Positions 1 through 58,976 of a stretch of 58,976 nucleotides of DNA are shown piece by piece. A program made the position numbers and the translations under genes. Origin of the DNA: Cytophagales bacterium (GTDB lineage: Bacteria; Bacteroidota; Bacteroidia; Cytophagales; JAAEPT01); the NCBI GenBank assembly GCA_043770215.1, contig JAYVIQ010000045.1, positions 1 through 58,976 on the forward strand. The letters are read 5' to 3'. Every line of letters begins with the position of its first letter. Positions within the stretch are counted from its first letter, which is position 1. The notes below the pieces were generated by a model. It did not search any database, had not been told where the DNA came from, and was given only the letters and a program-made list of their open reading frames with translations.

Positions 1-189
1 CCCCACAGTTATAGGTATTACAACGCCAGGAAATAAAACAGCATTTCTAAGGGTAAGAACAGGCAAAACATCATCAAAAATTTCTGAATTCATTTCTAAC
101 TCTTCTTCGGGAGATAACAAAGGAATCAGTTCAGCCTCTGGATTATCAGAGATTATTTGTGTTAGTCTGAAGGTAATATCTTTTTTCAT
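1..189 (-). CDS. lon: Lon protease, first 63 codons (gene runs off the left edge)
   Basis: I translated the minus strand from the ATG (plus-strand cat at 187-189). It reads MKKDITFRLTQIISDNPEAELIPLLSPEEELEMNSEIFDDVLPVLTLRNAVLFPGVVIPITVG and stays open to position 1. The LRNxVLFPGxxxPIxVG block is the conserved start of the Lon N-terminal domain. It is absent from the ORF track because it is truncated. Confidence 0.7.
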   Translation of the reverse strand, partial: MKKDITFRLTQIISDNPEAELIPLLSPEEELEMNSEIFDDVLPVLTLRNAVLFPGVVIPITVG

Positions 190-334
190 AGTCTATTTGC
201 TAGATTTTGTGACATAATGTCATTAATCTTTTAAAGATTTGTGTTTTATAGCACAAATTTTGTTTTATCTTTTAACACTTCAATTGGTATGCCAAAGAAT
301 TTATATTAAATTAGTGAGATACAATCAGAATTAT

Positions 335-2428
335 ATGAGCAAACGAATAGTCAATTTTCTTTTTTTCTTTTTTTCTGCATTTTGTTTGGCATTTGCACAA
401 TCAGACAAAACCAACAACAATACTAATAATAAGGATGGATATAAATTGCAAGATATTGATTATGAATTAATTAAAAAATCAGATTCTGATGATGATTATC
501 ATTTTAATTTTCATAATATTGGTATTGAAGATAGGTTTTATGATGTACATTTATTAGAAGATATAGATGCAGCCACAAAAAAAGGAAATGATTATAAGAC
601 AATTAACTTATTAGAAGTTTACATTTCTCATTTTGGGATCAGAAATTTTTCTGAAGACACCAAATTACTTTGGCAATTAGGTCAACTGTATGAAAAAAAT
701 GACATGCTTTTGCAGGCTAAAGCATGTTACAGATTGGTTTTGAAACACCATTCTTTAAACACATACACCCAAGTAAAAGACTATACTACAGCATTATCTA
801 ATTTTGATGAGTTAACCTCTCTAGAAAAAAACCACTATGTACCTTTAGAATATTATTACAAACTTGTAGATTTTAGAAAACAAGTAGATACTTTACGCCC
901 ACCAAAAAGTGTTTTGCTAAATATGGGAGATGAGGTAAACAAAGAAAATACTCCAGATTATGGTCCATCTATAAGTAGAAATAGTGATTTGATTATTTTT
1001 ACAAGAAAACTTATGGACAATAAAATGCCGTATTTAATTCAAAATCAAACGTTTAGAGAAGGTTTATATTTTTCCAAAGGCGAAAACGGCTTTTGGTCAG
1101 ATGCTGTTGAATTCCCTCAACCTATAAAATCCTCTTGCAATGAAGGGAGTGCAATTATTTCAAAGGACGGAGATTTTTTGGTGTTTTCTAGGTGTCAGGT
1201 AAACGGTTGCCAAAGAGATTGTTATGATTGTTTAGGGAGTTGTGATTTGTTCTACTCCAAAAAAAATCCCTTAACAGATAATTGGTCTAAACCAGTAAAT
1301 TTTGGTAAAGATGTAAATAGCATCGGCTGGGATTCTCAACCTTCGTTCTCAATTTCTGAAGACACAATTTATTTTGCCTCCAATAGGCTAGGCGGATTTG
1401 GATTATCAGACATTTATTACATCTACAAAGAAGATAATGATAAGTGGTCTGCAGCTATAAACATGGGTCCCGTGATAAATTCTAGAGGAAATGAGTGGAG
1501 TCCTTTTCATAGTAAAATGTATAACGTATTTTATTTTAGCTCCAACGGTCAGGTATTGAATTTTGACACAACTCAATATTCAAATGGGATTTTTAAATCT
1601 AGCATCACAAATGATTTATACAAATGCAATTATAAAAATGGACGGTGGTTAGAACCTAAAAATCTAGGTCCACTTGTAAATGGATCTGGAGATGAAACCT
1701 ATTTTTCTATAGACGCAAACAATAAACTTCTTTATTATGCTAGAACAGAAGAAAGCGCAAAGAATAAAGAAATCACAGATTTATTTTCTTTTCCTGTACC
1801 CATGGAAGCTCAGCCTTTGGCAACTACGTTACTTTCTGGTACATTGTTGGATAGCGAAACTGGCAAACCTTACAAAGGAATAGTTTCTGTCATAGACTTA
1901 GAGCATGGTATAGAAGTTGCTCCCAAATTTATGAGAGAAGACGGAAGCTATGAATTTGATTTAATAGATCACAATAAATACCTTCTTGTTATACAAGGAG
2001 ATGATTTTTTTAGAATAGAAGAGTTGTTTCAATTGAACGGAGATACCACCATTAGTTCTACTGCTAAATCTATTACTCAAAAAACTTTACAGTTTACCTC
2101 TATTATTTTTGAAAATGGAAAAGCAGATATTTTAGATAATATGCACCAAGATTTGGGTAAAATCATAAATTTTATGATAGATAACCCTGAATATAAACTA
2201 AAAATTGGTGGGCATACAGATTCAGAAGGAAATGAAGAAACGAATCAGAAATTGAGTCAAAAAAGAGCAGATGCTATTAAAAAATATTTAGAAGACAATG
2301 GTTTTATAGAATCATCTAAAATAGAGGCTACAGGATTTGGCAGTAAAAAACCAATACGCACACCAGAACTTACAGACGAGGACAAGAGCATCAACAGGCG
2401 GGTGGAGTTTGAAATTAATAAAAGTTAA
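335..2428 (+). CDS. OmpA-family outer-membrane/peptidoglycan-associated protein with TolB-like beta-propeller repeats
   Basis: I moved the start to ATG 335 (MSKRIVNFLFFFFSAFCLAFAQ is a signal peptide); the track start at 239 is a TTG extension. The C-terminus has the OmpA motif GGHTDSEGNEETNQKLSQKRADAIKKYL...NRRVEF. The middle has repeated PD40/TolB-like segments and a CarboxypepD_reg-like stretch (LSGTLLDSETGKPYKG). Confidence 0.85.
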   Translation: MSKRIVNFLFFFFSAFCLAFAQSDKTNNNTNNKDGYKLQDIDYELIKKSDSDDDYHFNFHNIGIEDRFYDVHLLEDIDAATKKGNDYKTINLLEVYISHFGIRNFSEDTKLLWQLGQLYEKNDMLLQAKACYRLVLKHHSLNTYTQVKDYTTALSNFDELTSLEKNHYVPLEYYYKLVDFRKQVDTLRPPKSVLLNMGDEVNKENTPDYGPSISRNSDLIIFTRKLMDNKMPYLIQNQTFREGLYFSKGENGFWSDAVEFPQPIKSSCNEGSAIISKDGDFLVFSRCQVNGCQRDCYDCLGSCDLFYSKKNPLTDNWSKPVNFGKDVNSIGWDSQPSFSISEDTIYFASNRLGGFGLSDIYYIYKEDNDKWSAAINMGPVINSRGNEWSPFHSKMYNVFYFSSNGQVLNFDTTQYSNGIFKSSITNDLYKCNYKNGRWLEPKNLGPLVNGSGDETYFSIDANNKLLYYARTEESAKNKEITDLFSFPVPMEAQPLATTLLSGTLLDSETGKPYKGIVSVIDLEHGIEVAPKFMREDGSYEFDLIDHNKYLLVIQGDDFFRIEELFQLNGDTTISSTAKSITQKTLQFTSIIFENGKADILDNMHQDLGKIINFMIDNPEYKLKIGGHTDSEGNEETNQKLSQKRADAIKKYLEDNGFIESSKIEATGFGSKKPIRTPELTDEDKSINRRVEFEINKS

Positions 2429-2429
2429 T

Positions 2430-2599
2430 GTGAATATCCGCAATGATACCAGTTTCTGTTATTTTTTTGCGAAAAGGATCTAAGCGGAGCCCTTTTTTGC
2501 TTTTTCAGCAAAAAAAGCAAGAGCAAAGAGCCTGACCCGATAGGGTTTCGCCCAAAATCACTAATCAATTTCACTACTGGTACAATTACGGATATTCAC
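2430..2599 (+). mobile_element. MITE-like element, copy 1 (170 bp)
   Basis: The terminal inverted repeats are GTGAATATCCGCAATGATACC ... GGTACAATTACGGATATTCAC. The flanking 10-mers are AAAAGTTAAT (2420-2429) and AAAAATTAAT (2600-2609), a 9/10 target-site duplication. The body is homologous to the copies at 6118, 6964, 41419 and 56877. Confidence 0.8.
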
Positions 2600-2813
2600 A
2601 AAAATTAATTTTTAAATTTAACGTTCCTATTTTAAACACGCTCAAGACCCCTATTTATTTTCATTCATTATAAGGTATATACATTTCAAATTGTTTTTAT
2701 GCTTTTAAAAATAGAATATTATGCTGCTGTTATAGTGTTATTATCCTTTTTTCAAAAAACCTTTTTTTTTATTAAAAGTGATTTCCAAGCATTTTTTTTT
2801 ATCTTCGTAGCCA

Positions 2814-3353
2814 ATGGAAAAAATTAGATCTACTACAGTTTTGGCAGTAAAACATAATGGTAAGGTTACTATTGGTGCAGACGGTCAAGCAACAATGGGC
2901 AATACTGTTGCTAAAAACAATGTAAAAAAAATTAGAAAGCTAAACGATGGTAAGATTGTTTGCGGTTTTGCAGGGTCTACCGCAGATGCTTTTACGCTTA
3001 TAGAGCGTTTTCAAGAAAAATTGAGCAAGCATGGCAACAATATGAAGCGGGCTGCCATAGAACTTGCAAAGGATTGGAGGACAGACCGTTATTTAAGGAA
3101 ACTAGAGGCCATGATGATTGCTGCTAATGCAGAAGAAATCTTGATTATTTCTGGAACAGGTGATGTTTTAGAGCCTGATGATGATATTGCTTCTATAGGT
3201 TCTGGTAGTAATTATGCTCTATCAGCTGCAAAAGCACTTAAGAGACATGCAACTGAATTATCTTCGGAAGAAATTGTAAAAGAAAGTCTTACAATTGCAG
3301 CAGATATTTGTATTTATACAAACCATAATTTTGTAATAGAGACCATTGATTAG
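2814..3353 (+). CDS. hslV: ATP-dependent protease subunit HslV (CodW-like)
   Basis: [38 protein letters not shown]...[16 protein letters not shown]...[18 protein letters not shown]...[15 protein letters not shown]...ICIYTN is collinear with E. coli HslV and B. subtilis CodW along its whole length. Confidence 0.9.
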
Positions 3354-3585
3354 GTTCCTATAGAGTTTCTTTACAGAAAAAAGACTTTTTTAGTTTCTTT
3401 CTAATAAACTCTTCTTACTGTTTTTAGCTAAGAAGAGTACATTTGGTTATCAAGTATTTAAAAAAAACACTATTCCAAATCAAGAGTTTACACGTGTTTG
3501 AATTTGAACACAGAAAAATGTTAGATTTGAGTAGTTTTAGTTTTATTTGATAGATGAATATTTATCCGTTAATAAAGTTCTAAAA

Positions 3586-4140
3586 CTATTTCCATTTTAT
3601 ATTACAACCTAAACTTGGTTTTTGATATTCAGATATCTTATTTCTTTGTAATAAATTATCAATAGCGTTTTTTATATCCATTCCCGTTACTGGTATCCCA
3701 TTTCCTGGTCTAGATTCGTCAAACCTACCTCGGTAGACTAATTTTTTATCAGAATCAAATAAATAAAAATCCGGTGTGCAGGCAGCATCTAATTTTCTTG
3801 CAAAAGATTGGTCTTGATCATACAGGTACGGAAAATCTAAATTCAACTCACCAAAAAGCAACTTCATGTTCTCTGGTGAATCCTCTGGATAATTAGATAC
3901 ATCATTTGCACTTACAGCTACAAACTTTAAAACTGTGTTTTTATACAATTCATAAAGTTCCTTTATTCCTTGGTGTAAATGAATAACAAAAGGGCAATGA
4001 TTGCAAATAAACATCACAAGTATTGGGTCATTTTGAGCAATATTGTGTATGCTTTCTTTACCTTCAGAAATTGTATTGAATAAATTGGCATCAGGTAAAT
4101 CAGTACCAATGGGTATCATATTAGAAGGAATGCGTGCCAT
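3586..4140 (-). CDS. Thioredoxin-fold (redoxin/AhpC-TSA-like) protein
   Basis: It has a CNHCPFV CxxC motif followed by FVAVSANDVSNYPEDSPENM...FPYLYDQDQ...ACTPDFYLFD...LVYRGRFDESRPG. This pattern is typical of the roughly 185-aa thioredoxin family proteins. Confidence 0.75.
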   Translation of the reverse strand: MARIPSNMIPIGTDLPDANLFNTISEGKESIHNIAQNDPILVMFICNHCPFVIHLHQGIKELYELYKNTVLKFVAVSANDVSNYPEDSPENMKLLFGELNLDFPYLYDQDQSFARKLDAACTPDFYLFDSDKKLVYRGRFDESRPGNGIPVTGMDIKNAIDNLLQRNKISEYQKPSLGCNIKWK

Positions 4141-4390
4141 AGTAATTTTTTTGTTAAAAATAATTCATATTTAGTTAACTTAATACCAAAATGTTATTTA
4201 TTGGGATCATTATTTTTTATTACAAATAGCAGTAAATTTGATTTGAAATGTTTTATTAAACGTAAAGTAGTATAAAAAAGTATACTTTAGTTTATCCTAA
4301 AATAGATTATACGAAAAGTCTGAGTGATATTTATCACAAGAATTTTGTATTAAATATGCAATATTTGATTCCACAGATTTAATAGTATGT

Positions 4391-6121
4391 ATGAAATTTG
4401 AAAAGTATTTTCCAATAATAGAATGGCTGCCAAGCTATAAAAAAGAAAATCTATCTAAGGATATTTATGCAGGTTTAACAGTGGGTATAATCCTAATTCC
4501 ACAAGGGATGGCATACGCCATGATAGCCGGTTTGCCTCCAGTTTTTGGGTTGTATGCAGCTTTAATTCCCCAAATTGTATATTCTATTTTTGGTACATCC
4601 AAACATATTTCTGTTGGTCCTGTAGCTATGGATTCTATGTTGGTTGCCTCTGGGGTTGGGGCTATTGCAGCAGCTGGATCTGGTCATTTTATAGAATTAG
4701 CAATTGTATTGGCTTTTCTAATTGGTTTTTTTCAGTTTGTTTTTGGTGTGCTACGTTTTGGTTTTTTGGTAAATTTCCTATCTAAACCCGTTGTTTCGGG
4801 TTTTACTTCTGCTGCTGCTTTGGTCATAGGATTAAATCAATTATCAGCAATTCTAGGGATGCCTATTTATGAGAAAAAAGCAATTTATATAGCAATAGAA
4901 GTTTTAAAAAACTTAAAATTTGTAAATTTTTGGACTGTAGGAATTTCTGCTTTTACATTGCTTTTTTTAGTGGTGATTAAAAAAAAGTCTGCTACTTTTC
5001 CAAGTGCACTTTTTGCAGTAATAATTGGTACTTTAATTGTATATTTTGGAAAACTACAGTTTAAAAAAGTAGAAATAATTGGCTTTATACCCAAAGGATT
5101 GCCAGGTTTTAGTTTTCCCAATTTAGATACTCCTTTTTTGTACGATTTATTGCCAATAGCTTTTACAATAGCTTTAATAGCATATATAGAAGCTATTTCT
5201 GTGGCAAAAAGTTTGCAAAATAAACACAGAAACGAATACAAAATAGACAATAATCAAGAAATGATAGGTTTGGGATTGTCTAACCTAATAGGTTCGTTTT
5301 TTTTAGCCTATCCTACAACTGGAGGATTTAGCAGAAGCGCTGTAAATGAACAAATGGGGGCAGTTAGTGCAATTTCTTCCTGGGTGAGTGCACTATTGGT
5401 AGGGATAACCCTTCTTTTTCTTACGCCTTTGTTTTATTATTTGCCCTTAGCTGTTTTAGGTGTGATCATTATGATTGCAGTTTTTGGGTTAATGGATTTT
5501 AGTTACCCTAACTATTTATTTAAAAACAGCATGCAGGAGTTTGTCATGCTTTGTGCTACTTTCTGCATTACCTTAAGTGTAGGAATAAAAGAAGGGCTTA
5601 TGGTTGGGGTGTTTATTTCTATAGTGGCACTTGTATATAGAACAAGTAAACCTCATATTGCCATTTTAGGGAAATTACCTTTTCTAGATGAATACAGAAA
5701 CATAGAAAGGTATAATGAAGTTGAAATTAGAAAAGATGCACTAATTTTACGGCAAGACGCTCAATTGTATTTTGCAAATGCTAATTATTTTGCTGAAAAA
5801 GTAAAAGAAGAGGTTCATAAAAAAGGGCGTGATTTGAGGGTTGTAATCATACACTGTTCTAGCATATCTAGTGTAGATACAACAGCAATACAAGAATTAG
5901 TAACCTTAATTGATGGGTTAAATACAGAAGGGGTGAGCGTTTATTTTACAGGGGTTGTAGGTCCAGTTAGAGACTTTTTTAAAAAAACTGGTTTTACTGA
6001 ACAAGTAGGAGTAAATAACTTTTTTATAGACATTGCAAGTGCTGTAAACTATTTAGAAAATGGTGCTAACACTAAAACCAAACAAATGCAGAAGAAAACA
6101 TTGCAAAATAATGTACTGTGA
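4391..6121 (+). CDS. SulP-family anion transporter with C-terminal STAS domain
   Basis: The N-terminus IIEWLPSYKKENLSKDIYAGLTVGIILIPQGMAYAMIAGLPPVFGLYA is the SulP signature region. It has multiple transmembrane segments and a C-terminal STAS-like block (ALILRQDAQLYFANANYF...VVIIHCSSISSVDTTAIQEL). The TGA stop (6119-6121) lies inside MITE copy 2. Confidence 0.9.
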   Translation: MKFEKYFPIIEWLPSYKKENLSKDIYAGLTVGIILIPQGMAYAMIAGLPPVFGLYAALIPQIVYSIFGTSKHISVGPVAMDSMLVASGVGAIAAAGSGHFIELAIVLAFLIGFFQFVFGVLRFGFLVNFLSKPVVSGFTSAAALVIGLNQLSAILGMPIYEKKAIYIAIEVLKNLKFVNFWTVGISAFTLLFLVVIKKKSATFPSALFAVIIGTLIVYFGKLQFKKVEIIGFIPKGLPGFSFPNLDTPFLYDLLPIAFTIALIAYIEAISVAKSLQNKHRNEYKIDNNQEMIGLGLSNLIGSFFLAYPTTGGFSRSAVNEQMGAVSAISSWVSALLVGITLLFLTPLFYYLPLAVLGVIIMIAVFGLMDFSYPNYLFKNSMQEFVMLCATFCITLSVGIKEGLMVGVFISIVALVYRTSKPHIAILGKLPFLDEYRNIERYNEVEIRKDALILRQDAQLYFANANYFAEKVKEEVHKKGRDLRVVIIHCSSISSVDTTAIQELVTLIDGLNTEGVSVYFTGVVGPVRDFFKKTGFTEQVGVNNFFIDIASAVNYLENGANTKTKQMQKKTLQNNVL

Positions 6122-6283
6122 ATATCCGCAATGATACTTGTGTCTATTTTTTTTGAGAAAAGGATTGAAGCAGAGTTTTTTTGCTTTTTAAGCCAAAAAA
6201 AAGCGATCATAGATTCTGATTCGATAGGGTTTTAACCTAAATCACCAATGAATACTACTATTGGTACAATTATGGATATTTAC
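6118..6283 (+). mobile_element. MITE-like element, copy 2 (166 bp, most diverged)
   Basis: The left end is GTGAATATCCGCAATGATAC and the right end is GGTACAATTATGGATATTTAC. The flanking 10-mers are ATAATGTACT (6108-6117) and ATAATATAGT (6284-6293), an 8/10 match. The internal hairpin and the CGATAGGGTTT block are retained. Confidence 0.7.
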
Positions 6284-6399
6284 ATAATATAGTAAAAGAA
6301 TAATATGCATTTTTTCTAATTTTAAAAAAAGCTTACTATATGGTATTTATAACTCTAATTATTTTTTACTGGTGATGAGCTTTTTAAAGAAAACAAGAC

Positions 6400-6792
6400 T
6401 TAAAACATACTCAGCTGATTTTCTGCAGTAGGAGGTTTTTTCCCTAATGATTCTTTTGTGGCTTTTTGTTCGCTTATTTTTATGAGTTCGTTTCTTAACG
6501 CATCATTTTTCATAAGCTCATTTACTTTTTGCTTTTCAATTTTAGAAACTGGAGGATTTGCAACTATTTTCTCAATTTCTTTACTTGCTTTACCAATTAC
6601 TTTTGGGTCTAAGACATTTATAAATCTCACTCCATCTATTTCCACAGGTTCAAAACCTTTGTTTTTTTTCTTTTCAATAAGGGTTTCAATATACTGACGA
6701 GTAACCCCAATTGTCCCGCTTTTTTTTACAAATTTTTCAGCAAAGGTTTTAACTAAGATTAGTTTAGTTACGTCATATATTTTTCTTCTCAT
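6400..6792 (-). CDS. Hypothetical small protein with a possible excisionase/MerR-like helix-turn-helix
   Basis: This is a 130-aa ORF. TFAEKFVKKSGTIGVTRQYIETLI...GFEPVEIDGVRFI resembles the HTH_17 pattern (helix-turn-helix followed by 'lp.vkigg..ri'). The C-terminal half is Lys/Glu-rich. I recognise no firm family. Confidence 0.45.
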   Translation of the reverse strand: MRRKIYDVTKLILVKTFAEKFVKKSGTIGVTRQYIETLIEKKKNKGFEPVEIDGVRFINVLDPKVIGKASKEIEKIVANPPVSKIEKQKVNELMKNDALRNELIKISEQKATKESLGKKPPTAENQLSMF

Positions 6793-6963
6793 TGCGGAAT
6801 TATAATTGCTTTAGTGCAATATTATTTCTTTTTTAAAAAGACTCCAAATAGTTTGTTTAAAATTTATCCACCAACCAAAAAATGAAATGAAGGTTGAATT
6901 ACTTGTAATTAGAAAAAAAAGTAGGTAATTCATGCTAAATACTTGTTTTTCTAATTGATAATT

Positions 6964-7135
6964 CTGAATATCCGCAATGATACCAGTACCTATTATTTTT
7001 TTGCGAAAAGGATAGTAGTGGAGCTCTTTTTTGGCTCCTTCAGCCAAAAAAAGCGGGAACGAATAGCCTGACCCGATAGGGTTTCGTCCAAAATCACTAA
7101 TCAATTTCACTACTGGTACGATAACGGATATTCAC
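6964..7135 (+). mobile_element. MITE-like element, copy 3 (172 bp)
   Basis: The element runs CTGAATATCCGCAATGATACC ... GGTACGATAACGGATATTCAC. It is flanked by a perfect 10-bp direct repeat ATTGATAATT (6954-6963 and 7136-7145). Confidence 0.85.
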
Positions 7136-7406
7136 ATTGATAATTATGATTCATGTAAAAAATGTCTTTTTTATAAAGTTTGTATTTGATACAATTACAA
7201 ATTATTTGCTAATGTTTTTTATCTTTTTATTAAAATTGAATCAATTGTGGTTGTTGCTCTGCTAAACATAAAGTATATTTACAATAGATGATAGTTTTGA
7301 TTCTTCTTTTTACTTTAAATCTTGAATTTAAATATGTATTCTGTTTTTACACATATTTGATATAGATTCAATTAAAAATAGATGTTTGTTATTGTCTAGT
7401 TTTGAT

Positions 7407-8498
7407 ATGAAAAATACGTATTTACTCTTTTTTCTTTTGATTTGTGTTTCAAGGTTTGAAACCATTGCACAATCTAGTAGATTTAATCAATTGGGTTCTT
7501 CTCCTAGAACCTTAGCTTTAGGGAAAAGCAATCAAAGTACCTATGTACAATCTTTAGATGTGCTTGCAAATCCTGCACTTATTACAAGTCAAAAAACAAA
7601 ATATTCTAGTAGTTACATGCACCATAATGCATTTAAAGGCATTAGCAATGCAAATCTTTTAGCTTTTTTTATAAAACCAGATAGTTCAAAAACTCATTTC
7701 GGATTTTCTCTTAATCAACTTTCTAACAATGGAGTTTTTGATACAAGGGATTTAGCTACCAACAGCTCTACTTATGATTTTTCTAAAGTAAGTGTTTTAA
7801 ATTCAGTTGATTATGGATTAAAATTTATTTTAGGTAAGTCTATCTCTAATAAAATAGCCCTAGGGGTATCTGCAAATCTAGATTTGCTTTCTGTAGCAGA
7901 TTTTTCTAACGCAAGAAGTGTAGGGGCAGACTTAGGTCTTCAATACAAAATAGATAGTTCTTTTTGTGTAGGAGTCATGCTAGAAAATGCTTTGGGGAAA
8001 TATTATTTTTGGAACCAAAGCAGTACAATGCTGCAAAAAAGCTATTTTGCAACAGATAACTATCTGCAGATAAATTCTGTAAGCGTTCAATTGCCTTCTT
8101 TATATGTTGGTGCTTCTAAAAAAGCAACCTATAATGCTTGGTTTAGTAATATTTTTTCTGTTCAAGCAAATTTAAATGGTAATGAAGCATCGTATTCTAT
8201 TTTTGCAAAAGACAAACTCGCTTTTAATTTTGGATTTGGGTATGAAGCATTGCTCAAAAATATAGTTTATGTGCGTGCAGGCTGGTCAGATTTTCAGAAA
8301 ATAAGTTATTCTAAAAGTAGCATTTCTTCACAATTAGGGATTGGAATAGGGCTTAAAATTAATAAAATAATGATAGATTATACAATGGCAAACATCAACA
8401 AATCTTTGGTTTCAGCACAAAAGCAGTTAATTTCAATTCAATTTAACTTTGAGAAATTTAATCAACATAATAGCACTGTTGAGCCTAGTAGGTTCTAG
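7407..8498 (+). CDS. PorV/PorQ-family type IX secretion outer-membrane beta-barrel protein (candidate)
   Basis: I moved the start to ATG 7407 (MKNTYLLFFLLICVSRFETIAQ is a signal peptide). The N-terminal SPRTLALGKSN...LANPALI resembles the PorV/PorQ signature. The Ser/Gly/aromatic-rich alternating pattern fits a beta-barrel. It sits immediately upstream of a PorU-like gene. Confidence 0.55.
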   Translation: MKNTYLLFFLLICVSRFETIAQSSRFNQLGSSPRTLALGKSNQSTYVQSLDVLANPALITSQKTKYSSSYMHHNAFKGISNANLLAFFIKPDSSKTHFGFSLNQLSNNGVFDTRDLATNSSTYDFSKVSVLNSVDYGLKFILGKSISNKIALGVSANLDLLSVADFSNARSVGADLGLQYKIDSSFCVGVMLENALGKYYFWNQSSTMLQKSYFATDNYLQINSVSVQLPSLYVGASKKATYNAWFSNIFSVQANLNGNEASYSIFAKDKLAFNFGFGYEALLKNIVYVRAGWSDFQKISYSKSSISSQLGIGIGLKINKIMIDYTMANINKSLVSAQKQLISIQFNFEKFNQHNSTVEPSRF

Positions 8499-11400
8499 TG
8501 TTTTTTCACAAATTGGCAATGAGTGGATAAATCCATCCAACCAGTATTTAAAAATCTCTGTTTCCCAAGATGGGTTTTATCGGGTTTTCCCTTCTGATTT
8601 TTCAAATTCTGGCTTTGATCTTACCCAAATTGACCCTAGAAGTTTTCAGCTTTTAAGAAGAGGCAAAGATTGTTCTATAAGAGTGACTGGAGATCAGGAT
8701 GCAACATTTAATGGCACAGACTATGTAGAATTTTATGGTTCAAAAAACAATGGAGAAGATGAAAAAGAATTGTTTTTAGAGAATGCTCAGCTGAATTCTT
8801 ATTACAGTATGTACACAGATACAGCAGCATATTTTTTGACATGGGCTGGGGTTTCTGGTGCTAGAATAAATTCTATATCTACCCAAAATCAGGTATCTAC
8901 ATCTAATACTTTAGAGGTAAAAAAAAGAAATGTTTACACAGATTATTATGCCATAGGCAATGAAAGATCTAATGAAGTTTATTATTCTGAAGGAGATTTT
9001 GGAGAAGGTTTTGTTTCTGCTGGAATAAGAAATAACACTTCTAAGGATTTTTCCATGAATTTACAAGATAAATTACCAAATGGAGACCCTTCCAAATTAA
9101 GTATTTTACTTGTTGGAGAATATTCTAACTTTAGAACTGTAAATATTGCAATTACTAGTGGTGCAAAGTCTCTATTTTTTACAACTCCACAATTTTCATC
9201 CTTTGAAGATTTATTGTATGAAGTTAATTTACCAAATGATTTTCTTTCTGAAAATCTTGTTGTAACTCTTAGTCCTATTTCAGATATAAACATTACTGAT
9301 TTTATATCTCTAGCCTATATAGAACTTACTTATAATATTACCACAGACTTAAGTCCAATAACAAATAATTTTGTTTTCAAAGCGGATAAAAAATCAAGAC
9401 TATCCCTTTTGTTGCCAAACATAAATAGTACTTTTTACACCTTTAACAAAGAAACCGATTTAGATGAAATTTCTACTCCAAACAATTGGAGTAATGATGA
9501 AGATTTTGACCAATACTTTATATTCAGATACAATAAAAATGACTTTTTACGCCCTGCAAAACTTCAAAGAGCTGTTTTTTCAGACCAGCTTACCCCAGTA
9601 AATTATGTGTTGATTTCACATAAAAAATTATGGTCTGGAGCTAGTGCGTATAAACAGTTCAAAGAATCTGATTTAGGCCAAGAAAGAATAGTAGGATTGT
9701 ATGACATAGAAGAATTGTACAATACGTATTCTTATGGTGATAAAAACCCTCTGGCAATTAAAAGATTGTCCAAAAAACAACTAACTCTAGGGAATCCAAA
9801 ATCTTTAATGATTTTAGGCAAAGGACTAACCCCTGGGTTTCAATCAGGAAATACATACTACAGAAAAGTAAATTATTCGCCATTACTAATCTCAGATTTT
9901 GATTTTGTACCAACATACGGTATGCCTGGGTCAGATGTTTGTTTTACACAGGGTCTACTGCCAAACCCATATCAGCAAGCCATACCTACAGGCAGGTTAT
10001 CTGTATCATCTAATGAGTCTATTTTGACTTATATAGAAAAGCTAAAAGAACATGCTTTGCTAACTTACAAAGATACCTGGACTAAAAACTTTTTGCATAT
10101 AAGTGGTGGTAAAAATGTTTTTGAAGTAAATACATTTTTTGAGAATATGAATGCTCTGAAAGAAAAAATAAAAGGGCCACTTGTAGGGGCTAATACTGAA
10201 GTTTTTGCTAAAAAAACCAATTTACCTATTGAGCTATACAACATTAGCGAGCAAGTAAATAAAGGGGTTTCTATGATTACTTATTTGGGGCACAGTGCAC
10301 CTAATACAATAGAAATAGATATTGGAGAAGCATCTGACCCTACCAATGGCTATAGAAATAAAGGTAAGTATCCAGTTTTGTTTATCAATGGATGTAATTC
10401 TTTAGATATTTTTAACTCCTATACAAGATCAGAAAATTGGGTTTTAGCCCCCAATAGAGGTGCTATTGCTGCTTTTGGGCATTCAAGATTTGGTTATCCT
10501 AATTCTTTGTATAGGTACACAGAATTGTTTTATGAAGTAGCATTTACTGATTTAGATTTTTGGGGTGCCACACTTGGAGAGATTCAAAATGAAACCATAA
10601 AAAGATATTCTATAGATGATCCAAGCAATCCTATAAACTATACTCAAATACAGCAATGGACGCTTATGGGAGATCCAGACATTCGTTTTGTTGCCCCTAA
10701 AAAAACAGATTTTAGTTTAGATTCGCCCATATCTATTTTGTCCAAAAACAAAAATGAACGTTTGACAGTGAGTTCAGACTCTGCTAAAATTAGTTTTGTT
10801 ATTGCAAATAAAGGAATCGTAAATACAAAACCACTACAAGTTTGTATTACTCGGTATTATGATAATTTGTCTAAATCTGTACAGTATGGGCCATTTAAAG
10901 TAGAAAATGTAGGTTCTTACACTCCAGTAGAGTTCACCTTTTTTAATGGACTTCCAAAATCTCAAGGAAAAAATTTGTTTGAAGTCTTTTTGGATTGTAA
11001 TTCTAGCTTTGATGAATTAAATGAACAAAATAACATTTCAACACTAAAATTTGAGATGCCAAGTAAGGGAGTAAATTTGCTTTATCCTTACCCTTATGCT
11101 ATTGTTGGAGATTCTAAAATAGACTTTTCAATAGAATCTCAAGACAGAAGTACTTTAAATGAAGAGTATTTATTTGAGCTATCTAAAGAGGCTAGCTTTA
11201 CTTCTGTTTTTTTAAAGCAAAATGTAATTGCAGACAATGTGGCTATGTATAAAAACATAGATTTAGGTCCTATTGAAGACAGTACAACGTTTTATTGGAG
11301 AGCAAGACAAAAAAATGTGGCAATAGGAGAGGACACCATTTGGTCATCTAGATCATTTACATACATAAAAAACAAAACTGGCTGGGGACAATTTGAATAT

Positions 11401-13329
11401 GATCAATTTAAAAACAATGAGCTAATTAGAATAAATGATACAGGAACAAAATTAGAATATGACAGTATTCAAACAAAGCTAAACTTTAGCACGGTAGGCG
11501 CAAATTTCACAGGAGATTTTATATACAACACAAGTTTAGCAATAAATGACAGAACTGTTGTAGAATCTTTATGGCATCCCGGGTGCACTGTACCTGGTTT
11601 TGTTTTGTTGCCTTTAGATGGAGCTAGTTTACTTTCTTACAGAGGAAAATCAGCAAGTGGATATTCATCTTGCGGTTTAGATCCCAAGACTACAGCTCAT
11701 TTTGTTGCAGATAATGCACAGCATATGAGCAATATGCAGTCTTATCTAGAGAGTATTCCAGTTGGAGACTACTTAATTTTATTATCTACAAGCAACAATT
11801 TAATAGAAAATGTACCTGTAAATGTCTTAGATAAATTACATGAGTTTGGTTGTTTTACATTAGAGACTCTTAAAAACGGAACCCCTTACCTATTTGTTGG
11901 GAAAAAAGGAAGTGCTTTACCTATGTTTGAATCTTTTGATTTGGATAAATCTAAAAAAATAGAGCAAACGTATGTTATAAAAGATTTTGCAAGTTCTGGT
12001 GAAATAAAAGCAAAAGAAATTTCTGTTGCTACCTCTTGGGATGCGTTTTCATGGTCTTTTTTAGGTGTTAATACTGAAAAATTTTCTACTGATTTGTTTT
12101 CAGATACAAAAAACGTGTATGCAAGCAATGCATTTAAGAACTCAGTACCATCAGGGGATATCATTGATTTAAACAAAGAGACCTCTCTAAATTTATCCGC
12201 AGTTTTTACTGATAAGTCTCTAAAAACACTTAGCGAATTAGATCATTGGGCTTTGTTTTACACCATCTCACCAGAAGGAGTAGTTCTGCCAGCTGCTACA
12301 TCAGGTACAAATAGAATTAAGTATAATCAAGGAGATGCCATTGTTGTAAAAGCAGCCTTTTTAAATGTTTCTACCGTAGATTTTGATACACTACAAGTAG
12401 GTGTTAAGGTAAAAGATGCTGTTGGAAATATTTTGATAGACAAACAAATTAAAACAAGCCCCCTAAAAGCTAAAGACACGTTGTTTTTCGATTATAGTTT
12501 TGCAAACAAAAGCTTGGTTGGAAATGTAATTATTGAGTTTAATTTTAATCAAAGTCAGCTTTTAGAGCAGTATTTAGGGAATAATAACTACACTCAAATG
12601 ATTGCAATTGCAAAGGATGAAGTAGCTCCACTTACATATCTGAATTTGAATGGTGTAGTTCCAATAAAGGATGCATTAAGTACTAACAATCCAATTATTC
12701 AAATATTTATTTATGATGACAACAAAAACTTTCCCAAAAATGATACCTTAGGTATAGAAATGTATTTGTCTGGTCCCTGTGAAGATTTTAATAATTGCCT
12801 GTTAAAGCGAGTTTATTTTTCTCAAAAAGGATTGGTTTGGTCAAGAAACAAAGATTTCTTAGAAATTGACCTTCCTTTTTATGCATTAGAGCAGGGTAAG
12901 TACGAATTTAAAGTCTTTGGAGCAGATGCATACGGAAACATAAATGAAAAAGCAACAAGCATTACTTTTGAGGTCCAAGAAACTACTTCATTATCTGCTT
13001 TTTTGCCTTACCCATCTCCTTTTTCATCTCAAATGCGGTTTGCATATCAAATGAAAGGAAGCAAACAACCCCAAAAAATGAATGTTCAGATTGTAAATAC
13101 CAATGGAAATTTGGTGTGTGAACTTACAGAGAAAGAGCTTGGACCACTAACGCCTGGTTCTAATCTTACTTCTTGGTCTTGGGATGGCACAGATAGGTTT
13201 GGAAATCAACTGCCTAATGGAATTTATCTATATAGATGTACTATATTAGATAATGAAATTGTAGAAATGAAAACAGAAGCAGATCGTTTGTTTAAAGACG
13301 GTTGGGGCAGTATAATGATAGCTAGATAG
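8449..13329 (+). CDS. porU: PorU-like C25 (gingipain-family) cysteine peptidase with a type IX secretion C-terminal sorting-type domain
   Basis: The TTG start gives a clean signal peptide, (M)RNLINIIALLSLVGSSVFSQ. A candidate His/Cys dyad, YLGHSAPN ... LFINGCNS, has 34-residue spacing, similar to gingipain R. The C-terminus PYPSPFSSQMRFAYQM...VQIVNTNGNLVCEL...WSWDGTDRFGNQLPNGIYLYRC matches the T9SS CTD / FlgD-Ig-like pattern. Confidence 0.7.
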   Translation: MRNLINIIALLSLVGSSVFSQIGNEWINPSNQYLKISVSQDGFYRVFPSDFSNSGFDLTQIDPRSFQLLRRGKDCSIRVTGDQDATFNGTDYVEFYGSKNNGEDEKELFLENAQLNSYYSMYTDTAAYFLTWAGVSGARINSISTQNQVSTSNTLEVKKRNVYTDYYAIGNERSNEVYYSEGDFGEGFVSAGIRNNTSKDFSMNLQDKLPNGDPSKLSILLVGEYSNFRTVNIAITSGAKSLFFTTPQFSSFEDLLYEVNLPNDFLSENLVVTLSPISDINITDFISLAYIELTYNITTDLSPITNNFVFKADKKSRLSLLLPNINSTFYTFNKETDLDEISTPNNWSNDEDFDQYFIFRYNKNDFLRPAKLQRAVFSDQLTPVNYVLISHKKLWSGASAYKQFKESDLGQERIVGLYDIEELYNTYSYGDKNPLAIKRLSKKQLTLGNPKSLMILGKGLTPGFQSGNTYYRKVNYSPLLISDFDFVPTYGMPGSDVCFTQGLLPNPYQQAIPTGRLSVSSNESILTYIEKLKEHALLTYKDTWTKNFLHISGGKNVFEVNTFFENMNALKEKIKGPLVGANTEVFAKKTNLPIELYNISEQVNKGVSMITYLGHSAPNTIEIDIGEASDPTNGYRNKGKYPVLFINGCNSLDIFNSYTRSENWVLAPNRGAIAAFGHSRFGYPNSLYRYTELFYEVAFTDLDFWGATLGEIQNETIKRYSIDDPSNPINYTQIQQWTLMGDPDIRFVAPKKTDFSLDSPISILSKNKNERLTVSSDSAKISFVIANKGIVNTKPLQVCITRYYDNLSKSVQYGPFKVENVGSYTPVEFTFFNGLPKSQGKNLFEVFLDCNSSFDELNEQNNISTLKFEMPSKGVNLLYPYPYAIVGDSKIDFSIESQDRSTLNEEYLFELSKEASFTSVFLKQNVIADNVAMYKNIDLGPIEDSTTFYWRARQKNVAIGEDTIWSSRSFTYIKNKTGWGQFEYDQFKNNELIRINDTGTKLEYDSIQTKLNFSTVGANFTGDFIYNTSLAINDRTVVESLWHPGCTVPGFVLLPLDGASLLSYRGKSASGYSSCGLDPKTTAHFVADNAQHMSNMQSYLESIPVGDYLILLSTSNNLIENVPVNVLDKLHEFGCFTLETLKNGTPYLFVGKKGSALPMFESFDLDKSKKIEQTYVIKDFASSGEIKAKEISVATSWDAFSWSFLGVNTEKFSTDLFSDTKNVYASNAFKNSVPSGDIIDLNKETSLNLSAVFTDKSLKTLSELDHWALFYTISPEGVVLPAATSGTNRIKYNQGDAIVVKAAFLNVSTVDFDTLQVGVKVKDAVGNILIDKQIKTSPLKAKDTLFFDYSFANKSLVGNVIIEFNFNQSQLLEQYLGNNNYTQMIAIAKDEVAPLTYLNLNGVVPIKDALSTNNPIIQIFIYDDNKNFPKNDTLGIEMYLSGPCEDFNNCLLKRVYFSQKGLVWSRNKDFLEIDLPFYALEQGKYEFKVFGADAYGNINEKATSITFEVQETTSLSAFLPYPSPFSSQMRFAYQMKGSKQPQKMNVQIVNTNGNLVCELTEKELGPLTPGSNLTSWSWDGTDRFGNQLPNGIYLYRCTILDNEIVEMKTEADRLFKDGWGSIMIAR

Positions 13330-13341
13330 TTTTTTTAGGAT

Positions 13342-14253
13342 ATGGAAGAGGAAAAAATGCAAGACCCTGGTTTTGGGGCTAAGTATTACAGACCTTCAGG
13401 TAGGATGATTAATAAAGATGGTTCTTTCAATGTAAAAAGAACTGGAGTATCTCCATTTATAAATGGGTATCAGTTTTTGATAGACATTAAATTGGTTTAT
13501 TTTTTTGGTATCATTTTGTTTTTGTTTGTTTTGTTTAATTTGTTTTTTGCTGCTATTTATTTTGGATTAGGCAAAGGTAATTTTAAAGGTATTGGTGATG
13601 ATTATACCTTTTTAGATGTCTTTTTTTTTAGTGCTCAAACCCTAACTACCGTTGGCTATGGGGCTATAACTCCAAGCAGTATACTGTCTAATTTTATTTC
13701 TTCGTTTGAGGCATTTATAGGGCTTTTGTTTTTTGCTATGGCTACAGGTTTGTTGTATGGGCGGTTTTCTAAACCAAATGCAAAAATAAAATACAGCGAT
13801 AAAATATTAGTATCTCCCTACCAAGAGGGTAGAGCGCTTATGTTTAGGATTGTAAATGCAAGAAGTACACAATTATCTGATATGAAAGTAAGGGTCATTT
13901 ATTCATTTATGGAAAAAGAAAATGGGGAATACAACCGCAATTATTTTAACCTAAATTTAGTTAGAGATACGGTTATGTTTTTTCCTCTAAGCTGGACTTT
14001 GGTTCATGTATTGGATGATGAAAGCCCTTTTAAACCCTATTCATTAGAAGAATTGCATCAAAAAAGTACAGAGTTGATGATTTTGGTGACTGGTTACGAT
14101 GATACTTTTGATCAGATAGTAACTTCTAGATACTCATATACAAGTTCTGAAATTGAGTTGAATGCCACTTTTGACCGTATTTTTCAGTCAAAAGAAGATG
14201 GAATAGTAGTGATAGAAGTAGACAAAGTAGGCGATTTCACATCTGTATCTTAA
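13342..14253 (+). CDS. Inward-rectifier-type (KirBac-like) potassium channel
   Basis: It has the selectivity filter TTVGYG between two transmembrane helices. The N-terminus RMINKDGSFNVKR and the C-terminal beta-rich cytoplasmic domain are typical of the IRK/KirBac family. Confidence 0.85.
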   Translation: MEEEKMQDPGFGAKYYRPSGRMINKDGSFNVKRTGVSPFINGYQFLIDIKLVYFFGIILFLFVLFNLFFAAIYFGLGKGNFKGIGDDYTFLDVFFFSAQTLTTVGYGAITPSSILSNFISSFEAFIGLLFFAMATGLLYGRFSKPNAKIKYSDKILVSPYQEGRALMFRIVNARSTQLSDMKVRVIYSFMEKENGEYNRNYFNLNLVRDTVMFFPLSWTLVHVLDDESPFKPYSLEELHQKSTELMILVTGYDDTFDQIVTSRYSYTSSEIELNATFDRIFQSKEDGIVVIEVDKVGDFTSVS

Positions 14254-14310
14254 TGTGAAATCTAACATTTTTTTTCAGAATGAATTATTGTTGAAAACAG
14301 GTTTTCTACA

Positions 14311-15018
14311 TTAGATACTTTTAATCTCTACTAAATAATCATAATGTGTACCATCCAATATTTTTTTTATGCTAAGTCCGCACAGGTTACAAGCATCTTG
14401 TAGCAGATCATAGGATACATAAAGCCAGTCTAGGTTTAGTTCGCTTTCTTCAAAACAAATGGTATAATTCATATTGCCATAATAGTCATCATTCAAATCT
14501 ATCACATAGCTTCCGTCCTCATCTTCATACATATAAATAATGTCTGAACTATCTAGCAATATTTTTCCATTTTGGTTTAGCAAACTTTTGCAGTGCAATA
14601 AAAAGCTATTTAGATTTTCTAGCCTACCGGCCAATCCTACGCCATTCATTAATAGCAAGATAGTATCAAATTTTTGATCTTTAAAACTTAGGAAGTCTTG
14701 CTCAATTATTTGTGTTACCCCTCTATCTTCTAGCACATCGCAAGCAAGCGTAGATTTTTCAAGTGCTGTTACATCCATTCCTTTTTCTTGTAAAATAAGG
14801 CTATGAACTCCAGCACAAGCCCCAACGTCCAATACCTTTCCAACGCAAAGGTCTAACGCTTTTTTTTCAATTTCTGGCAATTCTTCAAATTCTCTAAACA
14901 GGTAAGAAACAGGTATTTGTTCATCTCCGGCTAGATCTGAAAAAACTTCTATTTCTAATGTTTCGTCTTCTGTAAGATAAAATTGCTTTATGGCTGTTCC
15001 AAAAACGTCTTTGTTCAT
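14311..15018 (-). CDS. Class I SAM-dependent methyltransferase
   Basis: Motif I is VLDVGACAGVHS and the post-I acidic residue lies in VTALEKS. Its start abuts the stop of the upstream gene (15018/15019). Confidence 0.8.
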   Translation of the reverse strand: MNKDVFGTAIKQFYLTEDETLEIEVFSDLAGDEQIPVSYLFREFEELPEIEKKALDLCVGKVLDVGACAGVHSLILQEKGMDVTALEKSTLACDVLEDRGVTQIIEQDFLSFKDQKFDTILLLMNGVGLAGRLENLNSFLLHCKSLLNQNGKILLDSSDIIYMYEDEDGSYVIDLNDDYYGNMNYTICFEESELNLDWLYVSYDLLQDACNLCGLSIKKILDGTHYDYLVEIKSI

Positions 15019-15870
15019 TTAGTCTATAAGTTGAGTGAGAGAGGATATGATTTCTGCTGGTGTCATCTTTTTTTGTATCAGTTTTAGTTCAGTCAACGTG
15101 TGTATTACTTTGTTTAGCATTTTTTCTGAAACTTCCATATGGCTATTCCATTCTGTTTCTTGTAGCCATTGTTGTGCATCTTTAATTGTAAGTTCGTACT
15201 CTTCTGCAATTTCTTTGTCTATTTCTGGTCTACTTTTGAATAGATCCAAACACATATTTATACCGTCTAAAAAATTTTCTAGTTGGTTCTGATTTTCTGT
15301 AATAAAATCTTGGTGCGCCACCAATACAAAACAAGGCCATGGAGTAGGGCAGGTATCTATTCTTTGCATTTCGCCATTATCTACAAAAGGTTGGGTAGTA
15401 AATTTTTCCCATAAAAATAAAGCTTCTTCCTCAGTTTTAAATAGATTTCTAGCTCCTTCTAAATTTTGAATTGTCAAAAAAGAGAGTGAATCAGATGCCC
15501 ATTTTTTACCTTGAGCATAAACATATGCCATTAGATGTGAGCCACTCCCTAGCCTACTTATGGCAAAAGGCGTTGTAGAACTAGGTGTTTTTTTTGATGT
15601 TTTCCCTGTATGTACACCCCACACCAATGGAGAATCTACGTATATTTTTATGATTTTATATTCTTGGTTTTCAGCAATAAATTTTATGGCCCCCTCTGTA
15701 AGCAGTAATGCTAAGTTTATATCATTGTTTAATAGTGCTTGGGTCATGGCTCCTGTACCACCTGCAAACTCTATGAATTCATAATCTATTTCATCAAAAA
15801 CCCCCTCTTCTTCTGCTATGTGCCATGGAAAATTAAAGTGTTCTGGTACTCCACCAAGTTGTATATTCAT
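15019..15870 (-). CDS. Periplasmic-binding-protein type 2 fold protein (NMT1/Ca3427-like), function unknown
   Basis: MNIQLGGVPEHFNFPWHIAEEEG...FAGGTGAM resembles the substrate-binding-domain family annotated as Ca3427-like PBP2. It has no signal peptide. Its ATG shares one base with the TAA stop of the upstream giant gene. Confidence 0.45.
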   Translation of the reverse strand: MNIQLGGVPEHFNFPWHIAEEEGVFDEIDYEFIEFAGGTGAMTQALLNNDINLALLLTEGAIKFIAENQEYKIIKIYVDSPLVWGVHTGKTSKKTPSSTTPFAISRLGSGSHLMAYVYAQGKKWASDSLSFLTIQNLEGARNLFKTEEEALFLWEKFTTQPFVDNGEMQRIDTCPTPWPCFVLVAHQDFITENQNQLENFLDGINMCLDLFKSRPEIDKEIAEEYELTIKDAQQWLQETEWNSHMEVSEKMLNKVIHTLTELKLIQKKMTPAEIISSLTQLID

Positions 15871-18800
15871 TATCTTTCTTCTATATAATCTATTACTTCT
15901 ACTGCTGCTTCATTAGCAGATCCTATCAATTCTTCTTTATACAAACTCTTATTATTCCACTCGAAGATTAATTCTTTAATTTGCTTTTTTTCATTGCCAG
16001 AGTATTCTGCAGAAATGTATTCTGGCTTTTCAAAGAAGGTCAAACTATCTTTGTCCAAAGGTAAAGGATTAGAAATAGCTAATTTTTTTTCTCTAGTGTA
16101 GCCATCATTGTAATAAGAATATACATAAAACAACACTTTTTCTTTTTTCTCTTTTTCTAGATCCTCACTTTCTTGGTTTACGTAATTTTGGCTCTTTTTT
16201 TGTTTTACTACTTTAATGAGCTTCATTTTGACAGGATTTTCATTTTCGTTATTATACTCGTTTTCGCTTTCTGTATTTGTCAGTGCATGGTATAGTTGAG
16301 CTTCTGATATGCCTTCTTTGCTTTTGTATTCATCTGGTATTTTATATTCCATGATTATGTTGCTAAGCATAAGCATAAGTTTATATCTATTTTTTATGTC
16401 TTTAAAGACTTTGTTTTTTTCTGATGCAGAAAGTACTTTATCATTTTTAAACAAGTACTTAGCAGCCTCAAATTTCAATTCTTGGTCCTTGTCTTCAAAC
16501 AATGAAAGCATTACTTTTTCTATACTATCACTTTCAGTATCAAGGGCTGTAATGATTTGTGTTATGTCTTTTAGATTAGACTTAATTACTGTAAAATTGC
16601 TGCTGTCTTTAGTCAGTTTTTTATATAGGTGTGCTACGTCTAAAAAATAACTACGTAAAAAAACCTCATTTGCTTTTATGCTATCGGTATTTATTTCTTT
16701 GTTAGAAAGGCACTCATTAGTAGATAGTAATAATTTTTTTTCCAAAGTCCATAAACTATCTTTCATCCAAAAGTTGAATGTTTTATGATTGTTTGCAAAA
16801 ATTTGTAAACTATCATCTAATTTTGTAAGCAGACGTGTGTAGCTTTTCTTATTTTGTTTGATGTTTTTGATTGGTTCTTTTATCAAATCCTCTAAAGCTT
16901 TAAATCCTTTTCCTTTATTTATTTTTGTGAGGTATTCTATGCATGCTAATCTAAATTTTAAGCTGTCTTTTAAGTATGTTTTACTTAGTCTATACATAAA
17001 ATCTGCTGTGGTAGAGTCGTTTACGTAACTGAGTACATGCAAAAGATCTAGTGTATTGTTTTCTAGTTTTTTATCGTTCAGTTTTGCTTCTTTTTCTGCA
17101 TATTGTTGTATTAGTTTAACGTGGCTAGAATCAAAAGGATAAAAATCCAATGCTTTTCTAGCATAACTCTGTTGCAAACTGTCTTTAGATAATAAGGAGT
17201 CTAATATTCCTTTTGATTTATCTTTAAATAAATTAGAATTGCTATTTATCAATCGGGTGTCTAAAGAATCAAAATAATTAGAAACGTTTCTGTTGTTTTT
17301 TAGTTCTTCTGGGTAAAATACTCTTTGTGTTATTACTGTGTTTCCTTTTTGAGTAAAACGTAGTTCTCCTTGTCCATTTTGGTTTTTTATGTTGAAATTT
17401 ACATGTAACCATTGTTTTTTAGAGGCATCAGAATTGCTTGAATCTCGTTTGCTTTCTTTAATGACATAATCTTCGTTGATAAAATCTTTTTTAAAGTAGC
17501 TAAACAATGAGTCTATGTTTGGTAAAGAATAATACTCTGAAAAAGTCTCTACATAGGTTTGGTAACAGATGCCCAAAGCGCTGTCTAGAGCGTAGTATTT
17601 ATTTCTACTAGCAAAAGGGGCTATTTGTTTTTCATCTTTCTTTTTTCTACTATGTTCGTACCCTGGAGCTTTATAGTAATCATAATCGTCTAAATTGTAG
17701 TCTTTTGTGGTTCTAATGTTGCGGGTATGAATAAAATTTCTGTCACTATTCAGTACACTTTTTTCTAATTCTTTGGGCAGTAAAATAGATATGCTATCTG
17801 TTTTGGTGATGTATTTTTTATATTCAACAGATGAATAATTTTCAAATGTAAATGAATCAAAAAAATCTTTAGCTTGTTTTTTCGAACTTGCCTTTTTATC
17901 TATTTTGGCTACCAATAAGTAATTTCTGTACCCTCTATTTATGTACTTAAGCCAAACATAATGCCCTTTATTGGCTTTTATTTTTGCTTCTAAACTAGGG
18001 TATTTACCAAATGTGGTGTAACTACTATCTTTTAAGTCTGAAATAAATTCTGTATAATACTCCAATCCCCATTCAAACACTTCTTTGTCATTGAAATACC
18101 AATTTCCTATGGGTGCATTGTTGTATCTAAAAATGAATTGATTATTGGCATTAGAACCAGACCAATAATGTACTTTATACTCATCCTCTGTTGTGTAATA
18201 CTGGTTTAATGCAAGCTCATTTTCTTCTTTTTTAGGATTGTATATGATGTTTTTGTATGTAGTGTTTGGGGGGGTAAGGATACTAAATGCGCCACTTGTA
18301 TCTGTTATTCTTCTCCAATTTTCTTTTGGTAGTATTTCTTTTTTCCATTGTATAGAACCCAAAAATTTAGAAGCTTGCTCATTTTCTAGGGAGTCTTTGT
18401 TTAGCGCAGCCACTTGCAACAAATACAAAAAATAGTCTTTTTTATAAAGTCTAGCTTTGTAATAAATTTGTTTAGGGTCCAGATCCCCCCCGCTTTTTTG
18501 AAGGTAATTATTTTCTGAAGTTAGCGGTTCATTCCAACACAATTCTAACCCATTAGTGTCTCCTTTAATTATTTTTTTTCTACTTAAAATGTTAGGAGAG
18601 TTTAATAAATAATCTATGTCTGTTTCTGATATTTTAGAATTTTTGCTGCCTGAAGAAAACCATCTTTCATCTAATTGTTGAGCATCGAAGGCAATTTCTC
18701 TTATTGGATCTAAAAATACATTTCTTACAATGCCATTGCTAAAAGCAGTAAGAGGACCAGGTGAATTAACCGTAAAGTCAGCATTTAAAGGTTGTACTGT

Positions 18801-20369
18801 TTGCCAATTTTCTTTTGGAGTAAATTTTTGGGCATCTAAAGTATCTTTGGAAAAAACTGCTTTTAGAGGTTTTACACTATATCCTTTTTGTTTGAGCAAT
18901 TCTATTAAACCTTTGTTGCCAGGTAGGTGAGCAGTACCTGCTGTATTAAAAGTAGACCTTAATTGAATTAGACTATCAATTGCGTCAGCCATTTTTATGT
19001 TTCTTACTGTTAGTAGCCTATACCTAAATTCCTCATCTTGAAGAAATTCCATTAAGGCATTTATCTTATTCAGATTCCCTTCTTGATAGGTAAGAATCAT
19101 TTCTTCTTCTGCATTAAATTCAGAGAGGATGTCATACCTCATACTGTTTCTTGGGAGGTTTTCACCTGCAGACACATGGTCAAAGACTCGCTCAATACCA
19201 TCTGTATATTTGCCATGTTTTGTGGCAATATAATATAGGTAACAATCAACAAAGTAGGGCATACCTTCAGGGTTGTATTCATCTCTATGAAAAATTTGAT
19301 TTAGGTTCATTACCCAATTTTCATAACCGTCATATGCATCACCCCAGTCTTCAAAATAAGCATCTGCATTTTTTTTGCCTAGTACTTCTGTACCAAAATT
19401 TACCCAAGTTTTATTTGGGTCATATTGTTTAAAGGAGTAAGCATACAAAGAATCTGGATGTATTTCCATACTATATCCTTCTACTTTGTTAAAAGCATCA
19501 AGCATTGCATCAGAAAACTCAAATGCCCTTTTGTCTTTAACATGCATAGTCCCATATAAATAAGATGGTTTTTTTAGCCCATTGCCAGTAATCTCCCAAA
19601 GAAGATTATGAAATTCTTTTTCCAATACTACTGAATCTTTTGGAACTGTGTCTCCCTTCATGTTAAACCAATGTTGTTCTTGTGGTATGCCAGCTAGGTA
19701 TTCTATTTGGCTCTGAAGGGTGCCATTCATATACCAGCATTTCTCTGTGTCCTTTTTGAACCCCCTTAAATAATGGACTTGTGATTTTATTTGCCCAGTG
19801 GAGTACCACTCTGTTTGTAAAGAATCTAATTTATCCTTTTTGTAAAACTCCTCTAGTTTTAGTGTTCCGTTTTCGTGGTATACTACTCGTTTTCCTACCA
19901 AACTATCTTCTTTGTATCTAACTTTGCTCATTAGTTTAGTGTTTTGGTGGTACCAAAACCATTCGCCATTTTGCCTGCCTTTTTTAGAATAATTGCCTGT
20001 TTTTTTTAGCCCGCCATCATTGTGGTAAAAATCCCATTTGCCAACTCTGTTATTTTTGACATAATCACCCTCCATTTCTTTTTTGCCATTGGCGTAGTAC
20101 CATACCCATTTACCCTGCCTTACCTCGGGGTCTTTTTTAGCCAAAAAACCTTCGTTTTGTACTTGATTGTTGTCTATATAATGATCTTTGAAAGCCCAGT
20201 AAGTTGTATCTTGTGTTTTAATTTCAGTTTCTATTCTATAATATCCTGCTAGTTTTTTTGTGCATTCATTCCAGTTTCTGTCATAAAAAATAGTGTCAGT
20301 TTTTTGTGCAAACAATTGGCAAAGACCAATAAAGAAAATACTTAGAGTAATAAATGAGTTTTTTTTCAT
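15870..20369 (-). CDS. Giant secreted protein: MORN/YwqK-type repeats, a TraB/GumN domain, and about 1000 aa of unknown sequence
   Basis: The signal peptide is MKKNSFITLSIFFIGLCQLFAQ. There are repeated GKWxxYxxNGxxxxEG units (aa 80-240). Both TraB/GumN signatures are present: LLWEITGNGLKKPSYLYGTMH and AGTAHLPGNKGLIELLKQKGYSV. Confidence 0.7.
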   Translation of the reverse strand: MKKNSFITLSIFFIGLCQLFAQKTDTIFYDRNWNECTKKLAGYYRIETEIKTQDTTYWAFKDHYIDNNQVQNEGFLAKKDPEVRQGKWVWYYANGKKEMEGDYVKNNRVGKWDFYHNDGGLKKTGNYSKKGRQNGEWFWYHQNTKLMSKVRYKEDSLVGKRVVYHENGTLKLEEFYKKDKLDSLQTEWYSTGQIKSQVHYLRGFKKDTEKCWYMNGTLQSQIEYLAGIPQEQHWFNMKGDTVPKDSVVLEKEFHNLLWEITGNGLKKPSYLYGTMHVKDKRAFEFSDAMLDAFNKVEGYSMEIHPDSLYAYSFKQYDPNKTWVNFGTEVLGKKNADAYFEDWGDAYDGYENWVMNLNQIFHRDEYNPEGMPYFVDCYLYYIATKHGKYTDGIERVFDHVSAGENLPRNSMRYDILSEFNAEEEMILTYQEGNLNKINALMEFLQDEEFRYRLLTVRNIKMADAIDSLIQLRSTFNTAGTAHLPGNKGLIELLKQKGYSVKPLKAVFSKDTLDAQKFTPKENWQTVQPLNADFTVNSPGPLTAFSNGIVRNVFLDPIREIAFDAQQLDERWFSSGSKNSKISETDIDYLLNSPNILSRKKIIKGDTNGLELCWNEPLTSENNYLQKSGGDLDPKQIYYKARLYKKDYFLYLLQVAALNKDSLENEQASKFLGSIQWKKEILPKENWRRITDTSGAFSILTPPNTTYKNIIYNPKKEENELALNQYYTTEDEYKVHYWSGSNANNQFIFRYNNAPIGNWYFNDKEVFEWGLEYYTEFISDLKDSSYTTFGKYPSLEAKIKANKGHYVWLKYINRGYRNYLLVAKIDKKASSKKQAKDFFDSFTFENYSSVEYKKYITKTDSISILLPKELEKSVLNSDRNFIHTRNIRTTKDYNLDDYDYYKAPGYEHSRKKKDEKQIAPFASRNKYYALDSALGICYQTYVETFSEYYSLPNIDSLFSYFKKDFINEDYVIKESKRDSSNSDASKKQWLHVNFNIKNQNGQGELRFTQKGNTVITQRVFYPEELKNNRNVSNYFDSLDTRLINSNSNLFKDKSKGILDSLLSKDSLQQSYARKALDFYPFDSSHVKLIQQYAEKEAKLNDKKLENNTLDLLHVLSYVNDSTTADFMYRLSKTYLKDSLKFRLACIEYLTKINKGKGFKALEDLIKEPIKNIKQNKKSYTRLLTKLDDSLQIFANNHKTFNFWMKDSLWTLEKKLLLSTNECLSNKEINTDSIKANEVFLRSYFLDVAHLYKKLTKDSSNFTVIKSNLKDITQIITALDTESDSIEKVMLSLFEDKDQELKFEAAKYLFKNDKVLSASEKNKVFKDIKNRYKLMLMLSNIIMEYKIPDEYKSKEGISEAQLYHALTNTESENEYNNENENPVKMKLIKVVKQKKSQNYVNQESEDLEKEKKEKVLFYVYSYYNDGYTREKKLAISNPLPLDKDSLTFFEKPEYISAEYSGNEKKQIKELIFEWNNKSLYKEELIGSANEAAVEVIDYIEER

Positions 20370-20676
20370 GTAGCAGATATTCTTTTTTTTGGATCTTGTG
20401 TTTGTTTAGAATTTTTGTTTTAAACTTTTTACAGCATGTATAGAATTCTTTTTTGATTTGGTTCTGTAGGAATCTATTTTAAAAAAAAATAGGGGTGACT
20501 CACTAAGAATGTTTTTCAAATTAGATTTTGTACACTTATTTCAATTAAGAATAATTTAATTTCTGTAATACTAAATTTAACCATAAGCTTTCTAAAGTTC
20601 TAAATTTGGTAACTATTTTTGTAAAAAATAGTGTATTTTTAGTGAAATACCTTCTATAAATCAATAATTTAGTGCT

Positions 20677-21360
20677 ATGAAAATAAAAACGCTCATTCTT
20701 TGTTTGGCTATAGTAAGCTTATGTTCATGTATTTTTGATAGAAACAACAAGCAAGCTGAAGTATTGTTTGATACTTTAGAATCTAATAATCAAGTCCCAA
20801 GTGACTCACTTACAGATACTTTAAAAAATGCTTTTTCTCATTTCGATGTTGAGTCATTGGATTCTTCACATCAAAAATCTTTTTGGTTCAATGCTTATAA
20901 TTTTTATTTAGAAGATATGACTTACAACAGAACTGGGTATTTAGATGTAGATGAGTTTTACAAAAAATCTTTTTTAATTGCCAATAGAAAAATGACTTCT
21001 AAAGAGTTGATACAGAAAATAGCATCTTACCATGATTCAAGGCTTGTTCTAGGATTAGATTTTTCTACCACTACTAGTTCAAGAACCAGAGATATTGTAC
21101 TTATCACTAATTCAGATCAAATGCTAGATAGCCTCTGTACAAATCTTATAAATGATCAAACTTTTGTAAGGGTAAAAAAAGACATTAAACAAGTTTACTA
21201 TCCACAGCATTTCGATTGGCAACTTAAATATGTGGATTCAACTATCAGCATTAAACAGTTTGTCTTAAAGTACCATAAAAACAGTAGTTTGGCTGCTTAC
21301 AAGTTCAAGCCTTATCCATTTAGTACAAAGCTTAGAAGTGTAAATAGTACTCCTTTGTAA
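20677..21360 (+). CDS. Lipoprotein, DUF547-like
   Basis: The lipobox is LAIVSLCSC. KSFWFNAYNFYL resembles the DUF547 FWIN.YN motif. Confidence 0.5.
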   Translation: MKIKTLILCLAIVSLCSCIFDRNNKQAEVLFDTLESNNQVPSDSLTDTLKNAFSHFDVESLDSSHQKSFWFNAYNFYLEDMTYNRTGYLDVDEFYKKSFLIANRKMTSKELIQKIASYHDSRLVLGLDFSTTTSSRTRDIVLITNSDQMLDSLCTNLINDQTFVRVKKDIKQVYYPQHFDWQLKYVDSTISIKQFVLKYHKNSSLAAYKFKPYPFSTKLRSVNSTPL

Positions 21361-22051
21361 ATTTTTTATACTCCTCTGTGTATTTGTTATCATCATCATA
21401 TACAACAAGTTCTGTATACAAAGTTCTAGTTATGTGTTTTGTAAATTCTATCATAATCCTAGATTTTTCTTTCTTTATTTTTGGGTAAACAGTACAAACT
21501 CTACTCAAAAATAACCCTGCGTGTTCAAAAATAGTAATCAGATATTCTTGGTCAGAAGCTGGGTAAATGATACAAATCTTTCCTTCGGCGGTACTTTTAG
21601 AGAAACAAAATTGTGCAAAATCGATCATACTAAAATCTTCTTGGTGCCTAGCTATTTGTTTATGAGCACTAGGGTTTACCAATGAATTTCTAAAAAAAGG
21701 GGGGTTACTTACAATTAAGTCTTGCAATGGACCATGCCAATCTAAAAAACTGGTGTGTGTTGCTTTTAATTGATTTGCCCATTTTGAATTTTTAAAATTT
21801 TCAGCGCTTTCTATAACCGAGGGCTTATCTAAATCTATGGCCTCTATACATGCTTTTGGTGTGCATTTCTGTGCCAACGCAAGTGCTATTATCCCGCATC
21901 CAGCTCCTATATCTATTATAGAGTTTGTATTGGAGCAGTCTGTAAAAGAAGCTAATAAAATGGCGTCTGTGCCTACAGCAAGAGTAGATAATTGGTGCTT
22001 GATTTCAAATTGTTTACAAACAAAAGGATTTAGATTTCTACGTACTTCCAA
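21332..22051 (-). CDS. trmN6: tRNA (adenine-N6)-methyltransferase, TrmN6/YfiC type
   Basis: FEIKHQLSTLAVGTDAILLA...IIDIGAGCGIIALALAQK...LIVSNPPFF gives the SAM motif I plus the NPPF N6-adenine methyltransferase motif in the YfiC arrangement. Confidence 0.8.
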   Translation of the reverse strand: MEVRRNLNPFVCKQFEIKHQLSTLAVGTDAILLASFTDCSNTNSIIDIGAGCGIIALALAQKCTPKACIEAIDLDKPSVIESAENFKNSKWANQLKATHTSFLDWHGPLQDLIVSNPPFFRNSLVNPSAHKQIARHQEDFSMIDFAQFCFSKSTAEGKICIIYPASDQEYLITIFEHAGLFLSRVCTVYPKIKKEKSRIMIEFTKHITRTLYTELVVYDDDNKYTEEYKKFTKEYYLHF

Positions 22052-22172
22052 AGCTAAAACATTAAATTATGGTATTAATATCTAAAATCTAGGTTTTTTT
22101 ACTTTATGATTGCGCTGGGTTTGGGTGCATTTAAAAAAAGTTCTAAATCCAGAAGTTAAATTGGTTTAGGAA

Positions 22173-22604
22173 TTATGGAATTATTTTTGACACATATTTT
22201 TGAGCAAGTGCATTGTAGGTGTTCGCTCTTTTTTTTGCTTCTTCGGGTAAGAAATTTTCATCTGATAGTACTGCAAAGTATCCGCTTTTCTGAAAATAAT
22301 AAATAGTATTTCCTTGGTTTACTGAAATCAATGAATCTGTTTTTTTATCAAAAAAGTACTGAGTGGTAATAGTTGTACCATTTGTATTCTTTTTTTCTAC
22401 TATGCGTACTAGATTTGGATATTTTGGAATGAAATAAAATTTTATGGTAGCAGCATCTATTTCTTGAGTTTTAGATAAACTTTTTTGTTTTTGAATTTTT
22501 GCTACTTTGCGGTCTATTTTTTTCATAGCCCTGTCTTGCCAAGATCCAAAAGTTAATTGGCTAATTAACAGTAAAATAATATAGATTAGTTTCTTTTTTT
22601 TCAT
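22173..22604 (-). CDS. Hypothetical secreted protein
   Basis: I moved the start to the internal Met (MKKKKLIYIILLLISQLTFGS is a signal peptide). I recognise no family. Confidence 0.45.
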   Translation of the reverse strand: MKKKKLIYIILLLISQLTFGSWQDRAMKKIDRKVAKIQKQKSLSKTQEIDAATIKFYFIPKYPNLVRIVEKKNTNGTTITTQYFFDKKTDSLISVNQGNTIYYFQKSGYFAVLSDENFLPEEAKKRANTYNALAQKYVSKIIP

Positions 22605-22832
22605 TTTATCTAACTTTTTAAATCTACCTATCAAACACATAACATCAAAGATGTATTATCCAACACAGATTCTCTAATTTATAATTCCTTGTATTTTAAG
22701 CGTTCTTTTTTGATTTTTTGTATAATCAAAAGTATAAATCATGTTTTTTTGTGTTGTGTCATTTATTGAAATGAAAAAGAGAATTTACTTTTCATTTTTT
22801 TTCTTTTCAGTCCCTATAAAAACTATAATTAG

Positions 22833-24119
22833 CTAGTCAAAGTATAAATCGCCATTGATGAAAGCAACAACTTCTGGATGAATTTTTACATCACTTAATT
22901 TTACTTTTTTTTGAAGAGAAATACCATCCAATGTTCTGCATCTGCTTAGCGCTACATACAGTTGTCCAGCTGCAAAAGCACCCTTATCTAAGTTTATTTC
23001 AATATGATCAAAGGTTAGCCCTTGTGACTTATGTATGGTTACTGCCCAAGCAAGTTGTAATGGTAGTTGAGTAAATTTTCCTTTTACCTCTTCTTTTATT
23101 TTACCTTCTTTATCTAACGAATACTCTATGTTTTCCCAATTGTCTGTTTTTACATCATACTCATTGCCATTATCTAGTTTTACTTTTACAAAATCAGTTT
23201 CTAAGGCAATTATTTTTGCTAAAGTACCATTAACCCATTTTTTTTCTATGTCGTTTTTTACAAACATAACCTGTGCACCTACTTTAAAACTGAGTACTTC
23301 GGCAGTAGGCAATTGAGATGGAGGGAAATTTTTTTCTACCTTTCCATTATAAAATTTGGGTACACTTTTTAGTTCTTCTAGCCTTTTGTTGTTTGTTTGC
23401 TCCACGGTATCTTTTCTAGAAGCAAGTAGAATCACAAATTTGTCTTTTGGCAAAATGCTTTCAAATTGATAATTTATGTCTACTAATTCTTCTTCTTCAA
23501 TAGTACCTATGCGTACCTTGTCTAATAAAGAAATAAAAAACTTATCAGATTGTCTGAAAACCTCATCAAACTGAATATGACTAGGTGAAAGCGATTGATA
23601 AGCAGAAGAGTAGAAAAAATAAAAAGATCTGTAAATAGACCCAATACTTGCTCTATCTTGTGGAGTAACTACTGGCTCTAACTGAAAAGGGTCGCCAACA
23701 AATACAATTTGCTTGCCACCAAAAGGGATTTCTTGGTCTTCTGAGTGAAGTCTTAAAATTACGTCTATGGCATCTAACATGTCTGCTCTTACCATAGAAA
23801 TTTCATCTAAAACCAAAACCTGTATTTCTTTTAACAGTTTTCTTTTTGTACTTGTATACCTAATGTGATACAAGCGTTCGTCGTTTGGTTTTATTGGACC
23901 AAAAGGGAGCTGAAACAAAGAGTGCATAGTCATGCCTCTAGCGTTTATAGCGGCTATGCCTGTTGGGGCTGCTACTACAATTTTCTTTTTAGAGTTTTCT
24001 GTTAAATATTTTATGAAACTAGATTTACCTGTACCAGCTTTTCCAGTTATCAAAACAGATTTGGTGCTAAACTCTATGGCATCAAATGCTTTTTGGGCTT
24101 GTGTGTTTAGTTCTATCAA
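22833..24119 (-). CDS. pif1: Pif1-family (RecD-like SF1B) DNA helicase
   Basis: Walker A is ITGKAGTGKS and Walker B is VLVLDEISMV. It also has GDPFQLEPV and the C-terminal WAVTIHKSQGLTFD. At about 430 aa it matches compact bacterial Pif1 proteins. Confidence 0.85.
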   Translation of the reverse strand: MIELNTQAQKAFDAIEFSTKSVLITGKAGTGKSSFIKYLTENSKKKIVVAAPTGIAAINARGMTMHSLFQLPFGPIKPNDERLYHIRYTSTKRKLLKEIQVLVLDEISMVRADMLDAIDVILRLHSEDQEIPFGGKQIVFVGDPFQLEPVVTPQDRASIGSIYRSFYFFYSSAYQSLSPSHIQFDEVFRQSDKFFISLLDKVRIGTIEEEELVDINYQFESILPKDKFVILLASRKDTVEQTNNKRLEELKSVPKFYNGKVEKNFPPSQLPTAEVLSFKVGAQVMFVKNDIEKKWVNGTLAKIIALETDFVKVKLDNGNEYDVKTDNWENIEYSLDKEGKIKEEVKGKFTQLPLQLAWAVTIHKSQGLTFDHIEINLDKGAFAAGQLYVALSRCRTLDGISLQKKVKLSDVKIHPEVVAFINGDLYFD

Positions 24120-26230
24120 TACGTAATTATGTCTTCTATAATTTTAGATGATTCATAGATGTAAATATCTTGTTTTATTTTTTTAGCAAATTCATTAAAC
24201 TTAGCCGTTTTGGTTGTATCACCATTCCATGTTTTTACATCCGCTTTTAAACCATTTACCTTTATGCCATCAATATCAAAAAGAATGTTTTCATATTTTT
24301 CTCCTTGAGCCTTTTCACTATTCATCTGCGCTTTAAATTCATTGTAAGAAAGTGGGTAGGTAAGGTCTTTTCTTATTTCTGAATAGTATTTTGCTCTTTC
24401 ATCATATAGTTTAAATGTTTTGTCTTGGGCAATTCTATCAGTACTGTTTTTGATAATGGTTTTAAAATCACCAACGTAGCTCTCATAGTTAGTATAAGGA
24501 GTAGATTTAATTACATCCCATGGCATAGCATGTTCTATTTCTCTTTCTCCGTTTTCTATGTATGAAAAATTATTTGGTGTAACTATGTCAGATTCTACCC
24601 CTTTAAGCTGTGTAGCACCTCCATTTATTCTATAAAACTTTTGCATAGTGTATTTTATAGATCCAAGTGGTGCCATGCTTTCATTTTCGTAGCTTATGTA
24701 CCTATCTAAATCATCAAATCTTTGTACAGTGCCTTTGCCATAAGAACTTTTGCTACCCACTATAACAGCTCTTTTGTAGTCTTGCATGGCAGCTGCCAAA
24801 ATCTCAGAGGCAGAGGCACTTCCTTGGTCTATCATAATTACTAAAGGGCCAGCATACACTATTTTTGAATCGTTGTCATTCATTACTTGCCCATTACTAT
24901 ACCTGTCTTTTACTTGTACAATTGGCCCATCTTTTATAAATAATCCACCTATTTCTACTACATCTCTTAAAGAACCACCACCATTGTCTCTTAAATCAAT
25001 TACAATGCCGTCTACATTGTCTTCCATTAATTTTAGCACTTCTTTTTTAACATCTACAGCGCATCTTCTGCCATTTTCATTATTAAAATCTGCATAAAAT
25101 TTTGGTAAGTACAAATAACCAGTTTTGGTGTTGGTTTTAGAGTTTTCAAAAATAGCGCTCTTTGCGTAGGTTTCTTCTAAGATTACTACGTCTCTAATAA
25201 TGGGTATAATTGCTTCAGAACCATCTATTTTTCGAACAGTAAGGCGTACTTCCGAACCTTTTGGACCTCTAATCAAGCGTACAGCTTCGTCTAGATTCAT
25301 GTCTACAATACTTACTGGTTCCTGTGTATTTTGTGCAACTTTTAAAATCACATCACCAGTTTTTAATTGACCTTGTTTCCATGAAGCAGATCCTGGAACT
25401 ATTTGTGTTACGCTTGTGAATCCGTCTTTTTGCTGTAGTGTTGCGCCTATCCCTTCTAATGTACCAGACATTTGTATATCAAAATCTTCTTTGTCCTGAG
25501 GTGGAAAAAAGTTAGTATGTGGATCATAAAGCTCTGTAAGACAATTGAAATAGATAGCCAATCTGTCATCTCTATCTACCTCTTTCATACGTTTAAACCA
25601 TTGTTTGTGGTTTTTGAGTACTCGTTCTCTTGCTTCAACTTCTAATTCTGTATAAGATTTTAGCTTTACAGTATCCGAGTTTAGTTTTGCTTTTTGTTGG
25701 GCTGTTTCTTTGCTATAAATGTCTGAGTAAATACTGTAAATCATGTATTCATTCCATCTCGTTTTTAGCTCAAATTTTGAACTTGCAAATTTTATCTTTT
25801 CAGGATCTAGATTTATTTTTTGTCCTTTGTTTATTGATTTTATGGGTGTTTTTAAAAATTCTTCATACAAAACTGATGATGCTACCGTTCGTTTAGTAAT
25901 TAATTCATGGGATAGATTAAAAAAGTCAAATTTTCTGTCCTTTATCTGATCATCTAACTTGTAGCGCCATTTTTCTAAAGAAGATACGTCTTCTTGAAGT
26001 AAAAAGCGTTTGTTGTAATCTAATTTTTCTATGTAAAGATCAAATAACTTAGAGGATAAAGAATCATTTAACTGAATTGGATTAAAATGGTCTTTTTCTA
26101 AAACTTTTAGCAATGCACTCAAAATTACTGCATCTTTATCTGTCTGAGTTTTAGAACTAAATGATATTAATGCTTCGCACGATGCTAAAAGCACTAATAG
26201 AAAACTGAACTTCGCTATTCTTTTATTCAT
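24116..26230 (-). CDS. S41 carboxy-terminal processing (tail-specific) peptidase
   Basis: It has a signal/lipobox LLASC, a PDZ-like segment, GYLYLPKFY, DLRDNGGGS and GSASASEILAAAMQD (the catalytic Ser region). Its stop overlaps the pif1 start by 4 nt. Confidence 0.9.
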   Translation of the reverse strand: MNKRIAKFSFLLVLLASCEALISFSSKTQTDKDAVILSALLKVLEKDHFNPIQLNDSLSSKLFDLYIEKLDYNKRFLLQEDVSSLEKWRYKLDDQIKDRKFDFFNLSHELITKRTVASSVLYEEFLKTPIKSINKGQKINLDPEKIKFASSKFELKTRWNEYMIYSIYSDIYSKETAQQKAKLNSDTVKLKSYTELEVEARERVLKNHKQWFKRMKEVDRDDRLAIYFNCLTELYDPHTNFFPPQDKEDFDIQMSGTLEGIGATLQQKDGFTSVTQIVPGSASWKQGQLKTGDVILKVAQNTQEPVSIVDMNLDEAVRLIRGPKGSEVRLTVRKIDGSEAIIPIIRDVVILEETYAKSAIFENSKTNTKTGYLYLPKFYADFNNENGRRCAVDVKKEVLKLMEDNVDGIVIDLRDNGGGSLRDVVEIGGLFIKDGPIVQVKDRYSNGQVMNDNDSKIVYAGPLVIMIDQGSASASEILAAAMQDYKRAVIVGSKSSYGKGTVQRFDDLDRYISYENESMAPLGSIKYTMQKFYRINGGATQLKGVESDIVTPNNFSYIENGEREIEHAMPWDVIKSTPYTNYESYVGDFKTIIKNSTDRIAQDKTFKLYDERAKYYSEIRKDLTYPLSYNEFKAQMNSEKAQGEKYENILFDIDGIKVNGLKADVKTWNGDTTKTAKFNEFAKKIKQDIYIYESSKIIEDIITY

Positions 26231-26339
26231 ATAAAGCGTATATTTAGACTGGAAATATACAATTTGTTAGCACAATAAAGAAAGAATTCATTGTATCTTG
26301 GAAATAAATTTTATAAAATAACATTATCAAACGGGTTAG

Positions 26340-28160
26340 ATGTCTTTAATTTCAAAAATATGGAGTAAAGCAATATTGTTAGGGACATCACATTCTTCTG
26401 ATGTAAACCTTACAACAAGAATAATGCACACAAACAGGACATGTATGTATTCATTTTTGCTTCATGTTTTTTTTGCATCAGTATTTTTAACAATGCAACT
26501 GCCCATTTTAGCATTAATCATTTTTGTTTTTATTACTTTAATGTTTTTGGTTCAGTTACTTACTTGGCAAGGTAAGTACAATGCATCTAGGATACTATTT
26601 ATAGCAATTAGTAATTTGATAGTATTTATTTTCTCTATCATTTTGGGCGAAGATGGGGGTACATATTTTTTGTTTTTCTGCATAATTACATGCGTATTTA
26701 CTTTTTTTGGAGCTAAAGAAAAAGAACTACTAATTCTTAGCGTTTTAATTTCTCCATTCTTATGGTTGTGTTTAGAATTGTCTAATTACGAATTGTTTAA
26801 AATCATTCCCAAAATTACTTCTGAGAATTTAAGCCTATTAAAATTTTTAGCTATTACTACAACTTTTTTATGTATGTTCGTTTTTTTGTTCGATTTTATG
26901 GTCTTTAGCTATAAGAATGAAGATTTGTTAAATTCTACTATTCTAACACTGCGTACAAAAGAAAAGGAACTTACAGAAAAAAACAAAGATTATTTAACCT
27001 CTACCAAAGAGCTATTGAGCATACAGCAATTATTATCTGCAAACCAGGTAAATCTAGAAGAAGAGAAATCAAAAGCTGAAAAAGCATTAAAAGTAAAAAC
27101 TGATTTTCTTTCTAGTATGAGTCATGAAATAAGAACACCTATGAATGTAATTGTGGGTCTTACTGATATACTATTAGACACAGAAATTGACCATGAAAAG
27201 TTAGAAAACCTACATTTAATAAAAAATAGTTCTGATAATTTACTTGTGATTATAAATGATATTCTTGATTTCTCTAAAATGGATAGTGGTAAACTAATCA
27301 TAGAAAACATTGAATTTGATTTGTTTAATAAGCTGAATGATGTAAGAAAATTTATAGAAGTAAGAACAAAAGAAAACAACAATACTATAGACTTAAAAAT
27401 AGACAAGAATGTTCCTCAGTTTGTTTCCTCAGATCCAGTGAGAATTACACAGGTACTCATGAATTTACTTTCTAATGCCAATAAGTTCTCTAAAAATGGA
27501 AAAATTCAGCTTTTAGTCTCTCTAAAAAAAAATCACTCGCCTACAAAATCTAATTTGTTGTTTGAAATCAGAGATAATGGTATTGGTATTGAAAAGGAAT
27601 CTTTAGACAAAATTTTTGAAAGTTTTACTCAAGCATCTAGTAGCACAACACGTCAGTATGGCGGTACTGGTTTAGGTTTGCCTATAAGTAAAAGAATAGT
27701 TGATTTTCTTGATGGTGCAATATGGGTGGAAAGTGAAGTGAATATAGGGTCTAGTTTTTTTGTAGATTTACCTTTAAAACATAAAGAATTTATATCCAAA
27801 AAACAGCTTAAGGGCCTAGTTTGTGAGGATTATGAAATGAATCAAATGCTTATTCAGAAGACTTTTGATAATCTAGAAATAGGAGTGGATTTTGCACTTA
27901 CATTTAAAGAATTCAAAGAAAAATTCTCAAATCCAGAGTATTCATTTTTGATGTTTGATGTAAATAAAGATGAATTTGCCTGGGACTTAGTAAAAGGTTT
28001 TATTCTAGATAAAGGAATATTGCAAAGTAAAGAAGTACTTGTATATAGCAATTTTTTTAATGAAGAAATGGCACAAATGGGTATTCAAATTGTTTCTAAA
28101 CCAATAAATAATAAGGAAATAAAATTATTTAAAGATTCATTATTATCTCAAAAACAGTAA
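26340..28160 (+). CDS. Membrane sensor histidine kinase with a degenerate C-terminal receiver-like domain
   Basis: It has about six N-terminal transmembrane helices and a coiled coil. The H-box is FLSSMSHEIRTPMN, the N-box is LLSNANKFS, and the G-boxes are RDNGIGI and GGTGLGLPISK. The tail LVCEDYEMNQ...FLMFDVN looks like a receiver domain. Confidence 0.85.
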   Translation: MSLISKIWSKAILLGTSHSSDVNLTTRIMHTNRTCMYSFLLHVFFASVFLTMQLPILALIIFVFITLMFLVQLLTWQGKYNASRILFIAISNLIVFIFSIILGEDGGTYFLFFCIITCVFTFFGAKEKELLILSVLISPFLWLCLELSNYELFKIIPKITSENLSLLKFLAITTTFLCMFVFLFDFMVFSYKNEDLLNSTILTLRTKEKELTEKNKDYLTSTKELLSIQQLLSANQVNLEEEKSKAEKALKVKTDFLSSMSHEIRTPMNVIVGLTDILLDTEIDHEKLENLHLIKNSSDNLLVIINDILDFSKMDSGKLIIENIEFDLFNKLNDVRKFIEVRTKENNNTIDLKIDKNVPQFVSSDPVRITQVLMNLLSNANKFSKNGKIQLLVSLKKNHSPTKSNLLFEIRDNGIGIEKESLDKIFESFTQASSSTTRQYGGTGLGLPISKRIVDFLDGAIWVESEVNIGSSFFVDLPLKHKEFISKKQLKGLVCEDYEMNQMLIQKTFDNLEIGVDFALTFKEFKEKFSNPEYSFLMFDVNKDEFAWDLVKGFILDKGILQSKEVLVYSNFFNEEMAQMGIQIVSKPINNKEIKLFKDSLLSQKQ

Positions 28161-28904
28161 TTCAGTTTTTGTAGACATAGCTTCATTAAAAGTGTAATTT
28201 GCTGAAGTAAATGAACACAATTCTTCTTTTGTTTTTATTTCATTTTTTAGAATAAAACTTGCCATAAGTCCCCGTGCTTGTTTTGCATAAACCATTACTA
28301 CTTTAGGTCCATTTGGTGAATTTTCTTTGAAAATAGGGGTTACTACTGGGTTTAAAAATGAATTTAGTTTTAATACTTTAGCATATTCTTCAGAGGCAAG
28401 ATTTACAAGAATTTCATCTTTTTTAAGAACTTTATTTATTTGATTGGCTAATTTTTTATCCCAATACTGGTACAAGTTTTTTGCTTTAGGAGAAATCTCT
28501 AACTTAGTGCCCATTTCTAATCTATAAGGCATTATTAAATCAAAAGGTTTTAAAATACCATACAATCCAGATAATATAACTAAATTATCTTGAGCATAGG
28601 CTAAGTTTTTAGCAGAGTAATCTCTGATATTTAACCCACTATACACTTCTCCATCAAATGCAAAAGCTGCGGCTTTAGTTTCGTTTATGTCAAAAGGTAA
28701 GCTCCAATTTTGGTATCTATTATGGTTTAATTCTGCCAAGGCTGGGCTTAAATTCATTAATTTAGCAATTGATTCAGGATTCAGTTTCTTAAGCTTTTGA
28801 ATCAACTTTTCTGCTTCTGCAGAAAAAAAAATCTCGGTATGCGCTATAGGAAGTTCTTCTTTAGAGAAGTTTAGTTTTTTTGCCGGAGACAGTATTACCT
28901 TCAT
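28143..28904 (-). CDS. yaaA: YaaA-family (UPF0246/DUF328) peroxide-stress protein
   Basis: MKVILSPAKKLNF...AFDGEVYSGLN...LSGLYGILKPFDLIMPYRLEM is the characteristic YaaA pattern. Confidence 0.85.
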   Translation of the reverse strand: MKVILSPAKKLNFSKEELPIAHTEIFFSAEAEKLIQKLKKLNPESIAKLMNLSPALAELNHNRYQNWSLPFDINETKAAAFAFDGEVYSGLNIRDYSAKNLAYAQDNLVILSGLYGILKPFDLIMPYRLEMGTKLEISPKAKNLYQYWDKKLANQINKVLKKDEILVNLASEEYAKVLKLNSFLNPVVTPIFKENSPNGPKVVMVYAKQARGLMASFILKNEIKTKEELCSFTSANYTFNEAMSTKTELLFLR

Positions 28905-29046
28905 TTTTATTTTTTTTAAAGATTGACTATAAAATATTTGAATGCAAATATTTATTTTTTGTTTTCAAGAAACTCAACATAATTTGATTTCTATAGATGT
29001 ATAAAGGTACTATCATATTGTTTATTTTTTACTCTATGAATAAGTC

Positions 29047-31539
29047 CTAATTTGGGTCCACATCTAATATGATTCTTATATTTTTGAAATCTGGCTTTAG
29101 CAATGTATGCTCTACAATTTCTAATAAATACTCTTTTACACTTTTTATGTAAGTGTGGTCTTTTGGTAGTTTAAAAAATATTTGTTCTAAAAACTGATTT
29201 CTAACTCTATTTATTATTGGCTCTTCGGGTCCAATGATGGCTTTTATACCAAATTTTTCTTTTAATATTCTGCCCAAGTACAAACTGCATCGTTCTGCTG
29301 TGCCTTTGTCTTCATGCTTTATAATTATTTTTATTAATCTACAAAAAGGAGGGTATAAAAACTGTTTTCTAAAACCCATTTCTTTCTCATAAAAACCATT
29401 AAGGTCTTGATTCATTACTTGTTGAATCAATATGTGGTTTGGATTATTGGTCTGAATCAATACTTTACCTCCTTTATTTGCCCTACCAGCTCTACCAGAA
29501 ATTTGCGTAAGTAGTTGAACCACTCTTTCTGAAGCTCTGAAATCTGGAAAAAAAAGCATTCTATCAATATCAAACACAGTTACAAGAGTTACATTATCAA
29601 AATCTAACCCTTTTGTGACCATCTGTGTCCCAATAAGTATATCCGTTTTTCTACTTCTAAAGTCAGAAAATATTTCTTCTAGCTTATTTTTTGTACGGGC
29701 AGTATCAGTATCTAGCCTAGCAATCTTTGCTGTTTTAAAAATGGTTTGTACATCATCTTCTAGTTTTTCTGTGCCCATACCTACAGGGTAAATACTTCTA
29801 GAGCCACATTCTGAACAGTTTGTAGGTATGCCTTGTTGGTGTCCGCAATAATGGCACTTAAGTTCATTGCTGCCTTTGTGTAACGTAAGACTTACATTAC
29901 AGTTTATACAATGAGGAATATATTCACAAGAAGTGCATTGTACATAGGGAGAATATCCTCTTCTGTTTTGAAATACTATTGCTTGTTCTTTAAGTTCCAG
30001 CGCTTTGGACATTAAGTCAATAAAGGCATCAGAAAAATAATTTACTCCATTTTTTACGTAAGGAGAAGGGCTAAGAAAGAGTTGTGGAAGTTGAGATAGA
30101 CCATGTCTTTTTGTAAGATTTACCAATCCATATTTGCCTTCTTTGGCAAGAAAGTAACTTTCTAAAGAAGGGGTAGCTGTGCCTAAAAGTACTTTTGCAT
30201 TATGCAAGTGAGCCAAATACATTGCAGAATCTCTTCCATGGTATCTTGGAGACGGTTCATGTTGTTTATAGGAAGCATCGTGCTCTTCATCTATAATTAC
30301 TAATCCTAAATTTTCAAAAGGCAAGAATATAGATGACCTTACACCAAGTATGATTTGAAATTCACCATTTTTTAAACCCTTGTAGGTTTCTACCCTCTCA
30401 TTATCAGAAAATTTACTGTGATAAACGCCTAAAGATGAGCCGAAAATTTTACGTAATCTGCTGAAAATCTGAGTAGAAAGAGCAATCTCTGGCAGTAGAT
30501 ACAAAACTTGTTTGCCTTTTAGAAGCATCTCTTCTATTAAATGTATGTAAATTTCTGTTTTGCCACTTCCGGTTATTCCGTGCAATAAACAAATGTTTTT
30601 TTGATCAAAAACAGTGTTTATTTCTTCGAAAGCATTTTTTTGAGCTTCATTAAGCGGTTTTTTGTCTTCTGTATACCTGTCTACTCTAAACCTAGAAACA
30701 GGTTGCTCAAACTCATGCAATACCTGTTTTTTGATAAGTGTATTTAGAGATGAGCTGCTGAGCTCTTGCAGTAAAAAACTAGATTTTTCTAAACCAATAG
30801 AATTTAGTTCAGGTGTAGATAAGCAATTTGTCTCTTTCAAATAATGTAAAATGATTTCTTGCTGTTTTTCGTTTTTTTCTAAGTCTTTAAACAGTTTTTC
30901 TAATCCATTTTCTAAAAATAAATTCTGGTTTAGGCGTATTTTTTTTATTTTTTTGGGGCTATACTTATCTTTTACCTGCTCAAACAGTAGAATGGCATCT
31001 TTTTTTAATAACTCAGAAATGATTTTATTAAGTTTTTTTAGTTTAAGTGTTTTTTCTATTTCAGAAAAAGAAAGGTATTCTTTCTTTTTTAATAAAGTAA
31101 GAACACTTATTTCATCAGCACTTAAATTTTCTTGCCAGATGTATTCTGGTTTTAATTGTACACTAGATTCGCTGCTCAGTTTTAAGCCAGCGGGCAAAGC
31201 ACAAATGAGTACTTCTCCAGGATGAGCAAGGTAATAATCGCTCATCCAATGAATAAAGTTTATTTGTATTTTGCTCAAGAGTGGAGTATCATCTAAGATA
31301 TCTAAAATGTATTTTGCTTCGTAATTTCTTGGAGGATCTTCTGATATAGCAACAACAAGGCCAGTGTATATTTTTTTTTGTCCAAATTGAATCACAACTC
31401 TGTATCCAATATTTACTAAGTCATTCCATTCATTGGGTACCCTGTACGTATAAATTTTTGGCAAAGGCAAGGGTACAATTACTTCTACAAAAAAAGTGCT
31501 GTAGGCGGTGTGTATTATTTCCTTTTCAAATTCTAACAT
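29047..31539 (-). CDS. priA: Primosomal protein N' (replication restart helicase PriA)
   Basis: It has FFVEVIVPLPL...YTYRVP, Walker A HGITGSGKTEIY, DEEHD, Cys-rich zinc motifs CxxC...CxxC...CHYCG...CxxCGS, and GTQMVTKGLDF. Confidence 0.9.
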   Translation of the reverse strand: MLEFEKEIIHTAYSTFFVEVIVPLPLPKIYTYRVPNEWNDLVNIGYRVVIQFGQKKIYTGLVVAISEDPPRNYEAKYILDILDDTPLLSKIQINFIHWMSDYYLAHPGEVLICALPAGLKLSSESSVQLKPEYIWQENLSADEISVLTLLKKKEYLSFSEIEKTLKLKKLNKIISELLKKDAILLFEQVKDKYSPKKIKKIRLNQNLFLENGLEKLFKDLEKNEKQQEIILHYLKETNCLSTPELNSIGLEKSSFLLQELSSSSLNTLIKKQVLHEFEQPVSRFRVDRYTEDKKPLNEAQKNAFEEINTVFDQKNICLLHGITGSGKTEIYIHLIEEMLLKGKQVLYLLPEIALSTQIFSRLRKIFGSSLGVYHSKFSDNERVETYKGLKNGEFQIILGVRSSIFLPFENLGLVIIDEEHDASYKQHEPSPRYHGRDSAMYLAHLHNAKVLLGTATPSLESYFLAKEGKYGLVNLTKRHGLSQLPQLFLSPSPYVKNGVNYFSDAFIDLMSKALELKEQAIVFQNRRGYSPYVQCTSCEYIPHCINCNVSLTLHKGSNELKCHYCGHQQGIPTNCSECGSRSIYPVGMGTEKLEDDVQTIFKTAKIARLDTDTARTKNKLEEIFSDFRSRKTDILIGTQMVTKGLDFDNVTLVTVFDIDRMLFFPDFRASERVVQLLTQISGRAGRANKGGKVLIQTNNPNHILIQQVMNQDLNGFYEKEMGFRKQFLYPPFCRLIKIIIKHEDKGTAERCSLYLGRILKEKFGIKAIIGPEEPIINRVRNQFLEQIFFKLPKDHTYIKSVKEYLLEIVEHTLLKPDFKNIRIILDVDPN

Positions 31540-32498
31540 GGGGTAGAAATTAATTTATTGATTTCAATAATTTCTAAACTCATGTCTATTTTTTCATTAA
31601 GTATTTTGGTGTTTTCTAGTAGTTGTTTTAGAAAATCAGCATACGCTATGCTCTTATTATACAGTGGTTTGTGTTGAATAGAAGTGCTTATGTTTTTAAT
31701 TTTTGTTAGCAATGAAATTGTTTCTGGGCTAAAAAAAGCATTGCAAAAAGCGGTGTAAATAATATCAGTAGCCAATTCATTCGGATGTATTAGGTCACTT
31801 TTATAAAACCTATAATCACGTAAATCATCCAGTACTTTTTCGTAGCTTGGCAAATAAGTAACATTAGAATATTTCTGTTCTAATTTTGCACAAGCAACCC
31901 GTAAAGTACTTTTGCTTAATTGGTTTTCTGGTATCCCATCTTTTGTATGCCTCACAGGGCTTATGTTTAAAATAATTTGGGTTGCTGGATTAATCTTGGT
32001 GTAAGCGTTATCAAAACCTTGTATTATTTCTTCTACTTCAAGTATTCTTTTTGTAAATAATTGGGCAGGTTGTTTGTGGCAATTGCCTACAAATAAACAA
32101 TTTTGTTGTAATGTATGTACAAAAGCGGTACCAAATGTAAGTATAAGCACATCTGTTTTGGCTAAAAAAGAAGATAGCTTTTGGTTTAGAGCTTCTATTT
32201 TTTGATTTAATTCTTGTTTAGAATACCCAAAAATAGAAGAATGCAAATCATGATGAAACCACAAATCTTGATTATGTACAATAAGAGAGTTGTCTAGACC
32301 AGCTTTATTTTCTAGTATTTTAAAAATAGATAAGGGGTTAAATGTTGTTCCAAAAGGGTTTGATAAAGCAGGTATTTTGCCAGCAAGTAATCGTAAACCT
32401 ATTTCATCTGAAAAGCAAGATCCTAGAAGCAAAAAATTGTGCTTATGAGTGTATTTGACTAAATTATTTTGAAAATCTACAGGCGTATTTAGCAACAT
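31533..32498 (-). CDS. GSCFA-domain protein
   Basis: It has LLLGSCFSDEIG near the N-terminus, later ISPVRH and LIHPN. This is the GSCFA family pattern. Confidence 0.7.
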   Translation of the reverse strand: MLLNTPVDFQNNLVKYTHKHNFLLLGSCFSDEIGLRLLAGKIPALSNPFGTTFNPLSIFKILENKAGLDNSLIVHNQDLWFHHDLHSSIFGYSKQELNQKIEALNQKLSSFLAKTDVLILTFGTAFVHTLQQNCLFVGNCHKQPAQLFTKRILEVEEIIQGFDNAYTKINPATQIILNISPVRHTKDGIPENQLSKSTLRVACAKLEQKYSNVTYLPSYEKVLDDLRDYRFYKSDLIHPNELATDIIYTAFCNAFFSPETISLLTKIKNISTSIQHKPLYNKSIAYADFLKQLLENTKILNEKIDMSLEIIEINKLISTPC

Positions 32499-33064
32499 AA
32501 TACAGCAAAATTAAGCATTTTTTTATTATTTCTATTTTTTTCAAATGTTCTCATAGCTCGTTTTCTTACAGCTAGCCAACAAATTTCTTTAACTCCAAAA
32601 TATTTATTTGCTGAAAAAATGGTAAGTTGTTCGAGTTTTTCTCTGATTTTTAATCCCGAATTTATAGCAATTACATAGGTTGCCCAACTTTTAACTGAGT
32701 CAGATTTATGTTTTGAAATAATTCTCAGTAGCTCACTATCATTCTGTTTTATAGTTTTTTTTAGAATTCCTAAACCAATAGCGTCGTTTACTGTATTTAC
32801 ATTTTGTTTTTCTAAAGCTTCTATGTAGGCTAAAATGGATTCTAAATAGTCATTTCTATTTATTTTTGCCAATATATTTTGAAACATTTTTTTTTGGTCT
32901 ACGGCAAACCATTCAACAAGATTTGGAGATTCTAGCTCGCCATTATTTAGTTGGTCTAAAATTTCTTTGGGGATGTCTTTTATAGATTTTGAATTTTTTC
33001 TTTTTATTTCTTCCACAGATTTATGTATGGCACAATGAATAGTAGATTTTCGTTTCCTACACAA
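32489..33064 (-). CDS. DNA-alkylation-repair-like HEAT protein, apparently truncated at the C-terminus (possible pseudogene)
   Basis: IKDIPKEILDQLNNGELESPNLVEWFAVDQ...VNTVNDAIGLGIL...HKSDSVKSWATYVI...FGVKEICWLAVR matches the first two-thirds or so of this family as I remember it. After that the frame turns into low-complexity sequence and stops inside the next gene. There is no ATG start (the track uses TTG). Confidence 0.4.
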   Translation of the reverse strand: MCRKRKSTIHCAIHKSVEEIKRKNSKSIKDIPKEILDQLNNGELESPNLVEWFAVDQKKMFQNILAKINRNDYLESILAYIEALEKQNVNTVNDAIGLGILKKTIKQNDSELLRIISKHKSDSVKSWATYVIAINSGLKIREKLEQLTIFSANKYFGVKEICWLAVRKRAMRTFEKNRNNKKMLNFAVLCC

Positions 33065-33118
33065 TAAAAATATAAAAAATGTAGAACCTTTAGCCCATCT
33101 AAAAATAGAATATGAAAG

Positions 33119-33463
33119 TTATTGAGTTACATTTAAACTGTCTTTAGGAGCAATTTTTTTTTCAGCAAGTTCTATTACCTCTCTAAAATATTCTGGATTT
33201 TTAGAATAGTATTTAAAGCTTGAATCAAATTTTTCTATTGATATCTTTAAACTATCAAGCAAAATAGGCTTATAATGACCCAGAAATAGCTGTTTAGAGC
33301 TATCGGATTGTAATCCTTTTTGATAGGTTATTTCTTCAGCTACCATCATTTTAGCCATAGCAGAAGCCATGTCTTCTTTAGATAAAACGTTTTTTGGTAT
33401 TTCTGGTGCAGATGTGCATCCAACAAAAACGAAAACCATAGAATAAAACACTATTTTTCTCAA
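33119..33463 (-). CDS. Small lipoprotein (DUF4296-like)
   Basis: The lipobox is VFVGCTS. LSKEDMASAMAKMMVAEE resembles DUF4296 proteins. Confidence 0.45.
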   Translation of the reverse strand: MRKIVFYSMVFVFVGCTSAPEIPKNVLSKEDMASAMAKMMVAEEITYQKGLQSDSSKQLFLGHYKPILLDSLKISIEKFDSSFKYYSKNPEYFREVIELAEKKIAPKDSLNVTQ

Positions 33464-33560
33464 AATCTTTTTCTTTTTTTAATGTCTAAAACTACGTATA
33501 AAAGCTAAGAAAATCCAGTAACCTATCTAAAATATGTAGCCCTATTACTCTTCTAATCCT

Positions 33561-34910
33561 TTAGATAATAAACATTTTTACAATGCTAAAATATATAGCA
33601 ATGCCTATAATATCGTTTGCTGTGGTAATAAAAGGACCTGAAGCTATGGCAGGGTTTATGTCAAATTTTTCTAAAATAAGTGGCGTAATGGTACCCATCA
33701 TAGAAGAAATTATCACCACAGTAAATATAGCAATGCCAACAACAATAGAAAGATTTGTATCTTGCTTGTAGGCATATACAAATAAAATTACCAGTATAAA
33801 TATAGATACACCATTTAAGAGAGATACCACAAAAGATTTAAATAGCTGAGTAGAAACATCTTCATCAAAAGCACTTTTATTGGCTAAACTTTGTACAACT
33901 ATACTACTAGATTGTATGCCTACATTTCCGCCAGTAGCTGTTATTAATGGAATAAAAAAGGCAACAGCCGTTAATTCTTGAAGCGGTCCTTCAAAAACAC
34001 CCAAGAGCATAGCACTCAATAATCCCCCCAAAACACCTATCAGCAGCCAGGGTAATCTAGCCCTAGTTAAATCCCAAATGCTGTCAGAGTGCCCTACATT
34101 TTCTGAGATACCGGCCATTAAATTCCGCTCAGTTTCTGCCTGTTCTGTAATTACATCTAAAATATCATCTATGGTTATTCTGCCCACTAATTTGGTTTGC
34201 AAATTTACAACGGGTACAGCATCTAAATCGTATTTTGTCATGATTTGTGCAACTTCAAAATCTGCCATAAATACATCTACCATAATCAAATCTTCTTCAT
34301 AAAGATCTGCAATTTTGGTATGGCTAGGTGCCAAAACTATTTTTTTTAGAGATACCCTACCTAAAAGTTTGTCTTTGTCATTTACTACGTAAATAGAGTA
34401 TAATTTATCTACATTTTCTGCTTGTCTTTTTATTTCTTCTATACATTGGCCTACTGTCCAATTCGCATCTGCTTTTACCAACTCTTTGGCCATCATTCCG
34501 CCAGCACAGTCTTCTTCATACCGCAACAATTCATGCAAATGTTCTACTACTTGAGAATCTTCTACAAGAGAAAGTACTTCTTCTCTAGCTTTTAAATTTT
34601 GCTCATTTAAAATGTCTGCTGCATCATCAGAATCTAAGTGGGGGAGTAGGTCAGCTACTTCTTTAGAAGTAAATGTTTTTAAAAATTTTCTTCTAATGTC
34701 TGAATCAAGTTCGGCAATTATTTCTGCACTTTTTTCAGATTCTAGAATGTCAAAAATAAATTTACTTTGCTTAGAGTCTAACTCAGTTAAAATTAAATTT
34801 AGGTCAGCAACGTGCAAATCTAATAAACTATCCACCAAAAAAGTTCTATCTTGTGCTTCTATGGCATTTTCTATCTGTTCTAAGAATTCTTTTGTTAGTT
34901 CAAATTGCAT
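33561..34910 (-). CDS. mgtE: Magnesium transporter MgtE
   Basis: It has the N-terminal MgtE_N acidic helical domain, tandem CBS domains (LLGRVSLKKI, LVGRITIDDILDV) and a five-helix transmembrane domain with PFITTANDIIG. Confidence 0.9.
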   Translation of the reverse strand: MQFELTKEFLEQIENAIEAQDRTFLVDSLLDLHVADLNLILTELDSKQSKFIFDILESEKSAEIIAELDSDIRRKFLKTFTSKEVADLLPHLDSDDAADILNEQNLKAREEVLSLVEDSQVVEHLHELLRYEEDCAGGMMAKELVKADANWTVGQCIEEIKRQAENVDKLYSIYVVNDKDKLLGRVSLKKIVLAPSHTKIADLYEEDLIMVDVFMADFEVAQIMTKYDLDAVPVVNLQTKLVGRITIDDILDVITEQAETERNLMAGISENVGHSDSIWDLTRARLPWLLIGVLGGLLSAMLLGVFEGPLQELTAVAFFIPLITATGGNVGIQSSSIVVQSLANKSAFDEDVSTQLFKSFVVSLLNGVSIFILVILFVYAYKQDTNLSIVVGIAIFTVVIISSMMGTITPLILEKFDINPAIASGPFITTANDIIGIAIYFSIVKMFII

Positions 34911-35099
34911 GATGCTAATCTTTTTTGTTTGTGGGTAGTGCTTTTAATCTTTGCAATTACGTAAATTTTAATTAATCTTATGGCTATTATTTGTTTAAAT
35001 CTTGCCTTACACTTTCACTTTTTTTAAACAAAATATAAAAAGATTCATAGTCAACTTTTTTGTAGAAAAGTAGTGTTTAATCTTTTACAACGATTAGAA

Positions 35100-35882
35100 T
35101 TATGCTTCAAGACCCTTACTTGCCTGCTTTGTCAATTCTACAAACTGTGCTACACTTAGCTGCTCTGCTCTGGCAGACAAAAAGAATTCATCTATATTTT
35201 CTGTTTCTAAATTTAGACACTTAAGCGCATTTTTAAGCGTTTTTCTTCTGTTGTTAAATCCTTGTTTCACCAATTGGAAAAACAGTTTTTCGTCACAACC
35301 GAGTGCAGTAGTTTCGTTTCTTGTTAAGCGTATTACTCCAGATTTGACTCTCGGAGGAGGGATAAAAACATGCTCATGTACTGTAAAAAGGTACTCTATT
35401 TTGTAGAATGCTTGTAGCAAAACACTCAGTATGCCGTACTGCTTATTGCCTGGAGGAGAAGCTAACCTTACGGCAACTTCTTTTTGAAGCATACACACTA
35501 CCTGTGTATATACATCTCTGCTTTCTAAGACTTTAAAGAAAATTTGCGAGCCAATGTTGTAAGGAAAGTTTCCAATCATGGCTATTTTGCCATCGAAATA
35601 ATCTGAGGGTTGTTTTCTCAAAAAATCTCCGGCAACTATTCTTTCTTTTAAATATGGGAAATGATTTTGTAAATAGAGCACAGACTCGGTATCTATTTCT
35701 GCCACTTTTATATTGGCTTGGCGTTGTATAAAATACTTGGTTAAAACGCCCATTCCAGGCCCTATTTCTAGAATAGATTCGTTTTCGTTTACCAACAATC
35801 CATCAACAATTTGTAAAGCGATGCTTTCATCGTTTAAAAAATGTTGTCCTAAATGTTTCTTTGCCTTAACTTTATCGTTCAT
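35100..35882 (-). CDS. rsmA: 16S rRNA (adenine1518/1519-N6)-dimethyltransferase RsmA/KsgA
   Basis: KKHLGQHFLNDESI...EIGPGMGVLT...IGNFPYNI... is the canonical KsgA pattern. I moved the start to ATG (35880-35882) instead of the TTG at 35891. Confidence 0.9.
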   Translation of the reverse strand: MNDKVKAKKHLGQHFLNDESIALQIVDGLLVNENESILEIGPGMGVLTKYFIQRQANIKVAEIDTESVLYLQNHFPYLKERIVAGDFLRKQPSDYFDGKIAMIGNFPYNIGSQIFFKVLESRDVYTQVVCMLQKEVAVRLASPPGNKQYGILSVLLQAFYKIEYLFTVHEHVFIPPPRVKSGVIRLTRNETTALGCDEKLFFQLVKQGFNNRRKTLKNALKCLNLETENIDEFFLSARAEQLSVAQFVELTKQASKGLEA

Positions 35883-35902
35883 TTGTACCAAAATTACAGA
35901 TA

Positions 35903-37273
35903 ATGATTATCAATTACGAATACTATACCCAATTAGAATTAGAGAAATGCTCTATAATTCTATACAAACAAATTTCAGAATTGGAAATATACTTAAATTC
36001 TGAACAGTTAGAGAAGCTTAAGCCAGACAATAGTGTTTTGGTTATCAATGATTTAACTAGTATTAAAGTTTTTGTTAAGCTAGAAGAAGACGCTGAAAAA
36101 AACAGAAGATTAGGTGCAAAAGTTTTTGGAGAAATTATAACGTTTAAACCCGAAATCATAAAATTTTTAGGGATTTTAGATACCGCTTTTGTAGAAGGTG
36201 TCACTTTAAGTAGTTATACTTTTGATACTTTCAAAAGCAAAAAAGAAACTTATACTCCAGTTTTTTTACTGAATGAGTCAAATAAAGAAACGTTTGAAAG
36301 CATACGCAACATTATTGAATCTGTTTTTTGGGCAAGGGATTTAGTTAATTTGCCTTACAGTCATTTGAACGCATTAGATTTCGAAGCACAAATTCAAAAC
36401 AGATTTGAAAATACACCTGTAACCACTACATTTTGGAATAAACAAAAACTAGAAGAAGAAAAATTTGGTGGTTTGCTGGCAGTAAATAAAGCAAGCTCTG
36501 TAGAGCCAAGGTTTGGGATATTAGAATATAAACCCAATAATCCTAGCAACAGCAGGCCAATAGTTTTGGTTGGAAAAGGAGTGGTGTACGATACAGGAGG
36601 TTTGAGTTTAAAACCTACTGAAAACAGCATGGATTTTATGAAATGCGATATGGCAGGACTTGCTGCTATGGTGGGCACCTTAGATGCGTTACAAAAAAAT
36701 AATTCAAACAAATGGATTATAGTTCTATGCCCTATTACAGATAACTTAATAGGCAACAATGCTTTGGCCCCAGGAGATGTAATTACAATGAAAAGCGGAC
36801 ACACAGTAGAAGTAATGGATACTGATGCAGAAGGAAGGTTGATTTTAGCAGATGCACTTGAATTTGCTAAAACACTAAACCCACAAATTGTAATAGACGC
36901 AGCAACTCTAACAGGTTCAGCTGTAAGGGCTATAGGAGACCATGCTGCGGTAATTATGGGCAATGCACCAAGTGTTATTTTTCATTCAATAGCTAAAATT
37001 GGAGAGCAAACTGGTGAGCGAGTAGCAAGGTTTCCTTTTTGGGATGATTACCAAGACCAACTAAAAAGTGAAGTGGCTGACCTAAAAAATTTAGGTGGGC
37101 CAACAGCTGGTGCTATCACAGCAGGAAAATTCTTAGCTAATTTTGTTGCTTATGATTGGTTACATGTAGATATTGCAGGTCCAGCGTATACGCACAAACC
37201 TTGGCACTACCAAAAAATTGGTGGTACAGGCTTTGGAGTAAGGTTGTTACATTCATTAATTCAAGAATTATAA
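35903..37273 (+). CDS. pepA: M17 leucyl aminopeptidase family protein
   Basis: It has VGKGVVYDTGGLSLKP, MKCDMAG and the NTDAEGRL-type motif (MDTDAEGRLILADAL), followed by ATLTGS. Confidence 0.85.
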   Translation: MIINYEYYTQLELEKCSIILYKQISELEIYLNSEQLEKLKPDNSVLVINDLTSIKVFVKLEEDAEKNRRLGAKVFGEIITFKPEIIKFLGILDTAFVEGVTLSSYTFDTFKSKKETYTPVFLLNESNKETFESIRNIIESVFWARDLVNLPYSHLNALDFEAQIQNRFENTPVTTTFWNKQKLEEEKFGGLLAVNKASSVEPRFGILEYKPNNPSNSRPIVLVGKGVVYDTGGLSLKPTENSMDFMKCDMAGLAAMVGTLDALQKNNSNKWIIVLCPITDNLIGNNALAPGDVITMKSGHTVEVMDTDAEGRLILADALEFAKTLNPQIVIDAATLTGSAVRAIGDHAAVIMGNAPSVIFHSIAKIGEQTGERVARFPFWDDYQDQLKSEVADLKNLGGPTAGAITAGKFLANFVAYDWLHVDIAGPAYTHKPWHYQKIGGTGFGVRLLHSLIQEL

Positions 37274-37280
37274 AAATTAT

Positions 37281-38327
37281 ATGGCACAAGAAGTTAGAAA
37301 ACCTGTTTTAGGTATTACTATAGGAGACATGAATGGCGTGGGGCCAGAAATATTAATGAGGATTTTTTCTGATCTTCGTATGTTGGATGTATGTACTCCT
37401 GCTATTTATTGCAATGGAAGGGTTTTTGGGTTTTATAGAAAGTTTTTGAATCACACAGGATTTAATTATCATCAAGTAGAATCTATTACAGAAGTTCAAG
37501 AAGGAAAAGTAAACATAGTAAATTGTTGGGATGAAGAAGTAGAATTAAATCCTGGTCAAATGACACCAAATGGAGGTAAATATGCACTTATTTCCCTAAA
37601 AGCTGCTGTAGAAGATTGGAAAAACAATCGCTTTGATGCCTTGATTACCTCGCCTATTAATAAAAAAAATGTAGCAGATGAGTCTTTTAACTTCAATGGT
37701 CACACACGTTATCTAACACAAGAAGCTGGCGAAAAAGATAGTTTAATGCTTATGACCTGCAAAGATTTGAAAATTGGTGTAGCTACAGAGCACATTCCAT
37801 TGAAAGATATATCCGCAGCCATTACCAAAGAATTGATTATTGACAAAGTAAAACTAATGCACAAAACATTGAAAAATGATTTTGGTATATCCAAGCCAAA
37901 AATTGCATTATTGGGTTTGAATCCGCACGCAGGAGATGGTGGATTGATGGGGTCTGAAGAGGTAGAAGTAATTATACCAGCCATAGATGAACTAAACTCT
38001 AAATTCAATATTATGGCAATTGGTCCTTACCCAGCAGATGGTTTTTTTGGTTCATCAGAGTACAAGCATTTTGATGGTGTATTGGCTATGTACCATGACC
38101 AAGGTTTAATCCCATTTAAAACAATAGCTTTTGAGCAAGGGGTAAATTTTACGGCTGGCATTGCTAAGATAAGAACAAGTCCTGATCATGGTACTGCGTA
38201 CAACATTGTTGGCAAGAAAAAAATCAGCTTAGTTTCATTTAGAGAGGCAATCTATTTGGCAATAGACATATACAATACTAGAAACGGTATATTGCCCATA
38301 CAGCAAAGTGCGTTTAAATTTGATTAG
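37281..38327 (+). CDS. pdxA: 4-hydroxythreonine-4-phosphate dehydrogenase PdxA
   Basis: It has GITIGDMNGVGPEI, GHTRYL, LGLNPHAGDGG, MYHDQGLIPFK and IRTSPDHGTA. Confidence 0.9.
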   Translation: MAQEVRKPVLGITIGDMNGVGPEILMRIFSDLRMLDVCTPAIYCNGRVFGFYRKFLNHTGFNYHQVESITEVQEGKVNIVNCWDEEVELNPGQMTPNGGKYALISLKAAVEDWKNNRFDALITSPINKKNVADESFNFNGHTRYLTQEAGEKDSLMLMTCKDLKIGVATEHIPLKDISAAITKELIIDKVKLMHKTLKNDFGISKPKIALLGLNPHAGDGGLMGSEEVEVIIPAIDELNSKFNIMAIGPYPADGFFGSSEYKHFDGVLAMYHDQGLIPFKTIAFEQGVNFTAGIAKIRTSPDHGTAYNIVGKKKISLVSFREAIYLAIDIYNTRNGILPIQQSAFKFD

Positions 38328-38823
38328 GTTTATAGGTGGATATTTAATAAAAAATGTAGCAATTGTGAACTTAAATCAGTGGTGATTTATGGACAGAAAG
38401 ATTTGTGGTCATAGAAAATAATTCTTTATATTGTTTTACTAAATCTGTAAGTCTTAAACGTAAGACGTACCACAAAAATTTTTCTGACATAAGTAAAATT
38501 GAGTACGTTAGAAAAACTAAAGGACTCCTTATTACTACAAAAGATAATAATACTTACTAAATAATAGGATATAAAAGACACTTAGATTTAAAGAAAGAAA
38601 TAGAATCTAAAATGTTGTCTAGTCCTGGAATAATGATAAAGGATTATACTTTGTCATTTATAAAGAATTAGGGCTGTGGTTCAGATGAGGTTTTGATAGG
38701 CTATAGATTTGCTAAAGATAATAGTATAAAACCTACTTTTCAATTTTGGTAGACTTCTATGTTTTTACTATGTTTATGGTGTTTTAAATTCTTGTAATAG
38801 ATGATTTTATAGTAAGGATATGT

Positions 38824-39039
38824 ATGGGACCAAAGTATAAAAATGTAAAACACGTTGGGAAATCTGACCCAAGTTCAGAAGGTACACCAAAAAAAGAGGT
38901 TTTTGGAGGCGTTCTTAAAAATAAAAAACATGTGTTTGATCCAAACAAAGCTGTTGTGTTGCCAGAGAATTCAGAAGATACTTTTTCTACTGGACCAAAA
39001 GCTAAGTTGAAAATACATGGGAAAAGCAAAGATCAATAA
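38824..39039 (+). CDS. Possible small Lys-rich protein (71 aa), unknown
   Basis: This is the only open frame in an otherwise stop-dense gap of about 880 bp. Its local composition is less AT-rich than the flanks. I recognise no homology, and an antisense ORF of similar size also exists here. Confidence 0.25.
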   Translation: MGPKYKNVKHVGKSDPSSEGTPKKEVFGGVLKNKKHVFDPNKAVVLPENSEDTFSTGPKAKLKIHGKSKDQ

Positions 39040-39207
39040 GGGTTTTAAAAAGTTAACAATTTGACCACAAGTCAACTATCTTTCTCATTTTATGGGAAAG
39101 ATATTTTTTTTACTGTTTTTGATAAGTACCATTTTTATATCAGTATATTCGCTTTATGTGGTCATATTTATTGTTCCTATGTCCCGTATATTTTAAATCA
39201 AAACACT

Positions 39208-39594
39208 ATGAAAAAAGACCTTGAAGATAGAAAAGACATAGAATTTTTAGTAGATGTTTTTTACAACAATGTTTTTAAAAACGACAAACTGATTCCATTT
39301 TTTAGTGGCGATTTAAACATTGACTTTGAACACCACAAGCCTATAATGGTAGATTTTTGGGAATTTATTTTGTTTCAAACCCCAATGGTGTATATGCGCA
39401 ATGTTATGAATCCACATTTAGAATTGAATAAGAAAATGCCAATTAAACCAGAGCATTTCCAAGCTTGGATAAATTTATTTAGTGAAACAATAGATACCTA
39501 TTTCGAAGGTCCAAAAACAGAGCAAGCAAAGGAATCTGCTAAAACCATAGGGCTTACTATGGAGTATAAAATTAAAAGTTTAAAAAGCGATTAA
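39208..39594 (+). CDS. Group III truncated-haemoglobin-like globin
   Basis: I moved the start to ATG 39208 (MKKDLEDRKDIEFLVDVFYNNVFKNDKLIPFF...HKPIMVDFWEFILF...HFQAWINLF). This is the pattern of the small bacterial globin family. The track's TTG-started extension looks non-coding. Confidence 0.6.
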   Translation: MKKDLEDRKDIEFLVDVFYNNVFKNDKLIPFFSGDLNIDFEHHKPIMVDFWEFILFQTPMVYMRNVMNPHLELNKKMPIKPEHFQAWINLFSETIDTYFEGPKTEQAKESAKTIGLTMEYKIKSLKSD

Positions 39595-39738
39595 CAGAAG
39601 GATGCAATAACATGTAGTCTTCAAGTTACTTTTATAGATCTGCTATTCTTTTAATCCAAAAGCTGGATTAGGGCAATAAGTTAAAGCTCTTAGTACAAAA
39701 ATATAAGTAAAACCAATGTGTGATACAATTTAGAGGGA

Positions 39739-40108
39739 TTACATAAAATTTGACTCAGCTAAAAGCACAATTACTCCCGTAATAAAACCAAGAGCGTCTA
39801 ACCATGTAATGTTTTTAAAGTACCAAATGAAATCCATTTTTCTCCATACTTATAGCCGCCACACCAGCAGCAGAACCTATAATGAGCATAGAGCCACCAG
39901 TACCAGCGGAAAATGCAATGAGGTGCCATATTTTGGCATCTATTGGTTCTGTAAACATACCCATAGAGGCAGCAACCAAAGGAACATTGTCTATTATAGC
40001 AGATACTACACCTAGAATTACGGCTAAGATATCTGTATTTGGGATGATTAATTTAATTTCTTCTGTCATGGCTCTTAAAGACCCAAAACTATTTAAGCAT
40101 AAACTCAC
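39739..40108 (-). pseudogene. nhaD: Remnant of an NhaD/ArsB-type Na+/H+ antiporter (last ~120 codons only, frameshifted)
   Basis: The track ORF 39815-40108 reads ...AVILGVVSAIIDNVPLVAASMGM...IAFSAGTGGSMLIIGSAAGVAAISMEKNGFHLVL*. Shifting frame at the A-run near 39830 continues as FIWYFKNITWLDALGFITGVIVLLAESNFM* with a stop at 39739-39741. This is the usual NhaD C-terminus as I remember it. The roughly 350 N-terminal codons are absent, because nhaA ends at 40146. Confidence 0.65.
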
Positions 40109-40145
40109 TCACTCAGAAACGGTGAGTAGTATCTCTAAAAAAACC

Positions 40146-41285
40146 TCATATTTTTTTTAACTGTATTTTTAAATATATATAGCCTATTAGTGCAGCAACT
40201 GATGAGGATATTAAAATGGTAAGTTTTGTATTATTTATTATTAATTGATTATCATAAGCCAGTAAGGTTATAAAAATTGACATGGTAAAACCTATACCAC
40301 CTAAAATGCCTGCACCAAATATAAGTTTCCAGTTTAACTCATCTGGAAGCTTACATATTCCAAAAGAAACAGCAACAAATGATACAATAAAAATACCGAT
40401 AGGTTTACCAAGTACAAGCCCAAAAAAAACACCTTGGCTATATTCTTGTACAATAATTTCTTTAAAATCACCACTTACAACCAAAGACGTATTTGCTAAA
40501 GCAAATAAGGGCAAAATAAGAAATGCTACAGGTTTATGCAAAAAATGTTGGATTTTAAATGAAATAGAGTTTTTGTTTCCATTTTCAAACGGAAGTGCTA
40601 TTGCTAGTAAAACACCAGTAATTGTTGCATGAACTCCAGAATTTAACATAAAATACCACATAAAACCACCTCCTAATAGATAAATAGCTATGTTTTTTAT
40701 CTTTAATTTATTTAAAATCATCAATAGCCCGAAAATACCTAGAGATAAAAGTAGATTACCTATAACTAGATTTTTAGTATAAAAAAATGCTATAATTAAT
40801 ATTGCTCCTAAGTCATCTATGACAGCAAAAGCCGCTAAAAAAATTTTTAAAGAAGCAGGAATATTTTTTCCCAACAAAGATAAAACACCTAAAGCAAATG
40901 CAATATCAGTGGCCATAGGTATACCAGCCCCTGTTTTAGTTACAGTTCCATGGTTAAAAAGTATAAAAATAATTGCAGGTGCAATCATACCGCCAATTGC
41001 ACCAAAAAAAGGTAAAAGTGCTTTTTTTATATTAGATAATTCTCCTAAGTAAACTTCTCTTTTTAATTCTAATCCTATTAAAAGAAAAAATATGGTCATT
41101 AATCCATCATTAATCCAGTATTCTAGGTTGTTACCAAGTAAATTTAACTTCCAAAAATGATGATATAAATCTCCAGAAGACGAATTTGCAAGAACCAAAG
41201 AGAAGATTGTGCACAAAATAATTGTTATACCACCTGATTTTTCATTATTAAAAAAGGCATTAAATAATTTCATTAGTTTTACCAT
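40146..41285 (-). CDS. nhaA: Na+/H+ antiporter NhaA
   Basis: It has FFNNEKSGGITIILCTIFSLVLANS...WINDGLMTIFFLLIGLELKRE...AVIDDLGAILIIAFFY, including the NhaA signature DD pair. Confidence 0.9.
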   Translation of the reverse strand: MVKLMKLFNAFFNNEKSGGITIILCTIFSLVLANSSSGDLYHHFWKLNLLGNNLEYWINDGLMTIFFLLIGLELKREVYLGELSNIKKALLPFFGAIGGMIAPAIIFILFNHGTVTKTGAGIPMATDIAFALGVLSLLGKNIPASLKIFLAAFAVIDDLGAILIIAFFYTKNLVIGNLLLSLGIFGLLMILNKLKIKNIAIYLLGGGFMWYFMLNSGVHATITGVLLAIALPFENGNKNSISFKIQHFLHKPVAFLILPLFALANTSLVVSGDFKEIIVQEYSQGVFFGLVLGKPIGIFIVSFVAVSFGICKLPDELNWKLIFGAGILGGIGFTMSIFITLLAYDNQLIINNTKLTILISSSVAALIGYIYLKIQLKKI

Positions 41286-41418
41286 GATGGTTTTGTTTTT
41301 TTAATAGGGAAATTTAGGAAATCAATTGTTTTTTTATTGAATGTAAAGTTAAGTTTATTAACGTTTAAGCCTATCATAGGCTGATTTAAAAATGATATTT
41401 AATGGCAAATTATATTTT

Positions 41419-41588
41419 GTGAATATCCGCAATGATACCAGTACCTATTATTTTTTTGCGAAAAGGATCGAAGCGGAGCTCTTTGTTGTTTTTTCAGCAA
41501 CAAAAGCGAGAGCGTAGAGCCTGACCCGATAGGGTTTCGCCCAAAATCACTAATCAATTCCACTACTTGTACAATTACGGATATTCAC
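41419..41588 (+). mobile_element. MITE-like element, copy 4 (170 bp)
   Basis: The element runs GTGAATATCCGCAATGATACC ... TGTACAATTACGGATATTCAC. The flanking 10-mers are ATTATATTTT (41409-41418) and TTTATATTTT (41589-41598), a 9/10 match. Confidence 0.85.
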
Positions 41589-41693
41589 TTTATATTTTTA
41601 TTAAATCTAGATTGTGATAACAAAAACTTAAAATTTATTAGAGAGAAATAATCTGTTTTAATTCTTTAAAAATTAGTTTTTGAGCCTCTAGGT

Positions 41694-42668
41694 TTAATAT
41701 CCTTCTCTTATTTTTGCTTTTACATATACACCTGACGGGGTTAAATGTAAAGAATCTATCCAATTTCCTTGAGATCTAGCTCCTTCTCTTACTGCCGAAG
41801 CACTTTCATTTTTATCACAAATAGACCAGTTACACCAACTTATTTTGTTTTTATCCATCCAATTCATCCATTTATCTGTTTCTTTTAGGTCTAGATTTCC
41901 ATTGCCACTGGCTTGGCAAGTTCCAAATTCTGTTACCATCAAGCAAATGTTTTTGTCTAATGCTATTTGCCCTATATCTCTTAACTCTTGTTTGTGAGTG
42001 CTTGCATAAAAATGCAATGTATAAACTATGTTTGTCCCTTTTATTGGGTCAGCAGCTGCTTGGTCTACCAATTGAGACCAGCGTGGAGTGCCTACTACAA
42101 TAATATTGTCAGGATCATGTTTTCTAATGGTATCTATTACTTGCTCAGCATACCATTTTACAGAATCCCAAGTACATAGAGGTTCATTGTATATTTCATA
42201 AATTACATTGGGATTATGACCGTATTTTTGAGCTATTTGTGCAAAAAATATTTTAGATTCTTTTACTGATCTTTGTGCATAGTGTGCGTGATAATCTATT
42301 AAAACATAAATGTCATTTTTTATAGCTCCTTGTATTACTTGCTCTACTTTTGCTTTTTCTATAACAGGATTTTCTAAATAGCCACCCATTTCAACCCCCA
42401 TACAAGCGCGTATTATTCCACTTTTCCAATCTTTGGCCATATATTTTACCAAATTTTGATTAAAAAATCTACCGCCTTCCCATTGAGACCAGAACAAAGA
42501 CATTCCTTTTAGCTGGGTAGGAGTTCCATTTTTATCTACAATAAACCTGCCTTTTACACTCAACTGACCATGTTTAGTAACTGGCCCTTCAAAAGCTAAT
42601 GTGGCAGACCAAAGTAAAAATGAAATTGGAAGAAGAAGGACTAAGGAAACTACTTTAATATTTTTCAT
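41694..42668 (-). CDS. Glycoside hydrolase family 5 endoglucanase (secreted)
   Basis: It has a signal peptide. YEIYNEP carries the acid/base Glu and VTEFG carries the nucleophile Glu. LHFYA is also present. Confidence 0.85.
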   Translation of the reverse strand: MKNIKVVSLVLLLPISFLLWSATLAFEGPVTKHGQLSVKGRFIVDKNGTPTQLKGMSLFWSQWEGGRFFNQNLVKYMAKDWKSGIIRACMGVEMGGYLENPVIEKAKVEQVIQGAIKNDIYVLIDYHAHYAQRSVKESKIFFAQIAQKYGHNPNVIYEIYNEPLCTWDSVKWYAEQVIDTIRKHDPDNIIVVGTPRWSQLVDQAAADPIKGTNIVYTLHFYASTHKQELRDIGQIALDKNICLMVTEFGTCQASGNGNLDLKETDKWMNWMDKNKISWCNWSICDKNESASAVREGARSQGNWIDSLHLTPSGVYVKAKIREGY

Positions 42669-42710
42669 AATTCAAATATAAATAAAATATTTCTTTGTGC
42701 GTTCAAGTAT

Positions 42711-43679
42711 TTACAGGTGTTTATTTGCCCAAAGTTGTCTTTGTTCTAAAGTTAAAAAGGTCCAAACAACAATACGGCTTACTTTATTGCCCTGAGACAT
42801 GCCAATGGTTTTTACTTCTAATGCTCCAACTTTTTTGAGCGTTAGATATATGTTTTTTAAATTAGCCTCTTTAGAAACAAGTGTTGTAAACCAAAAACAC
42901 GACTGGGCAAAATGTTTGCTTTCATAAATCATGGTTCCTATAAATTTTGCTTCACCTCCCTCTGTCCAAAGTTCTTTGGTTTGACCGCCAAAATTAAGTG
43001 TAGGTTTATCTGTAGTTTTCTTAGAGGATAGATTTTTTACTTTTTTTGTATTGGCAGCATTGGCCTCAGCCTGCGATGCATGGAAAGGAGGGTTGCACAT
43101 GGTAAGATCATAAAATTCATCTTTTTCAATGATTCCCTTAAAAAAGTTACTTTTGTTTGCTTGTTTTCTTATTGTTAGACTATCTTTTAAAGAGGAATTA
43201 AAAGCAATGATTTTATTTGCAGATGCTATAGAGCCATCATCTATATCTGAACCTACAAACTTCCAAGAATAGATTTTGTTGCCTAGTATTGGGTAAATAC
43301 AATTAGCGCCAACACCTATATCTAAGCAGTTTATTTTATCTTTTAGTTTACTTATGTTTGAAGAAAAAGAGGTTTCTAATAAATCAGCTAAATAATGTAT
43401 GTAATCTGCTCTTCCTGGTATTGGAGGGCACAAATACCCTTTTGGGATATCCCAATTTTTGATGTCATAAACATGTTCAAGCAACGTTTTGTTGAGCATC
43501 TTTACAGCCTCTGGATCAGCAAAATCTATGGATAAATTATTGTATTCATTGATTTTTATATGGTTAGATAAAGAGGGGTTGGTGGAAATTAATGCCTCAA
43601 AATCATAAGGGAATCTATGTTTATTGTTTGGGTGTAAATTCTTTTTTTCTTCTGTATGATTTCTGTTTTTCGATTTCAT
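42711..43679 (-). CDS. rlmF: 23S rRNA (adenine1618-N6)-methyltransferase RlmF
   Basis: It has LHPNNKHRFPYDF, IPGRADYIHYLADLL, LDIGVGANCIYP and MCNPPFH. Confidence 0.85.
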   Translation of the reverse strand: MKSKNRNHTEEKKNLHPNNKHRFPYDFEALISTNPSLSNHIKINEYNNLSIDFADPEAVKMLNKTLLEHVYDIKNWDIPKGYLCPPIPGRADYIHYLADLLETSFSSNISKLKDKINCLDIGVGANCIYPILGNKIYSWKFVGSDIDDGSIASANKIIAFNSSLKDSLTIRKQANKSNFFKGIIEKDEFYDLTMCNPPFHASQAEANAANTKKVKNLSSKKTTDKPTLNFGGQTKELWTEGGEAKFIGTMIYESKHFAQSCFWFTTLVSKEANLKNIYLTLKKVGALEVKTIGMSQGNKVSRIVVWTFLTLEQRQLWANKHL

Positions 43680-43774
43680 AATTTCTGTAGGTAAATACGA
43701 TGCCTTATTCTATTCTGTTTATTGCTAATGCAAATCCAAGTGACAGATTTAACTAGTATAGTTGTGGTTAAATT

Positions 43775-43810
43775 AAAAAAGGTTCAGGAATATACGTTCC
43801 CAAACCTTTT
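43775..43810 (-). terminator. Intrinsic terminator downstream of the ABC-F gene
   Basis: The minus-strand transcript reads GGTTtgGGAAcgtataTTCCtgAACC followed by TTTTTT, starting 23 nt after the stop codon at 43833. Confidence 0.5.
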
Positions 43811-43832
43811 CTGTACTTTAAGCATCTTTAAA

Positions 43833-45683
43833 TTAAGCTTCGCTCAATTCTAGCCAACGCAACTCTATTTCATTTAATTCATCTTTAGCTTTTTGATGTT
43901 TTTTTGATAATTCTATCACATCTGTGGGTGCAGGGTTTGCGCTTAATTCAGATTCTATTTGCTTCAACATAGTTTGCAGTTCAGATATGCGTTTATCTAT
44001 TAGATCAAGTTCTTGTTTTTCTTTAAAAGAAAGTTTTTTTGAATCATCTTTAGTTTTAGAACCAGCAGGCTCAGACTTTTCTTTCTTTCTATTTTCTTGA
44101 TCTTGCTCTTTTTTGAAATCTAGGTACTCAGTAAATTTACCAATAAACTCAGAGGTCTTTCCTTTTCCTTCGAATACAAAATATCTGTCTACCACTTTAT
44201 CCAAGAAATATCTATCATGAGATACTATCAATAAACAACCAGGGAAATTCAATAAATAATCTTCTAACACAGACAAGGTTTGAATGTCTAAGTCATTGGT
44301 AGGCTCATCCAAAATCAAAAAATTTGGGTTTGCTACCAAGACTAGTAGAAGTTGCAATCTTTTACGTTCTCCACCACTGAGGGTAGAAACTTTGCTGTAT
44401 TGCATATTGCCATCAAACAAGAAACGCTCTAGTAATTTACCAGCTGTAATTATTTCTCCATTGGTAAGTTCTAAAAACTCACCAACATTTTTCACTACAT
44501 CTATCACTCTTTCATCTTCTGGTAGTTCGTAGCTATGCTGACGGTAATACCCAAATTTTGTATTTATTCCAGAAGAGATTTCACCACTTGTAAGAGGCAA
44601 TTCGCCTACCAATGCTTGTAAAAATGTAGTTTTACCCACACCACTTGGACCAATAATTCCCAATTTCTCATTTCTAGAAAACATGTAAGAAAAATTATCC
44701 AAAAAGCAGCTTTCGCCTAAATGTACTGTTGCTTTTTCTAGTTCTACTATTTTTTTACCTTGTCTAGCATTTGCTTGAACAAGGTCTAGTTTCACTTCGT
44801 CTTTTAATGAATGCGCTTTCGCTTTTATATCATCAAAACGTTCTACTCTGTATTTAGATTTGGTTCCTCTAGCTCTAGGCTGTTTGCGTATCCACTCTAA
44901 TTCTGATCTAAACAAGTTTTTGGCTTTATTTACTTCTCTAGCCTCTTGTTCTTGGCGCATGGCTTTGTTTTCTAAATACAAAGAGAAATTACCTTCATAT
45001 TTGTCTATGCCTTTGTCTGTAAGTTCTATAATATGAGTACATACCAATTCTAAAAAATACCTATCGTGCGTGACCATTAAAAGTGTCATTTTAGAGGTCA
45101 TTAGGTATTTTTCTAACCACTCTATGACATCTACATCTAAATGGTTGGTAGGTTCATCCAACAATAAAAAATCTGGCTCTTCTAGCAAGACTTTTGCTAA
45201 TCCTAAACGTTTCTTTTGTCCACCAGACAAAACGCCCACAACTTGGTCAAAATCATAAAGTTTAAGGTTTGTCAGTACCTCTTGTACTTTTGCTTCTACA
45301 TCCCAAGCATTAAAATCCGTCATTTTTGTGACTAAATCTCCAAATTCTTCTGACTCTGGTGCCGTAGCTGCTACTTCAAGGTATCTTTTTACAAGTTGTA
45401 TTACTGGATTGTCTATATTATACACCTCCTCAATTACCGTTTTGGTGTCGTCTACTTTAGGCTCTTGAGATAAATAGGCTACTTTTATATCATTATTGAT
45501 AGATACCGAGCCCTTGTCACAGGTTTCTAAACCCATAATCATCTTTAGCAATGTGCTTTTTCCTTTTCCATTTGTAGCAACTAAAGCTACTTTGTCTCCT
45601 TGTTCTAAACCAAAAGTAACGTTTTCAAACAATTTTTTTAGCCCATAAGATTTGGCTACATTTTCTACCGAAAGGTGATTCAT
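43833..45683 (-). CDS. ABC-F family ATPase (two ABC domains, no transmembrane domain)
   Basis: It has two Walker A motifs (GKGKST, GPSGVGKTT), two LSGG signatures (LSGGQKKR, LSGGERKR), two Walker B motifs (LLLDEPTNHLD, LILDEPTNDLD) and a C-terminal Lys/Glu coiled-coil tail. Confidence 0.9.
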   Translation of the reverse strand: MNHLSVENVAKSYGLKKLFENVTFGLEQGDKVALVATNGKGKSTLLKMIMGLETCDKGSVSINNDIKVAYLSQEPKVDDTKTVIEEVYNIDNPVIQLVKRYLEVAATAPESEEFGDLVTKMTDFNAWDVEAKVQEVLTNLKLYDFDQVVGVLSGGQKKRLGLAKVLLEEPDFLLLDEPTNHLDVDVIEWLEKYLMTSKMTLLMVTHDRYFLELVCTHIIELTDKGIDKYEGNFSLYLENKAMRQEQEAREVNKAKNLFRSELEWIRKQPRARGTKSKYRVERFDDIKAKAHSLKDEVKLDLVQANARQGKKIVELEKATVHLGESCFLDNFSYMFSRNEKLGIIGPSGVGKTTFLQALVGELPLTSGEISSGINTKFGYYRQHSYELPEDERVIDVVKNVGEFLELTNGEIITAGKLLERFLFDGNMQYSKVSTLSGGERKRLQLLLVLVANPNFLILDEPTNDLDIQTLSVLEDYLLNFPGCLLIVSHDRYFLDKVVDRYFVFEGKGKTSEFIGKFTEYLDFKKEQDQENRKKEKSEPAGSKTKDDSKKLSFKEKQELDLIDKRISELQTMLKQIESELSANPAPTDVIELSKKHQKAKDELNEIELRWLELSEA

Positions 45684-45890
45684 ATATGTGTTTTGTAATG
45701 ATTTAGTTTTTCTCTAAAAGGAAAAAGACTTTTTTGTTTATTTGTACTTAAAGTATTTGTTATCCAAACTATATTTTTTGTAGAAATACCATTCTAAATA
45801 AAACTGTATTTTTTCTTTTTTTTTATAAAGAATAAAGCGTTATTGAAACTATTCCTTTCAAAAAAAATAGTTGAACTGTGTCTTTCTAAA

Positions 45891-46337
45891 TTATCTTAAG
45901 GTATCAGAAACTACAGAAATAGAGTCTTTTCTAACATTTGCTGTGTCTAAAGATAACCGTTCTATGATACTATCTTCAGATTCTTGTAAGTCATCTGTCA
46001 TAATATCTATAAGTGTGTCTAAAACAAGTTCATTTTCATCTTCTTCTAAATATTTAGGATTAATTTTTGGTAGCTCTTCAGTAAGCAAGTCATTCTCATC
46101 TAAATACTCTTCTATACGTCTTAGTGTATTTAGGTTTGGAATATACTCAATAATTATTTCCCCATTGGCAGAGTCAATTTCTACATCTCCAATTCCTTTT
46201 TCAGATAAAATATAGTCTATTTCGTCTTTTTGACTTTTGGTTGGAGATTTTATTTTATATTTTTTTATTTCATACTTATTGCAAGAAAAAAGCAACAAGG
46301 CACTTAAAATGACAGTAATTTTAATTATTCTTTGCAT
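45891..46337 (-). CDS. Small acidic lipoprotein, unknown
   Basis: I moved the start to the internal Met (MQRIIKITVILSALLLFSCNK has a lipobox), computed from the track frame. The C-terminal half is very acidic. The longer track ORF would overlap the divergent FAH gene. Confidence 0.45.
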   Translation of the reverse strand: MQRIIKITVILSALLLFSCNKYEIKKYKIKSPTKSQKDEIDYILSEKGIGDVEIDSANGEIIIEYIPNLNTLRRIEEYLDENDLLTEELPKINPKYLEEDENELVLDTLIDIMTDDLQESEDSIIERLSLDTANVRKDSISVVSDTLR

Positions 46338-46457
46338 ATAAATTTTTGAATGCTCAACTTTGCACTCCAATTGTTGTATGTACAGACCAACTCTATTTTT
46401 ATGGAATGTATTTATAACAAAGTTACATAGAGGTTTACGATATTTGATGCATTTACA

Positions 46458-47069
46458 ATGAAAATATTTGGCATAGGTCATAATTATAAGAAACATATAC
46501 AAGAACTTGGTTCTGCAATGCCAGAAAATCCTGTTGTATTTACCAAACATGATACATCATTGCTCAAAAACAATGATGCGTTTTATCACCCAAGTTTTAC
46601 TTCTAACATTCATCATGAAATAGAGGTGGTTGTAAAAATAGGTAAAGTGGGCAAAAACATAGCTCTAGAATTTGCACATCTGTATTATTCTGAAATAGCT
46701 TTAGGGGTAGATTTTACAGCCAGAGACTTGCAAAATGAGCTAAAAGACAAAGGCTTACCTTGGGATTTAGCCAAAGGATTTGATGCTAGTGCGCCAATCT
46801 CTTCGTTTATTCCACTTGCTACATTTGAAGACATTCAGAGCATAGATTTTAGATTAGATATAAATGGAGAAACAAGGCAAATAGGAAATACTTCTGACAT
46901 GATATTTACGGTAAATGAAATTATAGTTTATTTGTCTAAATTTTTTACACTTAAAACAGGCGATTTAATTTTTACAGGCACTCCGCAAGGAGTTTCTAAA
47001 ATAAACATTGGAGATACATTAACAGGATTTCTAGGCAACAAACAAGTATTAGACTTCCATATAAAATGA
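46458..47069 (+). CDS. Fumarylacetoacetate hydrolase (FAH) family protein
   Basis: KIFGIGHNYKKH...HHEIEVVVKIGK...ALGVDFTARDLQ...KGFDASAPIS...IFTGTPQGV is the standard pattern for short FAH-fold proteins. Confidence 0.85.
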   Translation: MKIFGIGHNYKKHIQELGSAMPENPVVFTKHDTSLLKNNDAFYHPSFTSNIHHEIEVVVKIGKVGKNIALEFAHLYYSEIALGVDFTARDLQNELKDKGLPWDLAKGFDASAPISSFIPLATFEDIQSIDFRLDINGETRQIGNTSDMIFTVNEIIVYLSKFFTLKTGDLIFTGTPQGVSKINIGDTLTGFLGNKQVLDFHIK

Positions 47070-48931
47070 GAATAACAAAAAAAATATTATTTACAGCACT
47101 TTTTTTCTTTGTTTTTGCGCCTAAACAATTTGGCCAGTTGATAGAGAAAGACTACTACATGTTTCCTATAAATCCTGGTAAGCAAGGTTATTTAGCAGGG
47201 AATATGGGTGAACTAAGAAGCAACCATTTCCATGCAGGACTAGATATAAAAACAGGTGGAGTAGAGGGTTTGCCCATATATTGCTCTGCAGATGGGTTTA
47301 TCAGTAGAATTAAAGTATCTGCCTTTGGGTATGGCTTAGCTTTATATGTACAACACCCAAATGGGCAAACAACTGTATATGGTCATTTGCAAAGTTTTAA
47401 AACAGATGTACAGCTTAGAGTCATAAAAGAACAATACCAAATAGAAAGTTACGAAATAGATGTTTACCCAACTAAATCTGAGTTTGTAGTAAAAAAAGGG
47501 GAGATTCTTGGACTCTCTGGCAACTCTGGAGGCTCTGGTGGTCCGCATTTGCATTGGGAAGTAAGAGATGTCTACTCAAGGGTATTAAATCCTTTAAAGG
47601 CTGGGTTCTCAGAAATTAAAGATAATATAGATCCAGTAATTTATAAAGTAGGATTTACCACCCTAAGTACAGATGCGCATATAAAAAATGAATTTGGTTT
47701 CTTTTCACTTACTCCAACAAAAGTAGCTTCTAACAGCTATTCTTTGTCAGAAATAAATGCCCATGGAGAAATAGGGATTTCTTTAAATGCCAATGATAAA
47801 CTAAACGGAACAGCAAACAACAATGGAGTTTCTGGAATAGAAATGTATGTAAATGGAAAATTGACTTACCAGTACCTAAATGATAAATTTACTTTTGCTT
47901 CTTCTAAAATGATAAACCAACATATAGAATTTGATAGATATCAAGACGGGTATGGTCATTTTCATAGGTGTTATGTGGCAGATGGCAATAGCTTAGATTT
48001 TTATAAAACAGACGAAAATGCCGGTGTTTTAAAAATAAAAGATTCGGCAAAATACTTGGTAAAATTTGTAATAACAGATGCTTACAATAATAGTAGTACA
48101 CTAGAATTTACAATAAATGGCAAACGTATAAATCCCACCTTTGTCCAACTTGTTTCAGTCAAAAAAGAAGTCAAAACTAAACTTTTTGAAAATATATTGC
48201 GTGTTTCTGTGCCAAATAATGGGAAAGAACTTTTGTATTTTAGAAATGGGAAATCATTTGCAAAAATGCCATTTTATACTAAAAATGATCAATCTTTTTA
48301 CACATTTGATTTAAGGAAAGAGTGTCCAGATTCGTTGCAAAGAGGGGCTATAAAGCACGTGTTTTATTTTGCTCACACAATTTTACCAAACAAAGAATTT
48401 ACTTCTTACAACAAAAATGGAATCATAAGATTTGGGAAAGGAGACATTAAAGATACCTTGTACCTAGAGTACAAAGAAAAAAATGATGTTTGGACCATAG
48501 GAAATGAGTATACTCCTATATATCAAAATATAAAATACATTTTAAAGCCTCAAAAAAGCTTTGCAAACAAAAGTAAAACAGCAGTTTATCTAAACAATAG
48601 CACCTTTATTGGTGGTACCTGGATAGGGAATAATATAGAGTTTAGCACCACAAAAATGGGTGCTTTTACAATAAAAGAAGACGCAATAGCCCCTAAAATA
48701 AATCTTATTTCAGCCAATTCAAAGGCTATAAAAGTAAGTATTGGTGATAACTTGTCTGGGATAAAAAGTTGGAGAGCTACACTTGATGGCAAATACCTGC
48801 TTATGGGGTATAGATACCAAACGGCTACACTTACATCTATAAAACTTGATAATACGCCCCTAAAAGGGTTGTTTAAAATAGAAGTAGAAGATAATGTTGG
48901 AAACAAAAAAGTATTTTCTTTACAACTTTAA
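47066..48931 (+). CDS. M23 family metallopeptidase with a long C-terminal extension
   Basis: It has a signal peptide. HFHAGLDI and GGPHLHWEV are the HxxxD and HxH zinc motifs. Its ATG overlaps the upstream stop (ATGA). Confidence 0.85.
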   Translation: MRITKKILFTALFFFVFAPKQFGQLIEKDYYMFPINPGKQGYLAGNMGELRSNHFHAGLDIKTGGVEGLPIYCSADGFISRIKVSAFGYGLALYVQHPNGQTTVYGHLQSFKTDVQLRVIKEQYQIESYEIDVYPTKSEFVVKKGEILGLSGNSGGSGGPHLHWEVRDVYSRVLNPLKAGFSEIKDNIDPVIYKVGFTTLSTDAHIKNEFGFFSLTPTKVASNSYSLSEINAHGEIGISLNANDKLNGTANNNGVSGIEMYVNGKLTYQYLNDKFTFASSKMINQHIEFDRYQDGYGHFHRCYVADGNSLDFYKTDENAGVLKIKDSAKYLVKFVITDAYNNSSTLEFTINGKRINPTFVQLVSVKKEVKTKLFENILRVSVPNNGKELLYFRNGKSFAKMPFYTKNDQSFYTFDLRKECPDSLQRGAIKHVFYFAHTILPNKEFTSYNKNGIIRFGKGDIKDTLYLEYKEKNDVWTIGNEYTPIYQNIKYILKPQKSFANKSKTAVYLNNSTFIGGTWIGNNIEFSTTKMGAFTIKEDAIAPKINLISANSKAIKVSIGDNLSGIKSWRATLDGKYLLMGYRYQTATLTSIKLDNTPLKGLFKIEVEDNVGNKKVFSLQL

Positions 48932-49012
48932 GTATAGAGATTGTTTTAGATTTTACTTAAAATCATAATCATTGTATGATGTACAAAAGACTATGATTTC
49001 TATTTTAGGGAT

Positions 49013-49894
49013 TTAATCAAATAAATCTGAACTTAAATAGCGGTCTCCTCTATCACAAATAATACAAACCACTACACCAGATTCTAGGTTTTCTATTAAT
49101 TTCATAGCTACAGCTACAGAGCCTCCAGCACTCATTCCACAGAAAACAGCTTCTTCTTTGGCAAGTCTTTTGGTCATTATACGTGCTTCTTGCTCAGTTA
49201 CTTGTATAATTTGGTCTACTCTTTTTTTATCAAAAATGGTGGGTAAGTATTCTTCTGGCCATTTTCTTATTCCAGGTATTTTAGAACCAGCACTAGGTTC
49301 TGCTCCTACAATTTGTATGTCATGATTTTGTTCTTTTAAGAACCTAGATACCCCCATTATGGTTCCTGTAGTACCCATGGCAGACACAAAATGTGTAATT
49401 TGTTGGTTGGTATCTTTCCATATTTCTGGACCAGTAGTTGCATAATGCGCACCGGAGTTGTCTGGATTTCCAAATTGGTTAAGCATTAGATAACCACCAT
49501 TGGCTACTTTATTTTCTGCATAATCTCTTGCTGCTTCCATAGAGCCAGAGGATGGTGTTAAAATTACTTTAGCACCAAAAGCCTCCATAGTCTTTACACG
49601 TTCTATGGTAGAATTTTCTGGCATAACTAGTTCTATTTCTATACCAAACAAACAAGCAATCATGGCTAGGGCAATTCCGGTATTTCCGCTTGTAGCTTCT
49701 ATTAGTTTTATGTCTTTGTGAAGTTCACCTCTGTCTAGTGCTCCTTTTATCATGCCGTAGGCAGCTCTGTCTTTTACACTACCGCCGGGGTTATTGCCTT
49801 CTAATTTCCCATATAATTGTATGTTTGGATTTGGGCAGATGTTGTTTAACTCTACCAATGGCGTATTGCCTATAAGGCTTAATAAGGTAGGCAT
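49013..49894 (-). CDS. cysM: Cysteine synthase B type (PLP-dependent)
   Basis: It is collinear with E. coli CysM: IGNTPLVEL...KLEGNNPGGSVKDRAA...EATSGNTGIALA...GTTGTIMGVSRF...IPGIRKWP...ICDRGDRYLS. Confidence 0.85.
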   Translation of the reverse strand: MPTLLSLIGNTPLVELNNICPNPNIQLYGKLEGNNPGGSVKDRAAYGMIKGALDRGELHKDIKLIEATSGNTGIALAMIACLFGIEIELVMPENSTIERVKTMEAFGAKVILTPSSGSMEAARDYAENKVANGGYLMLNQFGNPDNSGAHYATTGPEIWKDTNQQITHFVSAMGTTGTIMGVSRFLKEQNHDIQIVGAEPSAGSKIPGIRKWPEEYLPTIFDKKRVDQIIQVTEQEARIMTKRLAKEEAVFCGMSAGGSVAVAMKLIENLESGVVVCIICDRGDRYLSSDLFD

Positions 49895-49897
49895 AAT

Positions 49898-50710
49898 CTA
49901 TATATTTTCGCTTAGTTTTACAATTGTTTCAGATTGATGGTACACTTTAGAATTGGCAGGTACACTTTTGGTTAACCATACATTTCCGCCAATAATACTG
50001 TTTGCACCTATGGTAGTTTCGCCACCTAAAATAGTAGTTCCAGAGTATATGACTACATTATCCTCTATAGTTGGGTGCCTTTTTACTTCTGCTAAATCTT
50101 TAGAAACACTTAAGGCACCTAAAGTAACACCCTGATATATTTTTACGTTTTTTCCAATAATGCTTGTGCCACCTATAACTACTCCAGTGCCATGATCTAT
50201 GTAAAAACTAGGGGCTATTCTTGCTCCTGGGTGTATGTCTATACCAGTTTTAGAATGAGCAAATTCTGTAATTATTCTTGGTATAAGGGGTACTTTAGAA
50301 GTATATAAATTATGGGCAAATCTGTACAAACAAATGGCATAAAATCCTGGGTAAGCACGTATTATCTCGTATTCGTTTACAGCTGCCGGATCTCCTTTTA
50401 GAGCGGCATCTATATCATCTAGTAATTCAATGTAGATGCCTGGCAAAGCATCCAAAAAAAGTTTTACAGTGCTTTTTGGATTGTTTATCCAAGATTCTGG
50501 TATTGCTTCTAAAATCACAAGCAAATCACTGCCAAACGCCTCAAGTGCCTCATTTATCTCTTCCTTGTTTTTAAAAGTTTTTTTTGATTGCTCAGGAAAA
50601 AGAACCAACAAAAGCTGAGTCATGAGTTTACAAATACTAGATGTTGCTGGGAATTTTTTTACCTCTATATGTTTCTGAAAAATACGCTCTAAGAAATCTG
50701 TTTTATTCAT
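49898..50710 (-). CDS. cysE: Serine O-acetyltransferase
   Basis: It has the N-terminal SATase helical domain, [23 protein letters not shown] and hexapeptide repeats. It is adjacent to cysM. Confidence 0.85.
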
Positions 50711-50894
50711 TGTTGTTTGTACTTTTATCTATAACCAAAAGCATCTTACTTTGATTCAGTTATAAAAGTAATAATTTTTAAAAGAAGATGCTTAAATTTA
50801 GATTAGATGTTTTTGAGATTAAATACATCATTGACCCAAATTTTGGTTTCTTTGTGTATAGGTAGCTGTTTTTTTTTAAAATAAATGTTGTGTA

Positions 50895-50911
50895 TTTTTT
50901 TTTTTTTTTTT
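50895..50911. repeat. T17 homopolymer in the promoter region of the CDC-like operon (a T9 tract lies at 50869-50877)
   Basis: I counted this directly: tgtaTTTTTT TTTTTTTTTT Tag. Confidence 0.9.
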
Positions 50912-50913
50912 AG

Positions 50914-50921
50914 TAAATTTG
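50914..50921 (+). promoter_or_regulatory. Candidate Bacteroidota -7 promoter box TAAATTTG (TAnnTTTG consensus)
   Basis: It matches TAnnTTTG exactly and ends 24 nt before ATG 50946. A possible -33 TTG lies at 50888-50890, which puts the T17 tract inside the spacer. Confidence 0.45.
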
Positions 50922-50945
50922 TGAGATAATTAAAACCAACTATTA

Positions 50946-52691
50946 ATGAATAAAAATTTTAGAAAAATTTCAGCTTATGGATTAAGCGCATTATTTGTGT
51001 CTTTACTTGTAATTACAGCATGTAAAAAGAAAACAAAGGACCCAGAACCAGGTAATACACCTCCGGATAATAGTACTGGGCTAAATGAGTTTTTGACTGG
51101 CTTAGTCCCAATATCTACCACTGTACCAATAGATTCACCTACTCTAAATGGTGCACCTTTATCTTCTTGGGACGAGCAGACAGGAAATTATTGTACAACA
51201 AAAAAGTATAAGTTAGGTCCTGTATATAACGAAGGATTTATTTTAACGCCAAATAATGATGTTATTTATCCAGGTGCTATACTAGACGGAAACTCTATTT
51301 ATGATGGTGGGTATAGATTGTTGTCTTTACCAAGGTCTGGTGGTACAATATCTACAGACCATATAGGGGCTGTAAATGTGTCTGACAATGTAACTGAGGT
51401 AAAAAAGTCTACTATCCAGCAAGGTGTGGCTAATATTCTAAACCGGGTAGTATCTGGGAGTGCAGGAGCACAAACTAATTTCGAAATTATAGATGTTGTT
51501 AGTGAAAAACAATTGGATGTTGCATTAGGTTTTTCTCTTGGTATTGCAGAAAAAGCTAAGATAAAAGCGGGTCTCAATTTTTCTAAAGCAGAAAAAAAAT
51601 CAAGGCTTTTGGTGAAATTCCAACAAGTTTATTATACCGTAACTTTTGATGCCAAAGGAAGACCAAGCGATTATTTTCAGCCAACAGTAAATGCTACAGA
51701 TGTTTATAATACATTAAATGGCACAAAAGTATCTCCTGTATATGTGAGCAATGTAAAATATGGTAGAATTGCTTATTATTCTATTTCTAGCGAGTTGTCT
51801 CAGTCTGAACTTAGAGCTAGCTTAAACGTACAGTTAAACAAAGTAAAGTTAAAAGCCGAAGTTGATGCCACTATTACTACTAAATTAGACAATGCCAAAA
51901 CAGAGATTTCTGGTACTATTATAGGTGGCTCAGGATCTGCTGCAGTAGGTTCTATATTGGGCTTAACTCAGTTTTATGATTACATAACACAAGGTGGAGA
52001 GTATACTGCTGCTTCTCCAGGTTTGCCTATTGCCTACACACTGCGTAGATTATCAGACAATGGAGTTTTTGCTGTTCAAAAAACTACTGAATACACCGTA
52101 AGTGAGTGTAAAGATATAGTAGGGAGTTTAAATATAAGTGCAATGAGCCATTATTTTGGAGGTGATGAGGACGAAGTAAGAGGGTCTATCACTATGCAAA
52201 TTGGTTATGATGATGGATCTTTTTCTGGTGGTACAACTACCTTATGGAATTCAACAAATAGATTGTTTTTACCTCAGAATAGTACGGAAGTATCTCTTAC
52301 AAATAACCCCATAATCCCTATTAAATACAATCCAGAAAAGTTTAGTACTGCATTTATACTTATAAATGTAGATTTGTATAATTACGCAGATTGGCAAGAT
52401 CAGGGTGTAGATGCTGTAGATGTAAGTGCAGAAGCAAGAAAAGTAGCAACCTATAAAATTTACCTTAGATCTATTGCAAATACAGAATCACTTACAAACC
52501 CTTGGAGTAGCCCTGCAAACGGAACATTTAGCTTAAAAATAGATTTGCCAGAGGCAGCTACGTATTCTAACCACTGCACAGATAGAAGCAGTACTAAAGC
52601 ATGTAAAAGCTGGGCAAACAAATATTATTATAGACAAGCCTCTGTTGTAGATGCTAAATTTACAATGAACGTACAAAACCCTAAATTTTAA
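50946..52691 (+). CDS. CDC-like (thiol-activated cytolysin family D1-D3) pore-forming lipoprotein with a non-canonical C-terminal domain
   Basis: The lipobox is LVITAC (Cys26). Residues ~85-388 are collinear with perfringolysin O D1-D3: YPGAIL vs [30 protein letters not shown] vs [41 protein letters not shown] vs PLMVSNVAYGRTIYVKL; TIIGGSG vs [22 protein letters not shown] vs PAYPISYTSVFLKDN. No ECTGLAWEWWR-like undecapeptide is present, and residues ~392-581 form an unrelated domain. Confidence 0.8.
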   Translation: [581 protein letters not shown]

Positions 52692-52696
52692 TAAAT

Positions 52697-53401
52697 ATGA
52701 AAAAGAAAGTTTTAATACTTGGTACTTTAGCTTTTACCCTTGTATTTGCTTGCAAACCAGATGATCCTAAACCAGAAGACGAGAAAGTGGAAATTCAAAC
52801 TACACCAGTAAAAAATTATGGCATCATACCTGAAAATAGTGTGAGTTTAGTTTCCTTATCTCACTATAAAGGTAATGTCGAAGACAATATTAAGGGTTTT
52901 ATCACTATGCAAATTGGTTATGATGATGATGTATTTCTTGCTGGATCAAATACATTATGGAACGCTACCCAAAATTTATATTTACCTCATAAAGGAACAG
53001 AAGTAGGATTTACAAATAGTCCATTAATTTCTATATTTTATGATAAAGCAAAGTTTAATAAAGCATTTATACTAGTAACTGTAAATATATATAACTCTAA
53101 TGATTGGCAAGACCAAGGGGTAGATGATGTAGATGTAAGTGCAGAATCAAGAAAAGTAGCAACCTATAAAATTTACCTTAGATCTATTGCAAATACAGAA
53201 TCACTTACCAACCCTTGGAGTAGCCCTGCAAACGGAACATTTAGCTTAAAAATAGATTTGCCAGAGGCAGCTACGTATTCCAATCATTGCACAGACAGAA
53301 ATAAATTTTCTGGTGCATGTAAAAGCTGGGCAAACAAATATTATATTAGACAAGCCTCTACTATAGAAGCTAAATTTGCAATGAACGTACAACGACCTTA
53401 A
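52697..53401 (+). CDS. Lipoprotein made of only the C-terminal domain of the neighbouring CDC-like protein
   Basis: The lipobox is LVFAC, followed by an acidic/Pro linker ([11 protein letters not shown]). Residues ~48-234 align end to end with residues ~395-579 of the upstream protein. The last third or so is nearly identical: [56 protein letters not shown]...[10 protein letters not shown].RQAS. The gap to the upstream gene is 5 nt. Confidence 0.8.
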   Translation: [234 protein letters not shown]

Positions 53402-53413
53402 ATTTTAATAGAT

Positions 53414-54064
53414 ATGAAAAAGAAAATTATATTTCTAGGCACTTTGGCTTTTTTGCTTGCTTTCTCTTGCAAAAAAGATGAGCCTAAACCAGAGGAGAAA
53501 AAAGTGGAAACTCCGCCAGTAAAAAAAGATACCATTATACCCGTAAAATATATACAAGGTATAAGGTTGTATAATCAAGGTAATTCTGCAAGTAGCACTA
53601 CTAATTTTAGATTTTATGATATTACTACTGGCACATATTCTAATGATGTTACTAGCAATATAGATTTAGCTTATGTATATAAAAAATCTTCTACTTCTTT
53701 GCATATACTTGGTAGCTCAAAGTCTAGTTCAGTCAGAGGTTATTTTTTGGGTGTTGGTTCGTCAACAAATCAATCTCAAACAGATTTTTACAAAGTATCT
53801 TATAGTAACGTAGCAATATTTGATACCATTAAAGACTCTAAATCAGTTTCGAAACTTTTTAATAGCTATACACAATTGTCTGAATTAGATGGTGAGATAG
53901 GTAGTGATGGATTTGGCTGGGAAAACGAGCAAATACTCGCTTTTAGACTATCAAACAATGGAAAGCGTGGTTTTATAAAACTAACCTCAGACCCAACTGC
54001 ATTTCTTGAAGGAAGCGTTTTGGTAGGTGGTAGAATGGTTCTAGATATTAAAATGGAGCCTTGA
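53414..54064 (+). CDS. Lipoprotein sharing the signal and linker of the previous gene but carrying a different, unknown domain
   Basis: MKKKIIFLGTLAFLLAFSCKKDEPKPEEKKVETPPVKK parallels [39 protein letters not shown]. The rest (…NFRFYDITTGTY…GWENEQILAFRLSNNGKRGFIKL…) looks beta-rich, possibly HmuY-like, but that call is weak. The upstream gap is 12 nt. Confidence 0.7.
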   Translation: MKKKIIFLGTLAFLLAFSCKKDEPKPEEKKVETPPVKKDTIIPVKYIQGIRLYNQGNSASSTTNFRFYDITTGTYSNDVTSNIDLAYVYKKSSTSLHILGSSKSSSVRGYFLGVGSSTNQSQTDFYKVSYSNVAIFDTIKDSKSVSKLFNSYTQLSELDGEIGSDGFGWENEQILAFRLSNNGKRGFIKLTSDPTAFLEGSVLVGGRMVLDIKMEP

Positions 54065-54081
54065 TACTAGCATAGTTTCTT

Positions 54082-54121
54082 AAAAAAAGCCAGTCAAATA
54101 GTATATAGACTGGCTTTTTTT
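54082..54121. terminator. Bidirectional intrinsic terminator between the CDC-like operon and the Omp85 gene
   Basis: The structure is A7-GCCAGTC-aaatagtatata-GACTGGC-T7, a perfect stem flanked by A and T runs. It lies 18 nt after stop 54064 and 14 nt from the stop of the minus-strand gene. Confidence 0.7.
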
Positions 54122-54134
54122 ATGGGGCTAGAAA

Positions 54135-55559
54135 TTAAATCGCTTTTTCAAAACGCATATTAAAACCAAATTCTTTTAAGCTGTTCAGAGAGTACTCAAA
54201 CCGAATAACGGCATCATAATAACTTACAATATCTAACCCTAAACCTATACAAGAGCCTATTTTATTGGCAAGTGTGCTGTTTATTCTATAATCTTGGTTG
54301 CCAACATAGCCAATGTCTGTAAATAATTTTAGGTATACTGAATAAGGCACAGTTTCGAATTGTTTTACAGGCATCATTTTTTTTAATTTACTTGTAAAGG
54401 TTAAAATGCAATATTTAAGTTCGTTTCTATTTAGTGCAAAGTTTTGTCCATCAATAACATATGGCTGAAAACCTCTCACCAAATTCTCTCCATATCCTAA
54501 TCCGTATTGTAAGTTATACGGTTGGTATACAGGGGTGGAGGTCTTTAGGGTTAGTCTATGTGCTAAAAACAACTTTGGTTTTATTTCTACATATTTAGAA
54601 AAACTGATTCTAACCTCTGTCAATGCCAAAGATTTAAAAATACCTATGCCATTTTGAGTTATGGAGCCATTTATTTTATATCCTTTGGTAGGGTAGTAAT
54701 TTATGTTGGTTTTGTTGAGGTTAAATGAATAGGAAAATCTTAAAAAATTTTGTTTTTTTTCTTTATCTACAAAATAAAAAGAAGTGTTTTTTAGTACCTC
54801 ATTTGATATGGTGTAGGTGTGAAAACTAAGTCCAAAGTTGTGTGTTGCAAAAAATTTTTGGCGGTAATTAAAACTTATTTCAGAGAAAAATCTTTTTCTT
54901 AAAATATTTTCTGAATTTAGGTACATTAGTTTATTGTCTTTTTGGTTGTAAGCAATACTTTTGTTTGTGCTATAAGAAATTCCGTAGTTCATACCCAATG
55001 TTTTATTTTTGTTTATGTAAGGCAATTCATGAAAAATCTCATATTTTTTTGTAAAACCCGCTTGCAAAACTATTTTAAGTTTTTGGTTTCTACCTCTAAA
55101 ATTGTCGTGCTTAAAACGTAGTCCCCATTCTATTCTATTTATGTCACGGTTGCGTTGGTTCCACCATTCATTAAAATTTCTGTCTGCCAACTCAAAGATA
55201 GGGATAGGAAAAATATACCACCGCTCTTTTAATACTATATTTAATCTATAATTTATAGCATCTATAGGCGTTAGAAATAAATTTACCGTAACAAAAAGAT
55301 TGGTGTTGAAGATTTTGTTTTTGTTGATTAAACAAATATTGGCGGTATCTGCCACAGCCACAAAATCATTTTTATTTACATCTAATTCTCTTAAAATAAT
55401 GTTTGCATGCGTCTTTTTGTTTCCGGTTAGCTCTATAGATGTTATTTTTATAGAATCTAACTGAGAAAAACAAAGTTTACAAGCCAGTAAAAGAGATATA
55501 GTTAAGTAGCCTTTGATATCAAATAATTTAAACCTAAAGCTACTGTTTCTTCTTGTCAT
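54135..55559 (-). CDS. Omp85/BamA-family outer-membrane protein with a single POTRA domain
   Basis: IKITSIELTGNKKTHANIILRELDVNKNDFV is POTRA-like. It is followed by a long aromatic/Gly-rich beta-barrel region ending in ...FGFNMRFEKAI. Confidence 0.7.
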   Translation of the reverse strand: MTRRNSSFRFKLFDIKGYLTISLLLACKLCFSQLDSIKITSIELTGNKKTHANIILRELDVNKNDFVAVADTANICLINKNKIFNTNLFVTVNLFLTPIDAINYRLNIVLKERWYIFPIPIFELADRNFNEWWNQRNRDINRIEWGLRFKHDNFRGRNQKLKIVLQAGFTKKYEIFHELPYINKNKTLGMNYGISYSTNKSIAYNQKDNKLMYLNSENILRKRFFSEISFNYRQKFFATHNFGLSFHTYTISNEVLKNTSFYFVDKEKKQNFLRFSYSFNLNKTNINYYPTKGYKINGSITQNGIGIFKSLALTEVRISFSKYVEIKPKLFLAHRLTLKTSTPVYQPYNLQYGLGYGENLVRGFQPYVIDGQNFALNRNELKYCILTFTSKLKKMMPVKQFETVPYSVYLKLFTDIGYVGNQDYRINSTLANKIGSCIGLGLDIVSYYDAVIRFEYSLNSLKEFGFNMRFEKAI

Positions 55560-55579
55560 TTAAGGGTTTATCTCTTTTT

Positions 55580-56863
55580 TTATTCTACCTCTATTAAGAA
55601 ATAATTTTTCTTTCCCTTTTGCACCAATACAAATCTGTCTTGCAATAGACTACAATTGACTGCATCATTGGCATCTGTTATTTTGGTTTTGTTTATGCTT
55701 ACAGCTCCAGACTGAATCATTTTTCTTGCATCTCCATTAGAGCTAAAAATTCCAGCTTCGGTTTTAGAATGAAGCAATTCTAAGTAGTTTTGGCAATTAT
55801 TATAGACTTCTTTTTGAATTTTTATATGCGGCACACCTTCAAAAACTTCTAAAATAAGTGCTGAGTTAAGTGTTTTTAATTCTTCGGTGGCATCTTTACT
55901 AAATAATATTTGAGAAGCTTTTAAGGCATTTTCATAATCTTCTTCTGAGTGCACTCGTATAGTAACTTCTTTTGCCAATTCTTGCTGCAAAAGGCGTAAA
56001 TGCGGTTCTTCTTTGTGTTTTGTTACAATGGTATCTATCTCATCTTTAGATTTTAATGTAAAAATCTTAATGTAGTTCTCGCAGTCTACATCAGATGAGT
56101 TTATCCAATATTGGTAAAATTTATATGGCGATGTTTTAGCAGGATCTAACCAAATGTTACCACCCTCTGTTTTGCCAAACTTGGTGCCATCAGCTTTTTT
56201 AATTAAAGGTGTCGTAATAGCAAATGCCTCGCCACCAGTCATTCTACGGATAAGTTCTGTGCCTGTAGTTATGTTGCCCCATTGGTCTGACCCACCCAGT
56301 TGTATAGAGCAATCTTCGTTTTTGTACAAGTGGTAAAAATCATAGCCTTGCACCAATTGGTAAGAAAACTCTGTAAAAGACATGCCTGTTTCTAACCTAG
56401 ATTTTACAGAGTCTTTTGCCATCATGTAGTTTACAGAAATATGTTTGCCCACATCTCTAATAAAGTCTAAAAAACTAAAATCTTTAAACCAATCGTAGTT
56501 GTTGACCATTTTGGCTGAGTTTGCACCACAGTCAAAGTCTAAAAATTTTTCGAGTTGTGTTTTTACACAGTTTAGATTGTGCTGTAACACATCTGCAGAG
56601 AGTAAATTTCTTTCTTTAGATTTGCCAGATGGGTCCCCAACCATTCCAGTTGCTCCCCCTACCAACGCTAGCGGTCTGTGACCAGCTTTTTGCAAATGCA
56701 CTAAAATCATTATTTGCACCAAACTACCAATATGTAGAGAGTCGGCTGTAGGGTCAAAGCCAATATATGCGCTACAAACACCAGATGCTAACTTTTTATC
56801 TATACCGGGCATGCTATCATGTATCATGCCTCTCCAACGTAATTCATTTAAGAAATCTATCAT
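55580..56863 (-). CDS. tyrS: Tyrosine--tRNA ligase
   Basis: It is collinear with E. coli TyrRS: GFDPTADSLHIGSL (HIGH), ALVGGATGMVGDPSGK, GGSDQWGNIT, KFGKTEG (KMSKS-type) and a C-terminal S4 domain. I prefer the start at Met8 (MIDFLNELRWRG, cat 56861-56863). The track start at 56884 lies inside the repeat terminus. Confidence 0.9.
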   Translation of the reverse strand: MIDFLNELRWRGMIHDSMPGIDKKLASGVCSAYIGFDPTADSLHIGSLVQIMILVHLQKAGHRPLALVGGATGMVGDPSGKSKERNLLSADVLQHNLNCVKTQLEKFLDFDCGANSAKMVNNYDWFKDFSFLDFIRDVGKHISVNYMMAKDSVKSRLETGMSFTEFSYQLVQGYDFYHLYKNEDCSIQLGGSDQWGNITTGTELIRRMTGGEAFAITTPLIKKADGTKFGKTEGGNIWLDPAKTSPYKFYQYWINSSDVDCENYIKIFTLKSKDEIDTIVTKHKEEPHLRLLQQELAKEVTIRVHSEEDYENALKASQILFSKDATEELKTLNSALILEVFEGVPHIKIQKEVYNNCQNYLELLHSKTEAGIFSSNGDARKMIQSGAVSINKTKITDANDAVNCSLLQDRFVLVQKGKKNYFLIEVE

Positions 56864-57153
56864 TTTATTTATTTTTGTGAACATCTGCTTTTCTTATCAA
56901 ACGATTTTCTCTTTGCGAAAAGGATCGCAATGGAGCTCTTTTTTGGCTTTTTCTGCCAAAAAAAGCGGGAATGAAGAGCCTGACCCGATAGGGTTTCGCC
57001 CAAAATATATCCTACATTAGAGTATTGCGGAAGTAGGGATTTTAATGCCAGTAACTACCAACTTACCACAAAACTATAAAATGAGAGCGAAAGCTGAATA
57101 ACCAGCTTACGTCCCCATTTAGTCAATACAATTTGTGTTGGATGTGCTTTTTT

Positions 57154-57597
57154 TTATTTACATGGTAATGCTTTTTTGTAATCTATGTCAGTAAAAGTAT
57201 AAGTAAATTTATAATTTCTATCACCTATTTTTTCACTTTTGTAATTCTCAATTCCAGCTATGCCTTCCTTTGAAACTAGCAGGGTATCGCACATTTTTTT
57301 TCCATAAATAATTATTTGACCACCAGCGTAAGGTGCGACATAACTTTTTTCTGTTACTTCTTTAGACCCATCGCCCATTTGTTCGATTGTATAAGTATCT
57401 TTAGAATTAACAGTAAATATATAGGGTCCATTTTTAATCTCTATTAAAGAATCAGTATTATTAACATACACAAAAGTACCTTTTACTAAGTAATCTTTCT
57501 CTTCTTTACAACTGAAAATAGCATATATTGCTATTGCAAAAAGACTAGTTCCAAGCGTTAAACAACGCATCCAAGTTGTTTTCTGTTCGATTGTCAT
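57154..57597 (-). CDS. Small lipoprotein, paralog A (passenger gene)
   Basis: The lipobox is AIFSC. The mature part is about 115 aa and beta-rich, ending NYKFTYTFTDIDYKKALPCK. It is paralogous to the next ORF. The start may be Met10 (MRCLTLG...). Confidence 0.6.
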   Translation of the reverse strand: MTIEQKTTWMRCLTLGTSLFAIAIYAIFSCKEEKDYLVKGTFVYVNNTDSLIEIKNGPYIFTVNSKDTYTIEQMGDGSKEVTEKSYVAPYAGGQIIIYGKKMCDTLLVSKEGIAGIENYKSEKIGDRNYKFTYTFTDIDYKKALPCK

Positions 57598-57620
57598 ATA
57601 TGTTTTGGATGTGCTTTTGT

Positions 57621-58034
57621 TTATTTACACGGTAATGCTTTTTTGTAATCTATGTCTGTAAAAGTGTATGCAAATTTATAATGCCTATTGCCTATTTTTT
57701 CGTTAATATAATTAGATATACCAATAATACCCTCTCCTGTACCTATCTTATTAGTTGTATCTAGTGTATCACATTTTGTACTAGAATATATAATAAGAGC
57801 TGAGGTCATTGGAGGCACGTAATTTTTTTCTGATACATCTTTAGGTCCTTCGCCACCTTGTTCAATGATGTGAGACTGACTTGGATTTATAGTAAAATCG
57901 TATACACCGCTTTTAACCTCAATCAATGAATCAGTATTATTTGTATAAACATAAGTTCCTTTAACAGCATATTCTATATCTTTTTTACAACTAGCTGTGA
58001 TTAACAGCGCAATTAGACTAATCCCAAGCTTAGA
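57621..58034 (-). pseudogene. Small lipoprotein, paralog B, lacking a canonical start codon
   Basis: The track ORF (57621-57926) starts at a TTG in mid-domain. The frame stays open upstream as SKLGISLIALLITASCKKDIEYAVKGTYVYTNNTDS, which is a signal peptide plus lipobox aligned with paralog A. It is closed by TAG at 58035-58037, with no ATG, GTG or TTG before the lipobox. Confidence 0.5.
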
Positions 58035-58204
58035 CTAATAAATTATTCTTTACAATAAAACGGATATTCAGATTTATTTTTACAAAAATAGACATCTATA
58101 TTAAATACCAAACGCATAGTTGATAAAAATATCTAATAAGTATCTAAAAATAGTTTAATTTAGTTGACTTTGGCATTAATAATAATTTATACGGCAAAAA
58201 ATTA

Positions 58205-58927
58205 ATGAAAGAAGCAATAGACATTTTAAAGCAGCTAAGCAACAAAAATTACCAACCAGTATATTTTTTGCAAGGAGAAGAAAGTTATTTTATAGATGAA
58301 ATTTCTGATTGGATAGAAAAAAATGTACTTTCAGAAGCTGACAAGGGGTTTAACCAAACCATTTTGTACGGAAAAGAAGTGGACATAAATATCATTTTAC
58401 AAAATGCTAGGAGGTTTCCTATGATGTCTGAAAAGCAAGTTGTAATTGTAAAAGAAGCGCAAGAAATAAAAGATTTGGGAAAAGAATCTGGACAAGAAGC
58501 CTTGTTAAAATACATAGAAAATCCGCTTACAAGTACCATTTTAGTTTTTGCACACAAACACAAGAAAATAGATGGTAGAATAGCATTAGGAAAGATGCTT
58601 GCCAAAAAAACAATTTTCTTAACCACTAAGCGTCTTTATGACAACCAAGTACCAGATTGGATAAATACGTTTGTACAATCCAAAGGCTATAAAATAAATG
58701 CCAAAGCGAGTAATTTGGTAGCTTCCTCTGTAGGGACTAATCTTGGCAATGTAGCCAATGAACTAAGCAAAATATTTATTAACCTAAAAAATGGTGAAGA
58801 AATAAATGAACTCCATGTAGAAAAAAACATAGGAGTTAGTAAAGATTACAATGTTTTTGAGCTTAATAATGCCATACTTACAAAACGTATTAAATATGTT
58901 AGAAACTACCACCACCAATGGACCTGA
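58205..58927 (+). CDS. holA: DNA polymerase III delta subunit, reading frame disrupted after codon ~225
   Basis: YQPVYFLQGEESYFIDEISDWIEKNVLSEADKGFNQTILYGKEV...MMSEKQVVIVKEAQ...DYNVFEL is the canonical HolA pattern. After ...NNAIL(TK) the frame reads RIKYVRNYHHQWT* and stops well short of the >300 aa usual for HolA. Confidence 0.8.
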   Translation: MKEAIDILKQLSNKNYQPVYFLQGEESYFIDEISDWIEKNVLSEADKGFNQTILYGKEVDINIILQNARRFPMMSEKQVVIVKEAQEIKDLGKESGQEALLKYIENPLTSTILVFAHKHKKIDGRIALGKMLAKKTIFLTTKRLYDNQVPDWINTFVQSKGYKINAKASNLVASSVGTNLGNVANELSKIFINLKNGEEINELHVEKNIGVSKDYNVFELNNAILTKRIKYVRNYHHQWT

Positions 58928-58976
58928 TTTTTGATTTTTATCAAAGTATTGAATGATTTTATTGGCTTTAAGTATG
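58881..58976 (-). other. HolA-like coding segment lying on the opposite strand at the window edge
   Basis: The reverse complement of the last 96 nt translates as ILKANKIIQYFDKNQKSGPLVVVVSNIFNTF. This is the segment expected to follow FELxxAI in HolA. Confidence 0.6.

Follow-up and report, generated by a model that had tools for sequence, protein, structure and literature searches.

CDC-like (CDCL) proteins form an already characterised family of antibacterial pore-formers in Bacteroidota. They were shown experimentally to be antibacterial, are exported as lipoproteins and have a surface lipoprotein as their immunity partner (PMC11169675), as in the BfCDCL/BcdI system of Bacteroides fragilis (Abrahamsen et al., Nat Commun 2024, PMC11169675). 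Related proteins, EaCDCL-L and EaCDCL-S, are found in Elizabethkingia anophelis (structures 6xd4, 8g33 and 8g32; Evans 2020, PMC7527733; Johnstone 2025, PMC11952106). The C-terminal domain is a membrane- or receptor-binding module in EaCDCL-L and BSAP-1. Here, we describe a locus in a 58,976-nucleotide stretch of Cytophagales DNA (the window), in which a gene for a stand-alone copy of the toxin's C-terminal domain lies between a CDCL gene and its conserved partner gene.

The locus comprises three + strand open reading frames, separated by 5 nt (TAAAT) between genes 1 and 2 and by 12 nt between genes 2 and 3. A lipobox cysteine is present at residue 26 in gene 1 and at residue 19 in both genes 2 and 3; the three lipoprotein genes and short gaps described in a first-pass annotation were thus confirmed. 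The acidic residues that it had pointed out after this cysteine were also found in gene 2 (CKPDD) and gene 3 (CKKDE), whereas gene 1 carries KKKT and lacks this surface-export signature. The organization of the locus is as follows:

50895..50911, + strand: T17 homopolymer tract, immediately 5' of the candidate promoter -7 element
50914..50921, + strand: candidate Bacteroidota-type promoter -7 motif TAAATTTG (consensus TAnnTTTG), with the ATG of gene 1 24 nt downstream
50946..52691, + strand: gene 1, single-component CDC-like (CDCL) lipoprotein, 581 aa, assigned from PF01289, PDB matches, motif, lipobox and homologues; signal peptide with lipobox Cys26, then a linker or possible propeptide up to about aa 84
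51198..52109, + strand: D1-D3 pore-forming core of gene 1 (aa 85-388)
52125..52688, + strand: non-canonical C-terminal domain of gene 1 (aa 394-581)
52697..53401, + strand: gene 2, chimeric lipoprotein, 234 aa, assigned from paralogy to genes 1 and 3; aa 1-47 are a signal, lipobox Cys19 and linker from the gene 3 lineage, aa 48-234 a copy of the CDCL C-terminal domain
53414..54064, + strand: gene 3, conserved CDCL-partner lipoprotein of an unannotated family, 216 aa, lipobox Cys19 followed by KKDE; candidate immunity protein
54081..54122, no strand assigned: intrinsic terminator hairpin with a 15-bp stem, between gene 3 and a convergent Omp85-family gene

Genes 1 to 3 look like one transcription unit, and the single candidate promoter and strong terminator proposed earlier were both recovered. 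TAAATTTG is the only TAnnTTTG match in the intergenic region upstream of gene 1, although with a density of 1.4 such motifs per kb in the window one match alone is weak evidence. The T17 tract, the sole homopolymer of at least 10 nt in this 59-kb window, is from its sequence a possible site of slipped-strand phase variation. The terminator hairpin has a dG of -21.2 kcal/mol (z -5.08), and 0 of 200 shuffled sequences were as stable. It was missed by a consensus scanner because its loop is 12 nt long, and since its stem is flanked by A7 and T7 it is potentially bidirectional. The locus is surrounded by housekeeping genes and not by a mobile element.

Gene 1 encodes a lipoprotein with the D1-D3 core of the CDCs, in which another C-terminal domain replaces the cholesterol-binding domain 4. 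The core, claimed earlier from motifs, was verified by profile search, with a match to Pfam PF01289 (Thiol_cytolysin) over aa 92-384 (E 7.4e-37, 127 bits for a cutoff of 25), and by PDB matches to intermedilysin, pneumolysin and the Elizabethkingia CDCL structures 8g32, 8g33 and 6xd4. The best D1-D3 sequence matches were classical CDCs (intermedilysin, E 6e-31). Of the family signature, KYGR lies at aa 271-274 as first described (YGR at nt 51759-51767), and QQVYYTV had to be moved to aa 226-232 from 227-233. The two hairpin-like amphipathic stretches (aa 190-212 and 302-328) do align to two stretches of intermedilysin that are the sites of the transmembrane hairpins TMH1 and TMH2. No PF17440 match and no undecapeptide-like or W.WW motif was found in gene 1, in agreement with the initial view of a CDC-like pore-former whose C-terminal domain is non-canonical. 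Full-length homologues share 41-54% identity with gene 1, an average that includes the C-terminal domain.

This C-terminal domain is a clade-specific, disulfide-containing beta-sandwich, and its two previously noted cysteines (C544/C553 in gene 1) are invariant throughout the clade. Identity within the clade is 24-41% for the domain, compared with 41-54% for the full-length proteins, indicating that it evolves faster than the core. Structure searches gave weak matches to C2 domains (E at least 6e-3, TM at most 0.35); the family is unannotated and different from the C-terminal domain of BfCDCL. The description of gene 2 as a lipoprotein signal followed by this domain alone proved accurate, since its aa 48-234 match aa 394-579 of gene 1 with 70% identity (E 6e-95). 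The AF2 model of gene 2 is a beta-sandwich with a mean pLDDT of 84.9.

Gene 3, rather than gene 2, is the conserved partner of the toxin. Whether the search started from gene 1 or from gene 3, a gene 3 homologue was located directly 3' of the CDCL gene in 12 of 12 distinct loci (the window, L001, the L002 group, L003/7, L019/20, L013, L014, L012, L005 with two modules, L008/15, L023 and L024), a small sample, with every comparison locus on a metagenome or MAG contig. Homologues in the 11 other loci are 36-45% identical to gene 3, and reverse look-ups from four independent homologues found a CDCL gene upstream in all four cases. The linkage holds beside a D4-less CDCL of 377 aa (L005) and beside one with a different C-terminal domain (L008), and the flanking genes vary from locus to locus. 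Gene 3 therefore belongs to a family of unannotated lipoproteins of about 220 aa that invariably follow such CDCLs, whatever their C-terminal domain. Between one and three copies are found downstream of the CDCL gene, and tandem copies have diverged (67-71% identity in L003). Diverged tandem copies are the typical pattern of immunity genes. Searches with gene 3 found no Pfam or PDB homology, and the best fold match of its AF2 model (pLDDT 79.8) was borderline (4ei0, DUF4466; E 1e-3, TM 0.46). No sequence homology was found with BcdI, the one known CDCL immunity protein, the hhalign match being confined to the signal peptide.

By comparison, no gene-2-like gene was present in the 11 other CDCL loci, and no further stand-alone copy of the C-terminal domain was found among 1.84 billion representative proteins. 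A single short match to the domain was rejected as a truncated CDCL. Conserved linkage to CDCL genes, which the first-pass annotation had proposed as a test for both small genes, thus held for gene 3 and not for gene 2; gene 2 is therefore a lineage-specific add-on and not a defining component. No characterised D4-only partner was found in the literature searched, as had been surmised. The origin of gene 2 can be read from a DNA alignment, in which two successive units, and within them a shared tract, correspond to each other:

52125..52837, + strand: tandem-duplication unit A, comprising the gene 1 C-terminal domain, stop, 5-nt spacer, and gene 2 signal peptide and linker
52838..53554, + strand: tandem-duplication unit B, comprising the gene 2 C-terminal domain, stop, 12-nt spacer, and gene 3 signal peptide and linker
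52435..52567, + strand: gene-conversion tract, gene 1 copy (aa 497-541 region), 133 nt
53148..53280, + strand: gene-conversion tract, gene 2 copy, 133 nt

The two units are collinear through coding sequence, intergenic sequence and the 5' sequence of the next gene, with offsets of 713 and 717 nt. Gene 2 is a chimera that arose by an in-frame tandem duplication of about 715 nt, running from the start of the gene 1 C-terminal domain to the end of the gene 3 linker, so that a second C-terminal domain from gene 1 became joined to the gene 3 leader (signal peptide, lipobox and linker). Aa 1-60 of gene 2 are 53% identical to aa 1-57 of gene 3. It had been proposed that gene 3 reuses the signal of gene 2; the direction is the reverse, because gene 3 is conserved and gene 2 is derived.

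The duplication is old (dS about 1). Purifying selection has preserved gene 2, which has evolved at a rate equal to that of the corresponding domain in the toxin. In the unconverted N-terminal 100 codons of the domain, where the two copies share 40-60% amino acid identity, dS is 0.97, dN 0.32 and omega 0.33; this omega averages both lineages, and part of gene 2 could be repaired by conversion from gene 1, itself under selection. The gene 2 signal and linker gave an omega of 0.38. Derived substitutions are evenly divided between the gene 1 domain and gene 2 (14:14, or 15:15 with the closest three outgroups), and gene 2 keeps every family-invariant residue, including both cysteines. Its reading frame stayed open in 0.3-3% of neutral simulations. 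Genes 1 and 2 have also exchanged the 133-nt tract by gene conversion: the copies differ there at one position, the same amino acid is encoded by identical codons in 92% of cases compared with 61% outside (Fisher p 4e-4), and a perfect run of such length appeared in 0 of 20,000 permutations.

We give an even chance to the reading of this locus as an antibacterial pore-toxin module built on a single CDCL gene, from a Bacteroidota clade of Cytophagales type that has been little sampled. The gene 1 product would be exported as a lipoprotein, bind a surface receptor on related bacteria through its C-terminal domain and kill them by forming pores. The gene 3 product would be the cognate immunity or regulatory lipoprotein and would target the D1-D3 core, with BcdI or CD59 as a functional parallel. 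For gene 2, the alternative raised in the first-pass annotation, a decoy or self-protection factor on the same receptor, fits the evidence better than a nucleating role. The gene 2 product, anchored by lipid and unable to form pores, would be a copy of the receptor-binding domain that blocks the receptor on the producer itself, or on sister cells and vesicles, as a second, competitive layer of self-protection. As a precedent for such a decoy, intermedilysin domain 4 alone retains near-native affinity for its receptor CD59, and a D4 peptide is a competitive inhibitor of lysis (PMC2697320). A toxin, a candidate immunity lipoprotein and a lineage-specific receptor-blocking decoy, whose functions we infer, are thus the most likely makeup of the locus.

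The first-pass annotation had instead suggested an integrated three-component pore system, with gene 2 marking the target membrane or nucleating gene 1 assembly and gene 3 as a further structural component. The genes do appear co-transcribed, all three encode lipoproteins, and multi-component CDCLs exist in which CDCL-L recruits CDCL-S (PMC11169675). However, known two-component CDCLs consist of two D1-D3-containing proteins and the window has one CDC core, oligomer contacts in CDCs and CDCLs involve the beta-sheet of the D1-D3 core and not D4 (PMC11952106), and a free D4 is expected to compete with the toxin and not to recruit it. With gene 2 missing from 11/11 other clade loci, which presumably function without it, this scheme was given up as very improbable. 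It is also unlikely that gene 2 lacks a separate function, as a tolerated by-product of tandem duplication that persists intact only through gene-conversion repair from gene 1, itself under selection. CDCL loci often carry tandem duplications (three gene 3 copies in L003, two in L019, two plus a duplicated gene fragment in L023), conversion between genes 1 and 2 is demonstrable, and gene 2 is seen in one genome. Yet the N-terminal 100 codons, without recent conversion (dS 0.97), have an omega of 0.33 and neither stops nor frameshifts, an outcome of just 0.3-3% of the neutral simulations; the symmetric 14:14 changes are not the excess expected of a decaying copy, and signal, lipobox and linker are conserved. 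A recombination cassette, i.e., a diverged spare receptor-binding domain whose copying into gene 1 changes toxin specificity, would be analogous to orphan toxin-tip modules and would suit the past gene conversion, the strong divergence of the N-terminal half of the domain (40-60% identity) and its faster evolution (24-41% versus 41-54% full-length). We consider this main role for gene 2 quite improbable: a cassette kept silent could do without a start codon, signal peptide and lipobox, yet in gene 2 these are intact and constrained; conversion has evened out the part of the domain that is most conserved and has not swapped the variable part; and there is one cassette only.

For gene 3, it is possible, though doubtful, that the product does not confer immunity, and is either a toxin accessory factor (surface tether, export chaperone or activator) or a toxin-resistant receptor allele. 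Linkage alone cannot separate immunity from accessory roles, and the linkage data agree just as well with a part in export, tethering or activation; BcdI homology is also lacking. Multiple diverged tandem copies are nevertheless less usual among chaperones than among immunity genes, and the acidic motif after the cysteine suggests exposure at the surface, where BcdI also acts. The receptor-allele version has a precedent in BSAP toxin genes, which adjoin resistant receptor orthologues (B1R-R and B1R-S; PMC12853789). It predicts gene 3 homologues without a CDCL in sensitive strains, whereas each one examined of the few gene 3 clusters found (18) adjoins a CDCL gene.

Several known systems are close to this locus. 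Like the BSAP (MACPF) toxins of Bacteroidales (PMC12853789), gene 1 is a candidate surface-lipoprotein pore-former of the same superfamily with specificity in a variable C-terminal domain, and self-protection, here a candidate role, is encoded beside the toxin gene. The BSAP core is MACPF, whereas that of gene 1 is CDC; BSAP protection works by receptor-allele replacement and not by an inhibitor or decoy (PMC12853789), and gene 3 homologues were not found away from CDCL genes. With classical CDCs (intermedilysin, pneumolysin, perfringolysin O), gene 1 shares the YY...YGR motif and the amphipathic stretches aligned at the TMH regions. It differs in being a Gram-negative lipoprotein without the PF17440 domain 4 and Trp-rich undecapeptide, and its presumed target is bacterial rather than eukaryotic. 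Gene 2 is the natural equivalent of the D4-only construct of intermedilysin used with CD59, a binding domain without the pore-forming core, and by that analogy would be expected to bind the receptor in competition with the complete toxin (PMC2697320). The intermedilysin D4 is, however, a laboratory construct of unrelated fold, whereas gene 2 is genome-encoded, lipid-anchored and maintained by selection.

The E. anophelis proteins (PMC7527733; PMC11952106) share a homologous D1-D3 core with gene 1 (E 2e-16 to 7e-15), also have a lipoprotein signal, and carry D4 as a distinct binding module on a flexible linker. Sequence similarity to gene 1 ends with D3 (query aa 95-377), no genes other than CDCLs are co-transcribed in the EaCDCL operon, unlike the locus here, and the domain split is reversed, since the E. 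anophelis partner lacks D4 and the partner here is D4 alone. BfCDCL/BcdI likewise combines, in a Bacteroidota host, an SpII-lipoprotein CDC-like pore-former bearing a non-cholesterol C-terminal binding domain with a small surface lipoprotein in the operon, and a role in bacterial antagonism is presumed here as well. The B. fragilis system is a CDCL-S/CDCL-L pair on a mobile element with a BcdI of about 279 aa, whereas the locus here has one CDCL gene among housekeeping genes, a C-terminal domain from a different, unannotated family, and a downstream partner of about 216 aa without sequence homology to BcdI. The additional D4-only gene, beside a known kind of CDCL toxin and its conserved, uncharacterised partner lipoprotein, was seen in this genome alone.

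The three genes of the operon were found exactly at the coordinates proposed in the first-pass annotation, and they are bracketed, as it had also proposed, by one candidate promoter and one terminator. The features are the following:

50914-50921, forward strand: candidate Bacteroidota-type -7 motif (TAAATTTG), 24 nt 5' of the gene 1 start
50946-52691, forward strand: gene 1, CDC-like (CDCL) lipoprotein, 581 aa
52697-53401, forward strand: gene 2, 234 aa
53414-54064, forward strand: gene 3, 216 aa
54081-54122, 3' of gene 3: terminator hairpin, 15-bp stem between A7 and T7, dG -21.2 kcal/mol, z -5.1

The spacers were measured at 5 nt between genes 1 and 2 and 12 nt between genes 2 and 3, the same values as previously claimed, and gene 3 shares the terminator with the rest of the operon. 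The promoter was located by motif search, a sigma-70 promoter scan being ill-suited to Bacteroidota and at chance level here; the terminator was found by folding, the consensus terminator scan having passed over the hairpin owing to its loop length. All three proteins carry the putative lipobox Cys first noticed, within the lipobox-like motifs ITAC (Cys26), VFAC (Cys19) and AFSC (Cys19) of genes 1, 2 and 3, respectively. Acidic residues are present at +3 to +5 after this Cys in gene 2 (CKPDD) and gene 3 (CKKDE), and the gene 1 sequence at this site is CKKKTKD. The surface-export motifs were judged against the consensus reported by Lauber in 2016 and Valguarnera in 2018, in which the surface-lipoprotein export signal of Bacteroidota consists of acidic residues soon after the lipobox Cys. 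The locus is flanked by housekeeping genes (M23 peptidase, CysK, CysE-like acetyltransferase, Omp85 and TyrRS), and the GC content of the window is 32%. An anti-phage defence system was ruled out as the identity of the operon, no PADLOC match being obtained.

Elsewhere in the window, two adjacent paralogous small ORFs on the reverse strand (57154-57597 and 57621-57926; 147 and 101 aa) have near-identical C-termini, ending in YKFTYTFTDIDYKKALPCK and YKFAYTFTDIDYKKALPCK, and gave no match in a Pfam search. The region 8449-13329 encodes a 1626-aa C25 peptidase assigned by NCBIfam as putative T9SS sortase PorU2 (714 bits, cutoff 450). This sortase, together with the GC content and the Cytophagales relatives of the locus, places the window on a Bacteroidota chromosome.

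A T17 tract (50895-50911), the sole homopolymer of at least 10 nt in the 59-kb window, precedes the operon's candidate -7 motif by 3 nt. Among the comparison loci, L002 carries a (CAACAGAG)x6 repeat about 60 nt upstream of its CDCL start at 6001, and L014 carries an (ATTTT)x~6 repeat about 30-60 nt upstream of its CDCL start at 5001; no simple-sequence repeat was present in the corresponding position in five other CDCL loci. Because such repeats occupy the corresponding upstream position in the window, L002 and L014, CDCL operons may be subject to phase variation by strand slippage. Another TAnnTTTG motif (TAAATTTG) is located at 53371-53378, within the 3' end of gene 2, and precedes the start codon of gene 3 by 43 nt. 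Gene 3 may have kept an internal promoter that is absent for gene 2, because the paralogous site ahead of gene 2 (52654-52661) reads TAAATTTA. The motif within gene 2 may also be a chance occurrence, given a frequency of 1.4 per kb.

Gene 1 has the CDC D1-D3 core (the pore-forming core) that the first-pass annotation had proposed to verify by profile search. Residues 92-384 matched Pfam PF01289 (Thiol_cytolysin) with 127.4 bits (gathering cutoff 25, E 7.4e-37), covering profile positions 51-346 of 353. Matches in PDB comprised intermedilysin (ILY, E 6e-31), PLY, LLO, PFO and SLO, as well as the Elizabethkingia CDCLs 8g32, 8g33 and 6xd4, and all of them end where domain 3 ends. The (F/Y)(F/Y)...YGR motif is a defining feature of CDCLs (Evans et al. 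2020, PMC7527733). In gene 1, the YGR (aa 272-274, nt 51759-51767) lies where it had been placed, and the YY pair (aa 229-230) belongs to a QQVYYTV stretch at 226-232, one residue off its earlier position. Both motifs align with the corresponding motifs of intermedilysin, and Y229, Y230, Y272, G273 and R274 are invariant in the alignment of the gene 1 clade. The two amphipathic stretches reported for the hairpin regions are also present (aa 190-212 and 302-328, with alternating polarity). They align with the stretches of intermedilysin that hold the transmembrane hairpins TMH1 and TMH2. The claimed loss of canonical domain 4 (D4) held as well: gene 1 gave no Pfam match to PF17440 and contains no Trp-rich undecapeptide-like motif. 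PF17440 is present in the more distant homologues P0039, P0042 and P0044. Gene 1 is thus a CDCL rather than a classical CDC, because both PF17440 and the undecapeptide-like motif are missing.

The two-component CDCL-L/CDCL-S arrangement consists of two to three adjacent CDC-core genes, one of them lacking D4, and the window locus is not of this type. Gene 1 falls in the single-CDCL-gene class because it is the only ORF with a CDC core in the window, genes 2 and 3 showing no similarity to PF01289. Two further cysteines of gene 1, Cys83 and Cys388 (nt 51192-51194 and 52107-52109), flank the D1-D3 core and are invariant in a 10-sequence clade alignment; they come in addition to the lipobox Cys and the cysteine pair within the C-terminal domain. 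A disulfide between them could link the N-terminal segment with the D3/D4 junction. Canonical CDCs are not known to have an equivalent pair.

In place of D4, gene 1 carries a C-terminal domain (aa 394-579) that shares 70% identity with gene 2 aa 48-234 (E 6e-95), so gene 2 does carry the same domain, as first noticed. Pfam and PDB sequence searches with this domain gave no match. Its structure model is a confident beta-sandwich (mean pLDDT 84.9). The top Foldseek matches were C2 domains (PI3K, PLC-beta, SHIP2, DOCK180), but they are weak (E at least 5.9e-3, TM at most 0.35, rmsd above 11), and the likeness to membrane-targeting C2 domains in this model is a hint rather than a classification. 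The canonical CDC D4 and the EaCDCL-L D4 were both rejected as identities of the domain, neither giving a sequence match nor appearing in the top 50 fold matches.

We then considered which genes accompany CDCLs in related genomes. About 20 proteins are homologous to gene 1 over the full length, with 41-54% identity, the placeable ones belonging to Cytophagales, Sporocytophaga and Paludibacteraceae MAGs. Their genomic contexts were taken from three collections, and all ORFs of the comparison loci were classified using three profiles, one each for the CDC core, the C-terminal domain and gene 3. Dereplication left 12 distinct loci with 13 modules, the 11 loci besides the window being on metagenomic or MAG contigs (window, L001, L002 group, L003/7, L019/20, L013, L014, L012, L005 with two modules, L008/15, L023 and L024). 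A gene 3 (g3) homologue with 36-45% identity is the gene directly after the CDCL in all 11 loci besides the window, with CDCL-to-g3 gaps of 2-81 nt calculated from gene coordinates; counting the window, gene 3 is linked to a CDCL in 12/12 loci. The linkage of gene-3-like genes to CDCLs, which the first-pass annotation had proposed to survey, was therefore found throughout. In the reverse direction, four independently found gene 3 homologues all had a CDCL directly upstream (4/4). The flanking genes vary among loci, and only the CDCL-g3 pair moves jointly. The one CDCL lipoprotein, whose C-terminal domain is specific to the clade, is accompanied by a strictly co-inherited partner lipoprotein, and these gene neighbourhoods show gene 3, not gene 2, to be the conserved CDCL partner.

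The linkage is kept with the 377-aa CDCL of L005, which has no C-terminal domain, and in L008, a Paludibacteraceae locus whose CDCL has another C-terminal domain. Because the linkage survives a missing or different C-terminal domain, gene 3 tracks the pore-forming core, not the targeting domain. The homologues are present in one to three tandem copies per locus, with three in Sporocytophaga that are 67-71% identical. The g3 gene is absent from the Leptospira-type CDCL loci (L009, L010) and from the classic L/S pair loci (L016, L018). At 90% identity, this small family comprises 18 clusters, whose members are unnamed or called "hypothetical protein" in the source records.

Several loci show further rearrangements. 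L019, from a strain related to Sporocytophaga (L003), has two g3 copies (coordinates L003 7810-10017, L019 3149-4588). In L023 (3428-5666), the duplicated unit consists of the 3' end of an unrelated collagen-like (GTN-repeat) lipoprotein gene plus g3; what remains is an ORF fragment of 65 aa and a pair of g3 copies that are near-identical. In L005 (6953-11294), from one Cytophagales MAG, two CDCL-g3 modules adjoin: in the decayed one the CDCL is fragmented and g3 is cut to 141 aa, while the CDCL of the intact one is CDCL-S-like, yet has g3 and not a CDCL-L as its partner.

Sequence searches of Pfam, NCBIfam and PDB with gene 3 gave no match. Its AlphaFold model (mean pLDDT 79.8, pTM 0.74) had a sole near-significant fold match, the DUF4466 lipoprotein 4ei0, at a borderline Foldseek E of 1.2e-3 (probability 1.00, TM 0.46/0.34, rmsd 5.4). 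The DUF4466 Pfam model matched 0/17 gene 3 family members at E up to 10, and the gene 3 profile did not match 4ei0. An assignment to DUF4466 would have this borderline fold match in its favour but no sequence support; a literature search on DUF4466 returned nothing. Homology to BcdI (BF1274), the CDCL immunity lipoprotein of B. fragilis, was also considered. A BcdI sequence was recovered from IMG/VR by a search with the cloning primer from the literature, and the gene order in L018 (bcdI, CDCL-S, CDCL-L) is the published one, which validates the recovered BcdI. The hhalign alignment of the g3 profile with BcdI was limited to 25 signal-peptide columns (probability 53%), which excluded gene 3 as a BcdI homologue; BcdI itself matched nothing in Pfam and PDB. 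That gene 3 descends from the C-terminal domain as an ancient, diverged copy was excluded as well (hhalign probability 0.35%). A separate contig, L017 (2530-4737; IMG/VR UViG 3300029877_000118), carries a bcdI-type gene followed by a 267-aa ORF, with no CDCL between them, in contrast to L018 and to the B. fragilis locus as published; this ORF occupies the position that the porin takes, after the CDCL genes, in B. fragilis. L017, a putative viral or mobile contig, may thus hold an immunity gene of the orphan type.

Gene 2 had been expected to recur beside CDCLs in relatives. None of the other loci examined has a stand-alone copy of its own CDCL's C-terminal domain, of any domain type, and gene-2-like genes were absent from all of them. 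When 1.84 billion representative proteins were scanned exhaustively by HMMER, the domain profile matched seven clusters: five CDCLs (377-595 aa), gene 2 and one 217-aa protein. Among the five CDCL clusters, P0027 (377 aa) is N-terminally truncated. The 217-aa protein (P0047) was excluded as a second stand-alone domain, being a 5'-truncated CDCL on a 1.2-kb contig.

The N-terminal part of gene 2 resembles gene 3 (53% identity between gene 2 aa 1-60 and gene 3 aa 1-57). At the DNA level, nt 52125-52837 and 52838-53554 are collinear homologues spanning the domain, stop codon, short spacer, next ATG, signal peptide and linker. Because the two units are collinear through the domain, the spacer and the leader of the next gene, they bear the signature of a tandem duplication, some 715 nt long, and gene 2 is a chimera born of it, found in the window genome only. 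One breakpoint lies where the C-terminal domain starts and the other where the gene 3 linker ends, and the outcome is an in-frame fusion of the gene 3 leader to the toxin domain. Tandem duplication recurs at CDCL loci, as in the gene 3 arrays and the duplicated gene fragment in L023; the window duplication is of this recurring type, but in a shifted register. An assembly artefact was excluded, since the units are 24% diverged (106 mismatches in 468 nt of the domain) and the in-frame junction is novel.

Over the first 100 codons of the domain, genes 1 and 2 differ with dS 0.97 and dN 0.32, giving an omega of 0.33 that is an average across both duplicate lineages. Derived substitutions were evenly shared between gene 1 and gene 2, at 14:14 relative to eight outgroup domains and 15:15 with the closest three. 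All residues that are invariant in the domain-only family alignment are kept in gene 2, including both cysteines, and its borrowed signal and linker are constrained too (omega 0.38). When neutral drift was simulated over the gene 2-branch share of dS, 0.3-3% of sequences stayed stop-free, a conservative figure as the simulation considered stop codons only and no indels. These values indicate that the duplicate is neither recent nor decaying and has been kept by selection. The window genome encodes a selected, lineage-specific lipoprotein that is the toxin C-terminal domain by itself.

The two copies of the domain also share a near-identical tract of 133 nt with one mismatch (gene 1 nt 52435-52567, gene 2 nt 53148-53280). 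Codons for the same amino acid are identical in 92% of cases in the tract versus 61% outside (Fisher p 4e-4), and 0/20000 permutations produced a perfect run as long as that observed. The tract statistics show that genes 1 and 2 exchanged sequence by gene conversion after they diverged.

By inference from characterised CDCLs and BSAPs, gene 1 would be exported as a lipoprotein. Its C-terminal domain would bind a surface receptor on related bacteria, and pores would follow. To our knowledge, a receptor has been identified for no CDCL. From its context, gene 3 would be the cognate immunity or regulatory lipoprotein, and it should act on D1-D3, because it is the partner of CDCLs whatever their C-terminal domain; BcdI is a parallel on liposomes, and CD59 on the membrane attack complex (MAC) of complement. 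We give an immunity function roughly an even chance, and favour it because gene 3 occurs in tandem diverging copies and was not found away from CDCL genes. The same two features suit immunity better than either of two other roles that gene 3 may have: an accessory factor for the toxin, such as a chaperone, or a receptor allele as in the BSAP model.

For gene 2, we tentatively prefer a receptor-competing self-protection factor, by analogy with intermedilysin and at somewhat less than even odds. Lipid-anchored and missing the pore core, gene 2 would bind the toxin's receptor and compete with gene 1, providing the producer with a second, receptor-level layer of self-protection. Such competition would be expected because it combines a binding domain without the core, a lipid anchor and an acidic post-Cys motif. 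The domain 4 of intermedilysin, when isolated, has a near-native affinity for CD59, and lysis is competitively inhibited by a peptide derived from D4 (PMC2697320). Gene conversion could instead be holding open a tolerated by-product; this is unlikely, the unconverted half of gene 2 being constrained as well. A recombination cassette for switching specificity is quite improbable, given that gene 2 has an intact export signal. The first-pass annotation was right about the CDCL, the lipoproteins and the D4-only gene 2, but its proposal that gene 2 nucleates assembly did not hold up and is now very improbable: the gene is missing from every sister locus, and oligomer contacts of CDCs and CDCLs are in the core sheet (PMC11952106). 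Returning to the receptor-competing reading, it is possible, if doubtful, that gene 2 is a decoy kept toxin-matched by gene conversion while gene 3 represents a second immunity family, unrelated to BcdI, acting on D1-D3. If this combination is true, weapon and decoy would be in concerted evolution, and the two-layer self-protection would be one undescribed for any MACPF/CDC toxin.

CDCLs came to be recognised as a widespread antibacterial weapon of Bacteroidota in 2020-2025, and the work to date concerns two-component systems, from gut Bacteroidales and from Elizabethkingia. BcdI is the only CDCL immunity protein we know of. As a CDCL, gene 1 is unremarkable in its field; the novel part is the gene 3 partner and the D4-only lipoprotein born of duplication. 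As predicted from sequence, what is new comprises a clade of single-component CDCLs whose C-terminal domain family is new, a conserved gene 3 partner family and a unique D4-only derivative, none of which was described in the CDCL and BSAP literature that we searched. The gene 3 family is the evident candidate for another immunity or regulatory protein, one not homologous to BcdI, and offers a testable handle on the control of single-component CDCLs. Gene 2 provides a dated example of a new gene arising by in-frame tandem duplication across a gene boundary and kept by selection. If it is a receptor decoy, the receptor-binding domain would thereby be identified, together with a ready-made reagent for the receptor search.

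CDCLs are an established family (PMC7527733), from whose classical CDC relatives gene 1 differs in having no canonical D4. The CDCLs of B. fragilis and Elizabethkingia form pores as two-component systems that are activated by protease, exported as lipoproteins and lethal to related bacteria; in them, the C-terminal domain of CDCL-L binds the target and CDCL-S is then recruited (PMC11169675, PMC11952106). The window locus differs from these L/S pairs in having one CDC core, as do 821 of 1578 CDCL-positive Bacteroidota genomes with a single CDCL gene, the majority class (PMC11169675). BcdI is a 30-kDa surface lipoprotein that is encoded in the same operon as the toxin and protects B. fragilis (PMC11169675). 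Although gene 3 has no sequence homology to BcdI, it resembles it in context, as it is likewise a CDCL-operon lipoprotein and a candidate surface protein.

What the first reader, a model, noticed from the sequence alone, without database searches (positions are those of the whole stretch)
56867..58081. A cargo-carrying derivative of the MITE: a 1195-bp element with a perfect 10-bp target duplication and two lipoprotein genes, inserted between tyrS and holA
At 56877 the MITE left end begins (GTGAACATCTGC…), followed by about 130 bp of MITE body up to …GGGTTTCGCCCAAAAT at about 57006. Homology then stops and resumes only at 58051-58071 (TACAATAAAACGGATATTCAG, the MITE right end). The two ends are flanked by identical 10-mers ATTTATTTTT (56867-56876 and 58072-58081), so they belong to a single insertion event. 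The roughly 1.04 kb between them replaces about 22 nt of the canonical body. It carries two tandem paralogous small-lipoprotein genes (57154-57597 and 57621-58034) and no transposase. This is the architecture of a mobile insertion cassette, a non-autonomous element that moves passenger genes. It links an abundant MITE family to gene mobilisation, and the passengers have unknown function.
Basis: seen in the sequence. Interest (0 to 1): 0.75.

Follow-up and report, generated by a model that had tools for sequence, protein, structure and literature searches.

The report
Gene-carrying MITE inserted in tyrS leader
A small non-autonomous transposon carrying about 1 kb of borrowed lipoprotein-gene DNA sits between the promoter and start codon of the essential tyrS gene; this is a clear but ordinary example of a known kind of element, the mobile insertion cassette.

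Summary
A 1195-bp segment (56877-58071) starts with a MITE left end plus about 130 nt of MITE body and ends with a MITE right terminus. It is flanked by identical 10-mers, ATTTATTTTT. The four canonical 166-172-bp copies in the window also have roughly 10-bp duplications. Three related metagenomic genomes (HolA 69-81% identical) have tyrS and holA divergently adjacent, separated by 119-196 nt, with no MITE and no lipoprotein gene. Deleting the element and one 10-mer restores a spacer that is colinear with theirs. So this is one insertion and the lipoprotein genes are not native here.

- Only one passenger gene is intact. The second lacks a start codon.
- The cargo is a promoterless internal fragment of a "large lipoprotein + tandem small lipoproteins" array.
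- The MITE may be complete (168 nt) and simply split by the insert.
- The MITE core is the Rfam Flavo-1 motif.
- The insertion lies between the conserved tyrS -7 promoter box and the tyrS ATG. The cargo has the same orientation as tyrS and no terminator, so cargo and tyrS are probably co-transcribed.

Not shown: that the cargo-bearing element ever moved as a unit. Only one copy is known, and capture in place by a resident MITE is not excluded. No transposase partner was found. It is a known kind of element, of modest interest.

The parts
56867..56876 (.). Left copy of the 10-bp target-site duplication, ATTTATTTTT.
   Evidence: Identical to 58072-58081. The relatives have a single copy of this stretch.
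56877..57006 (+). MITE left part. It comprises the terminal 12 nt (10/12 to canonical), a divergent inner arm at 56889-56911 (9/24), and the conserved core, which includes the Flavo-1 hairpin at 56910-56989.
57007..57084 (-). 78 nt of unknown origin. It is probably the distal 3' flank of the captured fragment. It contains a TAGTTTTG motif (57076-57069, minus strand) that could be an internal promoter.
   Evidence: No significant similarity to the MITE: 797 of 1000 shuffles score as well. Motif scan.
57085..57153 (-). Native 3' flank of passenger gene 1. It is conserved with the flank of a homologue that lies in a non-MITE context (L004).
57154..57597 (-). lip1, an intact 147-aa small lipoprotein. 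It has a signal helix, a Cys30 lipobox and an eight-strand beta sandwich.
57621..58034 (-). lip2', a paralogue of the other ancestral subtype. The reading frame is open for 137 codons, but ATT replaces the start ATG (58043-58041) and a TAG lies at 58037-58035. It is probably a pseudogene or is truncated at its 5' end.
58034..58071 (+). MITE right part. 58051-58071 is certain (exact terminal 11-mer at 58060-58070). 58034-58050 is probably MITE interior (13/19), so the junction with the cargo is ambiguous within 58029-58050.
58072..58081 (.). Right copy of the 10-bp target-site duplication, ATTTATTTTT.
58083..58112 (-). Native tyrS promoter of the Bacteroidota type: -33 TTTG (58112-58109), an 18-nt spacer, and -7 TATTTTTG (58090-58083). 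It is now separated from tyrS by the element.
   Evidence: The -7 box is conserved in L151, L153 and L154, 16 nt before the tyrS ATG (my count from the sequences printed).
55580..56863 (-). tyrS (427 aa). Its start codon lies 3 nt from the left duplication. The ATG at 56884, inside the MITE end, gives an artefactual 434-aa ORF.
58205..58881 (+). holA 5' part. The true gene encodes 340 aa. The window tail from about 58882 is an inverted assembly artefact.

Best explanation
This is a mobile-insertion-cassette-like derivative of a lineage-specific, roughly 170-bp MITE whose core is the Flavo-1 hairpin. Steps 1 to 3 are inferred. (1) A contiguous fragment of about 1.03 kb became lodged inside a MITE copy, between ...CCCAAAAT and (C)ACTAAT.... 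The fragment came from the middle of a chromosomal array of the form 'large lipoprotein gene followed by tandem small lipoprotein genes'. It comprises the 5'-truncated lip2, the intact lip1 and about 150 nt of 3' flank. (2) A transposase supplied in trans recognised the two MITE termini. (3) That transposase integrated the whole 1195-bp unit through a 10-bp staggered cut in an AT-rich target. Shown: the target lies between the conserved -7 box of the tyrS promoter and the tyrS start codon; the element is absent from the orthologous site in three relatives; and it carries no transposase. Inferred consequence: the cargo is promoterless, has the same orientation as tyrS, and contains no terminator-like hairpin. 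The tyrS promoter therefore probably transcribes lip2'-lip1-(antisense Flavo-1)-tyrS as one RNA. This would express lip1 and keep the essential tyrS alive. An internal promoter, for example TAGTTTTG at 57076-57069, may contribute.
For: Termini and duplication. The family makes 10-bp duplications. Empty orthologous sites, colinear after removing the element and one 10-mer. The passenger genes are foreign to this locus; their native context is chromosomal, without a MITE or Flavo-1 flanking the gene, immediately downstream of a 460-500-aa lipoprotein gene in arrays of 1-6 copies. No transposase in the element or among 40 window ORFs. Promoter: TTTG-N18-TATTTTTG lies 14 nt before the ATG in the reconstructed site, and the -7 box is conserved in all three relatives. 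Of 25 other Bacteroidota tyrS loci, 21 have TAnnTTTG within 80 nt upstream, mostly 14-26 nt from the ATG. No terminator-like site on either strand. The element is identical in three independent assemblies, so it is not an assembly chimera. The inner arms of this copy resemble each other about as well as, or better than, they resemble canonical arms (score 9 between its own two arms, against 2-7 for its left arm and 3-12 for its right arm versus canonical arms). This hints at a distinct subfamily.
Against: Only one cargo-bearing copy is known. None of the 35 related lipoprotein loci has MITE ends flanking the gene, although L109 has one Flavo-1 copy about 2.8 kb upstream. Contigs assemble straight through the cargo, which suggests it is single-copy. 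No autonomous IS with these termini was found; the canonical left terminus and the variant arm have no exact match in 185,579 species genomes, and a 17-nt core pattern gave only unrelated matches plus one partial Flavo-1-like sequence. The duplication cannot distinguish transposition of the loaded element from loading of a MITE that was already here. There are no expression data. The left inner arm is unlike the canonical TIR (9/24), so recognition by the transposase is uncertain.
Confidence: 0.58

Rival explanations
1. Capture in place. An ordinary MITE of about 170 bp transposed into the tyrS leader and made the 10-bp duplication. Later a fragment of about 1.03 kb from a lipoprotein array was inserted into that resident copy, by illegitimate or microhomology-mediated recombination or by template switching during repair. 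Under this view the loaded element has never transposed.
For: After splicing out 57007-58033, the MITE is full length (168 nt against 166-172), with 13/19 identity across 58034-58050. This looks like an intact MITE that was simply interrupted. Only one cargo copy is known. Short similarities occur near the junctions, with CCCAA at 56999-57003 and 58023-58027, read directly.
Against: It needs a rare insertion of non-mobile DNA that happens to hit one 170-bp copy, in the right orientation and without a terminator, upstream of an essential gene. The same rare capture event is required under the best explanation as well, so this rival is not simpler. The left inner arm of this copy differs sharply from canonical copies (9/24 against 83/96 in the core). 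That suggests a separate element lineage rather than a typical resident copy.
Confidence: 0.32
2. Two unrelated partial MITE fragments happen to bracket lipoprotein genes that are native to this locus, and the identical 10-mers are a coincidence of AT-rich sequence.
For: The 10-mer is of low complexity. The right-end homology is short, with 21 nt certain.
Against: Three relatives have neither the genes nor the MITE at the orthologous site, and the flanks rejoin colinearly once one 10-mer is removed. By my calculation from base composition, the chance of a 10/10 match at terminus-defined positions is about 1e-5. The terminal 11-mer occurs only at MITE termini in the window. Homologues of the passenger genes lie in a quite different conserved context.
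Confidence: 0.03
3. Metagenome assembly chimera: the contig wrongly joins MITE copies from different loci around an unrelated lipoprotein fragment.
For: The window is a metagenomic contig with a demonstrable artefact at its 3' end. MITE repeats are classic points of misjoining.
Against: The same junctions are found, with no differences across the element, in three independently assembled contigs from different samples. These are ERZ28573518, ERZ27315213 and SRR23617294. Two of them run from tyrS through the element into holA and beyond.
Confidence: 0.02

Closest known systems
Mobile insertion cassettes (MICs), such as the qnrS2 and qnrD cassettes and the Tn3-family MICs of Xanthomonas; also MIC231 of the IS231 family in Bacillus cereus (from my own knowledge)
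   Same: Short terminal inverted repeats of a transposon family flank passenger DNA. There is no transposase, and the flanking target-site duplication has the family's length.
   Different: No cognate autonomous IS is known and only one copy is known. The passenger is a promoterless gene fragment with one intact ORF, not a complete adaptive gene. The backbone is a MITE carrying a structured RNA motif (Flavo-1).
Canonical MITE copies of the same family in this window (2430-2599, 6118-6283, 6964-7135, 41419-41588)
   Same: They share the terminal sequence, the Flavo-1 core (83/96), the 10-bp AT-rich duplications and the + orientation.
   Different: The canonical copies are 166-172 bp with no insert. 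Their inner inverted repeats (CAATGATACCAGT) are replaced in this copy's left arm.
Flavo-1 RNA motif (Rfam RF01705; Weinberg et al. 2010, PMC2864571)
   Same: The core at 56910-56989 scores 52.3 bits against a gathering threshold of 42.
   Different: Flavo-1 is catalogued as a candidate sRNA of unknown function. Here it is the interior of a transposable element with TIRs and duplications. A Flavo-1 copy in another genome (L109) lacks these TIRs.
Pack-MULE / transduplication in plants (analogy, from my own knowledge)
   Same: A non-autonomous element carries a captured fragment of host genes between its ends.
   Different: It involves a different transposon superfamily, a different domain of life and a different capture mechanism. 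This is an analogy only.

Membership tests
Mobile insertion cassette (MIC) | Both termini are related to the inverted repeats of a transposable-element family | tested here: met
   The left terminus matches 10/12 and is followed by the core at 83/96. The right terminus has the exact 11-mer that is found only at MITE termini, 8 observed against 0.51 expected.
Mobile insertion cassette (MIC) | Flanked by a target-site duplication of the family's characteristic length | tested here: met
   A 10/10 match here. The canonical copies match at 8-10 of 10 positions over 10 bp. The relatives have a single copy of the site.
Mobile insertion cassette (MIC) | No transposase gene inside | tested here: met
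   The only ORFs of 100 aa or more are lip1 and lip2', and neither has a Pfam hit.
Mobile insertion cassette (MIC) | Carries passenger gene(s) unrelated to transposition | tested here: met
   lip1 is intact and lip2' is damaged. The family has 162 members, all hypothetical lipoproteins.
Mobile insertion cassette (MIC) | Evidence that the loaded unit is mobilised in trans, from copies at more than one site or from experiment | tested here: not met
   One locus only. No MITE ends flank the gene at any of 35 homologous loci (L109 has a Flavo-1 copy about 2.8 kb away), and there are no exact matches of the variant arm. The rest of the source genome could not be searched.
Mobile insertion cassette (MIC) | A cognate autonomous IS with the same termini exists | tested here: inconclusive
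   There is no transposase among 40 ORFs of the window, and the canonical terminus is absent from 185,579 species genomes. The source genome beyond this contig is not available.
MITE family of this window | Terminal inverted repeats of about 24 nt, a size of about 170 bp, a 10-bp duplication and a Flavo-1 core | tested here: met
   After splicing out 57007-58033 the element is 168 nt. The termini, core and duplication are present. The inner left arm is divergent (9/24).
Flavo-1 RNA (RF01705) | Score above the Rfam gathering threshold | tested here: met
   52.3 bits against a threshold of 42 at 56910-56989.
Bacterial lipoprotein (passenger lip1) | N-terminal signal peptide ending in a lipobox cysteine | tested here: inconclusive
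   The sequence reads MRCLTLGTSLFAIAIYAIFS-C30. Cys30 is invariant in 80 homologues and the N-terminal helix is modelled. No dedicated lipoprotein predictor was available.

The most novel reading that the evidence does not exclude
The Flavo-1 'sRNA' motif, of unknown function since 2010, is in this lineage the hairpin core of an active family of non-autonomous transposons. That family can pick up promoterless host gene fragments and drop them into the leader of an essential housekeeping gene. The result is a new operon (lip-tyrS) driven by the captured promoter. If this is general, many Flavo-1 hits would be mobile-element DNA rather than regulatory RNAs, and elements of this type would be a route for operon rewiring in Bacteroidota.
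Probability: 0.25. Interest if true: 0.6.

Novelty: new member of a known kind. Interest (0 to 1): 0.38.

Why it matters
This is a clean natural example, with an identified empty site, of a MITE-derived cassette carrying host DNA in an uncultured member of the Bacteroidota. It has two features of wider use. First, it ties the orphan Rfam motif Flavo-1 to a transposable element with inverted repeats and 10-bp duplications. That could explain why Flavo-1 hits lie in either orientation relative to transcripts (PMC9723704). Second, the element sits between the -7 box and the start codon of an essential aminoacyl-tRNA synthetase gene. Its survival therefore implies read-through or an outward-facing promoter, which is directly testable by RNA-seq. 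The element class itself (MIC) is well known and the passenger's function is unknown, so the general significance is modest.

Tried and rejected
1. I suspected that 57007-57084 hides a decayed second MITE end, based on an ATTGCGGA 8-mer and a CCAGTA-like stretch. This is rejected, because 797 of 1000 shuffles score as well.
2. I looked for an empty site in GTDB species genomes. The closest TyrS is only 69% identical, and only Marivirga shares the tyrS<->holA arrangement. That was uninformative, so I turned to metagenomic relatives found through HolA.
3. Exact look-ups of TyrS (427 and 434 aa) found nothing. Contigs from other samples all break at 56371-56426, where the sequence contains a 10-nt inverted repeat that I suspect is the cause, so no strain lacking the insert could be recovered.
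4. I searched for other family members or an autonomous partner. The canonical terminus, the variant left arm and a 17-nt core pattern gave no real family member in 185,579 genomes.
5. I searched for a second cargo copy through the passenger protein, in JGI metagenomes and GTDB genomes. This returned 35 loci, none with MITE ends.
6. I tried to infer the passenger's function. There is no Pfam hit. The AlphaFold2 model is confident (pLDDT 88), but Foldseek against the PDB gave nothing below E=0.01, with TM no higher than 0.34 and only weak aegerolysin/actinoporin-like beta-sandwich resemblance. The conserved neighbour of about 480 aa has no Pfam hit either.
7. The sigma-70 promoter scan is uninformative for Bacteroidota, with 10 hits against 8.9 expected. 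I replaced it with a scan for the TAnnTTTG motif.
8. An integron-cassette-like reading (promoterless ORFs plus a hairpin site) was considered. I dropped it because the TIRs and the 10-bp duplication indicate transposition.

Full report
OBSERVATION

ATTTATTTTT occurs at 56867-56876 and again at 58072-58081, and the segment between them is 1195 bp. BLAST of this segment against the window finds window 56904-57006 at 84-88% identity to three other loci, and more weakly to a fourth.

Those loci are four compact elements: A 2430-2599, B 6118-6283, C 6964-7135 and D 41419-41588. They are 166-172 bp long, with terminal inverted repeats GTGAATATCCGCAATGATACCAGT / ACTGGTACAATTACGGATATTCAC. The 10-mers flanking them match at 9, 8, 10 and 9 of 10 positions. 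So this is a real MITE-like family that makes 10-bp target duplications in AT-rich DNA.

The left terminus of the 1195-bp element matches the canonical terminus at 10/12 positions and lies at the correct distance from the core. Its right terminus carries the exact 11-mer ACGGATATTCA. With up to 1 mismatch, that 11-mer occurs 8 times in the window, every time at a MITE terminus, against 0.51 expected by chance. By my own calculation from base composition, a perfect 10/10 match at positions fixed by the termini has a chance probability of about 1e-5.

WHAT THE MITE IS

The conserved core of all well-preserved copies, including 56910-56989, is a full-length hit to Rfam RF01705, the Flavo-1 RNA, at 46.7-57.5 bits against a gathering score of 42. 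Flavo-1 is a computationally defined motif of unknown function (PMC2864571). In Flavobacterium psychrophilum its hits lie "indistinctly in sense or antisense" of transcribed regions (PMC9723704). In this lineage the motif is the interior of a transposable element.

The canonical left terminus has no exact match in 185,579 species genomes. A 17-nt core pattern gave only unrelated matches plus one partial Flavo-1-like sequence in Aureivirga, with no family member among them. A bona fide Flavo-1 copy in an unrelated metagenome (L109) lacks these inverted repeats. The TIR-bearing version therefore looks lineage-specific.

IS IT ONE INSERTION? THE EMPTY SITE

The closest TyrS in the GTDB species genomes is only 69% identical, and there only Marivirga shares the divergent tyrS-holA arrangement. 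I therefore searched with HolA. I found metagenomic relatives at 80-81% (P0123, P0122) and 69% (P0126) HolA identity and fetched their contigs.

In all three relatives tyrS and holA are divergently adjacent, with spacers of 196, 143 and 119 nt. Downstream of holA, an MFS transporter gene follows in L151/L152 and L154 and an ABC-transporter gene after it, as in the contigs that extend the window; L153 ends inside the gene after holA. None of the relatives contains a MITE, a Flavo-1 hit at the Rfam gathering score, or a lipoprotein homologue.

Removing 56877-58071 and one 10-mer from the window leaves a 136-nt spacer that aligns colinearly with theirs:
- window: CAT-TTTATTTA--TTTTT-ACAAAAATAGAC...
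- L151: CAT-TTTGTTCAATTTTTT-ACAAAAATATAC...

The lipoprotein genes are not native to this locus.

An assembly chimera is excluded. Three independently assembled contigs from different samples carry the identical element and junctions.

THE CARGO

lip1 (57154-57597, minus strand, 147 aa) is intact.

lip2 (57621-58034) is open for 137 codons, but it has ATT where its paralogues have the start ATG (58043-58041) and an in-frame TAG at 58037-58035. It is therefore damaged or truncated at its 5' end.

The two are not a recent duplicate. They belong to two old subtypes of the family, one with and one without a 5-residue insertion.

The family is small. A single-sequence search found 9 proteins and a profile search found 162, among 5.8 billion. 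All are "hypothetical" with no Pfam domain, and named members come from Pedobacter. AlphaFold2 gives a confident model (pLDDT 88) with an N-terminal signal helix and an eight-strand beta sandwich. Three cysteines are invariant: Cys30 of the lipobox, Cys103 and Cys146. Foldseek against the PDB finds nothing convincing, with a best E-value of 0.012 and TM no higher than 0.34.

In most loci long enough to show the upstream gene (21 of the 23 JGI metagenome loci and 8 of the 12 GTDB genome loci), a ~460-500-aa lipoprotein gene that also lacks a Pfam hit lies upstream of the small genes. The small genes then follow, singly or in tandem arrays of up to six. No MITE or Flavo-1 flanks the gene in any of these loci.

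The window contains no homologue of the large partner beyond a 22-codon remnant that overlaps the 5' end of lip1. Homology between the 3' flank of lip1 and that of a homologue in a non-MITE context extends to 57085. The remaining 78 nt (57007-57084) match nothing, and their faint TIR-like bits are not significant.

The cargo is therefore best read as one contiguous, promoterless fragment of about 1.03 kb, cut out of the middle of such an array. Its G+C content (31%) equals that of the genome (32%).

THE INTERNAL JUNCTIONS

The left junction is sharp. MITE homology ends at ...GGGTTTCGCCCAAAAT (57006).

The right junction is ambiguous. However, 58034-58050 aligns 13/19 with the canonical interior (C)ACTAATCAATTTCAC... 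In that case the spliced element is 168 nt against 166-172 for canonical copies. That would be a complete MITE simply interrupted by 1027 nt.

The left inner arm (56889-56911) is unlike canonical copies (9/24, against 83/96 in the core). This hints that the copy belongs to a separate sub-lineage.

WHERE IT LANDED AND WHAT THAT IMPLIES

On the tyrS-sense strand, a Bacteroidota-type promoter lies directly outside the right duplication. It reads TTTG-N18-TATTTTTG, with the -33 at 58112-58109 and the -7 at 58090-58083. In the reconstructed empty site the -7 box ends 14 nt before the tyrS ATG. The same TATTTTTG is conserved 16 nt before the ATG in all three relatives (my count from the sequences printed).

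Of 25 other Bacteroidota tyrS loci, 21 have a TAnnTTTG within 80 nt upstream, mostly 14-26 nt from the ATG. The window-wide frequency of the motif predicts about 9% by chance in 80 nt (my calculation).

The element therefore sits inside the very short tyrS leader. The promoter now points into the right end of the element. Both lipoprotein reading frames have the orientation of tyrS. No terminator-like hairpin occurs on either strand.

The most economical inference is a read-through transcript, lip2'-lip1-(antisense Flavo-1)-tyrS, from the tyrS promoter. This would express the promoterless lip1 and preserve expression of an essential gene. An internal -7-like motif (TAGTTTTG, 57076-57069) is an alternative source of tyrS transcription. 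None of this has been tested experimentally.

MECHANISM AND RIVALS

The best explanation (0.58) is a MIC-like unit, a MITE loaded with host DNA, integrated as a whole by a trans-acting transposase.

The main rival (0.32) is that a plain MITE inserted here first and was loaded in place. The duplication and the empty sites are equally compatible with both. What would separate them is a second loaded copy elsewhere, or a MITE-only allele at this site in a sister strain. I found neither. No loaded copy occurs at 35 homologous loci. The variant arm has no match in GTDB genomes. No polymorphism was seen in the available assemblies, whose contigs all break at 56371-56426 in tyrS, where I note a 10-nt inverted repeat.

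No transposase is present in the element or among 40 ORFs of the window.

The rivals of coincidental fragments (0.03) and assembly chimera (0.02) are effectively excluded.

COMPARISON WITH KNOWN SYSTEMS

The architecture is that of a mobile insertion cassette, a well-documented class. Examples in the literature are the qnrS2 and qnrD cassettes and the Tn3-family MICs of Xanthomonas, and MIC231 of Bacillus cereus (from my own knowledge).

Four defining features are met: family termini, a family-length duplication, no transposase and passenger DNA. Evidence of mobilisation is not met. A cognate IS could not be assessed.

It differs from the classic examples in three ways. It carries a promoterless operon fragment rather than a complete adaptive gene. 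It is built on a MITE with a Flavo-1 core. It sits in the leader of an essential gene.

VERDICT

This is a new member of a known kind. Interest is 0.38.

Noticed in passing
window 2464-2541, 6998-7077, 41453-41530, 56910-56989: The core of every well-preserved MITE copy is a full-length hit to the Rfam Flavo-1 RNA (RF01705, 46.7-57.5 bits). In this lineage the 'sRNA' motif lies inside a transposable element with 24-nt inverted repeats and 10-bp duplications. All five copies in the window are in the + orientation. I found no paper linking Flavo-1 to MITEs.
   Followed up: partly
window 58882-58976: The last ~95 bases of the window are the reverse complement of the true downstream holA sequence, an inverted artefact at the contig end. 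As a result holA reads as a 240-aa ORF ending ...KYVRNYHHQWT*, whereas independent contigs give a 340-aa HolA.
   Followed up: yes
window 56371-56426 (inside tyrS): Contigs from four independent assemblies all end here, some with scrambled ends. The region contains a 10-nt perfect inverted repeat, CTCTGTAAAA...TTTTACAGAG, which I suspect is what breaks de Bruijn assemblies.
   Followed up: partly
window 56877-56884: This copy's MITE terminus is GTGAACAT, where the canonical form is GTGAATAT. It creates an ATG in frame with tyrS and adds 7 codons (MFTKINK). ORF lists and gene callers therefore alternate between a 434-aa and a 427-aa TyrS. Homologues support the 427-aa start at 56863.
   Followed up: partly
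window 6118-6121: MITE copy B begins at 6118, and its terminal GTGA supplies the TGA stop codon (6119-6121) of the SulP/STAS sulfate-permease ORF 4391-6121. The insertion therefore replaced the extreme 3' end of that gene.
   Followed up: no
window 50946-54064: A 581-aa protein with a thiol-activated (cholesterol-dependent) cytolysin domain (PF01289, E=7e-37) is followed by two tandem paralogous genes with no Pfam hit (52697-53401 and 53414-54064). These are 75-87% identical to each other at the DNA level over long stretches.
   Followed up: no
L093-L100, L156 and other loci: The small-lipoprotein family usually lies downstream of an uncharacterised lipoprotein gene of about 480 aa, in tandem arrays of up to six copies. 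Each duplicated unit carries a remnant of about 50 codons from the 3' end of the large gene, which overlaps the small gene's 5' end in another reading frame.
   Followed up: partly
window 56870-56877 (+ strand): The left duplication plus the first base of the MITE forms TATTTTTG, a Bacteroidota -7 promoter motif. It points into the element in the sense direction of Flavo-1. This may be chance.
   Followed up: no
window 57505-57510 (lip1 residues 30-35): The mature N-terminus of lip1 would be C-K-E-E-K-D. This resembles the K-(D/E)2 lipoprotein surface-export signal described for Bacteroidota (recalled from memory, not checked here). The family consensus is CKKxxDY, so this feature is specific to lip1.
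   Followed up: no
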